From contig JBBRLQ010000023.1 in NCBI GenBank assembly GCA_038231275.1, positions 1 to 64,000 of the forward strand: a stretch of 64,000 nt of DNA. The letters are read 5' to 3'. This document shows, in pieces, positions 1 to 64,000 of this stretch. Below the pieces are notes generated by a model that made no database searches, was not told the origin of the DNA, and was given only the letters and a program-made list of their open reading frames with translations. Position 1 is the first letter of the stretch, and each line of letters starts with the position of its first letter. The position numbers and the translations under genes are program-made. The DNA is from Polyangiales bacterium. GTDB taxonomy: Bacteria > Myxococcota_A > Polyangia > Polyangiales > Polyangiaceae.

Positions 1-1491
1 CTTGTCGAGCTTCTCCTGCGGGATGCCGGTCTCCTTCTCGAGCTCCTCGAGGGTCGGATCGCGGCCGGTCCGCGCGATGCCGGCCTGCGTCGCGCGCGCG
101 ACGCGGTTGTGCGTGTCGAGCATGTGCACGGGAATGCGGACCGCGCGGCCCTTGTCGGCGAGGGCGCGGCTGATCGCGTGACGAATCCACCACGACGCGT
201 ACGTCGAAAAGCGGTAGCCGCGCGTGTGGTCGAAGCGCTCGACGGCCTTCATGAGGCCGATGTTCCCCTCTTGGATGAGGTCGATGAGGGGGAGGCGGCC
301 GCGGTTGTAGCGGCGCGCGATCGACACGACGAGGCGCAGGTTCGCCTTCACGAACTTGTTCTTCACGAACTTGCTGCGAATGAGCGTCTCGGTCATCCGC
401 TCGGTGTACTTCCGGTAGCCGGGCGTGACGGGGAGGCGCGGCGACACGACCTCGAGTTTCTTGCGCGGCGGGGGGGTGCTGGGTGACGTGCTGGGCGACG
501 TGCTCGGTGACGTGCTCGGTGACGTGGTGGCGACGGCGCCGGTCTCGTCGGGTCCGGCCGCCGCCGCAGCCGCCGCAGCGGCCGCAGCCGCAACCGCAGC
601 CGCCGCCGCAGCCGCAGCAGCCGCCGCGTTCTCGGCGGCGAGCGCCTCCGCTTCCTCTTCTTCGCGCGCGTCCTCTTCCTCTTCGTCGACCGCGTCCGGC
701 GGCTCACCGAGCTTGCGCGCGATCTCCTCGCAGTGCAGCACCCAGAGCCGATCGCTGTCCGCAAGGCGGATGCGGCGACCGAGATCGGTGCAGATCGTCT
801 TCCACTTCTTCTCCTGATCGCGCGTCAGCTTGTTGCGCTGCTTCTTGTACGTCTTCAGAATTTTTCGCAGCTCGGCGATATGCGGGACGTCGATCGCGTC
901 GTCGCCGATGGGCAGATCCTTCTCGAGCGAGTCGAGCGCGTATTCGGCCGCCGGGATGTATGCGAGCAGCGCGACCCAGTGATCGACCTCGCCCTGCTCG
1001 ACCTCCTTCGCGGTCGCGAGCTCTTCCTCGGGACCCATCACGTTGTGGGTCGCCATCTCGCGGAAGTAGCGCGCGAGCATCGAGTCGCCGCCGCCCTCTT
1101 CGATCTCCTTGCGCGTCGGCTGCTTGGGCTCGACCTCGGCGTCGATCGCCTGGACGTCCTCGGCGACGGTCTCGAGATCGAACTCTTCTTCTGCCGTGAC
1201 GACCTCGAGCTCGGGCGTCACCGCCGGGTCCGCTGTGGACGCCGGTGCCGCCTCTTCCTCCTCCGCCGCGTCGACGGGCGGGGGCGCGACGCTCTCGCCG
1301 GGATCGCGCGCGATCGCAGCAGCGTTGCTCTTGCTCTTGGCCATCTTGGGGTCCTTGCTCCGAGGCATCTCGGGCTTGCTCTTCGATGTGCGGGGTTGCT
1401 TCAGGACGGCGTCCGAATTTGATGAAACCGCTTTGACAAGACGCTTTCCAGGGGTCACAGAACTTCTCGGGGGACTCGGACGGGTCGGCAC
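1..1491 (-). CDS. RpoD/SigA-like sigma-70 factor, 3' end outside window
   Basis: Manual translation (absent from ORF track because it runs off the edge): region 1.2 [12 protein letters not shown], then [56 protein letters not shown] at 1491 follows GGAGAG; ATGs at 1368 and 1344 are alternatives. Confidence 0.93.
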
Positions 1492-1778
1492 GTGCTCTCC
1501 AGACGCGGCTCCAGACGCGGCGCTCGCTAAGACTATAAGTGGTGCGGCCGCTCGTCCGCGTGACGCAAGTCGTGCCCCTACAGGTGCAATTTTTGTTCCT
1601 GGACTACCGATCGGTCGACCCTTCCACGAGGAGTGCGAAGCGGCGCGGCGGGCGGGGCGTCGGGTCATGAAGGTCGCCTCGTAAAAGCTAGGGGTTCAGC
1701 GGCAGGAGAGCGATCCGCGGGGCGTTGATTCGACGCAGCGGGTGGTGCTGCGGTGGAATTTTCGAGTAAGCAAGGTGC

Positions 1779-3569
1779 GTGACTGCCTTCGCGCCACGCC
1801 AGCCTGAAGAAGCCATTTCCGAGGGCATTTCGACATCGCCTGTTCGGTTCGACGTTCGTCCTCTCCGAAGCTTGTACGCGCGGGTTCTCCGTGAAGTTTT
1901 GGGTGCGAGGACGCTCGCGTTCGTTTTCGTCTCCTCTTCGTTGATGCACGCGGCTGGCCACGCGGTGCTCGCGCTCGCCGCTGGGGTGTGTCTCCGCGCC
2001 GTCCTCGGGGCGGGGTCCCCCATGGACGGCGGATCCACCGTGTGGGTGTTGGGCGGCGCTCCCGAGGACCGCGCGGTTTTGGCGGCATTCGTGGGGCTCG
2101 GCGCAGCGGTCCTCAAAGCTGGGGGCGGTGTGTGCGCGACGTACGCACAGGGACGGATCGCCGGAGGCGTCGCTGCCGGGCTTCGTTTGGACGTGCTCGA
2201 GCGGTGGCTGGCACGTCATCGGTTGCGCCGTCCATGGCACGCGGATCATGGCGTGCGCAATCGAGACAGCCGAGGAGGAGGGGTCGGGGAAGGGGCGCGG
2301 GGCGTCGCGGTGCTCACGTCGCGCGTGCGCGAAGTAGAGCTCGGGCTGAGTACCGGCCTACTCGGAGGAGTGCGTGCGGTTACGCAGCTCGTCCCGCTCT
2401 TGGCCGTGCTCGTCGTGGTGTCACCGCGCCTCGCGGCGTGTGCGTTCGCGGTGCTGCTCCCGTTCGCATTGGCGTTAGGCGCCGCGCGTCGCGCATGGAA
2501 GCGCGCGAACCGCGACGCGTCGCGAACGACCGACGCGATGCTCGAGGCGGCCGACGAGGTCGTGCGCCACGCGGATCTGTGGACGACGTATGGCGCCGAG
2601 GCAAAGGCCCGCGCGCAGGTTGCGGCGCTCGGGCAACGCATGGCGCGCCGCGCGGCGAAGGTCGACGCGAGCGCAGCGGGGCTCAGCGGCGCGAACGAGG
2701 TCCTCGGCGCCGCCGCGCTGATGATCGCGCTCGTCGCCGCGCGCGCCGGTTGGCTCGGCGCGGGGCTCGGAGGAGGGACGCTGATCGCGTTCGCCGTGGT
2801 GTTCTTCCTGGCGTACCGGCCGCTGCGCGATCTCACCGAGGCGCGGCTCGCCCTCGCGCGCGCGCGCACGGCGATGGAGGAGATAGAGGAGGCGGTCGGC
2901 GCCAAGTCGGAGTCGGGGTCGGAGTCGGCGTCGGGGTCGGCGTCGGCGTCCGGGTCGGCGGGGTGGCGACTCGCCGAGCTGGAAATTTCTGGCGTTCGTG
3001 TCGGAACAGGCGAGCTCTTCTCCGCGCGCATCGCCGCAGGTGAGATCGTCGCGATCTGCGGCGCGACCGGCGCGGGAAAGACGACGCTGCTGCGCGCGAT
3101 GCTCGGCCTCGACGAGACGACGGGAGAGGTGCGCTACGACGGCACGCACCTCCGAGGTGGCCCGGGGCTCGTGTCGCGGCCGTTCGCGTGGGTGCCCCAA
3201 GACGCGCCGCTGCTCGCCGACACGCTCGACGCCAACGTGCGGCTCGCCGAGGGCGCGGGCGATGCCGCGGTGGCGTTGACGTCAATCGGCGCAGAACGGC
3301 TCCTCGCGGCGATCGGAGGCGCGCGCCTCGGCGCAGGAGGTCGCGCGGTCTCGGGCGGCGAGCGGCAGTGGATCGCCCTCGCGCGCGCGGTGGCGACGCA
3401 GCAGCCGGTGCTCCTCCTCGACGAGCCGACGAGCGGCCTCGACGCGCCTGCGCAAGCGCGCGTGCTCGAGGCGATCGCGCGCCTCCGGGGAAAGCGCACC
3501 GTGGTCCTCGTCACGCACCGCCCCGAGCCGCTCCAGATCGCCGACCAGGTGATCCGCATGCCCGAGTGA
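1779..3569 (+). CDS. ABC exporter, fused permease and ATPase
   Basis: N-terminal TM helices; Walker A GATGAGKT, Q-loop WVPQD, signature VSGGERQ, Walker B LLLDEPTSGLD, H-loop VTHR. Start uncertain. Confidence 0.9.
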   Translation: MTAFAPRQPEEAISEGISTSPVRFDVRPLRSLYARVLREVLGARTLAFVFVSSSLMHAAGHAVLALAAGVCLRAVLGAGSPMDGGSTVWVLGGAPEDRAVLAAFVGLGAAVLKAGGGVCATYAQGRIAGGVAAGLRLDVLERWLARHRLRRPWHADHGVRNRDSRGGGVGEGARGVAVLTSRVREVELGLSTGLLGGVRAVTQLVPLLAVLVVVSPRLAACAFAVLLPFALALGAARRAWKRANRDASRTTDAMLEAADEVVRHADLWTTYGAEAKARAQVAALGQRMARRAAKVDASAAGLSGANEVLGAAALMIALVAARAGWLGAGLGGGTLIAFAVVFFLAYRPLRDLTEARLALARARTAMEEIEEAVGAKSESGSESASGSASASGSAGWRLAELEISGVRVGTGELFSARIAAGEIVAICGATGAGKTTLLRAMLGLDETTGEVRYDGTHLRGGPGLVSRPFAWVPQDAPLLADTLDANVRLAEGAGDAAVALTSIGAERLLAAIGGARLGAGGRAVSGGERQWIALARAVATQQPVLLLDEPTSGLDAPAQARVLEAIARLRGKRTVVLVTHRPEPLQIADQVIRMPE

Positions 3570-3601
3570 CAACGGACCGAGCCATCGACTACGGTGGTCC
3601 C

Positions 3602-4309
3602 GTGCGAACGCGCCGGACGTGGGCCCCGATCTCGATCCTCCTCGCCGCGTGCGGTGCGCCTGGTCCCGCTGCGCAGTCGCCGACCACGACCTCGACGCCA
3701 CCGTCAGCCGCGACGCCAGCCGCCGCCGCTCCCGAGCCGCTCGCGAGCCCGCAAATTCAGCTCGGCGCGCCCAATCACGCGACTGCGTTCGGCGAGCCGA
3801 TCGCGTTCGACGGGATCGCCGAAGGCCTCATGTGGCCAAGCCTCGCGCGGGCGTTCGCAGCGAAGGCGCCAGGCTCCAGTCGTGTCGTCCTCGCGGCGCC
3901 ACGTGACGCGCGCACGCTCGACGTTCTCCGCGCGGTGTGGACCCTTCGCGAGGTCGACGTCGAGGTGCAGACCCTCGGCCCGGGAAACGAGGCGCGTCCG
4001 CTGGTGCTGGCGAAACGGCCGGCGAAGCGCCCCGACGGACCGACGTGCCATGCCGCCGTATTCGTCGGCTCCGAGGGAAAGCTGCGCGTGGCGCTGCCCG
4101 GCGGTCCGGTCGGCGTGCAGAGCACCGCGGAGCTCGTCTCGTCGCTCGCCGCCGGCGCGCGGCATTGCAGCGTCCGTTGGATCGCCGTCGGCGCGGAGAC
4201 CACGAGCGAGGCATGGGGAGGGGTCTTCGACGTCGCCTACACGGTGCAGGCCTCGTATGCGGTCGGGATCGGGCGCGTCGTTCTCGGCGAGCCGCTGATC
4301 CGGAAGTAG
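3602..4309 (+). CDS. Hypothetical lipoprotein, possibly with ExbD/TolR-like domain(s)
   Basis: GTG start, lipobox LLAAC, Pro/Ala linker. VVLAAPRDARTLDVLRAV weakly resembles the ExbD periplasmic fold. Confidence 0.6.
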   Translation: MRTRRTWAPISILLAACGAPGPAAQSPTTTSTPPSAATPAAAAPEPLASPQIQLGAPNHATAFGEPIAFDGIAEGLMWPSLARAFAAKAPGSSRVVLAAPRDARTLDVLRAVWTLREVDVEVQTLGPGNEARPLVLAKRPAKRPDGPTCHAAVFVGSEGKLRVALPGGPVGVQSTAELVSSLAAGARHCSVRWIAVGAETTSEAWGGVFDVAYTVQASYAVGIGRVVLGEPLIRK

Positions 4310-4343
4310 GGAACTTTCGCGCCGCCGCGCTGTCGCATCCTCG

Positions 4344-6272
4344 ATGCGCGCGTGGCTCCTGGCTCTTCCGCTCCTCCTCCTCCGTACGGCCGCACCGGAG
4401 CCCGCGCGGGGGCCGGCGCCTCCTCCGCCTCCCTACAAAATCGTGCTCGACGACGAGAGCGCGGGCCCAAGCCACACGCTGGCCCTGGGTCGAATCAAAG
4501 GGCAGCCGCTCGCGTTCGTGGCCGACGAGGATCGGTCGGCGGTCCTCACATTCTCGACGAACGACATGCGGTTCGTCAGCCGCACACCTCTCGAAGGTAA
4601 GCCGTCGAGCGTGCGCGTCCTCCCGAATGGCGAGCTGGCCGTAACGCTGCGCGAGCAGGGCAAGGTCGCGTTCCTTGCCGCCACGCGCGATGGCCTCCGC
4701 GTGAGCGCGACGGTCGACGTTTGCACGGAGCCGGTGTCGACGAACGGCGAAGGGGACTCGCTCTTCGTCGTGTGCGCGTGGGGGCACGCGCTCGACGTCG
4801 TGTCGATCGCGTCGCGGACGCGCACCGCGCGATACGATCTGCCGCGCGAGCCACGCGCGTTGGTAAAAGGAGAGGACGGGCGCCTGTTCGTCTCGCACGC
4901 CGTGGGCTCGCGCCTCTCGATCGTCGATCCGCGAAGCGGCGCGGTGTCCGACCGCTCGTTGTCGCTCGCGGGGATGGTGCTCCCGAAGCGCGAAGACATC
5001 TTCTTGGGGTTCGTCGATCCGCGCGCGGAGGGCGGGCCGGTTCCGGACGAGGGGCAGAGGCCGCGTTTCGCGAGTCAGGGATTTTCGCTCGCGCGGTTGT
5101 CGACGCCGTCGGGCGAACGCCTATTTTTGCCCGAGGTTCAGGTCGCGCCGAACGACGCGCCGATCCGGCGCGGCGCCAAGGTGGAGCGCCCTCCGGAGCG
5201 GAGCTTCGGGTACGGCGGTGGCGTCGCCGGGTTCGGGCTTGCCCGGCCGCTGCCGGCTGCGATCCCACATCTCGCGACGCTCGACGTCGCCGATCTTCGA
5301 GGCGACGTAGCGCCGCGGCCGCTCGGCGACGTGGCGCCCGTGAGCTCGGCGTGCCTGCTCCCGCGCGCGGCGAAGACGACGACGGGCGGTCGCGTCTTCG
5401 TCACGTGCCTCGGCACCGACGAGGTCCTCGAATACGACGGCCTCGCGCGCGTCCCGAACGCGCGCCTCGTCCTTCGCGCGCACGTGGCGCACGGTCCGAC
5501 CGGCGTGGCGTTCGCGGGCATGCGCATCTTCGTGTGGTCTACGTTCGATCGCGTCCTCACGCGGCTCGAGGACGGGGAACTCGAGGGCTTCGAGGTCGTC
5601 TCCGACGTCACCGAGCGCAAGCCGACGCCGTTCGAGGTCGGGCGTCGCCTCTTCCATCGCACGCAGTCGTTCCACATCAGCGCCGACGGGCGCGCGTGCG
5701 CGAGCTGTCACCCCGACGGTCGCGACGATGGCCTCGTCTGGTCGAGCCCCGACGGTCCGCGCCAGACGCCGATGCTCGCCGGGCGCCTCGCGAGCACGCC
5801 GCCGTTCGGATGGACCGGCTCCGCCGACACCGTGCGCGCGCACATGGCCCAGACCTTCGCGCGCCTCGGCGGCAGCGGGCTCGACGACGCATCCCTCTAC
5901 GCGCTCCTCACGTACGTCGCGCAGATGGCGCCGCCGCCCGACACGCGCGCGGCCGTCGCGACCGACCCCCACGTCGCGAACGGGAAGAAGCTCTTCGACG
6001 GCTACGACACCGGCTGCCGCGACTGCCACGATCCGTCGCGCGGGCTCAGTGACGGCGCTCGCCACGCGGTCGGCTCCAAGACGCGCGGCGATCTTCACGC
6101 GTCGTTCGAGACGCCGTCGCTCCGTCACATCGGGGGCACGGCGCCGTACTTTCACGACGGGCGCTTCGCGACGCTCGAAGCGCTCCTGCGAGGCAGCCCA
6201 GCGATGGCGGACACGAGCCAGCTGTCGGACGCCGAGATCGGTGACCTCGCCGCGTACCTGCGCACGCTCTAG
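4344..6272 (+). CDS. Secreted YVTN-like beta-propeller fused to di-haem cytochrome c (peroxidase/MauG-like)
   Basis: Signal peptide; propeller-type repeats; CASCH and CRDCH haem motifs; TPSLR and APYFHDG motifs of the di-haem peroxidase family. Confidence 0.85.
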   Translation: MRAWLLALPLLLLRTAAPEPARGPAPPPPPYKIVLDDESAGPSHTLALGRIKGQPLAFVADEDRSAVLTFSTNDMRFVSRTPLEGKPSSVRVLPNGELAVTLREQGKVAFLAATRDGLRVSATVDVCTEPVSTNGEGDSLFVVCAWGHALDVVSIASRTRTARYDLPREPRALVKGEDGRLFVSHAVGSRLSIVDPRSGAVSDRSLSLAGMVLPKREDIFLGFVDPRAEGGPVPDEGQRPRFASQGFSLARLSTPSGERLFLPEVQVAPNDAPIRRGAKVERPPERSFGYGGGVAGFGLARPLPAAIPHLATLDVADLRGDVAPRPLGDVAPVSSACLLPRAAKTTTGGRVFVTCLGTDEVLEYDGLARVPNARLVLRAHVAHGPTGVAFAGMRIFVWSTFDRVLTRLEDGELEGFEVVSDVTERKPTPFEVGRRLFHRTQSFHISADGRACASCHPDGRDDGLVWSSPDGPRQTPMLAGRLASTPPFGWTGSADTVRAHMAQTFARLGGSGLDDASLYALLTYVAQMAPPPDTRAAVATDPHVANGKKLFDGYDTGCRDCHDPSRGLSDGARHAVGSKTRGDLHASFETPSLRHIGGTAPYFHDGRFATLEALLRGSPAMADTSQLSDAEIGDLAAYLRTL

Positions 6273-6299
6273 CGCAGACCCGTGTGCTACGAACGGGGG

Positions 6300-7235
6300 A
6301 TGCGTCATCGCCGGATCACCGTCGACGCGGACGTCACGCCGCGCTTCACCGCCTGCTATTTGCGCGTCGCCGGTGACGAGGCCGCCTTCGTCGAGGCGCA
6401 CACCGCGCACGCGCTGCCTCGTCTCCTGGCTGCGCTCGAGGCGCAGCAGCTGCGGCCCGAGCAGGTGCGCTGGGTGGTGGTCACGCACGCGCACCTCGAT
6501 CACGCGGCGGGGGCGAGCGCGCTTCTCGGAGCGTGCCCGAAGGCCACGCTCGTCGCTCACCCGCGGGCGGCCAAGAACCTGATCGATCCCGACAAGCTCG
6601 TGCAAGGCGCCACCGCGGTGTACGGCGCGGCGCGCTTCGCCGAGCTGTACGGTACGCTCTCGCCCATCCCGAAGGCGCGCGTCCTCACGCTCGACGACGG
6701 CGCGACGTTCGCCCTCGGCGACGCGACGTTCACGGTGCTCCACACGTACGGCCACGCGTTCCATCACTTCGCGGTCGACGATCCGGCGCTCGACACCGTC
6801 TACACCGGCGACACGTTCGGCCTCGTTTACCCGGCGCTCCAGACGCGCGGTCGCTTCGCGCTCCCGTCGACGAGCCCCACCGGATTTCACGCCGCCGAGG
6901 CGAACAAGAGCCTCGATCGCATCCTCGCGCTCGGCCGTCGCTTCGTGTGCTTGACGCATTTCGACGGGCACGAGGACGCGCCCTCGATCGCGGCGCAGGT
7001 GCGGCGCTTCGTCGATCGCGCGGGGGCGTGGGTGGACGAGGCCTCGCGCGGCGACGAGACGGTCGCGGCGCTCCAAGCGCGCTTCATGATCGCGTGGCGC
7101 GACGCGATCCTCTCGGAGGCGCCGCGCTTCGGAGAAGAGGAGCTGCGCCTGCTCGCGCTCGACATCGAGCTGAACGCGCAGGGCCTCGCCTTCGCGGCCG
7201 ACGCGATGCGCGCGGAGCGCAAGAAATCCGGCTGA
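6300..7235 (+). CDS. MBL-fold metallo-hydrolase
   Basis: THAHLDHAAG, GHAFHH, TGD and THF motifs. Confidence 0.9.
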   Translation: MRHRRITVDADVTPRFTACYLRVAGDEAAFVEAHTAHALPRLLAALEAQQLRPEQVRWVVVTHAHLDHAAGASALLGACPKATLVAHPRAAKNLIDPDKLVQGATAVYGAARFAELYGTLSPIPKARVLTLDDGATFALGDATFTVLHTYGHAFHHFAVDDPALDTVYTGDTFGLVYPALQTRGRFALPSTSPTGFHAAEANKSLDRILALGRRFVCLTHFDGHEDAPSIAAQVRRFVDRAGAWVDEASRGDETVAALQARFMIAWRDAILSEAPRFGEEELRLLALDIELNAQGLAFAADAMRAERKKSG

Positions 7236-8171
7236 TCAGGCGACGACGAGGGCGAGCGTCGGGCCGGCGCGGACGACGACGCGGCCGGCATGGAACAGGT
7301 CGCCGTCGAGGATGTACGGGGACCCGGCGCCGAGGTCGAACGCCGCTTCGCGCGCGAGCGCGTCGACGTGCTCGCGGCCGAGGAGACGCCGGCCGAGGAG
7401 GACGAGCGGAAGCTGCGGGCCGAGCGCGCGCGGGCCGAGCGCGCTCGCCACCACGTGCACGCGCGACGGATCCTCACCGGCGCGGTAGGTGACGCGCATT
7501 CCGATCCCGAGATCGCGGACGGTGGCGGCGACGACGAGGCTGTAGGCCCGCGCGGGCTGGACCGCGCCGTCGATCGAGATTTTGGTCGGAGCGGGCGTGA
7601 GGACGCGTCGCGCCGTGCGTCCGGATGCGAACGAGCCCGCGAAAATTCGCGCGACGATGCGCGCGGCGGCGCCGTAGCCGCGTGCCCCGTCGGCCTCGTA
7701 GAGCTCGAAGAAGCGCGCGACGAGGCCGGCGCCGAAGATGAACCCGATCCGCTCCTCGCCGCCGTCCTCCGCCGCAACGAGCGTGGGGGCGGGCGTCGTC
7801 GCGCTGCGTTCGTCGGCGGCTCGAACGAGCAGGCGCTCGGCGTAGTCGGTCGCGTCTCCGCGAAAGCCGTAGCTCCGCGCGATGGTGGACACCGTCCCTC
7901 CGGGCACGAGCCCGATCCGCGGCAGCGGTCTCCCGGCGTAGGCCCGGGCGAGCGCCGAGAGCCCTGCCATCGTCGACCCGTCGCCTCCCGCCAGGAGCAC
8001 GGTGTGGGGCGTGTCCTGCGCGATCGCCTCGGCGACCTCCGGCAGCTCTCCCAGGGAGCGCGTTTCGTGCAGAATGCACGCAGCTCCTGCGGCGCGCCTC
8101 AGCGCGTCGAGGAGATGGCTCCCCTCGGCGAGGCGCCCGGCGCGGAGGTTCGCGAGGAGATGAAAGGGCAA
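7236..8171 (-). CDS. Diacylglycerol/lipid kinase family protein
   Basis: ANLRAG, AGGDGS, VPGGT and YILDGD motifs. Confidence 0.8.
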   Translation of the reverse strand: MPFHLLANLRAGRLAEGSHLLDALRRAAGAACILHETRSLGELPEVAEAIAQDTPHTVLLAGGDGSTMAGLSALARAYAGRPLPRIGLVPGGTVSTIARSYGFRGDATDYAERLLVRAADERSATTPAPTLVAAEDGGEERIGFIFGAGLVARFFELYEADGARGYGAAARIVARIFAGSFASGRTARRVLTPAPTKISIDGAVQPARAYSLVVAATVRDLGIGMRVTYRAGEDPSRVHVVASALGPRALGPQLPLVLLGRRLLGREHVDALAREAAFDLGAGSPYILDGDLFHAGRVVVRAGPTLALVVA

Positions 8172-8238
8172 GGGGAAGGCGGGAGGTGGGTCGGGAGAGG
8201 TGTGGCGGCTAGGGTCGGTTTACGGTACCCGTTCTCGT

Positions 8239-9555
8239 ATGCGAGCTCGCGTTCTTTGCGCCCTCATTCTGGTCACCTCTGCGTGCGGCTCCTCGCCGGC
8301 GATGCGCGCGGCGGAGAGCGGGGATCTGAAGACGCTCCGCGCGGAGCTGGGCGCGCGCGAGAAGGCCGGCGATCTCTCGAACCGCGAGGCCGCGAAGGTG
8401 GCGCGCGCCGTCGCCGATCGCGAGCTGCGCGCGGCGAAGGGAGAGGACGCGACCAAGCGCGTACGCGAGACACGCGCGTGCACGGGGGAGCTGGACGACG
8501 CCCTCGACGAGCGCACGCGCACGCACGATCTCGCGGGCGCCGAGGCCGCGATGGCCCTCCTCGACGACGGGCGCATGAGCCGCGGAAAGGCGCGCGACTG
8601 GCTCGCCGATCAAGACGACGCGTGGCGAGCGGTGGGGACGCGAACGCTGGTCCGAGACGACGACGCAACGGCGCGGCGCAAGGCCTTCACCGATCCCGGC
8701 CCGCGATCTCGCCGCGCGGCGATGCGCGCGTCCGCCGAGGCGATGGATCCGCAGGACTTCGATGGCCTGATGGAGGCGGCGCGCCTCGACCCCGAGCCGT
8801 TCGTCCGCACCGAGGCGCTTCGCGCGGCGGTGAAGCACGGCGGGAAGGGGCAGGGCCTCGTCACGAAGCTCCGCGATCTCTGGCAGTCCGGAGACGACGC
8901 GCTTCGCGAGGACATCGCGGTCGCGTGGACGCTGCCACAGATCTATGCGGCGGGCGGGAAAGAGGCGCTCGCCGTGCTGGTGGCCGGGGGAGTCGGGCCC
9001 GGCGCGATCGCTGGCGCGGGAGCGGTCCTCCGCGCGCCGCACGCCAAGGAGCTCGCAGGGCCTGCCACCGCGCTCCTCGTTCGCACGCTCGAAAGCGCGT
9101 CGCACCGCGATCGGACGCACGCGCTCGCGATCGCGCCGCTGTCCGACGAGCCGCTGCTCGCCGCGGTGAAGAAGGCCGCGGGCGACGACGAGGTCGACGC
9201 GCAGGTCCGCCTGGCCGCGCTGGGGCGCCTCGCGCAGATCAAGGAAGAGCGCGACAAGGCGGTCGCCAAGCTCGAGGCGCTCGCGGCGAAGAAGGACGAC
9301 GAGCCCCTCGCGTCGCGCGCGCGGATGGCGCTCGCGCACGCGGGAGATCTGCGCGTGCAAGCGTGGCTCGAACAGGATCTCGCCGCGAAGGACCCGCACG
9401 CCCGCCTCGCCGCCGCCGACGCGCTCGCGGCCCTCGGACGCTCCGCGCGCGGCGCCCCGCTCCTGGCCGACGAGGACGCGAGCGTCCGAACCCGCGCAGC
9501 GTGCACGTTGATGGTCGCTGCGCGCGTCCCTGCGCGCGTCGCTCCGCGCCGATGA
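8239..9555 (+). CDS. HEAT-repeat lipoprotein
   Basis: Lipobox TSAC; repeated D-x-x-VR-x-AA-x-AL units. Confidence 0.75.
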   Translation: MRARVLCALILVTSACGSSPAMRAAESGDLKTLRAELGAREKAGDLSNREAAKVARAVADRELRAAKGEDATKRVRETRACTGELDDALDERTRTHDLAGAEAAMALLDDGRMSRGKARDWLADQDDAWRAVGTRTLVRDDDATARRKAFTDPGPRSRRAAMRASAEAMDPQDFDGLMEAARLDPEPFVRTEALRAAVKHGGKGQGLVTKLRDLWQSGDDALREDIAVAWTLPQIYAAGGKEALAVLVAGGVGPGAIAGAGAVLRAPHAKELAGPATALLVRTLESASHRDRTHALAIAPLSDEPLLAAVKKAAGDDEVDAQVRLAALGRLAQIKEERDKAVAKLEALAAKKDDEPLASRARMALAHAGDLRVQAWLEQDLAAKDPHARLAAADALAALGRSARGAPLLADEDASVRTRAACTLMVAARVPARVAPRR

Positions 9556-9587
9556 GTGGAGCGAAGCGCAGCGGAGCGAAACGCTCC
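9556..9587 (+). repeat. REP-like 32-bp element, copy 1
   Basis: GTGGAGCGAAGCGCAGCGGAGCGAAACGCTCC directly after the TGA stop at 9553-9555. Confidence 0.9.
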
Positions 9588-9631
9588 CTGGCTTGGACGG
9601 AGGTCGGCCGCTCGGTTTCTCCGCGCGGAGC

Positions 9632-10522
9632 CTACGCCGCGGCGGGAGCGGGCTCTTCCGCGTTCGCCTCGACCCGCCGGCTGATCCATGCGCCGAACGC
9701 GGCCGCCGTGAAGAACATGATCACGCTGTAAATCGCCGGCGGGATCGCCATCGTCGGACTGTGGAGGAGCCCCGTCGCGATCGCGATGGCCAGGGTCCCG
9801 GTGTGGATGCCGATCTCCATCCCGATCGCCACCGACTGCCGCTTCGAGAGGCGCGCGACGCGCGGCACGACGTAACCGACCGCCAGGCTCGTCAGGTTGA
9901 AGAGGAGCGCCGCCGCGCCGACCGCCGCGAAATTGTCGGCCAAGGTCTGCCGATCTTTGATGACCGCCGCCACGACGATGACCGCGAGAAGCGCCGCCGA
10001 CGCGATGCGCATCGGCTTCGCCAACCGCGCCGCGAAGCCCGGAGCCCGCGCGCGCACGGCCATCCCGATGCCGACGGGAATCAGCACCACCGCGAATACC
10101 TGCACGACCTTGTCGAACTGGAGCCCGATCACCGTGCTGGTCCCCGCGAGCGCGGCCAGCGACAGGTTCACGATGATCGGCAGCGTCACCATCGACAGGA
10201 CGCTGTTCACCGCGGTGAGCGTTACGTTGAGCGCAACGTCTCCGCGCGCCAGGTGGCTATACAGGTTCGCCGTCGCCCCGCCCGGAGACGCCGCGAGGAG
10301 CATCAGGCCCACGGCGAGCTCGCCCGGCAGCGCCAGCGCCTTCACGAGCCCGAAACAGAGGAGCGGCAGCGCGATCATCTGGCAAAAGAGCCCGATGGCG
10401 ACCGCCTTCGGGTAGACGACCACCCGCTTGAAGTCGGCGATCGTCAGCCCCAGGCCGAGGCCCAGCATGATGATCGCCAGGGCCAGCGGCAGAAAAACTG
10501 CGGTGATCAGGCTCGGTTGCAT
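9632..10522 (-). CDS. Bile acid:sodium symporter (BASS) family transporter
   Basis: MLGLGLGLT, GLFCQ, SPGGATAN, GDVALNV and GMEIGIH motifs. Confidence 0.92.
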   Translation of the reverse strand: MQPSLITAVFLPLALAIIMLGLGLGLTIADFKRVVVYPKAVAIGLFCQMIALPLLCFGLVKALALPGELAVGLMLLAASPGGATANLYSHLARGDVALNVTLTAVNSVLSMVTLPIIVNLSLAALAGTSTVIGLQFDKVVQVFAVVLIPVGIGMAVRARAPGFAARLAKPMRIASAALLAVIVVAAVIKDRQTLADNFAAVGAAALLFNLTSLAVGYVVPRVARLSKRQSVAIGMEIGIHTGTLAIAIATGLLHSPTMAIPPAIYSVIMFFTAAAFGAWISRRVEANAEEPAPAAA

Positions 10523-10665
10523 GGTCCAGTCCTCCCCGAGAAATTAGAGCAAAGGCACTAGCACCAAAGCTCCCCGGGGCCACGTCTCGAACGTTTCCGG
10601 GTCGCCGGGCGGCGCGTCTTCGAAGCATCGACGGGCCGCGAGGGTCGGTGATACAAATCGCCGCC

Positions 10666-11622
10666 ATGCGTTTGCCCGCCCTCTTCGCCACCGTCCTCCT
10701 CGCTGCCATTTCCAGCCTCGGGTGCATCGAGTCGATGCTCACGAACGGCCAGATCGAGGCCACCCGGCGCGCCAGCGGCGCCTTCGACACCATTGGCGAC
10801 TACGAGCTCGCCCGAAGCGCCGCGCAGGCCGGCCTCGTGCAGTTCGAGGGCATGCACCGCCTCGCACCGAAGAACGAGGACGCGCTCTTCATGCTCACGC
10901 AGGGCTGGGTCGGCTACGGCTTCGCGTTCGCCGAGGACGACATGGAGGCCGCCGCCGACAAGGGCGATGAGGCCGGCGTCGAGTACCACAAGAAGCGCAC
11001 GAAGATGGCGTACGAGCGCGGCGTCTTCTACGGCCTCGAGCTCCTGTCGCACACCGACGACGGCTTCAAGGCCGCGCGCAGAGACACCGACACGATGAAG
11101 AAGTGGCTCAGCGAGAAGTTCACGAACAAGGACCTCGCGGGCAGCCTCTTCTGGACCGGATACGCGTGGCTCGGCCGGACCAACCTGCTCCGCGACGATC
11201 CCGAGGTCGTCGCCGATCTCTACGTCGGCGTCGCGATGATCGAGCGCAGCATCGAGCTCGATGTAGAGTACATGCACCATACCGGCACGCTTGCCATGTC
11301 CGCCTACCATGCGCGCGCGGTGATCGCCGAGATGGACGAGGCGAAGAAGCTCTTCGAGTCGCTCCTCACGCTGACGCAGCACAAGACGCTGCTCGTGCAG
11401 CTCACGTACGCGCAGACGTACGCGTGCCTCAAGGCGGATCGCGCGCTCTACGAGAAGCTCCTGAACGAGGTGCTCTCGTCGGAGGATCCCGATCCGGACC
11501 AGCGCCTCAACAACACCGTCGCCAAGCGCAAGGCGCGGCGCTACCTCGGCAAGCAGCGCATGATGGACTGCGGCATGGACATGTCTGCGGCGACGCCGGC
11601 CCCGCCGCCCTCGAAGACCTGA
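10666..11622 (+). CDS. TRAP transporter T-component (TatT-like) lipoprotein
   Basis: Lipobox SLGC; helical TPR-like body; DRALYEKLLNEVL..NNTVAKRKARRYL C-terminus; dctPQM lies downstream. Confidence 0.8.
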   Translation: MRLPALFATVLLAAISSLGCIESMLTNGQIEATRRASGAFDTIGDYELARSAAQAGLVQFEGMHRLAPKNEDALFMLTQGWVGYGFAFAEDDMEAAADKGDEAGVEYHKKRTKMAYERGVFYGLELLSHTDDGFKAARRDTDTMKKWLSEKFTNKDLAGSLFWTGYAWLGRTNLLRDDPEVVADLYVGVAMIERSIELDVEYMHHTGTLAMSAYHARAVIAEMDEAKKLFESLLTLTQHKTLLVQLTYAQTYACLKADRALYEKLLNEVLSSEDPDPDQRLNNTVAKRKARRYLGKQRMMDCGMDMSAATPAPPPSKT

Positions 11623-11638
11623 CGCGACCTGACGCCGA

Positions 11639-12919
11639 CTACGGCTTGGCGACCTTGCGGATCTTGCCGGTAGGCGAGGCGTTGTCGCCGTATTCGCACC
11701 AGTAGACGGCGTTCGCGTCGACGGTGATGGGGCCGCTGGCGTTGAGCTTGTCGGCGAGCTGAATCGGTCCGCCCGCGGCGCACCCGGCGATGGGGCACGT
11801 GAAGACCTTGCCGTCGACGTTGGGCGTGTTGCCGGTGAACGTCCCGTCGGTGGTCCAATAGACGTTGGTCGCGTCGGCCGCGACGCCGACCGGCCCGATG
11901 GCGGAGCCTGCAGCGCCCGTGGTGTAGTCGACGCGGTTGGAGGGATCGGCCTTCGTCGCGCTGAAGACGTGGCCCGAGTTGGTCGTGTCGGTGTACGCCC
12001 AGTAGAAGCGCGTCGCGTCGAGGGCGACATAGCCGACGAAGCTGGCGTTGAGCGGCCCGACCGCCTCCTCGTTGTTGACGCCACCGTCGAGCGCCGAGCG
12101 GTACAGGTTCGGCTGCGAGCTCGTGTAGTAGGCGTGCGTGGCGTCGACGCCGAGGCCGAACGGCTTGTTCGTCGTCGCGATCACCTTCGACCCGGCGTCC
12201 GGGAGGGCGACGTTGACGGTCGAGTTGTTGTTCGCCGAGAAATAGACCTGACCGTTCGCGAGCTGCACGTTGATCGGCCAGTCTCCGCTGCCGACGAGGA
12301 CCGGCGCCCCTGCGCACGCCGGCAGCGTGCACTTCCACGCGCCGCCCTTGTAGCTCGCGCCGTCGAAGGGAAAGTCCCCGTTGGTCCAGTAGAGGGTCGT
12401 CCCTTCGACCTGAACGCCTTGCGCCTTGGTTTGTGCAGACTGGAGCGTCTTCGGCGTCCCGCCCGCCTTCGGGACCATCGCGACGATGCCTGCGCCGCTC
12501 GGTCCGCCGTAGGCCGTGTAGTAGACGTTCGTGGCGTCCGTCGTGATTCCGTCGGGGTTCGCGACCGTCGAGGCCAGCGTCACCGGATCGCATTTGCCGC
12601 CGGTGCACGTGCCGCCCTGGCAGTCGTGGCCGCATCGCCCGCAGTTCTGGGCGCTCCTCTGGAGGTCCGCCGCGCAGCCGCCGGTGTCGGCCTGGGCGTC
12701 GCCGCTGCTGGACCCGCTCGAGCCGGAGGACCCGCTCGAGCCGGAGGACCCGGACGATCCGCTCGAACCTGACGATCCGCTCGAGCCGGACGAACCCGAC
12801 GATCCATCTTCCCCGCCCGGCCCAGCGTCGGCGTCCAGATAGATGTCCTTGACCCCGATGAGGGCCGAGCAGCCCAGCAGGGACCCGGCGAGGACGGCGA
12901 GGAGTCGGGCGGCGCGCAT
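11639..12919 (-). CDS. Lipoprotein: (SSG)n linker, Cys-rich module and beta-propeller
   Basis: Lipobox LLGC; NCGRCGHDC module; repeated V-D-A-T-x-V-Y-W blades. Confidence 0.8.
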   Translation of the reverse strand: MRAARLLAVLAGSLLGCSALIGVKDIYLDADAGPGGEDGSSGSSGSSGSSGSSGSSGSSGSSGSSGSSGSSSGDAQADTGGCAADLQRSAQNCGRCGHDCQGGTCTGGKCDPVTLASTVANPDGITTDATNVYYTAYGGPSGAGIVAMVPKAGGTPKTLQSAQTKAQGVQVEGTTLYWTNGDFPFDGASYKGGAWKCTLPACAGAPVLVGSGDWPINVQLANGQVYFSANNNSTVNVALPDAGSKVIATTNKPFGLGVDATHAYYTSSQPNLYRSALDGGVNNEEAVGPLNASFVGYVALDATRFYWAYTDTTNSGHVFSATKADPSNRVDYTTGAAGSAIGPVGVAADATNVYWTTDGTFTGNTPNVDGKVFTCPIAGCAAGGPIQLADKLNASGPITVDANAVYWCEYGDNASPTGKIRKVAKP

Positions 12920-13119
12920 CGTCTTTAGAGGATACGGGAAAATCGCCCCTCGATCCCCACGCATTTCCACAGCCTCAACTACGCGACGCCCGTCAGACAT
13001 CGTGTATGCCCGCGAAGTCTCATTCGTCTAACGCCGGTGGTGACCCTCGCATTGGCCCTGGCAATTTGTCCTACTTGTGGAACTCTACCGCCCGCGATCG
13101 CGCACTTGGAGGCATGACG

Positions 13120-14115
13120 ATGATTCGTAGGCTCGTTTGGATTCTTGCGGCGGCAACGCTTGTACTAGGGGTCGTGAGCCTGCCGTCGGTCGCCGAAGCG
13201 GCGACGCTGAAGGTCGGGACGCTCGCGCCGGCGGAGTCGCCGTGGGGTCAGGTCTTCAAGATCTGGCAAAAGGGCGTCAAAGAGCGGACGAACGGGGCTC
13301 TCGAGCTCCAGTTCTTCTGGAACGGCCAGCAGGGCGACGAGGTCGCCATGGTCGGCAAGATGCGCACGGGCCAGCTCGACGGCGCCGCCATCACTGCCAC
13401 CGGCCTCGCGCAGATCTACAAGCACGTCATGGTGCTCCAGATGCCCGGCCTCTTCCCGACGTGGGAGAAGCTCGACGTCGCCCGCAACGCGATGCGCGCG
13501 AAGTTCGATCCGGAGTTCGAGTCCGCCGGCTTCCGCATCATCGGCTGGGGCGACGTCGGCATCGCGCACATGATGACCAAGGGCTTCCAGGTGAAGCGCC
13601 CCGCCGACCTGAAACACAAGAACACGTTCTTCCTCGCGGGCGACGTGATCGAGCCGATGGTCTATTCGATCATCGGGGACGTGACGCCGGTGCAGCTCAC
13701 CGTGCCCGAGGTCCTCCCCGCGCTCACGAGCAACAAGATCAGCGTCGTGAACGCGCCGGCGCTCGCCGCCGAGCAGCTCCAGTGGGCGAGCCGGCTCGAC
13801 AACATCAACACCGCGCCCAGCGGCATCGGCATCGGCGCCCTCATCTTCTCGTCTGCCAAGCTGAAGGAGCTCCCGGCTGACGCGCAGACCGCGCTCATCG
13901 AGACCGGCAAGGTCGCCGGCGACGCGCTCACGATCCGCATCCGCAAAGAGGACGGCGCCGCCTACGGCCGCCTCAAGGCCCGCATGACCGCCTACGAGCC
14001 GAACGAGTCGGAGCAGGCCGAGTGGAAGGAGCTTTTCCACAAGACCCGCCAGCGCCTCAAGGGGGCTCACTTCAAGCCCGAGGTGTTCGACGAGGCCGAG
14101 CGCCTGGCAAAATAG
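13120..14115 (+). CDS. dctP: TRAP substrate-binding protein (DctP/TatP)
   Basis: GGAGG RBS, signal peptide ending AEA, LKVGTLAPAESPW, GDEVAMVGKMRTGQLDGA. Confidence 0.9.
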   Translation: MIRRLVWILAAATLVLGVVSLPSVAEAATLKVGTLAPAESPWGQVFKIWQKGVKERTNGALELQFFWNGQQGDEVAMVGKMRTGQLDGAAITATGLAQIYKHVMVLQMPGLFPTWEKLDVARNAMRAKFDPEFESAGFRIIGWGDVGIAHMMTKGFQVKRPADLKHKNTFFLAGDVIEPMVYSIIGDVTPVQLTVPEVLPALTSNKISVVNAPALAAEQLQWASRLDNINTAPSGIGIGALIFSSAKLKELPADAQTALIETGKVAGDALTIRIRKEDGAAYGRLKARMTAYEPNESEQAEWKELFHKTRQRLKGAHFKPEVFDEAERLAK

Positions 14116-14133
14116 GGTTTTCCGACTGCCCGT

Positions 14134-14169
14134 AAAGGCGTCATCCTCGCGAGGGGGCGGCGCCTTTTT
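14134..14169 (+). terminator. Hairpin plus T-tract between dctP and dctQ (terminator or mRNA stabiliser)
   Basis: AAAGGCGTC..TCCTC-GCGA-GGGGG..GGCGCCTTTTT. Confidence 0.6.
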
Positions 14170-14221
14170 CGTTGTTCAGCGAAGTGCGCTTCCTTCCCGG
14201 TTCGCGTTATCGTAGCCCGCG

Positions 14222-15382
14222 ATGACCGAGGAAAAGACCGGGGAAGCGGGCCTCCCGAAGCAAGCCTGGGGCGAGCGGCTGGTGCGCTTCGACGCGGCGT
14301 GGACGCGCTTCGAGGCGCGAGCGTGCGCGTGGGTCCTCGTCGCGAACATCTTCGCGCTCTTCATCTGGGTGTGCTTGAGCGGCCTCTCCGCCGAGGGCAA
14401 CGCGGCCGGCGTCGTCTTCCGCGCGCTCTTCGGCGCGTGCGTCCTCGGCGGCCTCACCCACAAATTCGGCAAAGGTCGCATCGACCCGAAGCGGCACGAG
14501 CTCGCGGTCGCCGTCGCGGTCGTCGTCGGCCTCGCCGCCGGCAAGCTCTGGTCGCACACCGGCGTGTCGTACGCGTCGAACGTCCTCAACTGGATCCAGA
14601 ACGCGTCGGTCTTCCTCCTCTTCGGCGGCCTCCGCACGCCGGGCCTCGCGACGCGCCTCACGTTGTGGCTCGCCCTCCTCGGCGCGTCGATCGCGACCGC
14701 GCAGGGCAAGCACATCAACGTCGACGTCATCATGCGCTTCCTCACGCCGAAGATGCGCGTGCCCGTCGCGATCATCGGCTGGATGGCGGCGGCCGCCGTG
14801 TGCCTCGCCGGCGCGTGGGGCTTCTTCGACCACATCGCGATCCAGAATTTCCACACGCCGAAGGATCAGGCGTGTCACGACGACGCGACGAAGCGCTGCG
14901 ATCTCACGGCGGGCGACAAGCTCGCGCGGGTCGAGCACGAGATGGGGAATGATCTCTTCCTCGTCGGCCGTCAGCTGTCGCTCGATCTCATGACGCTCCC
15001 AAAGGTCCTCGGCGGGCAACGCTACGACGCGTACCTCCACCCGGCAGAGTGGAACGCGTGGATGGACGGCGCCGACTGGCGCGCGCGCTTCAAGGACGAG
15101 GACGTCAAGGCGCAGATGATGCCGACCGACATGCCGGAGCTCACGAAGATCCCGGCGGTCAACGTCCCGGGCGGCGGCGAGGACGCGCGTGGCCTCCTCA
15201 CCAAGGACATCAACTTCATTTTCGTCTTCGGCCTCTTCATGATCGCGCTGCGCTTCGTGCTGCGCTCGCTGCTCGTCCTCTCGGGTCACGTCATCGTCGA
15301 TCCGGACGCCGCGCACGGCGAGCCCGAGGTCGCGACCATCCACGATCCGACGGGCGCGGCCGCGCCCAAGGAGAGCGCCTGA
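14222..15382 (+). CDS. dctQ: TRAP small permease (DctQ), enlarged
   Basis: LWLALLGASIATAQGKHINVD DctQ motif; lies between dctP and dctM; stop overlaps the dctM ATG. Confidence 0.78.
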   Translation: MTEEKTGEAGLPKQAWGERLVRFDAAWTRFEARACAWVLVANIFALFIWVCLSGLSAEGNAAGVVFRALFGACVLGGLTHKFGKGRIDPKRHELAVAVAVVVGLAAGKLWSHTGVSYASNVLNWIQNASVFLLFGGLRTPGLATRLTLWLALLGASIATAQGKHINVDVIMRFLTPKMRVPVAIIGWMAAAAVCLAGAWGFFDHIAIQNFHTPKDQACHDDATKRCDLTAGDKLARVEHEMGNDLFLVGRQLSLDLMTLPKVLGGQRYDAYLHPAEWNAWMDGADWRARFKDEDVKAQMMPTDMPELTKIPAVNVPGGGEDARGLLTKDINFIFVFGLFMIALRFVLRSLLVLSGHVIVDPDAAHGEPEVATIHDPTGAAAPKESA

Positions 15383-17148
15383 TGGCCGCCGCGACCACCC
15401 CCGAGGCGGCGGCGAAGGCCGCGAAGGCCCGTAAAATCAGCCTCTCCGCGATCGGCGGCCTCGTCGCCGTCGTCGCGTGGCTCGGCGGAGTCGTGCCCGC
15501 GACCATCGTCGCGCTCGCGCTCCTCGGCACACCGCTCTTCGCGATCCTCGGCGGCGCCAGCGAGATCGCGTGGTTCATGAGCCCCGACACGCAGGATCAC
15601 TACCTGCGCTTCATCGCCGCGAAGATCCTGGACGATCAGTTCGCCGGCTCGCCCATCCTCGTCACGATCCCGCTCTTCACGTTCGTTGGCTACGTCCTCG
15701 CCGAGTCGAAGACACCGGAGCGCCTCGTCAAGGCGTCGGACGCGCTCATCGGCTGGATGCCGGGCGGCCTCGCGGTCGTGTGCATCTTCGCGAGCGCCAT
15801 CTTCACGCTCTTCACCGGCGGAAGCGGCGTCACGATCATCGCGATCGGCGGCCTCCTCTACCCGGCGCTTCGCCAGGCCGGCTACTCGGAGAAGTTCTCG
15901 CTCGGCATCGTCACGACCAGCGGCTCGGTCGGTCTCCTCCTTCCGCTGTCCTTGCCCTTGATGGTGTACTCGCTCGTCGCCGGCATCGACATGATGCTCG
16001 CGTTCAAGGCGGTGCTCGCGCCGGGCTTGCTCGTCCTCCTCATGTTGTCGGCGTACGGCATCATGGTCGGCATCCGCGAGAAGATCCCGCTCAAGAAGGC
16101 CGACCCGGTGCTGATGGCCAAGGGCCTCTGGATGATCAAGTGGGAGCTCGGCATCGGCGTGCTCCTCGCGGTCACGCTGTCGACCGGCCTCGCGCAGATC
16201 GACGAGGTCGCCGGTCTCGTGGCGCTCTACGCCGTGTACATCGAGTTTTTCGTCTACAAAGATCTGTCGATCAAGAAGGACCTCGTCCGCATCGCGAAGA
16301 GCTCGATGAGCCTCGCCGGCGCCGTCATCTTGATCCTCGCGATGGCGAACGCGCTCATCAATTACGTGATCGACAAGAAAGTGCCCGATCTCATCCTGGG
16401 CTACATGCTCGCGCGCGGGCTCGATCAGGCGTGGCAGTTCCTCATCGTCATGAACGTGTTCTTGCTCGTGCTCGGCATGGTCATGGATGGGTTCAGCGCG
16501 ATCCTCGTCGCCGTTCCCCTCGTGCTCCCCTTCGCGGCACACTTCGGGCTCGGGCCGTTCCACGTCGCGATCATCTTCATCCTGAACCTCGAGCTCGCGT
16601 TCTGCTTGCCGCCGCTCGGGCTCAACCTGTTCATCTCCAGCTTCCGCTTCGGGCGGCCGGTGGTGAGCCTGTACAAGGTGGTGCTGCCGTTCGCGGGCAT
16701 CCTGACGATCGCGCTCTTCCTCGTGAGCTACATTCCCCGTATCAGCGACGTGCTGGTCCTCGGCAACATCGCGGCGCAGCGCGACGACGCGATCAAGAGA
16801 GGAGTGCCGCCGCGGGAGGCGTGGCTCCTCGAGTGCGTGCAGCACGACCGCCTGAATCCGCTGCCGTGCACCGAAGAGGACAAGAAGAAGTGGCCGAACG
16901 GCCTCGCGGCGGTCACGCCGAACGGGGCGACGCCTTCGGAGGACGCCGGGGCGAAGGTCGTCGACGAGGACGAAGAGGCGATGCTCCGCGCGATGGGCGT
17001 GGGCGGCGGCGTGGGCGGTGGCGACGGCGGAAAAACCGGGGACTCCGCGGCGCCTGCGGCCGAGGCTGGGATGTCCGGGAATGAGAGCGAGGACGATCTG
17101 CTCAAGATGATGGGCGCGGGCGGCGGCGCGAAAAAAGACGGGGGCTGA
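15382..17148 (+). CDS. dctM: TRAP large permease (DctM) with C-terminal extension
   Basis: IPLFTFVGY, GGSGVTIIAIGGLLYP, SGSVGLLLP and NLELAFCLPPLGLNLF motifs. Confidence 0.92.
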   Translation: MAAATTPEAAAKAAKARKISLSAIGGLVAVVAWLGGVVPATIVALALLGTPLFAILGGASEIAWFMSPDTQDHYLRFIAAKILDDQFAGSPILVTIPLFTFVGYVLAESKTPERLVKASDALIGWMPGGLAVVCIFASAIFTLFTGGSGVTIIAIGGLLYPALRQAGYSEKFSLGIVTTSGSVGLLLPLSLPLMVYSLVAGIDMMLAFKAVLAPGLLVLLMLSAYGIMVGIREKIPLKKADPVLMAKGLWMIKWELGIGVLLAVTLSTGLAQIDEVAGLVALYAVYIEFFVYKDLSIKKDLVRIAKSSMSLAGAVILILAMANALINYVIDKKVPDLILGYMLARGLDQAWQFLIVMNVFLLVLGMVMDGFSAILVAVPLVLPFAAHFGLGPFHVAIIFILNLELAFCLPPLGLNLFISSFRFGRPVVSLYKVVLPFAGILTIALFLVSYIPRISDVLVLGNIAAQRDDAIKRGVPPREAWLLECVQHDRLNPLPCTEEDKKKWPNGLAAVTPNGATPSEDAGAKVVDEDEEAMLRAMGVGGGVGGGDGGKTGDSAAPAAEAGMSGNESEDDLLKMMGAGGGAKKDGG

Positions 17149-17180
17149 GTGGAGCGAAGCGGAGCGGAGCGAAACGCTCC
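17149..17180 (+). repeat. REP-like 32-bp element, copy 2
   Basis: GTGGAGCGAAGCGGAGCGGAGCGAAACGCTCC directly after the dctM TGA. Confidence 0.9.
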
Positions 17181-17187
17181 TGACGGA

Positions 17188-17209
17188 AAGACCTGACCGG
17201 TCAGGTCTT
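17188..17209. promoter_or_regulatory. Perfect 22-bp palindrome, candidate operator
   Basis: AAGACCTGACCGGTCAGGTCTT is its own reverse complement. Confidence 0.55.
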
Positions 17210-17343
17210 GAGCGCTCGCGGGCGCGTCCCGTCCGATCCCATCGGATTGATCCAACCATCCGATGGATCCAAGCGCACATTCGCGCATGTTTTGACCGCT
17301 GCGGCATTGCCGGTCCGCTCGTGGCGGGACACGCTGAGCAGTG

Positions 17344-17790
17344 ATGAATCTGCACCACCCGCTCTCGCCGTACCGCTATCCCGCGCTCCACGTGAACCCG
17401 ATCCCGCGAGACCGTCGGTGGCTCAGATCCACCGCGATCGGTGCCACGTGCTTCGTCGCCGGAATCGTCGCGACGGTGGCCGGAATCAAGGTGGCGGAGA
17501 TGGTCGCCGATCAGGAGCTAGGCTGGATGGCGCGGGTCGAGCACCGCCGAACCGATCCGTTCGTCGGCGTGCAGGTGCAAGAGCCGTCGCCGGTCACGCT
17601 GCGCGAGCCGCCTCCGAGCGTGACCGATGCGGCGCGCGATTCGCTTTTGACCGACCCCGAGCGCTCCAAGTACCTCCTCTTGCCCCGAGTCGCGAGCGGC
17701 TTCGGTACGGCAGACGAGGCCCGTGTCCTCAGGGCGGCGTGCGAGGGGCTGAAGGATCGCCCCTGTCTCGACCTCCTCAACGCGCGCTGA
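17344..17790 (+). CDS. Hypothetical single-TM protein
   Basis: One hydrophobic helix (AIGATCFVAGIVATVAGI) and a C-terminal Cys pair; fills the intergenic space. Confidence 0.6.
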   Translation: MNLHHPLSPYRYPALHVNPIPRDRRWLRSTAIGATCFVAGIVATVAGIKVAEMVADQELGWMARVEHRRTDPFVGVQVQEPSPVTLREPPPSVTDAARDSLLTDPERSKYLLLPRVASGFGTADEARVLRAACEGLKDRPCLDLLNAR

Positions 17791-17792
17791 GA

Positions 17793-17824
17793 GTGGAGCG
17801 AAGCGAAGCGGAGCGAAACGCTCC
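17793..17824 (+). repeat. REP-like 32-bp element, copy 3
   Basis: GTGGAGCGAAGCGAAGCGGAGCGAAACGCTCC 2 nt after a TGA. Confidence 0.9.
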
Positions 17825-17845
17825 TTGAGCTAAGATGTCAGGCGC

Positions 17846-19579
17846 ATGCCTCACGCGGCGCCAGGGGGAGGGGACGACGCGGACGAAGCGCCGACCGAGA
17901 AACGGCCCTCGGAGGGGTCGACCGAGATCGAGCGCCTCGCGCAGCCCGCCGATCGGCCGAGCCAAGGACCGTTCGCGTCGGAGACGGGCTCGAGCGACGG
18001 GACGAGCGCGCTCTCCCTGTCGACGCCGCGCGAGACGTTGCTCCTGCAGGAGATCGGCCGCACGCGCGTCTTCATGCGCCTCGCGATCGCGCTCGCCATC
18101 TCGCAGATCTTCGCACTTGTCCTGCTGAAAGGAGACCCGCTCTTGCGCGGCGTCTTCGCGGCTGCGGCGGTCGCGGTCGTCGGCGCGTGCGGGTGGATGC
18201 TGTCCAAGCTGCGCGACGACGCCGCGTACACCGTCGAGCGGGCGGTCGTCACCGCCTACACCTGCGTCGCCGCTGCCTTCGCCGGGATCGCGTATTACGG
18301 TGTATTTTCACCGGCGGCGTCGATCCTGCCGTTCGGCCTCTTCTTCTTCAGCACCGGCCAGCACGCGCGCGCGACGCAGTCGGTTCTCGTCACGTGCCTC
18401 CTCATGTACGGCGTGCTGGGGTTGGGCATCGCCGCGGGCCTCGTCCCCGATCGTGGCCTCGTGACCGCCGCGTCGCTCGGCGCGTTCCCCAAGGTCGTGA
18501 TCGTCGTCGTGGCCGAGACGGTCTTCGTGGGCACCTATGCGATCGCGCGCGCGACGCGCAACGAGACGCTGGACGCGATCGCGCGGCACGACGTCGTCCT
18601 CCGCTCACTCGCGCAGCGCGATGCGCTCCTCAAGGAGGCGCGTCAAGATCTCGCGCAGGTGATGCGCGTCGGCGGCATCGGGCGCTACTCCGGCGAGATT
18701 GTCGGCTCGTACCGCCTCGGCAAGGTGATCGGTCGCGGCGCGATGGGCGAGGTGTACGAGGGGCGTGCGACGGCCGGCGTTGGTGAGGCCGCGGTGAAGC
18801 TCCTCCATGCCGAGCTGCTCGCCCAGCCGGAGCTCGTTCAGCGTTTCTTTCGCGAGGCGGAGATCGCAGGCAGCCTCAACTGCCCGAACGTCGTGCAGCT
18901 CCTCGAGTCGGCGGGCACGAACGCGCCGGTGCCGTACCTCGCGATGGAGCTCCTGCGCGGCGAGGATCTCGCCGACTACCTGCGCGCGCACAAGCGGATG
19001 CCGATGCGCCGCGTGCTGACGATGCTGCGGCAGGTCGGGATCGGCCTCGACGCGGCGCGCGCGGCGGGGATCGTCCACCGCGATTTGAAGCCGCGCAATT
19101 TGTTCCTCGCGAAGATCGGCGGCCAGGACATCTGGAAGATCCTCGATTTCGGCGTCTCCAAGCTCCTCGCGCACGACGGCACGCTCACGCAAGGCGCGAT
19201 CGTCGGGACGCCCGCGAATATGGCGCCGGAGCAGGCGTCGGGCGACAAGGTCGATCACCGCGCCGATCTCTTTTCGATGGGCGTCATCGCCTACCGCGCG
19301 ATCACCGGGCGGCCGCCGTTCGCGGGCGATACGAGCGTGGAGATCCTCTACAAGGTCGTGCACTCGATGCCGCCGCGGCCGAGCGACATCGCGATCGTCG
19401 GCGAGGAGGTGGAGCTCGTCCTCGCGCTGGCCCTCGCCAAAAACCCGGCCGATCGCTTCGACACCGCGGCGGATCTCGCGCAGGCGCTCGACGCGGCGTC
19501 GCGCGGGCGGCTCGACGGGCGGATCGCGTCGCGCGCCCGGCGCGTCCTCGAGACGATGCCGTGGGGGCACACGGGATAG
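17846..19579 (+). CDS. Membrane Hanks-type Ser/Thr kinase
   Basis: About six TM helices, then GRGAMGEVY, AAVKLL, HRDLKPRN, DFG and MAPE. Confidence 0.92.
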   Translation: MPHAAPGGGDDADEAPTEKRPSEGSTEIERLAQPADRPSQGPFASETGSSDGTSALSLSTPRETLLLQEIGRTRVFMRLAIALAISQIFALVLLKGDPLLRGVFAAAAVAVVGACGWMLSKLRDDAAYTVERAVVTAYTCVAAAFAGIAYYGVFSPAASILPFGLFFFSTGQHARATQSVLVTCLLMYGVLGLGIAAGLVPDRGLVTAASLGAFPKVVIVVVAETVFVGTYAIARATRNETLDAIARHDVVLRSLAQRDALLKEARQDLAQVMRVGGIGRYSGEIVGSYRLGKVIGRGAMGEVYEGRATAGVGEAAVKLLHAELLAQPELVQRFFREAEIAGSLNCPNVVQLLESAGTNAPVPYLAMELLRGEDLADYLRAHKRMPMRRVLTMLRQVGIGLDAARAAGIVHRDLKPRNLFLAKIGGQDIWKILDFGVSKLLAHDGTLTQGAIVGTPANMAPEQASGDKVDHRADLFSMGVIAYRAITGRPPFAGDTSVEILYKVVHSMPPRPSDIAIVGEEVELVLALALAKNPADRFDTAADLAQALDAASRGRLDGRIASRARRVLETMPWGHTG

Positions 19580-19694
19580 CGACGGCGCAAAGGGCGGCTC
19601 CGTTTCGTCCTTGTCCGCGCTCCTCCGGCGCCTCAAACTGCCGAGGTGACGCGCCGCAAGCTCTCGACGTATTGAGGCGCGCCAGAGCTCCGTA

Positions 19695-21128
19695 CTACAG
19701 CTTGATCGTCTTCCAGTCGCCGCGGCGGAACTTCAGGCTCATCGTGATCGCCGCGAGCACGGAGTAGACGCACGCGGCCGTCCAGATGCCCATGAGTCCC
19801 ATCCCCGCGGTCAGCCCCAAGAAGCGCGCGACAGGGACGAGCACCCCGAAGATGAGGACCAGCTGCGCGAGGGCGACGAATCGCGTGTTGCCCGCGCCGA
19901 AGAGCGCCTCGCTCAGGATCATCGCGACCGCGATGACCGGGGTGACGATGCCCATCATGCGCATGGGGCCCATCGTCACCGCGCGCACGGCGTCCGAGTG
20001 GCTGATGAAATTCACGATGGGGCCCGTGAAGAGCACCCCCTCGCATAGACCGATCACGCCAAAGACCACGAGCCCCAGGCGCACGCTCGCCCAACCGAAC
20101 CTCGCAGCGTCCTCCGGTCGCTTGGCCCCGAGCGATTGGCTCACGAGCGTCGCCGTCGACGTCCCGAACGCGATGCACGCCGTGAAGGTCAGCTTGAGGA
20201 TGGCCACGATGTCGGTCGTCGCCGCGCTGTTCACCGCCTCCGAGCCCTCCTTCACCTGGAGCGCATCGAGCTTGCCGACGATGCTCGAGAAGAGGCCGAA
20301 GCCGAACATCATCACGCTCGTCGCGATCGCCGCGGGGACGCTCAACCTGAGCAAGTCCCACGTGAGGCGCATCGACAGGTTCGACATGCGCACCGGCTGG
20401 TACCGATGCCGCTCCCCGGCGCCGTAGAACATCATGATGAAGAGGCCGATCCACGTGGCCAGGAACGCCGAGAGCCCTGCTCCGGGCGCGCCGAGGCGCG
20501 GCATGCCGAAGGTGCCGAAGATGAACGCGAAGCAGAAGAGAACGTTGAACACGTTCATCACGACGGCGGCGACGAGGTGGACGTGCGTCTTGCCGATCCC
20601 GTCGAAGAACGCCTTGATGGCCTGGGTCATGGCCATCGACATGATCCCCATGAGGCGCCAGTTCGAGTACTCGATGGCCGTCGCGCGGACCTCGGGCACC
20701 TTGATCATGGTGCCGAGGAGGCGAGGAATGACGAACGCGCCGAGGAGCGACGCGACGATGCCGGCGATCAGGCAGAAGAACACCGCGTTCGCGAGGACGG
20801 CCCCCGCGGCTTTGTAGTCGCGCTCGGCGTACCGTCGCGCTGTCAGCGCCTGCGTGCCGACGCTGATCGCCGAGAGCGAGCCGCCGAAGAGCCACACGAT
20901 GATGAGCGACGGGAGGAGGGCGGCCTGGCCGTTGCTCGACTCGCAAATCCCGCCAGAAGGGCAGGGGAGGTGCGAGAAGAAGATGACGTCGATCTCGTTC
21001 ACCGCGCTCTGGGTGAGCATGGCGATGACCGTCGGGGTGGCGAGCCGGAGGATCGAGCGGTACGGCGTTCGTACGAGAATGCTCGTGTCGAGATCTGTAG
21101 TTTGGGCCGTTCCCAAGGCTAGGTTCAC
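19695..21128 (-). CDS. MATE family efflux transporter
   Basis: ILRLATPTVIAML, PRLGAPGAGLS, LVSQSLGAKR and FRRGDWK; about 12 TM helices. Confidence 0.92.
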   Translation of the reverse strand: MNLALGTAQTTDLDTSILVRTPYRSILRLATPTVIAMLTQSAVNEIDVIFFSHLPCPSGGICESSNGQAALLPSLIIVWLFGGSLSAISVGTQALTARRYAERDYKAAGAVLANAVFFCLIAGIVASLLGAFVIPRLLGTMIKVPEVRATAIEYSNWRLMGIMSMAMTQAIKAFFDGIGKTHVHLVAAVVMNVFNVLFCFAFIFGTFGMPRLGAPGAGLSAFLATWIGLFIMMFYGAGERHRYQPVRMSNLSMRLTWDLLRLSVPAAIATSVMMFGFGLFSSIVGKLDALQVKEGSEAVNSAATTDIVAILKLTFTACIAFGTSTATLVSQSLGAKRPEDAARFGWASVRLGLVVFGVIGLCEGVLFTGPIVNFISHSDAVRAVTMGPMRMMGIVTPVIAVAMILSEALFGAGNTRFVALAQLVLIFGVLVPVARFLGLTAGMGLMGIWTAACVYSVLAAITMSLKFRRGDWKTIKL

Positions 21129-21182
21129 CTACCCCAAAACTTGAGGCTAGGAAACCTCGCCGATCTGCGGTTTAAAACCCAC

Positions 21183-21941
21183 ATGGCCCGTCTACCCCGA
21201 AACATTCTCCTTCTCGCGATTATTGCCTTCCTCGGCACCCTGATTGCGCTCGGCTGCGGCGGGCCGAAGTACCCGAGCTGCGACAACGACGATCATTGCA
21301 ACGCGGAAGGGCTCCCCGCGAGCCACGGCCGCTTCTGCATCAACCACATCTGCCAGCAGTGCCGAAAGGCGAGCGACTGCGTCGCCGGCGAGGAGTGCAA
21401 CGCCGGCGCGTGCATGGTGGTCAAAGGCTACTGCGACGACAGCCACGCCTGCGAAGGCGGCGGCGAGTGCGGCAAGGATCACAAGTGTAGCCCGACGAAG
21501 GTGGCGTCGAAGGCGCCGGTCGAGTGCGACGACGAGCACGCGTGCAAGGGACCCGGCGAGAAATGCCAGAACGGTCACTGCGTCGCGCCGCCCAGCGGCG
21601 GACCTGGCTGCACGGATTTCCCCGCGCCCAAGTTCGACTACGAATCGCCGTCGCTCCGGCCCGAATCGAAGGAGGTGCTCCAGCGCCTCGTCAACTGCAT
21701 CTCGAACGGCACGCTCAAGGGTCGGAAGGTGCTGCTCACCGGGCACTGCGACGCGCGCGGCGAGTACGAGTTCAACATGGGCCTCGGCGCCGAGCGCGCG
21801 GAGGGTGTGAAGAACTTCCTCATCGGCCTCGGCCTCTCGGCGAGCGCGCTCAGCACGTCGTCGCGCGGCAAGCTCGACGCGAACGGCGCGGACGAGGGCG
21901 GCTGGGCCAACGATCGCCGCGTCGACATCGAGGTCCGCTGA
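21183..21941 (+). CDS. pal: Pal/OmpA-family peptidoglycan-associated lipoprotein with Cys-rich N-terminus
   Basis: Lipobox ALGC; FDYES, GHCDARGEYEFNMGLGAERA, SRG, NDRRVD; a cpoB-like gene follows. Confidence 0.85.
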   Translation: MARLPRNILLLAIIAFLGTLIALGCGGPKYPSCDNDDHCNAEGLPASHGRFCINHICQQCRKASDCVAGEECNAGACMVVKGYCDDSHACEGGGECGKDHKCSPTKVASKAPVECDDEHACKGPGEKCQNGHCVAPPSGGPGCTDFPAPKFDYESPSLRPESKEVLQRLVNCISNGTLKGRKVLLTGHCDARGEYEFNMGLGAERAEGVKNFLIGLGLSASALSTSSRGKLDANGADEGGWANDRRVDIEVR

Positions 21942-22762
21942 TGCGAACGGGCGCGTCGTCGGTTGCGGTCGTCGCGCTCGCGGCGGCCCTGGTGCTCGGG
22001 AGCGGGTGCGGGCTATTCGCGACGCAGAAGGACTACGACACCCTCGCGCAGAAGCACTCGCAGGTCGAGAAGAGCCTCGAGGAGGAGCGCGCGCAGACCG
22101 TGCAGCTTCGCGCCGATCTCGACGCGACGCGCACGCGCCTCGACAACGCGCTCCGCGCGAACGCCGACAACGGGTCGGATTTGATGACGTCGAAGGCGCG
22201 CATCAACGACATGGCGGGTCGCGTCGACGAGCTCACCCACAGCCTCGACGCGGTCGGCAAAGACGTCGCCGCGTCGCGCCGCGAGCTCGACGCGCGCCTC
22301 GACGAGCTGAAGCGCGCGCAGCCCGTCGCGCCTCCCCCGCCGCCGGTCGTCATTCCGACCGACAAAAAGGCCCATTTTCAGGCGCTCGAAGCGGCGACGG
22401 CGAAGAAGGATTGGGGTCTGGTCCGCACGCTCGGCCACGAGTACGCCGATCGCTACCCGATGGACGACCAGACCGACTCGGCGCTCTACCTCATCGGCGA
22501 CGGGGACTTGCAGGAGGGCCGGCCCTCGAGCGCGCTCGGCGAGTACAACCGAATCTTGAAGCAGTTTCCGCGGTCGAACATCCTCGACAAGACGCTCTAC
22601 GGGATGGGCGAGGCGTACCTCGTCCTCCACGACTGCGTGAACGCGAAGCTGGCGTTTTCGGCGTGCGAGTCGCGCTTCGGCAAGGCCAAGATCGGCCAGG
22701 ACGCAAAGAAGCGCGTTCAGCAGATCGAGAAGCCGCCGCCCGGCATGTGCGCCCCGCCCTGA
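21941..22762 (+). CDS. cpoB: CpoB/YbgF-like coiled-coil plus TPR lipoprotein
   Basis: Lipobox GSGC, coiled coil, TPR (ALYLIG..QFPRS..TLYGMG); ATG overlaps the pal stop. Confidence 0.75.
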   Translation: MRTGASSVAVVALAAALVLGSGCGLFATQKDYDTLAQKHSQVEKSLEEERAQTVQLRADLDATRTRLDNALRANADNGSDLMTSKARINDMAGRVDELTHSLDAVGKDVAASRRELDARLDELKRAQPVAPPPPPVVIPTDKKAHFQALEAATAKKDWGLVRTLGHEYADRYPMDDQTDSALYLIGDGDLQEGRPSSALGEYNRILKQFPRSNILDKTLYGMGEAYLVLHDCVNAKLAFSACESRFGKAKIGQDAKKRVQQIEKPPPGMCAPP

Positions 22763-22776
22763 CGTATCCTCTGCTC

Positions 22777-24222
22777 ATGCCGGCGATGGGCAACGCGGGA
22801 GGTGTCTTCGGAGTGTGCGAGGCGTGTCAGGCGCCGCGCTCCGAGCAGGACATGATCTGCGCGCGGTGCGGCTACCACTTCAAGACGAAGCCGGTGCCCG
22901 CGTTTCCTTCGGACGGGGCGCCGACGCGGCGAACGGATCCGCCTCTCATCGTCGAGTCGCCACGCACCGTGCTCATGCCGGCGTCCGCGCCGCTGCCGCC
23001 GCCGACTCAACCGGTCGCGGTCCCGCCGACGATGCAGAGCGCGGGGGCTTCGCCGGAGTCGGCGCCGCGCACGCTCCATAGCCCGAGCTCTCCGCCTGGC
23101 CACGATCGCCCTGTGGTGCCGGTGGGGAACTGGACGCCGCCTCCGCCGCCGCCCCGGAGCGCCCCGTCACGTCGTTCGTCGGCCGCGCCGTGGGTCCTGG
23201 GGATCGTCGGCGTCATTGTCCTTGCGTCGGCGGCGGTGCTCTTCGTGGCGCTTCGGCACGGGGTGCCGTCCTCGCCGCTCGTCGCGCGGACGGTGTACTT
23301 CGAATCGGGCGGGGAGGTCTCGTTCGGGCACCTCGACACGTCGCCCGCGGAGGACTTCGTCGGGCGCTATTACGAGCTCGAGGGGACGGCGATGGCGTTC
23401 TACGTCGGCGCGTTCTCGGGCGACGATTTCCACGAGATTTGGCGCACCGGTCCCGTCGATCTGCGCGCGGCGGGCGGCCCGTTGCCGTTCGCGGTCGTCG
23501 GATCGCGGGTGCTCGTCGCCGACGTTCGCCCGCTCCTCCACGTCCACGACGGCGCCACCGGGCACGAGACCCACCAGGTCGAGCTGGCCGATCGCGCGAC
23601 GCGCATCGTCGTTCACGGCGACAAAGAGGCGTTCATCGAGGTCGCGGGGGGAAAGCACGTGCTCTACGACGCGGCGCTCGGGCGCGCGAAGATCACGCCG
23701 CCGCCTGCGTGGGTACCGCCGCTGCCGTCCGCTCACCACTGCGGCCTCGCGCAGGGCTCACGGAGCACGTGCCTCGAGGACGCGCGCACCAGCCGCATCG
23801 CCGCGTTTTCGAGCAAGCGCGCGATCGGCGCCGGCGATCTCGGTGTGGCCCTCGGCCGCACGACGGCGTCCCCTTCGCTCCGCGTCGTCGGGTTCTCGCT
23901 GTCGAGCGGCGCGGAGCTCTGGCGCACGCCCGTGTGCTTGGACCCGCACTACACGCCGAGCGACGAGGAGACGCTCGAGCTCGACGGCGACGCCGCGTTC
24001 GCCACGTGGGGTGACGCCGCGACCCCGCACGTCGTCGCGTTCTCCACGAAGGATGGAGCTCGACGTTGGGAGTCGGAGCCGCTGCCCACGCTCCAGGTCC
24101 CGTTCGCGCCGCGCGTCCTCGTGGTGTCGCCCACGCGCGTCTACGTTCCTCGCGCGACGAGCCTCAGCGTCCTCGATCGCGCGACAGGCAAAATCCTCGG
24201 CGGTGTCGGCGCGACGAAGTGA
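22777..24222 (+). CDS. Zinc-ribbon, Pro-rich, TM, PQQ-like beta-propeller protein
   Basis: CEAC-x10-CARC, Pro-rich linker, one TM helix, G-x-x-L-W blade motifs. Confidence 0.7.
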   Translation: MPAMGNAGGVFGVCEACQAPRSEQDMICARCGYHFKTKPVPAFPSDGAPTRRTDPPLIVESPRTVLMPASAPLPPPTQPVAVPPTMQSAGASPESAPRTLHSPSSPPGHDRPVVPVGNWTPPPPPPRSAPSRRSSAAPWVLGIVGVIVLASAAVLFVALRHGVPSSPLVARTVYFESGGEVSFGHLDTSPAEDFVGRYYELEGTAMAFYVGAFSGDDFHEIWRTGPVDLRAAGGPLPFAVVGSRVLVADVRPLLHVHDGATGHETHQVELADRATRIVVHGDKEAFIEVAGGKHVLYDAALGRAKITPPPAWVPPLPSAHHCGLAQGSRSTCLEDARTSRIAAFSSKRAIGAGDLGVALGRTTASPSLRVVGFSLSSGAELWRTPVCLDPHYTPSDEETLELDGDAAFATWGDAATPHVVAFSTKDGARRWESEPLPTLQVPFAPRVLVVSPTRVYVPRATSLSVLDRATGKILGGVGATK

Positions 24223-24229
24223 CGCCGCG

Positions 24230-24736
24230 TCAGGGAGCCTTTTGGGTGAGCGCGCCGAGAAAGTCGCGCTTGCCAAGGCTGACGCCCGCGTGACGTAGGA
24301 GCGCGTACGTGTGCGTCGTGTGGAAGAAGAAGTTCGGCACGGCGTGCTCGAGGAAGTAGTCGGCGCCGGTCATCGTCTTGCCTTCCCAGCGCGGCTGCGT
24401 GACGACGCGCGTGGCCGCGCCCTCGAAGTCCTTCGCGGTCAACGTGTCGAGGTGCGCGATGATGCTCTTCACACGCGCGCGAAGCTCGTCGAGCGTCTGC
24501 TCGGTGTCGGGGTGCGAGGGGGCCTCCTTGCCGGTGAGGCGCGCGGCGGCGACCTTGGCGGTGTCGCTCGCGACCTGCACCTGACGGGCGAGCGCGAACT
24601 GATCCGGTGCGAGGCGCAGCGTGAGAAATACGTTGGGGTCGAAGCCCTTGGTCTGCGCGTGCGCGGCGGCGGCGCCGAGCCATCCCTCGAGCTGGCCGAG
24701 GGTCTTCTTCATCTGGCGGAAAAATTCGTAGTACAT
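24230..24736 (-). CDS. DUF1993 (DinB-like) protein
   Basis: RLAPDQFALARQVQ and PNFFFHTTHTYALLRHAGVSLGKRDF motifs. Confidence 0.9.
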   Translation of the reverse strand: MYYEFFRQMKKTLGQLEGWLGAAAAHAQTKGFDPNVFLTLRLAPDQFALARQVQVASDTAKVAAARLTGKEAPSHPDTEQTLDELRARVKSIIAHLDTLTAKDFEGAATRVVTQPRWEGKTMTGADYFLEHAVPNFFFHTTHTYALLRHAGVSLGKRDFLGALTQKAP

Positions 24737-25557
24737 GCCGCGGAGGGTACACAGATTCGCGGGCCCGTCGACGCTCGCGGCCCCAGAAATGTGACGAGGA
24801 GCGCCGCCATCACGAGGCCCATCACGTCGGGGCGCGCGCCGAGCTCGAATGAAACGTGCAAAATGCACGCAAATAGGGCCCCAAATCTGCGCGTTTTCGT
24901 GAAGAGAAGCAGCGCGGGCAGCGCCGCTTCGGCCAGGAAGATGCACCACGCAGAGGCCGTCGCGAGCGCGGGCTGCGTGAGGAGGAGCGACGTCGCAGGG
25001 GCGGTGAGGAGCCCGTCGCCGGCGAGCGCGCGGAGCGTGTCGCCCGAGAGCCACTCCGGCTGCGCCTTCGCGAGCGCCGACCACGCGTAGACCGACGCGA
25101 CGAAAAGATGCACGAGGCGCGCGCTCGACGCGGCGCCGACACGTTGGTCGGGGACGAGGGCGAGATCGCTCGTGGCGTCGGTCAGCGCGAGGACGATCGT
25201 GCCGAGAAAGAGCGTGTGCAGCGTGAAGACGAAGCCGAACGGATCTTGCGACAGCGCGACGAAGCCGCACGCACCGGCCACGAGCCCGGCGACGCGCGCG
25301 CGGACGCCGAGGAGGAAGAGGACCGCGGCGACGGTTCGAACGACGCACGCGGCGATGCGGACGCCGTCGGGCAACGTGAGGCCGTCCCACGCGAAGGGCC
25401 AGCCGGGCTCGGGCCATCCGTAGAGAGGCCCGTTCACGGCGGCGAGGGGAAACGCGCGCGCGAAGGGGGCGACGTTGACGAGCGGCGTCGTCCGCAGCAG
25501 GAACACCACGCCGAGCGCGACGCGCGCGATGGGCAGGGGGCGCTTCAGCGTGAGCAC
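24709..25557 (-). CDS. HTTM-domain membrane protein (vitamin K-dependent carboxylase/SdpB-like)
   Basis: GGAG plus GTG start; LFLLGVRAR, VYAWSALAKAQPEWLSG, EAALPALL..TRR..LH motifs. Confidence 0.8.
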   Translation of the reverse strand: MLTLKRPLPIARVALGVVFLLRTTPLVNVAPFARAFPLAAVNGPLYGWPEPGWPFAWDGLTLPDGVRIAACVVRTVAAVLFLLGVRARVAGLVAGACGFVALSQDPFGFVFTLHTLFLGTIVLALTDATSDLALVPDQRVGAASSARLVHLFVASVYAWSALAKAQPEWLSGDTLRALAGDGLLTAPATSLLLTQPALATASAWCIFLAEAALPALLLFTKTRRFGALFACILHVSFELGARPDVMGLVMAALLVTFLGPRASTGPRICVPSAACTTNFSAR

Positions 25558-25940
25558 GTGATCTCCGCGCGCGTCGTGCGAGGCTCGCCGCGCCCAGGAC
25601 GCTCTTCGAGGACGACGGTGACGGCGGCCGAGCGTCCTTCGTCGGCGGCGCACGCGAGGCGGGCGACCTCGGGCAGGCGAACGCGCAGCGCGCGAACGTC
25701 GTACGTGCGGCGGAGGTTGTCGGCGCCGGCGAAGAACGGCTGCGCGGATCGTCCGACGCGGGAGGCGAGGAGCGTCGGTGCGATCGCGTGACGCCGGCCC
25801 GCGCCGTCGCTCCCGTCGATCACGACGCGGTACGAGACGCTCGAGGCGTACATCGTGAACGCGAGGCCGGCGTCGCCGAGCGCCCCGACGAGCGGCAGCG
25901 AGACGACGAACGCGGCGGCGAGGTGATGAACGCGCGTCAC
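25545..25940 (-). CDS. Small exported partner of the HTTM protein
   Basis: N-terminal hydrophobic segment, FTMYAS motif, Cys pair; overlaps the HTTM start by 13 nt. Confidence 0.65.
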   Translation of the reverse strand: MTRVHHLAAAFVVSLPLVGALGDAGLAFTMYASSVSYRVVIDGSDGAGRRHAIAPTLLASRVGRSAQPFFAGADNLRRTYDVRALRVRLPEVARLACAADEGRSAAVTVVLEERPGRGEPRTTRAEITCSR

Positions 25941-26032
25941 GCGATCATCCTAGGCCTGAAATTCCCCATGATTGGGCACCTTCGCGGAATCGGCCGACGG
26001 ATGCCGGCGACCCCGGCCATAGTCGATACGTC

Positions 26033-26530
26033 GTGACCCATTTCCGCCGCTACGCGCCCAGGCAACGCGCCTCGATTTCCGTGATCATGGTCTGCGCCGT
26101 CGGCGTCGCGTCGACCGTCGCGGTCTCCGTGATCCTCGTCGCGTGCGGCCGCGTCGACGACGGGACCTCTTCTTCCGCGGACAGCGGCAGCGACGGCACG
26201 TTCACGAAGCCCATCGGCACACCGGACGCCACCGGCTGGACGGAACCGCCGTGGGACGCGCTCGCCGTCGACGTCGCGGTCGGCCCTGACACCGGCGCGC
26301 CCCCCGACGGCGGCCCGCCACCCGTGATCGCGTGCGGCGCGGACGCCGCGATCCCATGCCCGCTCCCGCCGTCGGTGTGCGTCGACGATCACTGGCTCCG
26401 CTACTACTACGGCGGCACGTGCGGCGACGCCGGCGTGTGCGTCTACCAGGTCGGCGAGTACGCGTGCCCACCGTCGCCGGTCCAGCCCGACTGTCTCGAC
26501 GGCGGGTGCCGCATCGTCATCGTCCGCTGA
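26033..26530 (+). CDS. Cys-rich lipoprotein with Asp-rich linker
   Basis: Lipobox LVAC; eight-Cys C-terminal domain. Start may be ATG 26087. Confidence 0.7.
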   Translation: MTHFRRYAPRQRASISVIMVCAVGVASTVAVSVILVACGRVDDGTSSSADSGSDGTFTKPIGTPDATGWTEPPWDALAVDVAVGPDTGAPPDGGPPPVIACGADAAIPCPLPPSVCVDDHWLRYYYGGTCGDAGVCVYQVGEYACPPSPVQPDCLDGGCRIVIVR

Positions 26531-26534
26531 GTCA

Positions 26535-26595
26535 GTGGAGCGAAGCGCAGCGGAGCGAAACGCTCCTGAGTGGAGCGAAGCGAAGCGAAGCGCAG
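26535..26595 (+). repeat. REP-like element copy 4 (26535-26566) plus tandem partial copy 5 (26570-26595)
   Basis: Same 32-mer, then TGA, then GTGGAGCGAAGCGAAGCGAAGCGCAG. Confidence 0.88.
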
Positions 26596-26636
26596 GGCGA
26601 TGGGACCGAAATCGCCGACGCGTGCTGCGCCGACGC

Positions 26637-29267
<2,631 letters not shown>

Positions 29268-29342
29268 GAGGGCGAAGGTGCCGTACGTTCGCAATTTCGG
29301 ACAAGTTTTCGAGCGTTCTCATTTACCGTCGAAGTTCGACCG

Positions 29343-30371
29343 ATGCGCCCGCTCCCGCGCCTGCCCTTCGTGACCGCCGTGGTCGTGGTCATGACCGCGG
29401 TCGCGATGGCCCCCCGGATCGCGGGCGCCGAGGAGCGTGAGCAAGCGCACCTCACCTATTCGCATGCCGCCGACGTCGACAAATGCCCGACCGAACGCGA
29501 GCTCCGCGACGCCGTCGGAGCGCGCCTCGGCTACGACCCTTTCGTCGATTCCGCGCCGCGCGAGGTCGACGTCACCGTCATCCGCCGCGGGACCGGCATC
29601 ATCGGCACACTCACCCTCAAGGGCCCCCGGTCCGGCCAACGCGAGCTCCTCTCTCCCCGCGGCGACTGCCGCGAGCTCATCGACGCCCTCGCCGTCGCGA
29701 TCGCGATCGGCATCGATCCCTCGAGCCTGTCCCGTCCCCCCGGCACGCCCCCTCCTCCTCCCGCGCCGGTCCCCGCCCCCGCGCCGGTCCCCGCTCCCGC
29801 TCCCGCTCCCGCGCCCGTCCCCGCGCCCGCGCCCGAATCCCCGCCTCCGGCCCCACCTCCCCGCGCGTCTCCTCTCTCCTTCGGCCCCACCGCCGGCCTC
29901 CTCGCCCTCTTCGGCGAAACCCCCGCGACCACCGCGGCCGTCGCGATCGGCGCGGGTCTCCGCGTCCGCGCTTTCGAAGCGCGCCTCGAAGGGCTCGCCT
30001 CGCTCCCCTCGACCGCCAACGTCGTCGGCGGCGCGATCGGCGGCGGCAAAATCTCGGCCTCCCTCTACGCGGCAAGCGTGCTCCCGTGTGTTCACGTCTC
30101 GGTGGCCTTCGGGTGCGGCATGTTCTCTGTCGGGGCGCTCCGCGGGGAAGGCTCCGGCGTCGCCGAGCCCCTCCGTGCATCGGCCACCTACACCGCGGCG
30201 GGCGCCCGCGTCGGCGCAGACATCCCGCTCCCGGGCCCGTTCTTCGTGCGCGCCCACCTCGACGGCCTCGCCCCCTTGTCCCGCATCACCCTCCAGCTCG
30301 GCGGGCAAGACGTCTGGACGGTCCCGTCCTTCGCGGCCCGCGTTGGCATCGCGGGCGGGGCGTGGTTCTGA
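29343..30371 (+). CDS. Exported protein with probable C-terminal outer-membrane beta-barrel
   Basis: Signal peptide, Cys-pair N-domain, Pro/Ala linker, amphipathic strands, terminal aromatic residues (GAWF). Confidence 0.65.
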   Translation: MRPLPRLPFVTAVVVVMTAVAMAPRIAGAEEREQAHLTYSHAADVDKCPTERELRDAVGARLGYDPFVDSAPREVDVTVIRRGTGIIGTLTLKGPRSGQRELLSPRGDCRELIDALAVAIAIGIDPSSLSRPPGTPPPPPAPVPAPAPVPAPAPAPAPVPAPAPESPPPAPPPRASPLSFGPTAGLLALFGETPATTAAVAIGAGLRVRAFEARLEGLASLPSTANVVGGAIGGGKISASLYAASVLPCVHVSVAFGCGMFSVGALRGEGSGVAEPLRASATYTAAGARVGADIPLPGPFFVRAHLDGLAPLSRITLQLGGQDVWTVPSFAARVGIAGGAWF

Positions 30372-30372
30372 C

Positions 30373-30933
30373 GTGACGGATTCGCCGGGAGCCCCCAAAC
30401 CCCAGGGAGGAGCGCTCGGATCCGTCCCCGACGATTTCCAAGGCGTCTACGCGCGCGAGTTCACCTACGTCCTGCACACCCTCCGCCGCCTCGGCGTCGC
30501 CCCGTCGGAGCTCGAGGACGTCACGCACGATTGCTTCGTCGCGATTTACCGGCACTGGGCCGACTACGACACCGCGCGTCCTCTGCGCCCTTGGCTCTTC
30601 GGCTTCGCGTTCCGGATCGCCGCCGATCACCGCAAGCTCGCGCGTCATCGGCACGAGACCGGCGAGGCCGGGATCGAGCACGCCGACAACAAACCGCGGC
30701 CCGATCAGCTCGTCGAGGAGGAGCAGCTCCGTCGGGATCTCCTCGCGGCGCTCGACGCCATGGACTTCGACAAGAGGAGCCTCATCGTCATGCACGACGT
30801 GGAAGGGATGCCGGTGCCCGAGATCGCGCGCCTGCTCGACGTACCTTTGAACACCGCGTACTCGCGGCTTCGGCTTGCGCGCGCGGAGCTCGAGAGGCAC
30901 CTTTCGAAGATCGTGGGAGCTCCGCGTGGCTGA
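30373..30933 (+). CDS. ECF sigma factor
   Basis: ELEDVTHDCF, LRPWLFGFA, EIARLLDVPLNTAYSRLRLAR. Confidence 0.92.
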   Translation: MTDSPGAPKPQGGALGSVPDDFQGVYAREFTYVLHTLRRLGVAPSELEDVTHDCFVAIYRHWADYDTARPLRPWLFGFAFRIAADHRKLARHRHETGEAGIEHADNKPRPDQLVEEEQLRRDLLAALDAMDFDKRSLIVMHDVEGMPVPEIARLLDVPLNTAYSRLRLARAELERHLSKIVGAPRG

Positions 30934-31777
30934 CCAAATCCCGCCGCTCAGCTCGCTCGCGCGTCGATCGATCGACGCCGAGCTCGCGCGTCCTGGAGCG
31001 GACGACGCGCTGCAAGCCCGTGTCCTCGCGCGCCTCACGGCGTCGGTCGCGGTCGGTGCCGGAGTGGGCGTCGCGGCGGGCACGGCGGCGGCGGCGACGA
31101 AGGGGGCAGCCGGCGCGGCGACTGCGGCGACCGCGGCAGGAGCGACCGGTGCAGCTGGTGCAGCTGGTGCAGCTGGTGCAGCTGGTGCAGCGACGGCGGC
31201 AACGGCCGGTGCCGTAGGGACGGCCGGCGTGGGCACGGCGATCGGCGTCACCCTAAAGACCATCCCGTGGCTCGTCGTCGCGTTCGCGGCGGGCGGCGGC
31301 ACGGGCGCGGCGATCCATGCGCGCGTCGCCACGCCCGCGCCGATCGCGGTCGTCGCGCCGAGCACGACGACGTCGCCGCCCGCGCCCAGCCGCGCCGCGC
31401 GCGATCCAGAGCCGGCGCCGCCGGTCTCGGCGATCGCCGTGCCCGAGCCCTCGCGCGCCGCCACGCCCGCGCCGACGCGGACCACCGCGCCGAGCTCGAG
31501 CCCCGACGTCGATCTCGCCGCCGAGCGCACGCTCATCGATCGCGCGCGCATGGCGCTCGCGCGCAGGCAGAGCGCCGCGGCGCTCGAGGCGGTGGACGCG
31601 CACGCGAAGAGCTATCCGCGTGGCCGCCTCGTGGAAGAGCGCGAGGCGATCGCCATCCAGGCGCTCGTCCAGGCAGGTCGCGCCGCAGACGCCCGCGCCC
31701 GCGCCGATCGCTTCCGCGTCGCGTACCCGAACAGCATCTTCACCGCCGCCGTCGACGCCGTCGTGCCGCCCAAATAG
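30926..31777 (+). CDS. Putative anti-sigma factor (TM, Pro-rich linker, TPR)
   Basis: Overlaps the ECF stop; TM helix; LAAERTLIDRAR..YPRGRLVEERE..FRVAYPNS TPR. Confidence 0.75.
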   Translation: MADQIPPLSSLARRSIDAELARPGADDALQARVLARLTASVAVGAGVGVAAGTAAAATKGAAGAATAATAAGATGAAGAAGAAGAAGAATAATAGAVGTAGVGTAIGVTLKTIPWLVVAFAAGGGTGAAIHARVATPAPIAVVAPSTTTSPPAPSRAARDPEPAPPVSAIAVPEPSRAATPAPTRTTAPSSSPDVDLAAERTLIDRARMALARRQSAAALEAVDAHAKSYPRGRLVEEREAIAIQALVQAGRAADARARADRFRVAYPNSIFTAAVDAVVPPK

Positions 31778-31830
31778 TCTCCGGCGACGATTTCGGTGAC
31801 GGATCGCGCGCGCGTGTCCAAACCTCGGAC

Positions 31831-32637
31831 ATGCACCACCGCATCTTCGCCTTCGCCGGCGCGGCGCTCCTCGCCCTCGCCTGCACCGTCACGTCCACCA
31901 CCACGCCCGGCAGCGGCCCTGGAAGCGGCGGCGCCACCGTCGGCCAGATCTCCGGCTGCAAGCAGTCCTGCGACAAGATGAAGTTCTTCGGCTGCAGCTC
32001 CGCCGCCGGGCAAGCTGCGTGTTATTCCGACTGCGATCAGGCCACGCCCTCGCAAATCGAGGTCTTCACGGGATGCGCCGACAACTCGGTGTGCGATCCC
32101 GCGTGCCGCACGAACATCACGCCGAAGCCCTCGGGCTCGAGCGGGACCTCCGGAGGCAGCGGCGGAGGCGGCGGCGCGACGGCGTCCTCGTGCGGCACCG
32201 CGTGCGACAAGCTCGTCTCGTGCAGCCTCATCCGCGTCGGCGACAAGAGCGCTTGCCTGACCGAGTGCCAGAAGAGCGCGTACCAGTACCAGATCGACTG
32301 CGTGAACAACGTCGCGTGCGACAAAGTCGCGAGCGCGTGCGGCAGCACGACGACCGGCGGCGGCAGCAGCAGCGGCTCCACGAGCGGCGGCAGCAGCAGC
32401 GGGACCACGAGCGGTGGCTTCGACGCCAGCAACGATCAGTTCGACATCCAGGCGTGCCAGACCGCGTGCGACAATCTCAATTTCTTCAGCTGCCTGTCCG
32501 CAACGGAGCACTCGGCGTGCCGCGATCTCTGCGCGAGCAGCACGACCGCGAAGCGCGACACCTTCAAGAGCTGCGCGAACGGCGCGGGCGGGGACTGCTC
32601 GAAGGGGCAGGCCTGCTACGCCACGTTCCAGAACTGA
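31831..32637 (+). CDS. Cys-rich repeat lipoprotein
   Basis: Lipobox ALAC; three C-x3-C-D-x4-5-C repeat domains separated by Ser/Gly linkers. Confidence 0.8.
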   Translation: MHHRIFAFAGAALLALACTVTSTTTPGSGPGSGGATVGQISGCKQSCDKMKFFGCSSAAGQAACYSDCDQATPSQIEVFTGCADNSVCDPACRTNITPKPSGSSGTSGGSGGGGGATASSCGTACDKLVSCSLIRVGDKSACLTECQKSAYQYQIDCVNNVACDKVASACGSTTTGGGSSSGSTSGGSSSGTTSGGFDASNDQFDIQACQTACDNLNFFSCLSATEHSACRDLCASSTTAKRDTFKSCANGAGGDCSKGQACYATFQN

Positions 32638-32651
32638 CGTAAGCTGAACGC

Positions 32652-33395
32652 GTGCGCTTCGTACCGTCCTTCGCCGCCATGACGGCGCTTCCCGCCGCCC
32701 TCCTGCCGGCGCTGGCGCTGACGCTCGGCGGCGCGGCGTGCGAAACGACGGTGAACCTCGGCAACGGACCGGACGCCGCTTTCTTGCCCGACGCCACCGC
32801 AGACGCGGGGCTCGACGCGACGAACGACACGGGCGGCGCCGACGGTGTGTCCGACACCAATCCCGTTGCCGATACGGCGGGCGACACGAACCCGCCGCCG
32901 GATGCCGCCGACGCGGGACCGAAGGGCATCTTCATCACGCGCGCGACCTACACGCCCGACTGGGGCGGCGTCGCCGGCGCCAACTTCCGCTGCCAGGCCT
33001 CTGCGAACGCCGCGCAGCTCGGCGGGACGTGGAAGGCGTGGATGAGCGACACGTCGCACGACGCCGCAAATGAGTTCACGTCCGACGGCCCGTGGATCGC
33101 CGTCATCTCCGGAATCACGCTGTTCCAGAACAAGGCCAACCTCCGCGGCTTCCCGCTCGCGCAGATCAAGACCGACGAGCTCGGCCAACCCGCGGCCAAT
33201 CAATGGTGGACCGGGACATTGGCGAACGGCGTCAAGGCGCCGGACACCTGCCAAGACTGGTCGACCAAGTCGCAGTTCCCTGGCGGCCAGACCGGCGGGC
33301 GCAAGAGCCAAACCGGCGTCCCGGGCAAGGAGTGGACGGAGGATGTGGCCTACTCCTGCCAGAGCACCTTCGCGCTCCTGTGCTTGCAGGACTGA
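32652..33395 (+). CDS. DUF1554/endostatin-like lipoprotein
   Basis: Lipobox GAAC; IFIT..GGVAGANFRCQ..WKAWMSD..WTG..TCQDWS..LLCLQ. Confidence 0.75.
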   Translation: MRFVPSFAAMTALPAALLPALALTLGGAACETTVNLGNGPDAAFLPDATADAGLDATNDTGGADGVSDTNPVADTAGDTNPPPDAADAGPKGIFITRATYTPDWGGVAGANFRCQASANAAQLGGTWKAWMSDTSHDAANEFTSDGPWIAVISGITLFQNKANLRGFPLAQIKTDELGQPAANQWWTGTLANGVKAPDTCQDWSTKSQFPGGQTGGRKSQTGVPGKEWTEDVAYSCQSTFALLCLQD

Positions 33396-33405
33396 CGACC
33401 TCGAC

Positions 33406-33440
33406 TCACGGGCGGCGGCGCGTGTACGTGCCGTTCACGC
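33406..33440 (-). repeat. Diverged duplicate of the last 35 bp of the GH114 gene (34091-34125)
   Basis: 30/35 identity with a 20-nt perfect core GCGCGTGTACGTGCCGTTCA; stop codons align. Confidence 0.85.
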
Positions 33441-33503
33441 TTTTGTTTGAGACGGTTCACTGGTCGGACGCCTCAAGCCATCGAACCCCAACGAGGAGCT
33501 CCG

Positions 33504-34022
33504 ATGCGCTTCACTACGATTGGCACGATCACCCTTTCGTTGACGTTTGCTGGCGTGGGATGCGGCAGCGAGCCTCCCAAAGAGGAAACGGCCAAGACCC
33601 GTGAGGCCATCTGCTCGGGCGGCGGAGGCGGAGGCGACGCGTGCACGACATCCGGCTACTGCCCGCCCGAGTGCTCGACCTGCTTCTCTTCCGTATCCGA
33701 GCGACTGAGCTTGCAGAACCTGTGGAACTGCGAGCCGGGCGGCGGAGGCGGCGGCGGCGGAGGAGCGACGTGCACGCGGGGATCTCGCAACATCTCGAAG
33801 ACCGCCGGTCGGCGCGTCGAGCTCGGCTGGACAGGTCTGGAGTTCTGCGGTGAAGCGCAGAGCGCGGGTGCCCAAGAGTGCATGGGCTTGGGCGACGCGC
33901 AGTGCCGACCGTCCCCGGCCAACGACGGCATCGCCGAATTTGGGTGCGACGCCCTCGACCCCGACGGGCTCCGCTATTGCTATTGCACCACGCGCACGAG
34001 CTGCAGCTTCTCGAGCCGGTGA
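33504..34022 (+). CDS. Small Cys-rich lipoprotein
   Basis: GAGGAG RBS, lipobox GVGC, poly-Gly linkers, many Cys. Confidence 0.75.
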   Translation: MRFTTIGTITLSLTFAGVGCGSEPPKEETAKTREAICSGGGGGGDACTTSGYCPPECSTCFSSVSERLSLQNLWNCEPGGGGGGGGGATCTRGSRNISKTAGRRVELGWTGLEFCGEAQSAGAQECMGLGDAQCRPSPANDGIAEFGCDALDPDGLRYCYCTTRTSCSFSSR

Positions 34023-34090
34023 TCCCACCTCGCGCCAGCCCGCTTCCCCGCGTGCGGAGGCCTTGAGTGCTCGCCGTGCCGTCAGCGGCG

Positions 34091-34936
34091 TTACGACCGG
34101 CAGCGCGTGTACGTGCCGTTCATGCGGTTTGCGGCCGACAGGATCGAGAAGAACGCCTTCGCGTTCGCCTTCGGGCAGACCGAGCGCTGGTGGGTAGAGA
34201 CGTTGCCGTACTCGATGTTGATGACCGATTTCCCTGCGGCGACGAACGCCTCGACCTTGTCGCACTCGCCGAACTGGAAGCACTGCTCGTTGACCGCGAA
34301 ATCGAAGCTCGCGACGAGATCGGCGATCTGGTCGACGTCGTTCTTGAGCCCGACGATCATGCCGCGCGCGTGCGCCTCTTTTGCAAGGAACCGGTTGAAC
34401 GAGAGCTGGTCCTTGGCCCGCAGCGGGAAGCCGGTGTCGTTCGAGTACCCGTCGACGTTGTCGGGATCGACGCCGTCGCAGCCCGCGGCCTTCGCCGTGT
34501 CCAGGCGCGCGGCCATCACGGCGCGGAGGCCGGCGCTGCGGACGTCGACCCATTTCTCGCCGGCCCAGCCGTCCATCGCCTTGCCGAGCGCGGCCCTGGG
34601 GAATGACGCGTAGTCGGGGCGCCAGTTCTCGGCGCTTCCGGCGCTGAAGTAACAGACGACCTTGCGCCCGTTCGCATGGAGGCGGCCGATGAGGCCCGAG
34701 TCGACGTTGTCCCAGAGGTCTACGTCGTACCAGTCGACGTCCTCGTCCTCGTTCACGGGGTTCTCGATGTCGAGGCGCCACGTCGTGCTCGCCGGCACGC
34801 CTGGCGTCGTCGCGCTGGGATCGGCACCGGTCGAGTCCGCGAGCGTACCGTCGGAGCTCGGCTCGACCACGCGTCCGCTGCACGCCACCGCGACCGTCGA
34901 CAGCGCAAGAAGAGGGAAAATTCCAGCGAATCGCAT
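34091..34936 (-). CDS. Endo-alpha-1,4-polygalactosaminidase (GH114) lipoprotein
   Basis: KVVCYFSAGSAENWRPD, GCDGVDPDNVDGY, GLKND, FAVNEQC; lipobox AVAC. Confidence 0.92.
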   Translation of the reverse strand: MRFAGIFPLLALSTVAVACSGRVVEPSSDGTLADSTGADPSATTPGVPASTTWRLDIENPVNEDEDVDWYDVDLWDNVDSGLIGRLHANGRKVVCYFSAGSAENWRPDYASFPRAALGKAMDGWAGEKWVDVRSAGLRAVMAARLDTAKAAGCDGVDPDNVDGYSNDTGFPLRAKDQLSFNRFLAKEAHARGMIVGLKNDVDQIADLVASFDFAVNEQCFQFGECDKVEAFVAAGKSVINIEYGNVSTHQRSVCPKANAKAFFSILSAANRMNGTYTRCRS

Positions 34937-34956
34937 GCGCACCTCACGGCGCGCCA

Positions 34957-34972
34957 AGCGTAATTCGTGCCA
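34957..34972 (-). promoter_or_regulatory. Sigma54-like -24/-12 promoter of the GH114 gene
   Basis: TGGCACGAATTACGCT (GG-N10-GC). Confidence 0.5.
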
Positions 34973-35232
34973 CCCGCGCGGGCGTCGCATCTCTGCGGAC
35001 GCCCGTAGTGCGCAGCGTCTCTCCGCCGCCGAACGTCGCCCGCGCGCAACGCCCCTGGGGCGGTGACGGACCGCTCGGGCCAGGCGAAGGAAGAAGGGGG
35101 AACCGCGGCAGCGGCAGGGTGGTTGGAGGAGGACCGCCGCCGCCGCGAGCTCCTGGTCGTTCTACGCGCGACCCGGGAGGGCGGATCCGTGTTCCCGTTG
35201 CCCCCGCGGCCTGCTAACGAGGGTGATCGGCC

Positions 35233-38547
<3,315 letters not shown>

Positions 38548-38553
38548 GTTGCT

Positions 38554-39840
38554 CTAAGAGTGGAGGTCCCTGACCTCGGCGTCGAGTGCGTCGAGATCTT
38601 CCAGCTCGCGGACGGCGCGATCGAGATCGGGGTCGAGTGCAACGCGGATGCGCGTCTTTGCGTCGTCGTCGCGGATGCAGGAGACGATCGCGTCGATGCG
38701 CGCGCGCTCGCCGGGGCGGGAGACGCGCGACAGGACGCGTGCGCACGCCGCGCGGAGGGCGGGCTCCGCGTCGTGATCTTCGAGGGCCGCCCAGAGATCG
38801 CCCTCGGCGAAGGCGATGTCGCGGTAGCTCGTGCCGCGGGCCAGCTGGAGCGCGGTCGTCTCGAGGCGGGCGAGCCACGCGCGCGCTTCCTCGCCGTGCG
38901 CGCGCGCGAGCGGCGCCGCAGCACCCGAGTGGGCCTCGTGCCCCTCGACGCCGCGCGCGCGCTGGCCCGCGGCGCGGAGCTGGGCCATCAAGACCTCCAG
39001 CTCGGCGCGCGTGATGCCGCGCCGGCCATGCCGAGCGAGCTCGACCTTCGTCGCGACACGACGCGCCGTTCCGCGGCCGACGACGAGCCAGCCGTCCTCG
39101 AACCGCGCGCTCGTCAGCGCCGCGTACGGCACCGCGGTCCAGCCGCCGCGCGCGTCCTCGAGGCGCACGTCCGTCGGCGTCATCCACACCGAGCGCTCGG
39201 CCGAGCGGGCGCGCCGCCACCGCAACGTGGCCAGCGCGACGAGGGGGAAGACGACGACGAGGTACGCGAGCGGCCAGTCTCCGTATGCGGCCCTCCCGAA
39301 CGTCGTCGCGTACGCGAGCATCGCGGCGGCGCATGCGCCGAGCAACCTGTTGATCGCGCCGAGTCGGTCGACCGTGCGCGTTCCCACCGGCCAGCGCAGC
39401 GCCCCTGAGGTGTGGAGGCCGATGCCGAGGGCGTCCTTTACGCGTTTGGCGTCGGCCGCCGTCGCCAACTCGAGGATCGTGGGTCGATCGCGGCTCGCGC
39501 GCTGGAGGGCGAGAGTCTCGCCGCCGTCGGCGGACGCGCACGAGACCGCGCCGAGGACGTCGCGCGCATGAAGAGTCTGCGTGAGCAGGCCGGCCCCTCG
39601 CACCTCGACCCGCGCCGGGTGCGGCAAGAGGCGCGCCCGCTGAGGCCTGTGACGGCCCAGCAAGAGCGGCGCGACGAGCAGCAACGCGAGGCCACAGAAG
39701 AAGTCCGCCCCGAGCGCGGCGCCATCGACGGCCCACCAATAGAGACCTGCGAGCATCCCACACGCCCCGAGCGCCGGCAGGAGCGCACGGGTCCAGGCCG
39801 GCCCGCGGGCGTCATGTAGGGTCGCCCGCGCCTCCGTCAC
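38554..39840 (-). CDS. Hypothetical membrane protein
   Basis: Two TM hairpins, each followed by a beta-rich (PH-like?) segment, and a helical C-terminus. GTG start chosen by eye. Confidence 0.6.
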   Translation of the reverse strand: MTEARATLHDARGPAWTRALLPALGACGMLAGLYWWAVDGAALGADFFCGLALLLVAPLLLGRHRPQRARLLPHPARVEVRGAGLLTQTLHARDVLGAVSCASADGGETLALQRASRDRPTILELATAADAKRVKDALGIGLHTSGALRWPVGTRTVDRLGAINRLLGACAAAMLAYATTFGRAAYGDWPLAYLVVVFPLVALATLRWRRARSAERSVWMTPTDVRLEDARGGWTAVPYAALTSARFEDGWLVVGRGTARRVATKVELARHGRRGITRAELEVLMAQLRAAGQRARGVEGHEAHSGAAAPLARAHGEEARAWLARLETTALQLARGTSYRDIAFAEGDLWAALEDHDAEPALRAACARVLSRVSRPGERARIDAIVSCIRDDDAKTRIRVALDPDLDRAVRELEDLDALDAEVRDLHS

Positions 39841-39963
39841 CCCACAAGGATGCGGCCCGCGGAGCGTCTGTGCAACGGCCGGTGGAATGCCCAGTCCGCC
39901 GCGTTCGTCCTCGAAGTAGCTCGCGACGCGCGCGCGGGGTAAAAGGTTCACGAGGACATGCTC

Positions 39964-40440
39964 ATGGCGTCTCGGAAGTACCCGCTCGACCCCCTCGCGA
40001 AGCTCCGGGAGCAGCACGTCGACGACGCGACGCGTGAGCTGGCGGCGGCTGTCCGCGCACGGGAAGCGGCGGAGCAACGTACCCGCGCCGCCGCGACCGA
40101 AAAGGAGCGCGCCGAGGAGCGTGCCCGGGCGGTGCGCGAGGCGGAGCGCACGAAGCTCGAGCAGGGTGAGCTCAAGGTGGCCGATCTCCAACGCGCCGAC
40201 GCGTGGGCGATCGCCGCCGCGGAAGAGAAGCGTCGCCTCGAGGAGCACGTCGAGCGCGCGCGGGAGGCCGAGACGCATGCGCGCACCGGTGAAGGACAGC
40301 GCCGCGCCGAGCTGGCGACCACCAAGGCCGACGCCGACGTCGTGAACAAGGACCGCGCGAAGTGGACCGAGCACGAGCGCAAAGACGCGCTCGTGCGAGA
40401 GGAAGAGGAGGCGGGCGAGGCATGGCGAAAGCGCGGATGA
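39964..40440 (+). CDS. FliJ/SctO(YscO)-like coiled-coil protein
   Basis: KYPLDPLAKLRE N-terminus, about 158-aa coiled coil, E-x-x-x-x-x-EEE C-terminus. Confidence 0.6.
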   Translation: MASRKYPLDPLAKLREQHVDDATRELAAAVRAREAAEQRTRAAATEKERAEERARAVREAERTKLEQGELKVADLQRADAWAIAAAEEKRRLEEHVERAREAETHARTGEGQRRAELATTKADADVVNKDRAKWTEHERKDALVREEEEAGEAWRKRG

Positions 40441-42794
40441 GAGCGGGCCTTACCCTTTGCGTTGCCCTCGTCGCGGCCTGCCGCGGCGGCGGAGTCGGCG
40501 GCCCCGCGCCTGTGGTCTCCACCGCAGAGCCCGCGAATCCTGCGCCGCCTGCGGCGGGACCGGCTCGCATGCCCACCGTTCGTGTCGTCATGGACGATCC
40601 ACGCCTGAAGGACGCACGCGAGCGCGAGCACGCGAAGGACTACGCCGGCGCACTTCGCGCGTTCACGCTTGCGCGGCAGGGCCAAACGCTGGCGCCGGCC
40701 GACGCGTGCGCATGGGATTTCGTCGAAGGGCGCCTCGCGTCCGCGACGGGGGATCTCGCGGCGGCCGCGTCGGCGTTCGATCGCGCCACGAAGACGGCGA
40801 CCGCCACGTGCGAGCTCGCGCCGTACGCGACCCTCCGCGCCGCGCAGGCATACGCGCGCGGTGGGAAGGCGGACGAGGCGATCGCACGCGCGCGCGCAGT
40901 GCCCGAGGCGCTGCCGATCAAGGACGAGACGAAGGTCCTCCTCGCCGAAGCGCTCGCCGCGAAGGGCGATCGTGCGGCGGCGGTCGCGTCGTGGCGCGCG
41001 CTCTTGGCGTCGGGTCCACACATGGCGCGCTGGGTCGACACGGCCGTTCGCCTCGCGACCGCGCTGCTCGACGGCGTCGATGGCGACCCTTCGTCGCACG
41101 CGCGCGAGGCCTACGATCTGGCGCTTCGCGTCGCGGTCGAGGCCCCGAAGCTCGCGGAGACCTCGGGCGCCAACCTTCAGCGCGCGCGCGCGACCACGCT
41201 GCTCCGCGCCAAGGACGCTTCGTTCTCCGACGCGCTCACCGACGCCGACCGCGTCAAGCTCGCGCAGGCGTGGATCGACGCCGGGGAAGCGGCGAAAGCG
41301 GTCGCCGAAGCGGGTGCCGTGCTGGCGGCGGCCCCGAAGCCCACGCCGACTGGCGGCATCTTCTGCAAGGCCGCCTCCCTGCGCGCGACGGCGAGCGCCA
41401 AGCTGAAGGGCGTCTCGTCCGCCGACGCATGGGGCGACGCCATCCTCGCGTGCGCGGGCGACGACGCCCTCGTCTCCGCCCTCTACTCCGGCGGCAAGGC
41501 GAGCCTCGCGGCGAAGCGCACCGCGGAAGGGCTCGATCGCTTCGCCAAGCTCGAGCAGACGTTCCCCAAGCATCGCCTGGCCGACGACGCCCGCTTCCAC
41601 GCCGCCGTCGCCGCCAAGGACGCCGGCGACGAGACGCGCTTCGTGGCGATGATGACGAGCATCCCGGTCGACTACCCCGAAGGCGACATGCGCGGAGAAG
41701 CGCTCTTCCGGGTCGCGCTCTCGCACGCGTCGCGCGGTGATTGGGCCGCCGCGAAGACGCCGCTCGACGATCTGGCCGTGCGCGAGAAGGATGATCGCCA
41801 CTGGGCTACCGCCGCGCGCGCTGCGTATTTCCGCGCCCGCGCCGCCGCCGCGCTCGGGGACGCCGAGGACGCGAAGGCGCGGTACACGCAGATCGTCAAG
41901 GATGCGCCGCTCTCCTTCTACATGACGCAAGCGTACGCGCGCCTCGCCGAGGGCGACGCTCCGGCGGCCGCGCGCGCGCTCGACGACGCGGTGTCGCGCG
42001 ACGAGGGCGGCGCCTTCCCCGCCGCCGATCACCCGGAGCTCCACGGTCCGGGCGTCGATCGCGCGTGCCGCCTCCTCGAGGTCGGCGAGATCGAGGCCGC
42101 GAAGCGCGAGCTCGCGGCGGCGGGCGCGGTCGGCGACACCGTGCCCGCCGAGGTCGCCTGGGTGATCGGCGATCTCTACAACCGCGCCGGCGCGCCCGAG
42201 GTCGGACACGCTCTCGCGAAGGGCAAGCGCACCGAGTACCTCGCGCACTACCCGGTCGGGCGTTGGCGCACGCCGTGGGAGGTCGCCTTCCCGCGCGCGT
42301 TCGAGCCGCTCGTCATGAAGGAGAGCGCCGCCAACCGCATCCCCGCGCCCTTGGCCTGGGCGATCATGCGCGAGGAGTCGAGCTTCTATCCGGAGGCCAA
42401 GAGCGTCTCGAACGCCTACGGGCTGATGCAGCTCATTACGCCAACGGCGCAGTGGATGGCGCCGGGGACCGGTTATGGCTTCGACGAGGCGTCGCTCAAG
42501 AGGCCCGAGGTGTCGATCGCGTTCGGGACGAAGCTGCTCGGCAAGCTGCGCACGCAGTTCGCGGTGAACCCCGCGCTCGCGATCAGCGCGTACAACGGCG
42601 GCGGCGGCGCGGTGCAGCGATGGGTCGCGCAGCGCAGTGGCACCGACTTCGAGCTCTGGGTCGAGCAGATCCCGTGGGAGGAGACGCGGCTCTACACCAA
42701 GCGCGTCCTCGCCAGCCAGGCGGCGTACGCGTTCCTCTACGAGCGGCCCGCGCTCGCCGAGGTCCTGTCGATCCCGCGGAACGTCGGTCCTTGA
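40437..42794 (+). CDS. TPR plus soluble lytic transglycosylase (Slt) lipoprotein
   Basis: Lipobox VAAC; AIMREESSF, AYGLMQL, AYNGG, IPWEETRLYTKRV. Confidence 0.92.
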   Translation: MRAGLTLCVALVAACRGGGVGGPAPVVSTAEPANPAPPAAGPARMPTVRVVMDDPRLKDAREREHAKDYAGALRAFTLARQGQTLAPADACAWDFVEGRLASATGDLAAAASAFDRATKTATATCELAPYATLRAAQAYARGGKADEAIARARAVPEALPIKDETKVLLAEALAAKGDRAAAVASWRALLASGPHMARWVDTAVRLATALLDGVDGDPSSHAREAYDLALRVAVEAPKLAETSGANLQRARATTLLRAKDASFSDALTDADRVKLAQAWIDAGEAAKAVAEAGAVLAAAPKPTPTGGIFCKAASLRATASAKLKGVSSADAWGDAILACAGDDALVSALYSGGKASLAAKRTAEGLDRFAKLEQTFPKHRLADDARFHAAVAAKDAGDETRFVAMMTSIPVDYPEGDMRGEALFRVALSHASRGDWAAAKTPLDDLAVREKDDRHWATAARAAYFRARAAAALGDAEDAKARYTQIVKDAPLSFYMTQAYARLAEGDAPAAARALDDAVSRDEGGAFPAADHPELHGPGVDRACRLLEVGEIEAAKRELAAAGAVGDTVPAEVAWVIGDLYNRAGAPEVGHALAKGKRTEYLAHYPVGRWRTPWEVAFPRAFEPLVMKESAANRIPAPLAWAIMREESSFYPEAKSVSNAYGLMQLITPTAQWMAPGTGYGFDEASLKRPEVSIAFGTKLLGKLRTQFAVNPALAISAYNGGGGAVQRWVAQRSGTDFELWVEQIPWEETRLYTKRVLASQAAYAFLYERPALAEVLSIPRNVGP

Positions 42795-45700
42795 CGGAGA
42801 AGGTGATCGTCGAGAGCGAGCGGCAGGTCGAGCGGCTCGCGCGAGAGGGGACGGTCGCCGAGACGCGCAGCACGCTGGCGCGCCGGCTCATCGAGCAGCT
42901 CGCGCCCGACCTCGAACTGGCGTCGCCCGAGCTCGCGCGCCTCGCGCTCGACGTTGCGCTCGCGCGAGACGCGTCGCGTGATCCGCTCCTCGCGCGGCTC
43001 GCGCGCGCAGGAGGCAGCGCGTGGCTGCGGACCGTCGACGCGCTCGACACCGCCCTCGGCGCCTTGCGAAAGGCGGCCGTGACCGCCGATGCGCTCGCGG
43101 ACGCCGCGACGGCGGGGGGCGTCGCGGGCGCGCGCGCGCGGACGCTGGAGGCCGCGATGCGCGGGCTGGACGACGGGCTCGAGCGCGCCGGGCTCGTCGA
43201 TGGCCGCGCCGCGGGGTCCCGCCTCGCTCGCGTCCTGGCGACCGTGTCGCCCGATGCCATCGCGGCGGCGGTCGGCGGCGTGCGCGTCGTCGCGCGTGGC
43301 ATCGTCACCTGGGACGCCGCCGATATCGCGTGGTGGCGCGGCCTCGATCTCGCGCTCTCCCGCAGGGGCGGTGGCGCGAAGGTCGAGCTCCCCTCGTTCG
43401 ATCGCGTCCTCGAGCCGGATCGCGAGCGCGATCCGCTCGAGATCATCGCCGACGACCTCGCGCGTGGGCTGGACGACGCGCCGGCGTTCGCGGCGATCGA
43501 CGCGCCGCTGGGCGATCTGCGCTTCGAAGGGGCGCTCCCGCGCGAGGCCACGACACAGCTCGAGGTGCGTCGCGCCGCCGACGCGATCGCGCAAGCGCGC
43601 GCGGTCGCCGACGCCGTGACCGATGCCATCCTGGCAGGGGCGCCCATCGATCGGATCGCCGTCGCCCTCCCGCGCCTCGACGAGGAGACGATGGCGCCGC
43701 TTCGCCGTGTCTTCGACGACGCGGGACTCGTCGCGCACGATCCGCGCGGGCCGGCGCCGGCGGGAGCCGGGCTCGTAGCGTGCGCGATGGATGCGCTCGC
43801 GATCGCGGCGCGCGGTCTCCCGCGGCGAGACGTGGCCGTCCTCCTGCGCTCGCGTTACCTCGACGTGCAAACGCTCACGGGGATCGCCGAGCGCCGCGAC
43901 GCCACGTCGAAGCTCCTCGACCTCGCGCGCGCGCTCGAAGAGACCCCGACCGCGCGCGACGCGGACGGACGCGGGCCGGTCGCGGCAATGGTGGCGACCG
44001 CGCGTGCGTATCGACCTCGAGCCGATCGCGAAGAGGAACCGAGCGTGGTGATGTCGCGCGCCGATCTCGCGTCCCGCATCGGGCAGATCCTCGCCAGGGG
44101 CGGCGCCGCGCGAACGGCGAGCGAGCACGCAACGTCCGCGCGCACGCTGTTCGCGGCGCTGGGCCTGGGGCCGCGGATCGGGCACGGCGCGCGCGTCGCG
44201 CTGGCCAAGGACGCGCCGCCGCTCGGCGTCGCGCGCGCCGAGCTCCGGGCGCTCGCGCGCGACGCGCACGCGTGGGACGTCCTCACGCGCGCGATCGACG
44301 CGTACGAGGCGGCGGCGCGCCGACTGGGGCTCGCCGACGCGCCGGCGAGCGACGAAGCCTTCCGGCACCACCTCGCGCGCGTCCTCGAGGTAGGCGCGCC
44401 CCCACTCGGCGCGGCGCGCGCCGGGACACTGCGCGTCGCTCGCCTCGCCGAGCTGGCCCACGAGGAGCTCGCGCTCTTGGTCGTCGTCGACGCGAACGAC
44501 GGCGTCTTGCCGTCGAGCCCTGCGCCGGATCCGCTGGTGCCCGACGCGCTGTCGACGCTCTTGAGGAAACAGGCGCCCGCCGCGGCGCCTGCCGGCCATT
44601 CGCTCCGTCGCGCGCGCGAGCTCGCGGCGCTGGGGCTCGCCGTCGCGGGCGCGTCGCGCGTGGTCGTCACGTGTCGTGCGCGCGACGAGCAAGGTGGGCT
44701 CCTCGCGGCGGCGCCGCTCGTGGCATGGCTCGAGAAGGGGAACGTGCCGTCGGTCCCTTTCCGCGCGTCGCGCATTCGCGATCGCGCGCTCTCGCCGTCG
44801 GATGCGCGGCTCGCGTGGCTCGCGTCGGCGCCGGAACACGCGGCGGTCCTCGCCCCCGATGCCGCACGCCGGGCGGCGATCGAGGGACGGCGCGAGTCGT
44901 TCTTCTACGATCCATCCCGCGCGGGAGACGAGGTGGTAGGAGCGTTGACCTCCACGTCCGAGATCGCTCACGCCCTCGCTGCGGAGACCGGTGCGTCGCA
45001 CCCCCTCGCGGTGACCTCGCTGGAGCGCGTCGCGGACTGCGCGTTCAAGGGCTTCGCCGAGGTCGTCTTGGGCGCGCGTGATCGCGAACCTCGCGGCGAG
45101 CTGCCCGACGTCCGCGAAGAGGGGACGCTCGTGCATGCCGCGCTCGCCGCCGCGTTCCGGGCGACGGCGGATCTCTGGACCGCGCGCCCGCGCGACGCGG
45201 CGGCGATCGAGGCACGGGCGCTCGCCGCCGCCGACGCGCTCTTCGCAGGTGAGCTCGTCGGCTCTTCCCTCCGCGACATCATGGTCGCGCGCGCGCGCGA
45301 CTCGGTGCGCGCCGTCCTCGCCTGGAGCTTGACCGACGACGCATGGGACTTTTTCGCGGCCGAACAGCCGTTCGGCGAAGCCGGCCCGGGCGCGTGGCCC
45401 CCGTTCGCGATCGAAGCCGCCGGCGCCATCGTGAAGCTACGCGGAAAGATCGACAGGGTCGACGCTGCCCACGCCGCCGCGCGCGCGCGCGCCATCGACT
45501 ACAAGGGAAACAAGCGAAAGGCGGCGGACGTCGCCCGCACGCTCGGGAGCACGTCCTTTCAGGTCCCGCTCTATGCCCTCGTGGCCGCGCGGGCGACCGA
45601 GCGCCCCGGGGCCGCGGGTCTGTATCTTCCGACCGGCGCGCGTGATCTCTCGCCCGATTACGCACCGAAGGACGCGTTCACCAAGAAGTGGGCGGACCTC

Positions 45701-45904
45701 ATGATGCGCGCGGGTGGCGACGGCACGCCCACGCTCGTCGAGCAGGCAGCGCTCGCGGTCATCACGAAGCTCCGCGCCGGCGGCCTCCTCCCGATCCCGG
45801 CGGAGCCCGCGATTTGCCGCACGTGCCGCGCGCGTGGCGGGTGCAGGCAGCCGCGCTTCGCCGTCGCCCCGGAGGAGGACGAGGGCGAGGAGGGATTGGT
45901 GTAG
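42791..45904 (+). CDS. addB: AddB-like subunit: degenerate helicase plus PD-(D/E)XK nuclease
   Basis: TTG overlaps the slt stop; SLERVADCAF, EGTLVH, RGKIDRVD, IDYK, QVPLY, CRTC-x5-C. Confidence 0.82.
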   Translation: MTEKVIVESERQVERLAREGTVAETRSTLARRLIEQLAPDLELASPELARLALDVALARDASRDPLLARLARAGGSAWLRTVDALDTALGALRKAAVTADALADAATAGGVAGARARTLEAAMRGLDDGLERAGLVDGRAAGSRLARVLATVSPDAIAAAVGGVRVVARGIVTWDAADIAWWRGLDLALSRRGGGAKVELPSFDRVLEPDRERDPLEIIADDLARGLDDAPAFAAIDAPLGDLRFEGALPREATTQLEVRRAADAIAQARAVADAVTDAILAGAPIDRIAVALPRLDEETMAPLRRVFDDAGLVAHDPRGPAPAGAGLVACAMDALAIAARGLPRRDVAVLLRSRYLDVQTLTGIAERRDATSKLLDLARALEETPTARDADGRGPVAAMVATARAYRPRADREEEPSVVMSRADLASRIGQILARGGAARTASEHATSARTLFAALGLGPRIGHGARVALAKDAPPLGVARAELRALARDAHAWDVLTRAIDAYEAAARRLGLADAPASDEAFRHHLARVLEVGAPPLGAARAGTLRVARLAELAHEELALLVVVDANDGVLPSSPAPDPLVPDALSTLLRKQAPAAAPAGHSLRRARELAALGLAVAGASRVVVTCRARDEQGGLLAAAPLVAWLEKGNVPSVPFRASRIRDRALSPSDARLAWLASAPEHAAVLAPDAARRAAIEGRRESFFYDPSRAGDEVVGALTSTSEIAHALAAETGASHPLAVTSLERVADCAFKGFAEVVLGARDREPRGELPDVREEGTLVHAALAAAFRATADLWTARPRDAAAIEARALAAADALFAGELVGSSLRDIMVARARDSVRAVLAWSLTDDAWDFFAAEQPFGEAGPGAWPPFAIEAAGAIVKLRGKIDRVDAAHAAARARAIDYKGNKRKAADVARTLGSTSFQVPLYALVAARATERPGAAGLYLPTGARDLSPDYAPKDAFTKKWADLMMRAGGDGTPTLVEQAALAVITKLRAGGLLPIPAEPAICRTCRARGGCRQPRFAVAPEEDEGEEGLV

Positions 45905-45913
45905 GGTGACCGC

Positions 45914-48900
45914 GTGGAGTCCCCGGCCGACCTCCTCTTTCCCTTCCGCCGGAACCTCGTCGTCGCCGCGAGCGCCGGCACGGGAAAGACACACGCGCTG
46001 GTCGGCGTCATCGTCCACATGGTCGTCGGCGCTGGCGAGCTCGGCGGCAACGGACTGCACGCGCCGGTCGATCCGTCGCGCATCGTCGCGACGACCTTCT
46101 CTCGGAAGGCCGCCGCCGAGATCCGCGCACGCGTCGTCGAAGAGCTCGAGCGCCTCGTCGCCGGTGACCCCAGCGCCAAGTACCGCGCCGATCTCGATCG
46201 CGCCTGCGAGAGGGTAGGCGCGCTCCCGTGGGGCGATCACCACGTCAAGGAGCGCGCGCGGAAGGCCCTCGACGGCATCGGCCGCGCGCAGATCGGGACG
46301 CTGCACGGCTTCGCGACGACGCTGGTGCGTGCGCATGCGCTGGAGGCCGGCCTCTCCCCCAGCTTCGAGATCGCGGCAGAGGACGACGCCCGGAAGCGCA
46401 TCGAAGAGGCCATCGTTCGGGTGCTCGAGCGTCGCCTAGGGCCGGATCTACGGGACTTGGTCGACGCCGCGGGTGGCGTGGATCGGCTCGTCGCTCAGCT
46501 CGCCTCGCAGCTCGCGCGCCTCGAGGAGGACGGTCGTGGCGCGGCGGCGCTGACGGTCGCGTCCGACGACGCGCGCAGGATCGACGACGCGATGCGCGAG
46601 CTCGTCGAGCACGCCAGGGCCCTCTCGTCCGAGGAGAAGCTCGCCGAGGTCGCGACGGGCATGCTCTCGGCATGGAGCGCTGCGGAGCCTGGCGCGATCG
46701 TCGACGCCGCCACCGCGCTCTGCGGCCTGCGCCTGTCCGCGAAGAGGGGCCCCGCCCTCGAGGCCTTCCAGGTCTTCCGCGGCGAGCTGCCGGGCGGGCG
46801 CATCACCAACCCCGAGCGCGGTCGCAGGCTCGCGCGCACGTGGCTCGCGCGCGATCGCTTCTGCGGTGCCGCGACGGCGGCGCGCGCGCTTCTCGTCGAG
46901 TGCCAGGACGAGATCGCGAAGGATGTTCAGCGGACGAGCCTCCTCGGCTTCGGGGACGTGCTCCGCGTCGCGCGCGACGTTCTCCGCGACGATATGGGCG
47001 CGGCGCGCGAGGTCGCGGCGTCGCTGGATGCATTGCTCGTCGACGAGTTCCAGGACACGTCACGCCTCCAGCGCGAGCTCGTGCAGCTCCTCTGGGCCCG
47101 TGACGAGCGCCGCGTCGCCGGCGAGGTCCCCGCGATCGGAGACGTCCGCCCGCACGGCCTCTTCGTCGTCGGCGACCGCAAGCAATCCATCTACGGTTTT
47201 CGGGGCGCCGACGTTGGCGTCTTCGCGGAGCTGTGCGTCGGCCTCGCGGGGGCACCTGCACGGAGCGCGCTCGGGATCGCGCCAGGCGCAGCGTGGGAGC
47301 CCGCCACGCCGCTCGCGGATTTCGTCTCGCTGCGCCACAACCGCCGCGGCAACGCCGGCTTGCTGGCCTTCGCGAACGCGTTCAGCCGCGAGCGCTTCAC
47401 GGTTCGCGAGCCTCCGCCGGAGTTGTACGAGATCGCCTACGTTCCCGAGACGGAGGATCTCGTCGTCCCGCCCGAGCGCGACGCGACGGTGCACGTCGCC
47501 ACGACCTGGCTGCGCTGGGACGAGGACGCGAAGGTGTCGCGCGTCGACGAAGGCGTCGCCATCGCCGACCGCATCCACCGCATGATCGACCTGGGCGAGC
47601 CTCGGGTCCGCGGAAATCCACCTTCCTACCGCGACGTCGCCGTCCTCGCGCCCACCAACGAGATGCTCGACGCCGCCGCGTTCGCGCTCGCGCAGGCCGG
47701 AGTTCCTCATGTCGTCGCCGGCCGAGGCTTCTACGCGTCGACCGAGGTGCACGACCTGAGGAGCATGCTAGCGCTGGTCCTCGATCCGAAGGACCGGCTC
47801 GCGATGCTGGAGGTCTTGCGCGGACCGTGGATGGGCGCGCACGACGAGTCGCTGCTGGCGCTCACGGATCCCGGACGCGGCCTCGCGGAGATCGGCGTCG
47901 CGTGGGAGCGCGGCGAGCGCCGTGGCCTAGCGCGTGCGGAGGATCGTGACGCCCTCGTGCGCCTCCGAGGCGTGGTCTCCGAGCTGTGGCGCAACCTCGA
48001 TCGCCTCGGGCCGGGAGGCGTCCTTCGCGAGGCCGTGCGTGAGCTCGCGCTCGAGGAGGTGCTGGTGCTCTTGCCGCGTGGCGAGCAGCGCATCGCGAAT
48101 GTGCGCAAGCTGGTGGCGTTGGCCGAACGCGAGCCGAACGTTGTTCGCTTCCTCGAGCGCCTCGATCATCTGATCGATCGCGACGCGTCGGAGTCCGAGG
48201 CCGCGACCTTCTCCGACGAGGACGACGCGGTGCGCCTCCTCACCGTCCACGCGAGCAAGGGTCTGGATTTTCCGATCGTGTTCTTGCCGGAGCTTGGACG
48301 AATGCCGCGCGTGCGCGAACGCGGGACGCTCGCGATCGATCTCGGCACGGCCGGTGAGGCGCCCGTCATCGCCGCGCGCATCCCCGATCCGCAAGGCGGC
48401 ACTCTGGAGCCGCCGTCGTACACGCGCGTCATTCGTACCGCCGATCGCCGCGACCGAGCCGAAAGGCAGCGCCTCGCGTACGTCGCCGCCACGCGGGCGT
48501 CGACCGCGATGATCCTCCTCGGCGATCGCCGCCCGCCCAAGAGCGGCGACGGCCTCCGCTACTTCGCGACCGACGCCGCGGCGCTGCGTGCGCTGGCCGA
48601 GGATCCGTTGCGTGCGGAGGCGGCGGCGCTCGCCGTCGAGGTCGTGCCGCCGACCGAGGTGCGGTCTGCCCTCTCGCCGGACGCCTCGCCGCTGCCGCCG
48701 CCGCCCATCGATCCGCGCCCGTCCCCCCCGGCGTGGCGATCGCTCGCGATCGCGCCGACGTCGCTCCAGGATTTCTCGCACTGCCCGCGTCGCTTCCAGT
48801 TGGTCCACGTCCTCGGCTTGCCCGAGCGTGTACCCGCAGCGCTCGCCATCGCCGAGCCGCGCGAGCAAGAGAGCGGAGCCGGCACGGCGCGTCTCGACGC

Positions 48901-49552
48901 GCGCGCGGAAGGCACCCTGGCGCATCGAGTCCTCGAGCGGCTGCCCAAGGATGCCTTCGGTTCGCCGGACGTCGCGCGGATCGCGAGCGAGATGCTCGCA
49001 CGCGAGGGGATCGCGCCCGATGACCCAGCCCACGCGCTCGTCGTGGCGAGGGTCGCGAAATTTGCAGGGGGCGCCTACGCGGCGCGCGTCGCGAGGGGAG
49101 GTGGCGATCTCGCGCGCGAGGTGCCGTTCGTCTTGCGGGTGCCCGACGCCGAGGGGCGCGTGGTCGCCCTGCGGGGCAGCATCGATCTCCTGGTGACGTG
49201 GCCCAACGGGAGCGTGGAGGTCGTCGACTACAAGCGCGCGCGCGGGCCATCGTCGGATCCGTACGCGTTCCAGCTCGATCTCTATCTCCTCGCCGCGCGC
49301 GAGATGCATCCGCGCGCGCCGCGAATGCGGGCCGGCATCGTCTTCCTCGGCGGAGACGCAGGCGAACCGGTGTGGCGTGCGTCGAAGGATCCGGCACGCA
49401 TGCGCGCGCACCTCGCCGAGCTGGCCGCGAAGCTCGTGCACGCGCGCTGGACGGAGTCATTTCCTCGCGTGCCGCCGCCTCGCTGCCGGGCCATTCGTTG
49501 CGGTTACTTCAGGAGCTGCCACCCCGGCGAACGCACGACGGAGCGGGCATGA
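45914..49552 (+). CDS. addA: AddA-like UvrD helicase plus nuclease
   Basis: ASAGTGKT, TTFSRKAA, DEFQDT, VGDRKQSIYGFRGAD, TVHASKGLDF, YVAATRA, GSIDL, VVDYK, QLDLY. Confidence 0.9.
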   Translation: MESPADLLFPFRRNLVVAASAGTGKTHALVGVIVHMVVGAGELGGNGLHAPVDPSRIVATTFSRKAAAEIRARVVEELERLVAGDPSAKYRADLDRACERVGALPWGDHHVKERARKALDGIGRAQIGTLHGFATTLVRAHALEAGLSPSFEIAAEDDARKRIEEAIVRVLERRLGPDLRDLVDAAGGVDRLVAQLASQLARLEEDGRGAAALTVASDDARRIDDAMRELVEHARALSSEEKLAEVATGMLSAWSAAEPGAIVDAATALCGLRLSAKRGPALEAFQVFRGELPGGRITNPERGRRLARTWLARDRFCGAATAARALLVECQDEIAKDVQRTSLLGFGDVLRVARDVLRDDMGAAREVAASLDALLVDEFQDTSRLQRELVQLLWARDERRVAGEVPAIGDVRPHGLFVVGDRKQSIYGFRGADVGVFAELCVGLAGAPARSALGIAPGAAWEPATPLADFVSLRHNRRGNAGLLAFANAFSRERFTVREPPPELYEIAYVPETEDLVVPPERDATVHVATTWLRWDEDAKVSRVDEGVAIADRIHRMIDLGEPRVRGNPPSYRDVAVLAPTNEMLDAAAFALAQAGVPHVVAGRGFYASTEVHDLRSMLALVLDPKDRLAMLEVLRGPWMGAHDESLLALTDPGRGLAEIGVAWERGERRGLARAEDRDALVRLRGVVSELWRNLDRLGPGGVLREAVRELALEEVLVLLPRGEQRIANVRKLVALAEREPNVVRFLERLDHLIDRDASESEAATFSDEDDAVRLLTVHASKGLDFPIVFLPELGRMPRVRERGTLAIDLGTAGEAPVIAARIPDPQGGTLEPPSYTRVIRTADRRDRAERQRLAYVAATRASTAMILLGDRRPPKSGDGLRYFATDAAALRALAEDPLRAEAAALAVEVVPPTEVRSALSPDASPLPPPPIDPRPSPPAWRSLAIAPTSLQDFSHCPRRFQLVHVLGLPERVPAALAIAEPREQESGAGTARLDARAEGTLAHRVLERLPKDAFGSPDVARIASEMLAREGIAPDDPAHALVVARVAKFAGGAYAARVARGGGDLAREVPFVLRVPDAEGRVVALRGSIDLLVTWPNGSVEVVDYKRARGPSSDPYAFQLDLYLLAAREMHPRAPRMRAGIVFLGGDAGEPVWRASKDPARMRAHLAELAAKLVHARWTESFPRVPPPRCRAIRCGYFRSCHPGERTTERA

Positions 49553-50204
49553 GCATGCGCTCGGCGAGCGAGCAGTAGCCCTCGCGCGCCACGATGACGT
49601 GATCGACCAGCGGCGTGCCGACGACCTCGGCCGCCTCCGCGATGCGCTCGGTGAAGACGAGGTCCTCCGGGCTCGGCGTCGGATCGCCGCTCGGGTGGTT
49701 GTGGACGAGCACGAAGGCGCTCGCCCCTTCGCGGAGCGCGCAGCGCAGCGGATCCCGCGTGCCGACTTGCATCCCATGCAGCCCGCCCATCGCCACCCGC
49801 CGCGCCGCGCGTAGCCGATTCGCCCCGTCGAGCGCGACGACCCACAGCTCTTCGTGCTCGAGCGCCGCCAGTCGCGGGCGGGCCCATCGCCACACATCCG
49901 CCCCGTCGCGAATCCGCAGCGGCGCGGGATCTGCCGACGCGCGCCGCCCGAGCTCCATCGCCGCCGCGATTCGCGCCGCCTTCGCCGCTCCCACGCCTGC
50001 GCGCGCCGCGAGCCCGCCGAGGCCCGCGCGTGCGACGCCCGCGAGATCTCCGTGTTCGTCGAGCAGGGCGGCCGCGAGGGCGAGCACCCCTTCCTTCGCG
50101 TGCCCGGTCCCGAGCAATAGCGCGATCAGCTCGGAGTCGGCGAGCGCGCCAATCCCGTCCTCCACCGCGCGCTCGCGCGGCCCTCGTGTCGGAAGCGGCT
50201 GCAT
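49509..50204 (-). CDS. radC: RadC/JAB-domain protein
   Basis: PRER..ELIALLLGTG, HhH GVGAAKA, HNHPSGDPTPSPED, DHVIV. Confidence 0.95.
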   Translation of the reverse strand: MQPLPTRGPRERAVEDGIGALADSELIALLLGTGHAKEGVLALAAALLDEHGDLAGVARAGLGGLAARAGVGAAKAARIAAAMELGRRASADPAPLRIRDGADVWRWARPRLAALEHEELWVVALDGANRLRAARRVAMGGLHGMQVGTRDPLRCALREGASAFVLVHNHPSGDPTPSPEDLVFTERIAEAAEVVGTPLVDHVIVAREGYCSLAERMLMPAPSCVRRGGSS

Positions 50205-50216
50205 GCCCAGCGCTAG

Positions 50217-50232
50217 AGCACTCGCCGTGCCA
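50217..50232 (-). promoter_or_regulatory. Sigma54-like -24/-12 promoter of radC
   Basis: TGGCACGGCGAGTGCT (GG-N10-GC). Confidence 0.6.
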
Positions 50233-50367
50233 CGCGCATTTTACTGAAAAATCCTTCTCGCCGGCGCGCGCCGCACCGTCCCGTTCGCCGGTGGGGTGTC
50301 CCCGGACGCCCGCGCCGAGGTCTCCGTGCACGCGTGCGTGCAACGTCTGGCTGCCGGGTGAGACCGG

Positions 50368-51309
50368 TCAGCTTCCGCAGATGCCGACGACGCCGCTGAA
50401 CGTCGTGCCGCTCGCCCGGCACGCCTGGCCCATCGGGCACGGATGCTGGCCGGAGCCCTTCGCGGTGTCGCAGAGCTGGAAGCACTTGCGCGCGCCCGGC
50501 GCGCCGAGGCACACGAGGTCCTTGTCGCAGTGGTTCGTCTCGCAGTCCTCGCCGATTCCGCGGGGGCCGATGTCGAGGCACGTCTTGATCTCGAGCGCCT
50601 TGGCGTCGAGGGCGACGCCGCACTGCTTGTCGGCCGGGCACTGCGCGGAGTACTGGGAGAGGAGCTCGCAGCTCTTGGTCGGCATGCACACCGGCACCAT
50701 CAAGCTGTTGCTGCTGACGATCGGCTGCACGTCGCAGAACGTCGTCGGCTCGCAGGCGTTGGCCTCGCAGCAATACTTTCGGCACTGCGCCTGGGTGTTC
50801 GAGTTGGCGCCGACGCATTCGTGCCCCGCCATGCACTGCGCCGAGGCGAAGCAGGTGCCCGTCGTGGTCCCATCAGGTGTGCACACCGGCGCAAGGCCCT
50901 GCCCCTGCGGGTCTCGCGCGACGTGGCACGCCATTGCGGCGTCCGGGTAGGCCAACGCGCCCGCGTCATTGGACTTGGCGGCTTGGTAGCAGTCGTTCGT
51001 CGCCGCGCCACTGTCCCCGGCGTTGTCGAGTTGTGCGTTGCAGACGTTGGACGGCTTGTGCCCGCAGAGAGGGCTCGAGCTGAACTCCGTGGGCAGCGGC
51101 GGCGTGACGCCTGCGTCCGCCGGTCCCAGGGGGAGCCCGCTCGTTCCGGCGTCGCCACCCGCGCCGCCGCTCCCCGCGTTGCTGTCCGCCGCTGCGGGGG
51201 CGAACGAATCGGACGAGGCGACGCCAAGCCCGCCGCACCCAGCCGCCGCCGCGATGGCGCAGGACGCCAGCAGCAAGACGATGGGGAGGGCGGTGCGTCG
51301 AAGCGACAT
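50368..51309 (-). CDS. Cys-rich lipoprotein
   Basis: Lipobox-like AAGC, Gly/Asp linker, more than 20 Cys in short modules. Confidence 0.8.
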   Translation of the reverse strand: MSLRRTALPIVLLLASCAIAAAAGCGGLGVASSDSFAPAAADSNAGSGGAGGDAGTSGLPLGPADAGVTPPLPTEFSSSPLCGHKPSNVCNAQLDNAGDSGAATNDCYQAAKSNDAGALAYPDAAMACHVARDPQGQGLAPVCTPDGTTTGTCFASAQCMAGHECVGANSNTQAQCRKYCCEANACEPTTFCDVQPIVSSNSLMVPVCMPTKSCELLSQYSAQCPADKQCGVALDAKALEIKTCLDIGPRGIGEDCETNHCDKDLVCLGAPGARKCFQLCDTAKGSGQHPCPMGQACRASGTTFSGVVGICGS

Positions 51310-51448
51310 GGTCTCGGACCTCTGAAAGCGTAGGACGTTTCGCGGAAGAAGCTCCAGCAATGCGCTGCGTTTCGAGCCTCGTGACCTTGGTGAATACACG
51401 GCGCGTGCCGGGGAATCACTCCGCGAAACAATTACCTATTTCGCCTAG

Positions 51449-51499
51449 TTGGCCCCCTCCGCCGCCGCTCCCCATGGCGGCGGTGTCAGGCTGAGCCAA
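51449..51499 (-). terminator. Intergenic hairpin after the propeller gene
   Basis: CCGCCGCC/GGCGGCGG stem with outer TTGGC/GCCAA; no clear U-tract. Confidence 0.35.
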
Positions 51500-51514
51500 A
51501 GGCTCGCGTGCGCT

Positions 51515-53545
51515 TCAGTTCGACTCGATCTCGTGGACGACCGAGTTACCAGCCGCATCGAACGCACGCACGGCGACGATGTGCGAGCCCGGCGGTACGA
51601 CCGCGCTCACGTCGGCGTCGAGCGCTTCGTCCGCGCTGTCGAACACGCCGTCGGCCGCGGCGAGCGGGCGCCACTCCGGCTTTCCGTCGACCGCGATTTC
51701 GAAGCGCGCGATCGGCCCGACACCATCGACGGCGCGCGCCTTCAACCTGCGGCCGGCGAGCGTCACTCCGTTCAGAAGGGGCGGCGTGTTGTCGACGAGG
51801 ACGAGCGGCGATTCGAGCGCGTGCTTCTGCACTTGATCGGGCGGGTTCGACGGCTCGTCGCTCGCCTCGATGCGCACGCGGTACTTTCCCTCCGGGAGCG
51901 CCAGCGTCTCCCAGTCGAACTCACTCTTCGTCAGAATTTCTTCGCCCTTCAGCGCGTCGCGCCAGAGGTTCTGTCCTTCACGTCGGAATGCGACGCGGTA
52001 GCGGAGCGGATCGTTGTCGGGGTTGTCGACCTTCCACGACACCTTCACGACGCTCTCGTGCTTCGGGGGCTCGCCGCCGCTGGCCGGCACCGTCGCACTG
52101 CCGCCCTCGCGTGAGCCGCGATGCGCGGCGCTTACCTCGGTCACGACCGGCCGAACGTTGTCGGTCACGAACGGCAACGTCACGCCGCCTAGCACCGCCT
52201 TGGGATCGCCGCCCCAACGCGCGCGCACCTGCACGTAGCGGCCAGGCGCCGCGGGGACGACGCCGGGGGCACGGACCGGGTTCGCCCAGCCGCTCCACGT
52301 CGCGTCGGGCGCCGCGGAGTTGCCGGTGCGAATGGACATCTCGAGCACGCCGTTGGCGCGCCAGGAGAGGACGCCGTACTTCGCGCGCAGACCCGCATCG
52401 AGGACCTTGCTCGTCCACACCGCGTCGCCGCCGCCGCGCGCGACCACGCGATGGAACACGGCGCCGTCGCTCGTCGCCACGAACGCCCGCTGCGCGGACA
52501 CGTCGAGCGCGCCGACCTGCCGCTCGTCGGTGTCGGCCACGAGCGTCACCGCGTGCGCGTCGTTGACCGAGTAAACACGGCCTTCCGCGCCGGTGCCGAC
52601 GTACGCCACGCCCTGCTCGTCGAGCGCCAGCGCGGTGTAGTGCATGTCGTCGTGGTGCATCATCTTCTCGGGTCGACCCTGCGCGTCGAAGCGGAAGAGC
52701 GTGCCCTTGCCGGGCTTCGCCTTGGTCGTCGACGTCGGGCCGGACTGCGCGCGCCCGGCGGCCGGGTTCTTACGCGGCGCCTCGGGCGGCTCTCCGTACT
52801 CGTTGCCGGCCGCCCACACGATGCCCTTCCACAGCGCGATGCTCTTCACCTCTTCGCCAGGAAAGTCGTAGACGACCGTCGCGCGTCCCGGCGCGGTGAT
52901 GCGGTAGAGGAGGCCCTTGCCGCTCGAGCCCGCGTACACGTCGCCGTTGTCGGCCACGGCGACCGAGACCATCTGCGGCTCGTCGGACTGGTAGTGGACG
53001 CTCGCTTGACCGCCGGCCTCGATGCGGAAGACCTTTCCCTCGGGACCGGTCGCCGCGAAGACCGACGACTTGTTCTTGTCGAGCGCCAGCGCCCAGATGT
53101 GGCTCGTGTCGGGCAGGTTGACGAAGACGTCGGCCTTGCCCTGGCTGCACTTGAAGATTTTTCCCTCGGGCATGGTCGCCGCGTAGATGACGCCGCTCGC
53201 GGCTTGCACGAGCGAGGTGACGGCGAGCGCCTTCGTGTCGCAGAAGACCGAGACCTGGTCGCCTTGCACCTTGAGCACCTTGCCGTTCGGGCTCGTGCCG
53301 ACCAGCACGCTCCCGTCGGCGAGGGGCAGCGCGGAGAAGACGCTCGTGGCGTCCGGCAAAGGGACGTTGCCGAGCGTGAAGCCCGCGCGCACGACGCCAT
53401 CGGAGCCGACGGCGACGCCCTTCAGGTCGCCGCCCGACAGGCGCTCGAGCGTGTCGAGCTCGAAGGTCCGCGTTCCGACGGCGAGCGCGGAAGATGCCAA
53501 GAAGCCGAGCGACGCGACGGTCGCAGTCAGCGGGAGAAAGCGCAT
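51515..53545 (-). CDS. Secreted multi-blade beta-propeller with FnIII/Ig-like C-terminal domains
   Basis: Signal peptide ending ALA; repeated YA(A/G)T-x-x-x-GK-I/V-F/Y blades; WSGW..GRYVQVRA; PEGKYRVRIEASD; VAVRAFDAAGN. Confidence 0.8.
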   Translation of the reverse strand: MRFLPLTATVASLGFLASSALAVGTRTFELDTLERLSGGDLKGVAVGSDGVVRAGFTLGNVPLPDATSVFSALPLADGSVLVGTSPNGKVLKVQGDQVSVFCDTKALAVTSLVQAASGVIYAATMPEGKIFKCSQGKADVFVNLPDTSHIWALALDKNKSSVFAATGPEGKVFRIEAGGQASVHYQSDEPQMVSVAVADNGDVYAGSSGKGLLYRITAPGRATVVYDFPGEEVKSIALWKGIVWAAGNEYGEPPEAPRKNPAAGRAQSGPTSTTKAKPGKGTLFRFDAQGRPEKMMHHDDMHYTALALDEQGVAYVGTGAEGRVYSVNDAHAVTLVADTDERQVGALDVSAQRAFVATSDGAVFHRVVARGGGDAVWTSKVLDAGLRAKYGVLSWRANGVLEMSIRTGNSAAPDATWSGWANPVRAPGVVPAAPGRYVQVRARWGGDPKAVLGGVTLPFVTDNVRPVVTEVSAAHRGSREGGSATVPASGGEPPKHESVVKVSWKVDNPDNDPLRYRVAFRREGQNLWRDALKGEEILTKSEFDWETLALPEGKYRVRIEASDEPSNPPDQVQKHALESPLVLVDNTPPLLNGVTLAGRRLKARAVDGVGPIARFEIAVDGKPEWRPLAAADGVFDSADEALDADVSAVVPPGSHIVAVRAFDAAGNSVVHEIESN

Positions 53546-53580
53546 GAGGCCTATTTTACACGGCTTCGCAGCGAAGATCT

Positions 53581-55458
53581 TCAGCGAACGACGGGGCGTA
53601 CCTTGACCTTCACCTTGTCGTGCCCCTCGACGTAACGGTCGAGCAGCACGACGGTCCGGCCGTAGCTCGTGAACGCGTCGGGCCCGGTGTCCGAGGTCTG
53701 CGAGCGCAGCGTGTCGAGCGCGAAGCTCGGCAGGCGGGAGGCGACGTGCCCGTTGAAGGCCACGCCCTGCTGAGGAAGCTTGTAGGATACAACGATGCTC
53801 TTGGGCGCCAGGGTCTGGCGCGTCTCGTTGGCGATGAGCTGCTCGAGCGACTCCGGCGGCGAGATCTCGGGCACGACCTCGTAGCCCGGGGCGATCTCGA
53901 GCTCCACGTCCTTGCCCGCGAGCTCGGTCGGGATCTTCACGTCGATCGTCCGCTGCGCGCTGGGTCCGGCGTAGGAGGTGAAGTGCACGACGATGCGCGC
54001 GGTGCCGCCGGCGTCGACGACGCTGTCCTTGAGCTCGACGCCGCGGAGGCGCCAGAGGTCGCGCGTGAAGCTCACGGCGAGCGTGGACTCCACCTTCTCG
54101 ACGCGCGCGTGCTCCCAGGGGTTGTTGAGCACGTCGCCGATGGCGCGGGCGACGCGGGAGTGGCCAAAGTCGCCGCTGTCGGGCATGCCGCCGATCGCGA
54201 CGCCGAAGTCTTCGAGCTCGATCGTGCCCTTGCCGCGAAACGAGACCTTGCTCTTCAAGGACCACGTCACGTCGCGCTTCTCGTTGACCGTCGCCTCGAT
54301 GACCGAGCCGAACGCTGCGGCGGCGAGCGACGTCGACATGAAGCGCTCCTCGGCGACCGTCATGTTCCACGATTTTTTCGGCGCGCCTTCCACGCCGGTG
54401 ACGTCGACGTGGATCGGGAACGTCGGCGCGGTGACCTTCTCGTCGACGGTGATCGAGCTCATTCGATCTTGCACGAGCGCGCCGAGCGGCCGCGCGCTCT
54501 CGCCGATTTTCGACGAGTGCTGATCGCTCGCGAAGATCCACAAAACACGGCCGATCGTGGCGGGGAGGCAGGTGTTGCCGGCGTCCATCATCGGGTGACC
54601 GAAGCCGGAGACCTTGCCACCCTCGGCGTACGTCGCGGTGCCGAGGCCCATGAACGACACGTCGCCGCCGACCAGCTGAACGCCGAGCGCGCCGCCGTTG
54701 ACGTAGTGCTCGGGGGCCCCGTCGGTCTTCGCGTTGCCGCCGCCGACCTGGAGCGGCTCCATGCCGAGCGGCTCGAAGATCTTCTTCACGTACGCGGTCG
54801 CCTTGTCTCCCATGCCGCCGAGCATCAGCGGCGTCGACGCGGGGACGAGGTTCCGTGAGGCGTCGCGCGCGCCGAGGCGATCGGCGATTTGGCGCGCGTG
54901 GGTGTCGAGATCGTAGGTGCCCGGCGCGCCGTCCCATGACGTGGTGCCGCCGTCCAGCGATGCGCGCTTTGCGCCAGCCGCGCGCGGCGTGGCGGCGGGC
55001 AGCGGTCCTTTGCCGTCGATCGGCCAGAAGCCCGGCGGGATCGGGCGGTTCATTTCGGCGAGCATCGGCGCGATCGGCGTGACGCCCGCGACCGGCTCCA
55101 CCTGGAACGACGCCCACGAGTACGCGTACGCGCCGGCGAGGCGGCCATCCAAGTAGATCGGGCTCCCGCTCATGCCGCGGACGTTCTTCGTGATGTTGAG
55201 GCGCGGGTGCGGCGTCCGAACGAGAATGAGCTCCTGCGACGGACGGAAATTGTGGAGGACGCCGATGACCTCGACGTCGAACTTCTCGGGCTCCGTCCCT
55301 TTGAAGACGGTCAGGCCGTAGCCCTTCATGCCTTCTTTGATCTCGTCGACGCCGATCGTGCGCGGCTTCGCGTCGCCGCGCGCGAGAGGAATGGTCAGGC
55401 CGAGCGCCGTGAGGAGACCCACCGCGAGGGCGCCCGAGAAGACGAATTCACCACGCAC
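53581..55458 (-). CDS. SpoIVB (peptidase S55)-like secreted serine protease
   Basis: Signal peptide; GYGLTVFKG..FDVEVIGV; RGMSGSPIYLDGRLAGA; LGTATY..GFGHPM. Confidence 0.85.
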   Translation of the reverse strand: MRGEFVFSGALAVGLLTALGLTIPLARGDAKPRTIGVDEIKEGMKGYGLTVFKGTEPEKFDVEVIGVLHNFRPSQELILVRTPHPRLNITKNVRGMSGSPIYLDGRLAGAYAYSWASFQVEPVAGVTPIAPMLAEMNRPIPPGFWPIDGKGPLPAATPRAAGAKRASLDGGTTSWDGAPGTYDLDTHARQIADRLGARDASRNLVPASTPLMLGGMGDKATAYVKKIFEPLGMEPLQVGGGNAKTDGAPEHYVNGGALGVQLVGGDVSFMGLGTATYAEGGKVSGFGHPMMDAGNTCLPATIGRVLWIFASDQHSSKIGESARPLGALVQDRMSSITVDEKVTAPTFPIHVDVTGVEGAPKKSWNMTVAEERFMSTSLAAAAFGSVIEATVNEKRDVTWSLKSKVSFRGKGTIELEDFGVAIGGMPDSGDFGHSRVARAIGDVLNNPWEHARVEKVESTLAVSFTRDLWRLRGVELKDSVVDAGGTARIVVHFTSYAGPSAQRTIDVKIPTELAGKDVELEIAPGYEVVPEISPPESLEQLIANETRQTLAPKSIVVSYKLPQQGVAFNGHVASRLPSFALDTLRSQTSDTGPDAFTSYGRTVVLLDRYVEGHDKVKVKVRPVVR

Positions 55459-55603
55459 GGGTGAGAGCGTATCCCAAGTCCCACCACCGTGGGCCGCCGC
55501 GGAACGCTTCAGCTTCACGCCACGTCCACGCGTGTGCGCGCATGTCCGCGAGCCGGATGCGTTGACCCGCCGCCGGAGGGGTGGGATCGTTGAGGCTTCG
55601 GAA

Positions 55604-58048
55604 ATGGGTGCAGAGAGCGAAACGGACGAGTTGCTTCCCGTGATTGTCGCGGAGCTCGATGACGAGGCCGCGCGCGACACGCTCGAGGCGGTGGCCTTCG
55701 CCGGTGGCGAGATCTGCGTCCCACTCACGAGCGCGCCTGTCGATGGCTCGCGTCACGTGCTGGAGGTGTACACCCCGGATTCTACGGAGCCTCTCCTCAT
55801 GTGCGCGTTTCCGCTCGGACCGCCGACCGAAAACGGGTTCCTGCTTCGTCTCATGCCGTTCGAGGCGCCGTCGAGCCGGCGGGTGCGCGCGGCGTCGAGC
55901 CCGAGCTTCACGCCCCCTCCGCCCCCCCCGCCGCTCCGGTCGCGTTTCCCAACGAGCAACAGAAAGCTCACCGCGGGTCACGCCGCGGCGCTCACGCAGG
56001 CGGCGCCTGTCGCTCCCGAGCAAGCGCACATTGGGCGCGTGCTCGCGGGCAAGTTGCGCCTCGATAGCCTCGTGGGCGTGGGTGGGATGGGCGTCGTCTA
56101 CCGCGCGACGCACCTCGGGCTGAACATGGCCGTCGCGGTAAAGGTCCTCCACGATCGCCTCCAGCGCGATCTCGATTTCTGTCGCCGCTTCCACGCCGAA
56201 GCGCTCGCGGCGAGCCGCCTCGATCACCCGAACCTGACGCGCGTTCTCGACTTCGGTCAGGAGCCCGACGGGCTCGTGTACATCGCGATGGAGTTCCTCG
56301 CCGGAGCGGACCTGCGCACCGTCATCGCGCGCGATGGAAACCTGTCGCCGCGCCGCGCCGCGCAGACGCTCATCCAGGTGACGCTCGGCCTCACGCAGAT
56401 GCACACGCGCGGCATGGTTCACCGCGATCTGAAGCCGGACAACGTCGTGCTCGTGCGCGGGGAGGACGAGGACGGCAAGCCGATGGAGACCGTGAAGCTG
56501 TGCGACTTCGGCATCGCCGTCGCCAACGGCGCATCGGGCGAGATCGTCGGGACGCCGGAGTACATGTCCCCCGAGCAGTGCCAGGGCAAAGAGTTCGACG
56601 CGCGCGGCGACGTCTACGCGTGCGGTGTGATGCTCTGCGAGATGGTGACGGGCCACGCGCCGTTCGAAGGCGACGACGTGATGATCATCGTCGCGCAGCA
56701 CCTCACCGCCGAGCCGCGGCTCGACCACGTCGACCCGAAGATTGCCGCGGTGGTGCGTAAGGCGATGAAGAAGAACCCGGCGGAGCGCTTCCAGAGCGCG
56801 CGCGATCTGCGGCACGCGTTGCGAGATCTGCTCGCGCCGCCCGCCGCCTCGCCGCCGCCGCTTCCTCCCGGAGCGAAGCGCGGCGCGCAGCCCGAGTGGC
56901 TCGAAGCGAACAACAGCACGTCGGGGAACTACCTCGCCGCGGGGCCGCCGTCGGGCCAGTTCGCGGAGGTGAGCGTCGCGTCGCGCACCGCGTCGGCGAC
57001 GAGCAACACGCTCCAGACCGATCCGTCGCGTTTCTTGACGGACCTGGTCCAGATCATGGACCCGCGAAAGTTCGCCGCGTCGTGCGTGCAGCTGGAGGAG
57101 ATCGTGCCGATCCTCGCCGTGCGCGGGCAGACGGCGACGCTCTGGCGCGTTCGGTCCACGCTGGGCTTGATCGCAGCGGAAGGGCCCCCCGTCACCGGAA
57201 CACGTGCGGCCAGCGCGGCCCGCGTTCTCAAGCTGCTCGACGACGGCGCGGTCCTCGGGCCGGCAGCCGACGAGCTCCTTCGCGAGACGACGCCGTCGCG
57301 GGAGGCGCGCGGCCTGGTCCTCGCCGCCGCTGTCGCGGGCGCCTACGCCCTCTACGGCGCGCGCGTGAAGGTCGCGGCCACGCCCGACGTTCGCTTGCGG
57401 TTCGTGGAGGCGCTACGCGAAATCGGCGCCGCATCGTGGCCGCTTCTCCGCGCGGCGCTCGAGCGCTTGGCGAAGGAGGCGTCGCCGGCCGCCGCGCACG
57501 TCACCGAAGATCTCCTCACCGCGGTGCCTGCGGCCGTCGACGACGCGGGCGGTGCCGCGGTCTCGCTTCACCTCCGGAGTCCCTCGCTCGAGGTGCGGCG
57601 CGCGGCGGTGTCGGCGCTCGCCCGCGCATGGGGAGACCGCGCGCGGCCGCTCTTCGTCGCGCTGCTCCAGGACGCCGACGAGGGCGTTCGTCTCGCGGTG
57701 CTCGCGTCGTTGAGGGCGTCCGCGTCGATCGACGTCGAGGTCGTGCGGCGCATCGGGTCGCTCCTCGCGCGAGATCCGCGGGCCAGCACGCTGCTTCGCG
57801 TGAACGCGGCCGCGGCGCTCCCGAGCGCGTCGGGTCCTGGTCGCGACGCCGCCGCCGAGCTCCTCCGCACGTTCGTCGCGCGTGCTCCGTCCGGCGCGAT
57901 GGGCGAGGAGGTGCTCATCGCCGCGTCGCAGTCCCTGGTGAAGCTCGACCCCGAGAATGGCGCAAAGATCGTGAGCACTCGCGCGGCCGGCGAGTCGATG
58001 GTCCTGCGCCGCCGCCTTCTCGAGATCGCCCGAAACCCAGGCGTCTGA
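55604..58048 (+). CDS. Cytoplasmic Ser/Thr kinase with C-terminal HEAT repeats
   Basis: GVGGMGVVY, VAVK, HRDLKPDN, DFG, GTPEYMSPE; EVRRAAVSAL and GVRLAVLASL repeats. Confidence 0.9.
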   Translation: MGAESETDELLPVIVAELDDEAARDTLEAVAFAGGEICVPLTSAPVDGSRHVLEVYTPDSTEPLLMCAFPLGPPTENGFLLRLMPFEAPSSRRVRAASSPSFTPPPPPPPLRSRFPTSNRKLTAGHAAALTQAAPVAPEQAHIGRVLAGKLRLDSLVGVGGMGVVYRATHLGLNMAVAVKVLHDRLQRDLDFCRRFHAEALAASRLDHPNLTRVLDFGQEPDGLVYIAMEFLAGADLRTVIARDGNLSPRRAAQTLIQVTLGLTQMHTRGMVHRDLKPDNVVLVRGEDEDGKPMETVKLCDFGIAVANGASGEIVGTPEYMSPEQCQGKEFDARGDVYACGVMLCEMVTGHAPFEGDDVMIIVAQHLTAEPRLDHVDPKIAAVVRKAMKKNPAERFQSARDLRHALRDLLAPPAASPPPLPPGAKRGAQPEWLEANNSTSGNYLAAGPPSGQFAEVSVASRTASATSNTLQTDPSRFLTDLVQIMDPRKFAASCVQLEEIVPILAVRGQTATLWRVRSTLGLIAAEGPPVTGTRAASAARVLKLLDDGAVLGPAADELLRETTPSREARGLVLAAAVAGAYALYGARVKVAATPDVRLRFVEALREIGAASWPLLRAALERLAKEASPAAAHVTEDLLTAVPAAVDDAGGAAVSLHLRSPSLEVRRAAVSALARAWGDRARPLFVALLQDADEGVRLAVLASLRASASIDVEVVRRIGSLLARDPRASTLLRVNAAAALPSASGPGRDAAAELLRTFVARAPSGAMGEEVLIAASQSLVKLDPENGAKIVSTRAAGESMVLRRRLLEIARNPGV

Positions 58049-58140
58049 CCGGATCAGGTGAGGCACGCCCATGGGCCGCTCGCGATCCGATTCATGCGCA
58101 GACCTGCGCGTAACATTATGAAATAACGAGACAGTTGGCT

Positions 58141-58156
58141 TGGCCGAGTTCCTGCA
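58141..58156 (+). promoter_or_regulatory. Sigma54-like -24/-12 promoter
   Basis: TGGCCGAGTTCCTGCA (GG-N10-GC) after an AT-rich patch. Confidence 0.45.
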
Positions 58157-58219
58157 CACATTGTGGGTCTACGTAGGCGACAACTTTCCGTCGTCACTGT
58201 CCCCCGAGAGGAACCCGGA

Positions 58220-60103
58220 ATGCTCCGTCACTTCTTCACCTCCGCCGTCGTCGCGCTCGCGCTCCTCCCCGCCGCGGGCGTCTCCGTCGTGGGCTGCTCG
58301 TCCGAGGTCGGTCCGTCCGACGACGGCTCCGATGCGCTCGCCGTCGAGCCGGGACCGAAGGACGTCTCCGGAAGCTCCACCGAGGTGTGGAGCGTCACGC
58401 ACAAGTGGACGGATCGAACGGCCGCCGGCAAGACCTACGAAGAAGACTACGTCGACTGGATCACCAACCTCCGCCGCACCAAGGCGACGCGCTACGGCGA
58501 CACCCTCGAGATCACGACGCCGCCTGGCGCCGCGTACACGCGCACGATGGGCGCGCCGACGCTCGAGTGCGCAGACACGGCGCTCTTCCTCCGCGTCGCA
58601 TACGCGGCGCTCAACCATCTGCCCTTCTACGTGAAGTCGGGCGACGTGTACGGCGGGCACTTTGGCTTCGTCCACAAGGACGGGACGCCGCACTCGGTGG
58701 GTGCAAACTACAAGAACGCGTACAAGGACTACGAGGGCCATTACGCCGACGGGCAGCCCTGGCCGTCGGACGCAACGCTCCGCGCGAAGCACGTCGCCGG
58801 GTACAAGAGCGGCGACGACACGTTCGTCGAGATCACGCCAGGCAACCTCGGCGGCGACGGCGCGTGGTTCGACGAGTTCTTCCTCAACAAGCGCGTCGGC
58901 TGGTTCCTCCTCACGCTCGTCGATCTCTTCGGCAGCACCAACCTCGCACAAGAGGGGAACCTCTTTCACATCAAGCCGGAGGCCACGCGCCCCGGTGACG
59001 CGCTCCTGCATCGCCACGGAAAATACGCGCCGATCGGCCACACGCTGTTCGTCTACCAGGTGCGTCACCCGGCGGCGGATCGCGCGGAGATCGAGGTGGT
59101 CAGCGGCTCGATGCCGGCGCGTCAGGCGTCGTGGGCTCCGCACTACGACTCGCGCAACTACTTCATCTCGGACGAGGGCGGCGGCGACAAGGTCACGACC
59201 GAGTGCCGCTCCGACTACTCGCTCGACTGGAACGATCAGACGCGCTGCACCAAGCAGATCGAAGAGATCCCCAAGCCGGCGAGCGGCGTCTGCAACGCGC
59301 CCTACGAGAAGCACCCGTGGGACGACACCAAGTGCGTGCGCAACGCCGTCGTTCCCGCCGAGCAGACCAATCTCCGCACGCTGGGCGGCGGCATCCGGCG
59401 CTTCCGAACGCCGGTCCTCCAGGGCGGGCACTGGAACAACATCGTCCCGCAGAGCGCGATGAGCGTGTACATCCCCGAGACCGACGCAGAGACGATCGGC
59501 AAGCGCCCGAAGCAGTTCGAGCAGCTCCTCTCTCTCGGGACGCCCGAGCAGCGGAAGGCGGCGGCGATCGCCAACATCGCCAGCGACCGCGACTACATCC
59601 ACACGGCGCCGTCGACGTGCTCGAAGCGCACCGCGCGCGAGGACGCGTTCCAGGAGCTCTATCGCGCCTACTCCGATCTCGGCGAGAACGACCACGCGAA
59701 GATCGACAAGGAGAACCGCAAGCTCGAGGACTACGTCTTCGCCGAGCTCGACTACGACAGCAGCAAGACGTGTTGCTGGAACAGCACGAAGGCCGAGCAC
59801 TTCGACACGATCATGCAGTGGGCGCAGTCGGAGATGACGAAGGCGTCGGCGAATGGCACGTGCATCGCGCCGCCGGTGTTCGAGGCTTCGGGCCCTGGCG
59901 ACGGCTACGAGAAGGTCCGCGCGTACGCGACGTCGAAGAACATGCCGTTCCCGGCGGCGTGGACCGAGGACGAGCCGTGCAAGGCGAAGGCGGTCCAGCA
60001 GGACACGGTCACGCCGCGCGCGAAGGACGCGGATTACTGTGCGACCAACGCGCCGCCGGCCGCGCCGACACCGACGCCTCCCCCTCCTCCCGGGACGCCT
60101 TGA
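58220..60103 (+). CDS. Large lipoprotein, possible papain/NlpC-P60-like Cys-His enzyme
   Basis: GAGGA RBS, lipobox VVGC; LECAD, RPGDALL and IGHT motifs. Confidence 0.7.
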   Translation: MLRHFFTSAVVALALLPAAGVSVVGCSSEVGPSDDGSDALAVEPGPKDVSGSSTEVWSVTHKWTDRTAAGKTYEEDYVDWITNLRRTKATRYGDTLEITTPPGAAYTRTMGAPTLECADTALFLRVAYAALNHLPFYVKSGDVYGGHFGFVHKDGTPHSVGANYKNAYKDYEGHYADGQPWPSDATLRAKHVAGYKSGDDTFVEITPGNLGGDGAWFDEFFLNKRVGWFLLTLVDLFGSTNLAQEGNLFHIKPEATRPGDALLHRHGKYAPIGHTLFVYQVRHPAADRAEIEVVSGSMPARQASWAPHYDSRNYFISDEGGGDKVTTECRSDYSLDWNDQTRCTKQIEEIPKPASGVCNAPYEKHPWDDTKCVRNAVVPAEQTNLRTLGGGIRRFRTPVLQGGHWNNIVPQSAMSVYIPETDAETIGKRPKQFEQLLSLGTPEQRKAAAIANIASDRDYIHTAPSTCSKRTAREDAFQELYRAYSDLGENDHAKIDKENRKLEDYVFAELDYDSSKTCCWNSTKAEHFDTIMQWAQSEMTKASANGTCIAPPVFEASGPGDGYEKVRAYATSKNMPFPAAWTEDEPCKAKAVQQDTVTPRAKDADYCATNAPPAAPTPTPPPPPGTP

Positions 60104-60127
60104 GGGAGACGCGCTAGCCTTGGGGGG

Positions 60128-61246
60128 ATGACGCGCACGACGGCCTCAGGTCACCTCTTCGGGATCGCGGCCGTCTTCGCGGCGTTCGCGTCGTCATGCG
60201 CGAGCAACGCGCCGCGGGCGGACACCGTCTCCGGCGTCGACGCGGGTGGCGGCGTCGATGGAGAGGTGCTTCCGCCCCCCGACGCGACAGTCGGGCTCGA
60301 CGCTTCCGTCGATGCGGCGGACGCGTCGCCGATCGCGGACGGCGGCGGAGGGTGTGGCACGTTCGCAGGGACCGACGCCGGGGCCGACGCCGCCGCGCCG
60401 CCGATTCTGCACACAGTCGTTCCGCAGACGACCGATCCCGCGATCACCGCGACGTGGAACGCGCCGCACTACGCGTACGTCGATCCCCACGCGCCCCTGC
60501 GCTGCAAGCTCGTGCTCTTTCTCGTCGGCCTGGGCGGCAAGCCGGGCGACGCGCAGACGTACATGACGCACGCAGCACGCCAGGGGTTCCACGTGCTCGG
60601 CCTCACCTACGCGAACACCATCTCGCCGGCGCCCACGTGCCAGAACGATCCCGATGTCGACTGCCACTTGAAGCTCCGTCAAGAGGAGCTCGACGGCACC
60701 GATCAGAGCCCGCTCCTCGTGGTATCGCGCGCCGATTCGATCGAGAACCGCATCGTGAAAGCGCTCGCGTACCTCGACGCGACGTACCCCGTCGAAGGGT
60801 GGTCTGCGTATTCGGACACCTCGACGGCGCCGCGCTGGGGGTCGATCGTCGTGACGGGACACTCGCACGGCTCGAGCACCGCCGGCGTCATCGGGAAGCT
60901 GCGCAAGGTCGCGCGCGTCGTCATGCTCGCGGGCCCCTATGACTTTCGCTCGCCTACTGCAGGCGCCACGACGGGGACACCGGCATCGTGGCTCGCGAAG
61001 CCGTCGCTTACGAGCCCGTCGGATTTCTATGCCTTCGTCCATCTGGCCGACACACAGTCGCCGCAGGACGCGACGAACTGGGACGCCGCTGGCCTTCCCG
61101 TCGTCGGCACGCGCGTGAGCGTCGACGGCGCGGCGGCCCCCTACGGCGGCTCGCACCAGCTCACGACGAACATCGCGGGCGGTGGTCACGGCAGCGTCGT
61201 GTCGAACGCGGCGTATGGTTCGGTCTGGGACTACTTGCTCGAGTAG
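60128..61246 (+). CDS. Alpha/beta-hydrolase lipoprotein
   Basis: Lipobox-like SSC; nucleophile elbow TGHSHG; HLAD; C-terminal GH. Confidence 0.75.
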   Translation: MTRTTASGHLFGIAAVFAAFASSCASNAPRADTVSGVDAGGGVDGEVLPPPDATVGLDASVDAADASPIADGGGGCGTFAGTDAGADAAAPPILHTVVPQTTDPAITATWNAPHYAYVDPHAPLRCKLVLFLVGLGGKPGDAQTYMTHAARQGFHVLGLTYANTISPAPTCQNDPDVDCHLKLRQEELDGTDQSPLLVVSRADSIENRIVKALAYLDATYPVEGWSAYSDTSTAPRWGSIVVTGHSHGSSTAGVIGKLRKVARVVMLAGPYDFRSPTAGATTGTPASWLAKPSLTSPSDFYAFVHLADTQSPQDATNWDAAGLPVVGTRVSVDGAAAPYGGSHQLTTNIAGGGHGSVVSNAAYGSVWDYLLE

Positions 61247-61267
61247 CCGTCTTGTAGAGTGGCGGCG

Positions 61268-61936
61268 ATGCGCCGACTCCTGATCGTCCTCGCCGTCACG
61301 GTCGCGTGCTCGAAGTCCTCCGAGTCCGCGACGCCGACTCCGACTCCGACTCCGACTCCGACTCCGGCTCCGACTCCGACTCCGACTCCGACTCCGACTC
61401 CGACTCCGACTCCGACGCCGACTCCGACTCCGACTCCGACGCCGAAGGTGTACGCGCGCGTGCTCCACACCGGTGACTCGATGGTCGGCGGCGGGCTCTC
61501 ACGATCGCTCCGGCCGAAGTTCGAGGCCGAAGGCGCGAAGTACTTTCGCGACGTCTGGGAGAGCGGCTCCCTCCGCGATTTCTCGCGCTCCGATCGCATT
61601 CCGAAGTTGATCAAGGAGGACAAGCCGGACCTCGTCCTCCTCTCGCTCGGCGCGAACGACGTGTACGAGACGAAGCCCGAGGTGATGGCGCCCTTCGTCG
61701 CGAAGATCGCCAAGATGACCGAGGGAGTCGACTGCATCTGGATCGGCCCGCCGATCTGGAAGGACGAGTACAAGCGCCTGGTCCCGGTGCTTCGCGACAA
61801 CGCCGCGCCCTGCAAATTCTTCGATTCGAGCGAGATCGAGATGCACCGCAAACCCGACGGCATCCACCCCGACGAAAAGGGGGGAGAAACCTACGCGGAC
61901 GCGTTCTGGGCCTTCCTGCGGCCGCCTGCGAAGTAG
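61268..61936 (+). CDS. SGNH/GDSL hydrolase lipoprotein (DUF459-like) with (TP)n linker
   Basis: Lipobox TVAC; GDSM, GAND, WIGPP, DGIH. Confidence 0.88.
61331..61444 (+). repeat. Hexamer tandem repeat (ACTCCG) x about 19, encoding a Thr-Pro linker
   Basis: Directly visible; a few ACG/GCT variants. Confidence 0.95.
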
Positions 61937-61950
61937 GCTACGTTTCTCCC

Positions 61951-62742
61951 ATGGGGGTGACTCCCAACGCGTTCGGGATCGCGCGCTCGATCGATCCCGT
62001 GCGGAGTCGGGCGCGGCTCGCAGAGCTGTGCGAGCTCATGATCCGCGACGTCGGCGGCATCGTGATGCCCCACCACGCCGAGACGTACCGTCAGCTCGCG
62101 GGCGATTTCGCCTCGGGTCGCGTCGCGCTCGCGTGGATGCCGCCGCTCCTGTGCATCGAGCTCGACAAGCAGCACGCGACCGCCGAGGTCGTACTGCCTG
62201 TGCGCGGGGGCTCGGTGACGTACTACTCGGCGCTCGTCGCGCGTCGCAGCGGGGGGCCGCGGAGCCTCGCCGACGTCAAGCACGCCAAGGTCGCGTGGGT
62301 CGATCCCGAGAGCTCCTCGGGGTACCTCGTGCCGCGCCTGCATCTCCAGTCCCAAGGCCGCGCGCTCGGCGCGATGTTCGATGGCGAGATGATGGCCGGC
62401 AGCCACGTCGCGGTCCTCGACGCCGTGCAGTCGGGGCGCGTCGACGTCGGCGCGACCTACTGCGCCAGCAAGGCGCCCAAGTGGATGTCGAACGCAGGCG
62501 TCGAGCGACCGCTCGACGCGCTCACGATCACCGGTGCGATCCCGAACGACGCCCTCGTCCTGTCGCCGGCCTTGACCGCCAACCAGCGCGCGAAGATCCA
62601 GCGCTGGTTCATCATGGATATGCCGGCGCGCGCGCGTCAGCTCACGCTCGACCTCATGGGCGCGTCGGAATTCCGCGCGGGCTCGCTCAGCCATTTCGCG
62701 CCCCTCAGGCGAATGCTCGCGGCCGCCAGCTACGCGATGTGA
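61951..62742 (+). CDS. PhnD/phosphonate-binding-like protein
   Basis: YYSALVAR, AWVDPESSSGYLVP, GSHVAVLDAVQSGRVDVGAT, IPNDAL. Confidence 0.85.
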   Translation: MGVTPNAFGIARSIDPVRSRARLAELCELMIRDVGGIVMPHHAETYRQLAGDFASGRVALAWMPPLLCIELDKQHATAEVVLPVRGGSVTYYSALVARRSGGPRSLADVKHAKVAWVDPESSSGYLVPRLHLQSQGRALGAMFDGEMMAGSHVAVLDAVQSGRVDVGATYCASKAPKWMSNAGVERPLDALTITGAIPNDALVLSPALTANQRAKIQRWFIMDMPARARQLTLDLMGASEFRAGSLSHFAPLRRMLAAASYAM

Positions 62743-62771
62743 GCCGGAGTTTCTGCTAACTTGGCGGGGAA

Positions 62772-64000
62772 ATGCACGCCGCATGGTGGATGCTCGGGGC
62801 CCTCGCCGTGCTGGCGATCGGGTACCGCTACTACTCCGCGTTCCTCTCGGCGCGCGTCCTGTGCCTCGACGACCGGCGAGTGACCGCCGCGCACACGCAC
62901 GCCGACGGCCACGATTTCCACCCGACGAACCGCTGGGTCCTCTTCGGCCACCACTTCGCCGCGATCACCGGCGCCGGCCCCCTCATCGGCCCCGTCCTCG
63001 CCGCGCAGTTCGGCTTCTATCCGGGGTTCCTGTGGATCCTCTTCGGCGTGGTCCTCGGCGGCGCCGTCCACGACTTCGTCATCCTCGTCGCGAGCACCCG
63101 GCGCGGCGGGCGCAGCCTCGCGGAGATCGCGAAGGACGAGCTGGGGCCGACGCTCGGCCTCGTCACCGCCGTCGCGATCCTCTTCATCGTCGTCATCGCG
63201 CTCGCGGGCCTCGGCAACGTCGTCGTGGGCGCCCTCATGGAGAGCGCGTGGGGCGTCTTCACGGTGAGCGCCTCGATCCCGATCGCGCTGGCGATGGGCT
63301 TCTACATTTACAGAGTCCGCGGCGGCACAGTGCGCGCGATCAAAGAGGCGTCGGTCGGGGGCGTGATCCTCCTCCTCGCCGCGCTCATCCTCGGCAAGAC
63401 GGTCGGCGATTCGTCCTACGCGGTGTACCTGAAGCTGGGCAAGACGCCGCTGACGCTTGCGATGGCGGCGTACGGGTTCGCGGCCAGCGTCCTCCCGGTG
63501 TGGCTCCTCCTCTGCCCGCGCGACTACCTCTCCAGCTACCTGAAGATCGGCACGATCGGCGCGCTCGTCGTCGGCGTCGTCGTCGTGAACCCCGAGATCC
63601 AGATGCCGGGGGTGACCGAGTACATCCACGGGGGCGGTCCCATCCTGAAGGGGCCGCTCTTTCCGTTCGTGTTCATCACGATCGCGTGCGGCGCGATCAG
63701 CGGGTTTCACGGCCTCGTCGCGAGCGGCACCACGCCGAAGATGATCGATCGCGAGAGCGACTGCAGGCCCATCGGCTACGGCGCGATGCTGATGGAGGGG
63801 CTCGTCGGCATCACGGCGCTGATCGCCGCGTGCGTCCTGCCGCCGGAGGACTACGTCACGATCAACACCGATCCCAAGGTCGCGATCGTCGCGAGCGACG
63901 CCACGCACGGCGAAGGGCTCGCGCGCTCGCGCGAAGAGCTGATGAACGCCGCCGTCCACTTCGACGCGCACGACCGGAAGCTCCTCGAGCTCGACGCGCG
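62772..64000 (+). CDS. cstA: Carbon starvation protein A family transporter, 3' end outside window
   Basis: Manual translation: GYRYYS, DGHDFHPTNRWVLFGHHFAAITGAGPLIGP, GAVHD, PRDYLS, TIACGAISGFH. Confidence 0.96.
   Translation, partial: MHAAWWMLGALAVLAIGYRYYSAFLSARVLCLDDRRVTAAHTHADGHDFHPTNRWVLFGHHFAAITGAGPLIGPVLAAQFGFYPGFLWILFGVVLGGAVHDFVILVASTRRGGRSLAEIAKDELGPTLGLVTAVAILFIVVIALAGLGNVVVGALMESAWGVFTVSASIPIALAMGFYIYRVRGGTVRAIKEASVGGVILLLAALILGKTVGDSSYAVYLKLGKTPLTLAMAAYGFAASVLPVWLLLCPRDYLSSYLKIGTIGALVVGVVVVNPEIQMPGVTEYIHGGGPILKGPLFPFVFITIACGAISGFHGLVASGTTPKMIDRESDCRPIGYGAMLMEGLVGITALIAACVLPPEDYVTINTDPKVAIVASDATHGEGLARSREELMNAAVHFDAHDRKLLELDA

Follow-up and report, generated by a model that had tools for sequence, protein, structure and literature searches.

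A small membrane-anchored protein and an eight-helix HTTM protein as a predicted two-chain relative of vitamin K-dependent carboxylase beside a cysteine-rich lipoprotein in a Polyangiales bacterium

The window analyzed here, a 64,000-nucleotide stretch from a Polyangiales bacterium (contig JBBRLQ010000023.1), contains a gene for a small protein that runs into a gene for an HTTM membrane protein, and a lipoprotein gene that is transcribed divergently from both (Table 1). The GC3 values of the three ORFs (0.84, 0.88 and 0.92, the small ORF having 0.88) are all coding-like, and the GC3 frame passes from that of the small ORF to that of the HTTM ORF at approximately 25540–25580. The most likely start of the HTTM gene is GTG 25557 behind a GGAG, giving 282 aa, which is also the length of the window's own HTTM protein record (P0001). 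With this start, the overlap with the small gene is 13 nt (25545–25557), and the overlap of about 109 nt that followed from taking the whole ORF (24709–25653) in a preliminary description of this DNA has to be corrected. The position of the GGAG inside the small gene suggests translational coupling of the HTTM gene. The sequence features on which that description was built are present: VYAWSALAKAQPEWLSG, FTLHTLFL and ILHVSF all lie in the minus-strand ORF at 24709–25653, and AFTMYAS follows a hydrophobic helix in the minus-strand ORF at 25545–25940. The divergent intergenic region presumably holds the promoters of both flanking genes; a scan of 24100–26700 returned no sigma-70 consensus-like sites, and three terminator-like sites against 1.2 expected, none of them usefully placed. 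A DUF1993 gene (24230–24736) was considered as a fourth member of the cluster and rejected, as it is missing from all related clusters.

Table 1 Genes and features of the locus, in window coordinates.
Feature	Position	Strand	Details
HTTM-only membrane protein gene (putative membrane subunit)	24709..25557	-	282 aa; GTG 25557; stop 24709-24711
Small-protein gene (putative small subunit)	25545..25940	-	131 aa; GTG start; TGA stop at 25545-25547
RBS-like GGAG	25563..25566	-	in the last part of the small gene, 5 nt ahead of the HTTM GTG; read from sequence
Divergent intergenic region, small gene/lipoprotein gene	25941..26086	.	146 bp
Lipoprotein gene	26087..26530	+	147 aa (P0230); ATG 26087, the most likely start

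The small gene and the HTTM gene travel together. Among 15 loci with close HTTM relatives, found via HTTM alignment, a small-family ORF lies upstream in 14, and the 15th locus is cut off; when the small protein was taken as the starting point, all five matches have an HTTM gene directly downstream. Both searches together, checked for duplicates, give 17 distinct loci; in all 17 the small gene stands immediately upstream of an HTTM gene, and the small family was found in no other position. The two genes form a conserved unit, as had been expected of them. Its gene order had been called swapped with respect to GGCX, the human vitamin K-dependent carboxylase; the small gene does come first, but this is not unusual, as a DUF5819 gene in another HTTM locus (L032) and sdpA before sdpB are arranged alike.

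The HTTM chain has the fold of the GGCX membrane core. Pfam HTTM (PF05090) covers only residues 179–268 of the 314-aa ORF, at 33.6 bits against a cut-off of 27.7, and is precomputed on most of 73 HTTM relatives; NCBIfam returned no match at E ≤ 1 for either the HTTM or the small protein. A profile built from 22 HTTM relatives and searched against PDB sequences reaches GGCX at E = 5.2e-5, aligning K164 with K218, W169 with W223, E210 with D263 and H234 with H287, and all four residues are invariant in the 22 sequences. The correspondence of the catalytic Lys and His proposed in the preliminary description is thereby borne out, and the GGCX strings that it quoted are real, human GGCX containing VYFIAGVKKLDADW, WNNHSYLYG and GYSWDMMVHS. 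The structural model of the chain (pLDDT 86.6) matches 9wfc_A with Z 18.9 and rmsd 5.8 over 247 aligned residues, model residues 4–270 corresponding to GGCX 59–326, and 9bvq_A with Z 17.8 and rmsd 3.7 over 239 aligned residues, the next unrelated entries scoring Z 10.9 or less. The chain thus comprises the first eight of the nine GGCX helices and extends no further than the position of GGCX residue 326; the 73 relatives, at 198–306 aa, are similarly short, in agreement with the earlier remark that the protein stops after the membrane core. A phmmer search of an HTTM paralogue (L021) against PDB gave a low-complexity match only.

The positions that hold CO2 and Glu in GGCX agree less well. F299, on which CO2 stacks in GGCX, corresponds to M246, a position occupied by M, L, F or I across the 22-sequence family. 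Of the Glu-binding residues N159, H160 and Y395, N159 is probably not kept, falling on L113, and H160 falls on H114 (His or Tyr in the family), both assignments being made by motif spacing, with NNHSYL laid over TLHTLF, rather than by residue-level structural alignment. No counterpart of Y395, which is probably also not kept, was identified in the small chain. As F299 is replaced and N159 probably is as well, it is a guess that this enzyme carboxylates Asp or Glu.

The small protein consists of an N-terminal membrane helix (approximately residues 3–22), a juxtamembrane motif, SLPLVGALGDAGLAFTMYASS, with Met30, and an alpha/beta domain of about 100 aa that contains Cys97 and Cys129. Its family, which Pfam does not cover, comprises 193 or more sequence clusters (counted as cluster representatives at E ≤ 0.001), and the protein itself has eight close homologues. 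In an alignment of 95 members, M30 and C97 are the sole invariant residues, and P16, R38, L89 and C129 are conserved in at least 90%. Of 109 full-length representatives, 88 carry an LP...A[FWY]xM[YF] motif. Gene callers frequently cut members of this family short at the invariant Met. A 292-aa record (P0192) that appeared to be a fusion of the small domain with the start of an HTTM protein was not counted, as it has neither the helix nor the last Cys and its end is out of frame. The fold of the domain has no clear relative: Pfam and NCBIfam give no match for the protein, the profile of 95 family members has no match among PDB sequences at E ≤ 10, and the structural model (pLDDT 83.4) finds nothing in PDB by Foldseek at E ≤ 0.001. 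A VIA-align search of the model against 48,161 chains likewise gave no clear fold and did not list GGCX, the best match being dihydroneopterin aldolase-like (Z 5.0, rmsd 3.1, 75 aligned residues), and the nearest ESM Atlas clusters are unnamed and come from Myxococcota and Actinomycetota.

What the HTTM chain is missing relative to GGCX suggests what the small chain may be. GGCX is described as having nine helices and a loop, LL9, that covers the vitamin K pocket, with Met401 of this loop stacking on the vitamin K ring and binding K218 through its backbone (PMC12647623). In a fused bacterial GGCX-like protein (L010), which aligns to human GGCX residues 47–505 at E = 4.9e-29, the stretch ALPL...FSWRVMV sits on LFLPY...YSWDMMV of the human enzyme, and SLPL...AFTMYA of the small protein stands at the same place after its membrane helix. 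Other split partners carry the motifs FSWSMFAG, AFGFRMFSES and ASFSMFTE. The small protein therefore looks like a trans-encoded helix 9 and LL9 lid (the YSWDMM region) joined to a small unrelated domain, with a Met-bearing motif after a membrane helix and on the outer face as in human GGCX. Profile–profile comparison (hhalign) gave no significant bridge from the small family to GGCX: the probability was 0.1% against the C-terminal part of L010, 1.8% against four fused forms, 6.6% against the fused C-terminal part of L021, 17.5% against the L012 partner and 0.1% against the DUF5819-like partner of L009. As there is no significant homology to GGCX or to the fused forms, the equivalence with helix 9 and LL9 rests on motif, topology and predicted interface. 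The comparison with the partners of longer HTTM paralogues (L020-type) reached 78–80% (E = 1.3e-5 to 1.8e-5), which makes a distant link between these two families possible at the level of sequence profiles. In the preliminary description the small gene was thought to supply the missing C-terminal domain in trans; supply of a missing piece is plausible, but the piece looks helix 9/LL9-like and is not the large lumenal clamp domains of GGCX, and the similarity to the GGCX clamp domains or to SdpA that was envisaged is undetectable in profile and structure searches.

The predicted complex of the pair is consistent with this assignment. Co-folding of the HTTM and small proteins, which had been suggested as a check, scored 0.78 against 0.01 for the best control and supports binding; a score of 0.78 is attained by 116 of 157 solved complexes and by 2 of 215 mismatched pairs, and may here partly reflect likeness to solved GGCX. 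At least 91% of contacts are shared between runs, and the partner pLDDT is 82 or higher. In the model, the membrane helix of the small chain packs into the HTTM bundle and its motif lies on Lys164 and Trp169, the interface being formed by small-chain residues 1–16 and 27–34 and HTTM residues 140–169 and 173–183.

The lipoprotein begins with a signal peptide and lipobox (LVAC/G), followed by a linker rich in Asp, Ser, Gly and Pro. Its mature part of 128 aa contains 15 Asp, 2 Glu and 9 Cys, so the earlier label of an Asp/Cys-rich protein is correct. The C-terminal domain of about 65 aa has seven invariant Cys, a near-invariant acidic residue and the motif C-PLPPSxCxD. In an alignment of this domain, S19 and D23 are conserved in at least 90% of sequences, Glu replacing D23 in one exception, and this Asp is the sole conserved acidic residue of the domain. 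Of 15 clusters that could be judged, 12 combine the pair with a lipoprotein that has the Cys domain. Its gene is arranged in three different ways and is mostly transcribed divergently; the lipoprotein is a conserved neighbour of the pair and a candidate substrate or third component. With this lipoprotein as query, a single copy is found in its own genome. The domain also occurs away from HTTM genes, with two more copies in another genome (G014) and weaker repeats in large proteins. In two genomes with the pair, G024 and G026, the Cys-domain profile has no match anywhere at E ≤ 0.001; the cluster of G024 carries a diverged 9-Cys lipoprotein.

Relatives of this arrangement have been described. 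DUF5819 (PF19136) and HTTM pairs are proposed as a split bacterial GGCX-like complex in a 2026 preprint (bioRxiv 10.64898/2026.08.19.745780), so that the concept of a split small partner and HTTM protein is already in print there. As in our pair, the small DUF5819 partner has an N-terminal membrane helix and an outer domain, its gene adjoins that of the HTTM protein (in L032 it lies upstream with an overlap of 4 nt), and the preprint describes a predicted complex in which the partner makes contact with the quinone pocket. In our pair the partner is shorter, however, at 131 aa against approximately 190–240 aa, its motif is AFTMYA where W-x-LFAPEP stands in the two partners of DUF5819 type seen, no DCC1-like domain is attached to the HTTM chain, and a cysteine-rich lipoprotein is linked. 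The DUF5819 profile finds no protein in the same genome at E ≤ 1 and none of the 95 small-family members at E ≤ 10, and hhalign of the small family against the L032 DUF5819 protein gives a probability of 0.4%. With respect to human GGCX, the likeness lies in the fold of helices 1–8 and in the retention of K218, W223, D263 (as Glu) and H287, whereas the enzyme here would be of two chains, with the gene of the helix-9/LL9-like piece first, has no clamp A/B or C-terminal domains, has an LP-to-motif loop about five residues shorter, and comes with no Gla-type substrate or propeptide. In our literature search, no publication came up that deals with the small family, with its linkage to the lipoprotein or with HTTM proteins in Myxococcota.

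We give about an even chance to the reading that the pair is a two-subunit, GGCX/HTTM-type enzyme of the inner membrane, in which the small chain provides helix 9 and the lid, menaquinol is the cofactor and the lipoprotein is the best target. The HTTM chain would form an eight-helix quinone-binding core, in which K164, held by W169 beside E210, would be the base that deprotonates the quinol. The small protein would add the ninth membrane helix, close Met30 of its AFTMYA motif over the quinol pocket much as Met401 of LL9 does in human GGCX, and expose on the periplasmic side a small domain that is probably disulfide-bonded. MenA is encoded in the genome (194 bits, cut-off 102), and the cofactor would therefore be menaquinol; a VKOR homologue is present as well, whereas MqnA, of the futalosine route, has no match. 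Menaquinol and O2 would generate a strong base that deprotonates a residue in an exported protein, which could lead to carboxylation or to some other base-driven change. The best candidate target would be the lipoprotein's 7-Cys domain, perhaps at its conserved Asp. The helix 9/LL9 role of the small chain, the cofactor, the substrate and the chemistry are all our inferences. MloH of malonomycin biosynthesis is another bacterial GGCX relative and is described as acting on Asp rather than Glu (bioRxiv 10.64898/2026.08.19.745780). MloH is described as a fusion of HTTM and partner-like regions; it carboxylates an aspartyl unit, its substrate being a polyketide-peptide intermediate.

Three other readings each appear improbable to us. 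In the first, the pair would be a quinone-linked thiol oxidase or isomerase (DsbB/VKOR- or MauE/DoxX-like) that forms or corrects the disulfides of the 7-Cys lipoprotein domain and modifies no side chain. The linked protein is indeed cysteine-rich with an odd number (seven) of invariant Cys, two Cys are conserved in the small subunit, a DCC1-like thiol-disulfide oxidoreductase domain is found fused to other HTTM proteins (L032; bioRxiv 10.64898/2026.08.19.745780), and MauE matches the same HTTM stretch weakly (18.7 bits, E = 0.0022). That score is, however, under the cut-off of 27, the HTTM chain has no invariant Cys in the 22-sequence alignment, its invariant residues are those of the GGCX quinol-deprotonation site, and the genome has a separate VKOR homologue of its own.

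A second reading with similarly low odds takes the lipoprotein as a precursor that the pair processes, modifies or releases as a secreted Cys-rich peptide, for example an antimicrobial, in the manner of SDP or linaridin maturation. The Bacillus subtilis sdpABC cluster has the same three parts, a small protein, an HTTM protein and an exported protein, and yields a secreted peptide toxin, SdpAB being described as maturing the exported product SdpC (PMC6818787). Linaridin clusters are reported to contain HTTM genes (PMC9927463), and the L032 operon combines a glycine-zipper protein with DUF5819 and HTTM-DCC proteins. A copper monooxygenase-like gene (Cu2_monoox_C), of the peptide-modifying kind, adjoins the cluster at three loci and in one of them (L027) lies inside the operon. 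Against this, no SdpA, SdpB or DUF5819 profile matches, SdpA (PF17418) finding neither the small protein nor its family; the related clusters have no conserved immunity, transporter or protease genes; and the third gene, mostly divergent, encodes a 7-Cys lipoprotein with a folded-looking domain rather than a hydrophobic peptide.

The third reading, to which we likewise assign a small probability, makes the lipoprotein an accessory component, either a substrate recruiter that replaces the clamps or a regulator, with the real substrates encoded elsewhere. It would account for three loci (L005, L016 and L037) in which the pair has no Cys-domain gene nearby, and it fits a short enzyme that has no counterpart of the propeptide-binding clamps of GGCX, as well as the two loci (L027 and L029) in which the lipoprotein gene lies within the operon, between the small and HTTM genes. 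However, the lipoprotein, with its single small domain on a linker that is long, flexible and acidic, resembles a tethered substrate more than it does a docking module. That the small ORF is a mere neighbour or a substrate and the HTTM protein acts alone, as might be argued from the lack of a clear fold match and of a significant family link to known partners, is highly improbable given the strict pairing with its 13-nt overlap, the co-fold score of 0.78 against 0.01 for a model in which the small chain's membrane helix packs into the HTTM bundle, and an HTTM chain without the helix 9 and LL9 that are part of the active site in GGCX.

To our knowledge, MloH is the only bacterial relative of vitamin K carboxylase with an assigned function, no chemistry being known for SdpAB or for the HTTM proteins of linaridin clusters. 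The module described here is unusually small and self-contained: to a core of eight helices it adds a putative lid subunit of 131 aa with one invariant Met and, in most clusters, a lipoprotein of a single domain, which is an obvious candidate target for mass-spectrometric examination. A test is practical, as Labilithrix luteola DSM 27648 (L026), which is in culture and has a completely sequenced genome, also carries the module. The boldest form of our proposal is a minimal two-chain, menaquinone-dependent enzyme of the Polyangia periplasm that would carboxylate, or alter by other base chemistry, the one conserved Asp in the 7-Cys domain of the lipoprotein. It would make this the first GGCX-type enzyme of bacteria to have a protein substrate assigned by genetic linkage, but we consider it doubtful. 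If it is true, the small chain would show that the ninth helix of GGCX and its LL9 lid are a separable module, fused to the core in the animal enzyme.

The small gene and the HTTM gene, which encodes a relative of the membrane domain of the human vitamin-K-dependent carboxylase GGCX, overlap by 13 nt on the minus strand, and 146 bp separate the lipoprotein gene on the plus strand from the pair. The HTTM reading frame is open already from 25653 in this window of about 70% G+C; we place its start at GTG 25557 because the third-position G+C signal passes from the small-gene frame to the HTTM frame at about 25540–25580, the window's own protein record (P0001) is 282 aa long, and a GGAG lies 5 nt ahead of this GTG. 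Every sequence string quoted in the preliminary description was recovered in the window ORFs. A DUF1993 gene on the same strand overlaps the HTTM gene, its start lying 28 nt ahead of the HTTM stop; the overlapped HTTM tail is not conserved, and the DUF1993 gene is absent from all related clusters. The kinase and BamB-like genes flank the cluster elsewhere only in a genome of the same genus (L002/L023).

Genes of the pair and their neighbours in the window.
Feature	Position	Strand	Product
OmpA-family protein	21141–21941	plus	Cys-rich
Coiled-coil protein	21941–22762	plus	
BamB-like PQQ_2 protein	about 22780–24222	plus	
DUF1993 gene	24230–24736	minus	168 aa, Pfam E 2.1e-51
HTTM gene	24709–25557	minus	282 aa, GTG start
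Small gene	25545–25940	minus	131 aa
Lipoprotein gene	start ATG 26087	plus	147 aa (P0230)
Ser/Thr kinase	26637–29294 region	minus	885 aa, two kinase domains

Surveying from the HTTM side identified a close relative at 15 distinct loci (the window, L002, which is identical to L023, L003–L007 and L024–L031), and a small-family ORF lies upstream on the same strand in 14 of them; at L030, the fifteenth, upstream DNA is limited to 393 bases. From the other side, a sample of 401 genomes from the phylum contained the small protein in five, each with an HTTM gene directly downstream. Two more distant pairs (L016 and L037) have the same layout, and the distinct pair loci, checked for duplicates, number 17 in all. 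The module is rare and found mostly in the window's own family, where 3 of 29 other sampled genomes carry it.

The Pfam HTTM match (33.6 bits, above the cut-off) is restricted to the second half of the HTTM protein, which has 73 relatives of 198–306 aa, one of them from Labilithrix luteola. A profile of 22 relatives matches human GGCX (E 5.2e-5), and in the profile alignment the invariant residues K164, W169, E210 and H234 align with GGCX K218, W223, D263 and H287, respectively, while GGCX F299 aligns with M246. An AlphaFold model of the chain (pLDDT 86.6) matches GGCX best in chain 9wfc_A (Z 18.9, rmsd 5.8, 247 aligned) and also in 9bvq_A (Z 17.8, rmsd 3.7, 239 aligned), with model residues 4–270 corresponding to GGCX 59–326 and the first unrelated chain following at Z 10.9. 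GGCX is described as having nine membrane helices, with vitamin K bound among helices 5–8 and covered by a cap and by LL9, a conserved loop on the lumenal side; Met401 of LL9 is stacked on the vitamin K ring and binds K218 through its backbone, the Glu substrate is held by Y395 of LL9 together with N159 and H160, and CO2 is held by F299 (PMC12647623). The HTTM chain is equivalent to GGCX helices 1–8 with the quinol site intact and lacks helix 9, LL9 and the lumenal domains; its carboxylation half differs from that of GGCX at F299 at least.

Co-folding of the small chain with the HTTM chain scored 0.78 (0.78, 0.80 and 0.78 across runs), and the best-scoring of three controls 0.01; the runs share at least 91% of contacts with a partner pLDDT of at least 82. 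Among solved complexes 116 of 157 attain this mark, and among mismatched pairs 2 of 215 do; these counts apply only roughly because our own alignments served as input, and the pass may partly reflect likeness to solved GGCX. In the predicted interface, the helix of the small chain (residues 1–16) packs on HTTM 118–160, motif residues 27–34 lie on HTTM 163–169 and 173–183, K164 and W169 included, and the remaining domain sits on the outer loops 50–55 and 105–109. We estimate the probability that the two chains form a complex at about 0.85.

The small protein has no match in Pfam or NCBIfam. A word-based search returned 8 homologues, and searching 1.84 billion representatives with a profile returned 193 at E ≤ 0.001, nearly all of 100–150 aa, with 147 at E ≤ 1e-10. 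None of 17 sampled or 95 aligned members matches DUF5819 or SdpA, the small partners described for other HTTM proteins; 19 Pfam families are each matched by at most three members (best E 0.0059), and six-frame searches of the organism's own genome with SdpA and DUF5819 gave nothing at E ≤ 1. In the 95-sequence alignment invariance is confined to M30 and C97, with P16, R38, L89 and C129 conserved in at least 90%. The model (pLDDT 83.4) shows a long N-terminal helix followed by a compact alpha/beta domain, for which structure searches found no clear relative. About 21 of the 150 representatives listed, among the 193, start exactly at the invariant motif Met (profile position 33), and in this family the true start, and with it the membrane helix, is apparently often missed by gene callers.

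L010, a full-length bacterial GGCX-like protein (526-aa frame) encoded in a related genome, aligns to human GGCX 47–505 (E 4.9e-29), placing the GGCX stretch EQLFLPY...NGLYGYSWDMMVHSR, which holds P378, Y395, W399 and M401, over VALPL...QGMRFSWRVMVRAK of L010. The small protein reads SLPLVGALGDAGLAFTMYASS, with LP at the helix end and an aromatic-x-Met-aromatic motif about 12 residues on. Partners of other split HTTM genes carry FSWSMFAG (L012), AFGFRMFSES (L008, L015, L018 and L020), ASFSMFTE (L016) or, in the DUF5819-type L009 and L032, W-x-LFAPEP. We infer that P16, F28 and M30 correspond to P378, W399 and M401. Profile comparisons gave the correspondence to GGCX no significance, with probabilities for the small family of 0.1% against L010, 1.8% against four fused forms, 0.4% against DUF5819 and 17.5% against the L012 partner; the L020-type partner family, at 78–80% (hhalign), was the sole comparison that high. 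No resemblance to the GGCX clamps was detectable in the ~100-aa domain. We lean towards the small chain being the equivalent of GGCX helix 9 and LL9.

Other HTTM arrangements occur in the same and related genomes. The second split pair of the organism (L020, G000:C6:181520-185290), of a type also found at L008, L015 and L018, consists of a longer HTTM protein (435-aa frame, Pfam 75 bits) and, encoded immediately ahead of it, a ~145-aa protein with a helix and the AFGFRMFSES motif. A third HTTM paralogue (L021, G000:C6:140822-144577) is apparently fused, with an HTTM core, a Ser/Glu/Gly-rich linker, a further hydrophobic helix, QSYPFACYPTFEH and a ~100-aa domain; its fused part does not resemble the small family significantly (probability 6.6%). 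The sole DUF5819 match among 301 sampled genomes of the phylum (L032, G168:C60:9194-12667) lies in one operon encoding an exported glycine-zipper protein of 136 aa, the DUF5819 protein (240 aa, 50 bits) and a 422-aa HTTM protein with a DCC1-like domain, the last two genes overlapping by 4 nt. Full-length GGCX-like proteins in related genomes (L010, L011, L013 and L019; 458–526-aa frames with FSWRVMV-type motifs) are each encoded directly after a gene, and the products of these upstream genes end alike; the one at L010 is an imelysin (Peptidase_M75, E 1.8e-26), and imelysin with the GGCX-like protein looks like a conserved pair.

The mature lipoprotein (128 residues) contains 15 Asp, 2 Glu and 9 Cys, and its last ~65 residues make up a domain in which seven Cys are invariant and one Ser and one Asp nearly so; in the single sequence that lacks the Asp, Glu takes its place. 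A gene for this domain is present in 12 of the 15 pair clusters with enough flanking DNA, a count that leaves out L031 and L034. It is divergent from the pair in eight (the window, L002, L003, L004, L007, L024, L025 and L026, the L007 match being a weak one, E 0.019, to a protein that has a lipobox and 9 Cys), on the same strand and upstream of it in two (L006 and L028), and between the small and HTTM genes in two (L027, with two domain copies, and L029); it is missing near the L005, L016 and L037 pairs. The whole genomes G024 and G026 gave no match to the profile of this Cys domain at E ≤ 0.001. A search with the lipoprotein itself finds a single copy of the domain in the organism's own genome. 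The domain is also found away from HTTM genes: G014 has two more such copies, and some large proteins contain weaker tandem repeats of it. A gene for the C-terminal domain of copper type II ascorbate-dependent monooxygenases adjoins or lies inside the L006, L027 and L029 clusters (E 1.5e-6 to 1.3e-13), at L027 between the lipoprotein and HTTM genes; the organism has 12 genes of this kind, all of them outside the window's contig. The pair clusters have no further gene in common.

HTTM genes are reported as part of sdpABC (PMC6818787) and in linaridin clusters (PMC9927463), and an August 2026 preprint describes DUF5819 with HTTM as a predicted split GGCX-like complex of which MloH is the fused form (bioRxiv 10.64898/2026.08.19.745780). 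The window module follows the same principle as the DUF5819 complex; compared with the known split HTTM systems, however, its partner family is unnamed and smaller, its HTTM chain carries no extra domains, and it has a linked 7-Cys lipoprotein. The organism encodes MenA (194 bits against a cut-off of 102) as well as a VKOR homologue, and its genome gave no MqnA match. The half of the active site responsible for quinol deprotonation and oxygenation is conserved and the half for binding Glu and CO2 appears not to be, which points to a two-chain menaquinol enzyme making a base and leaves carboxylation an unlikely chemistry for the pair. The lipoprotein is a tentative candidate substrate. The two-chain enzyme would use menaquinol to generate a base on the periplasmic face of the inner membrane, with the lipoprotein domain as its most likely target.
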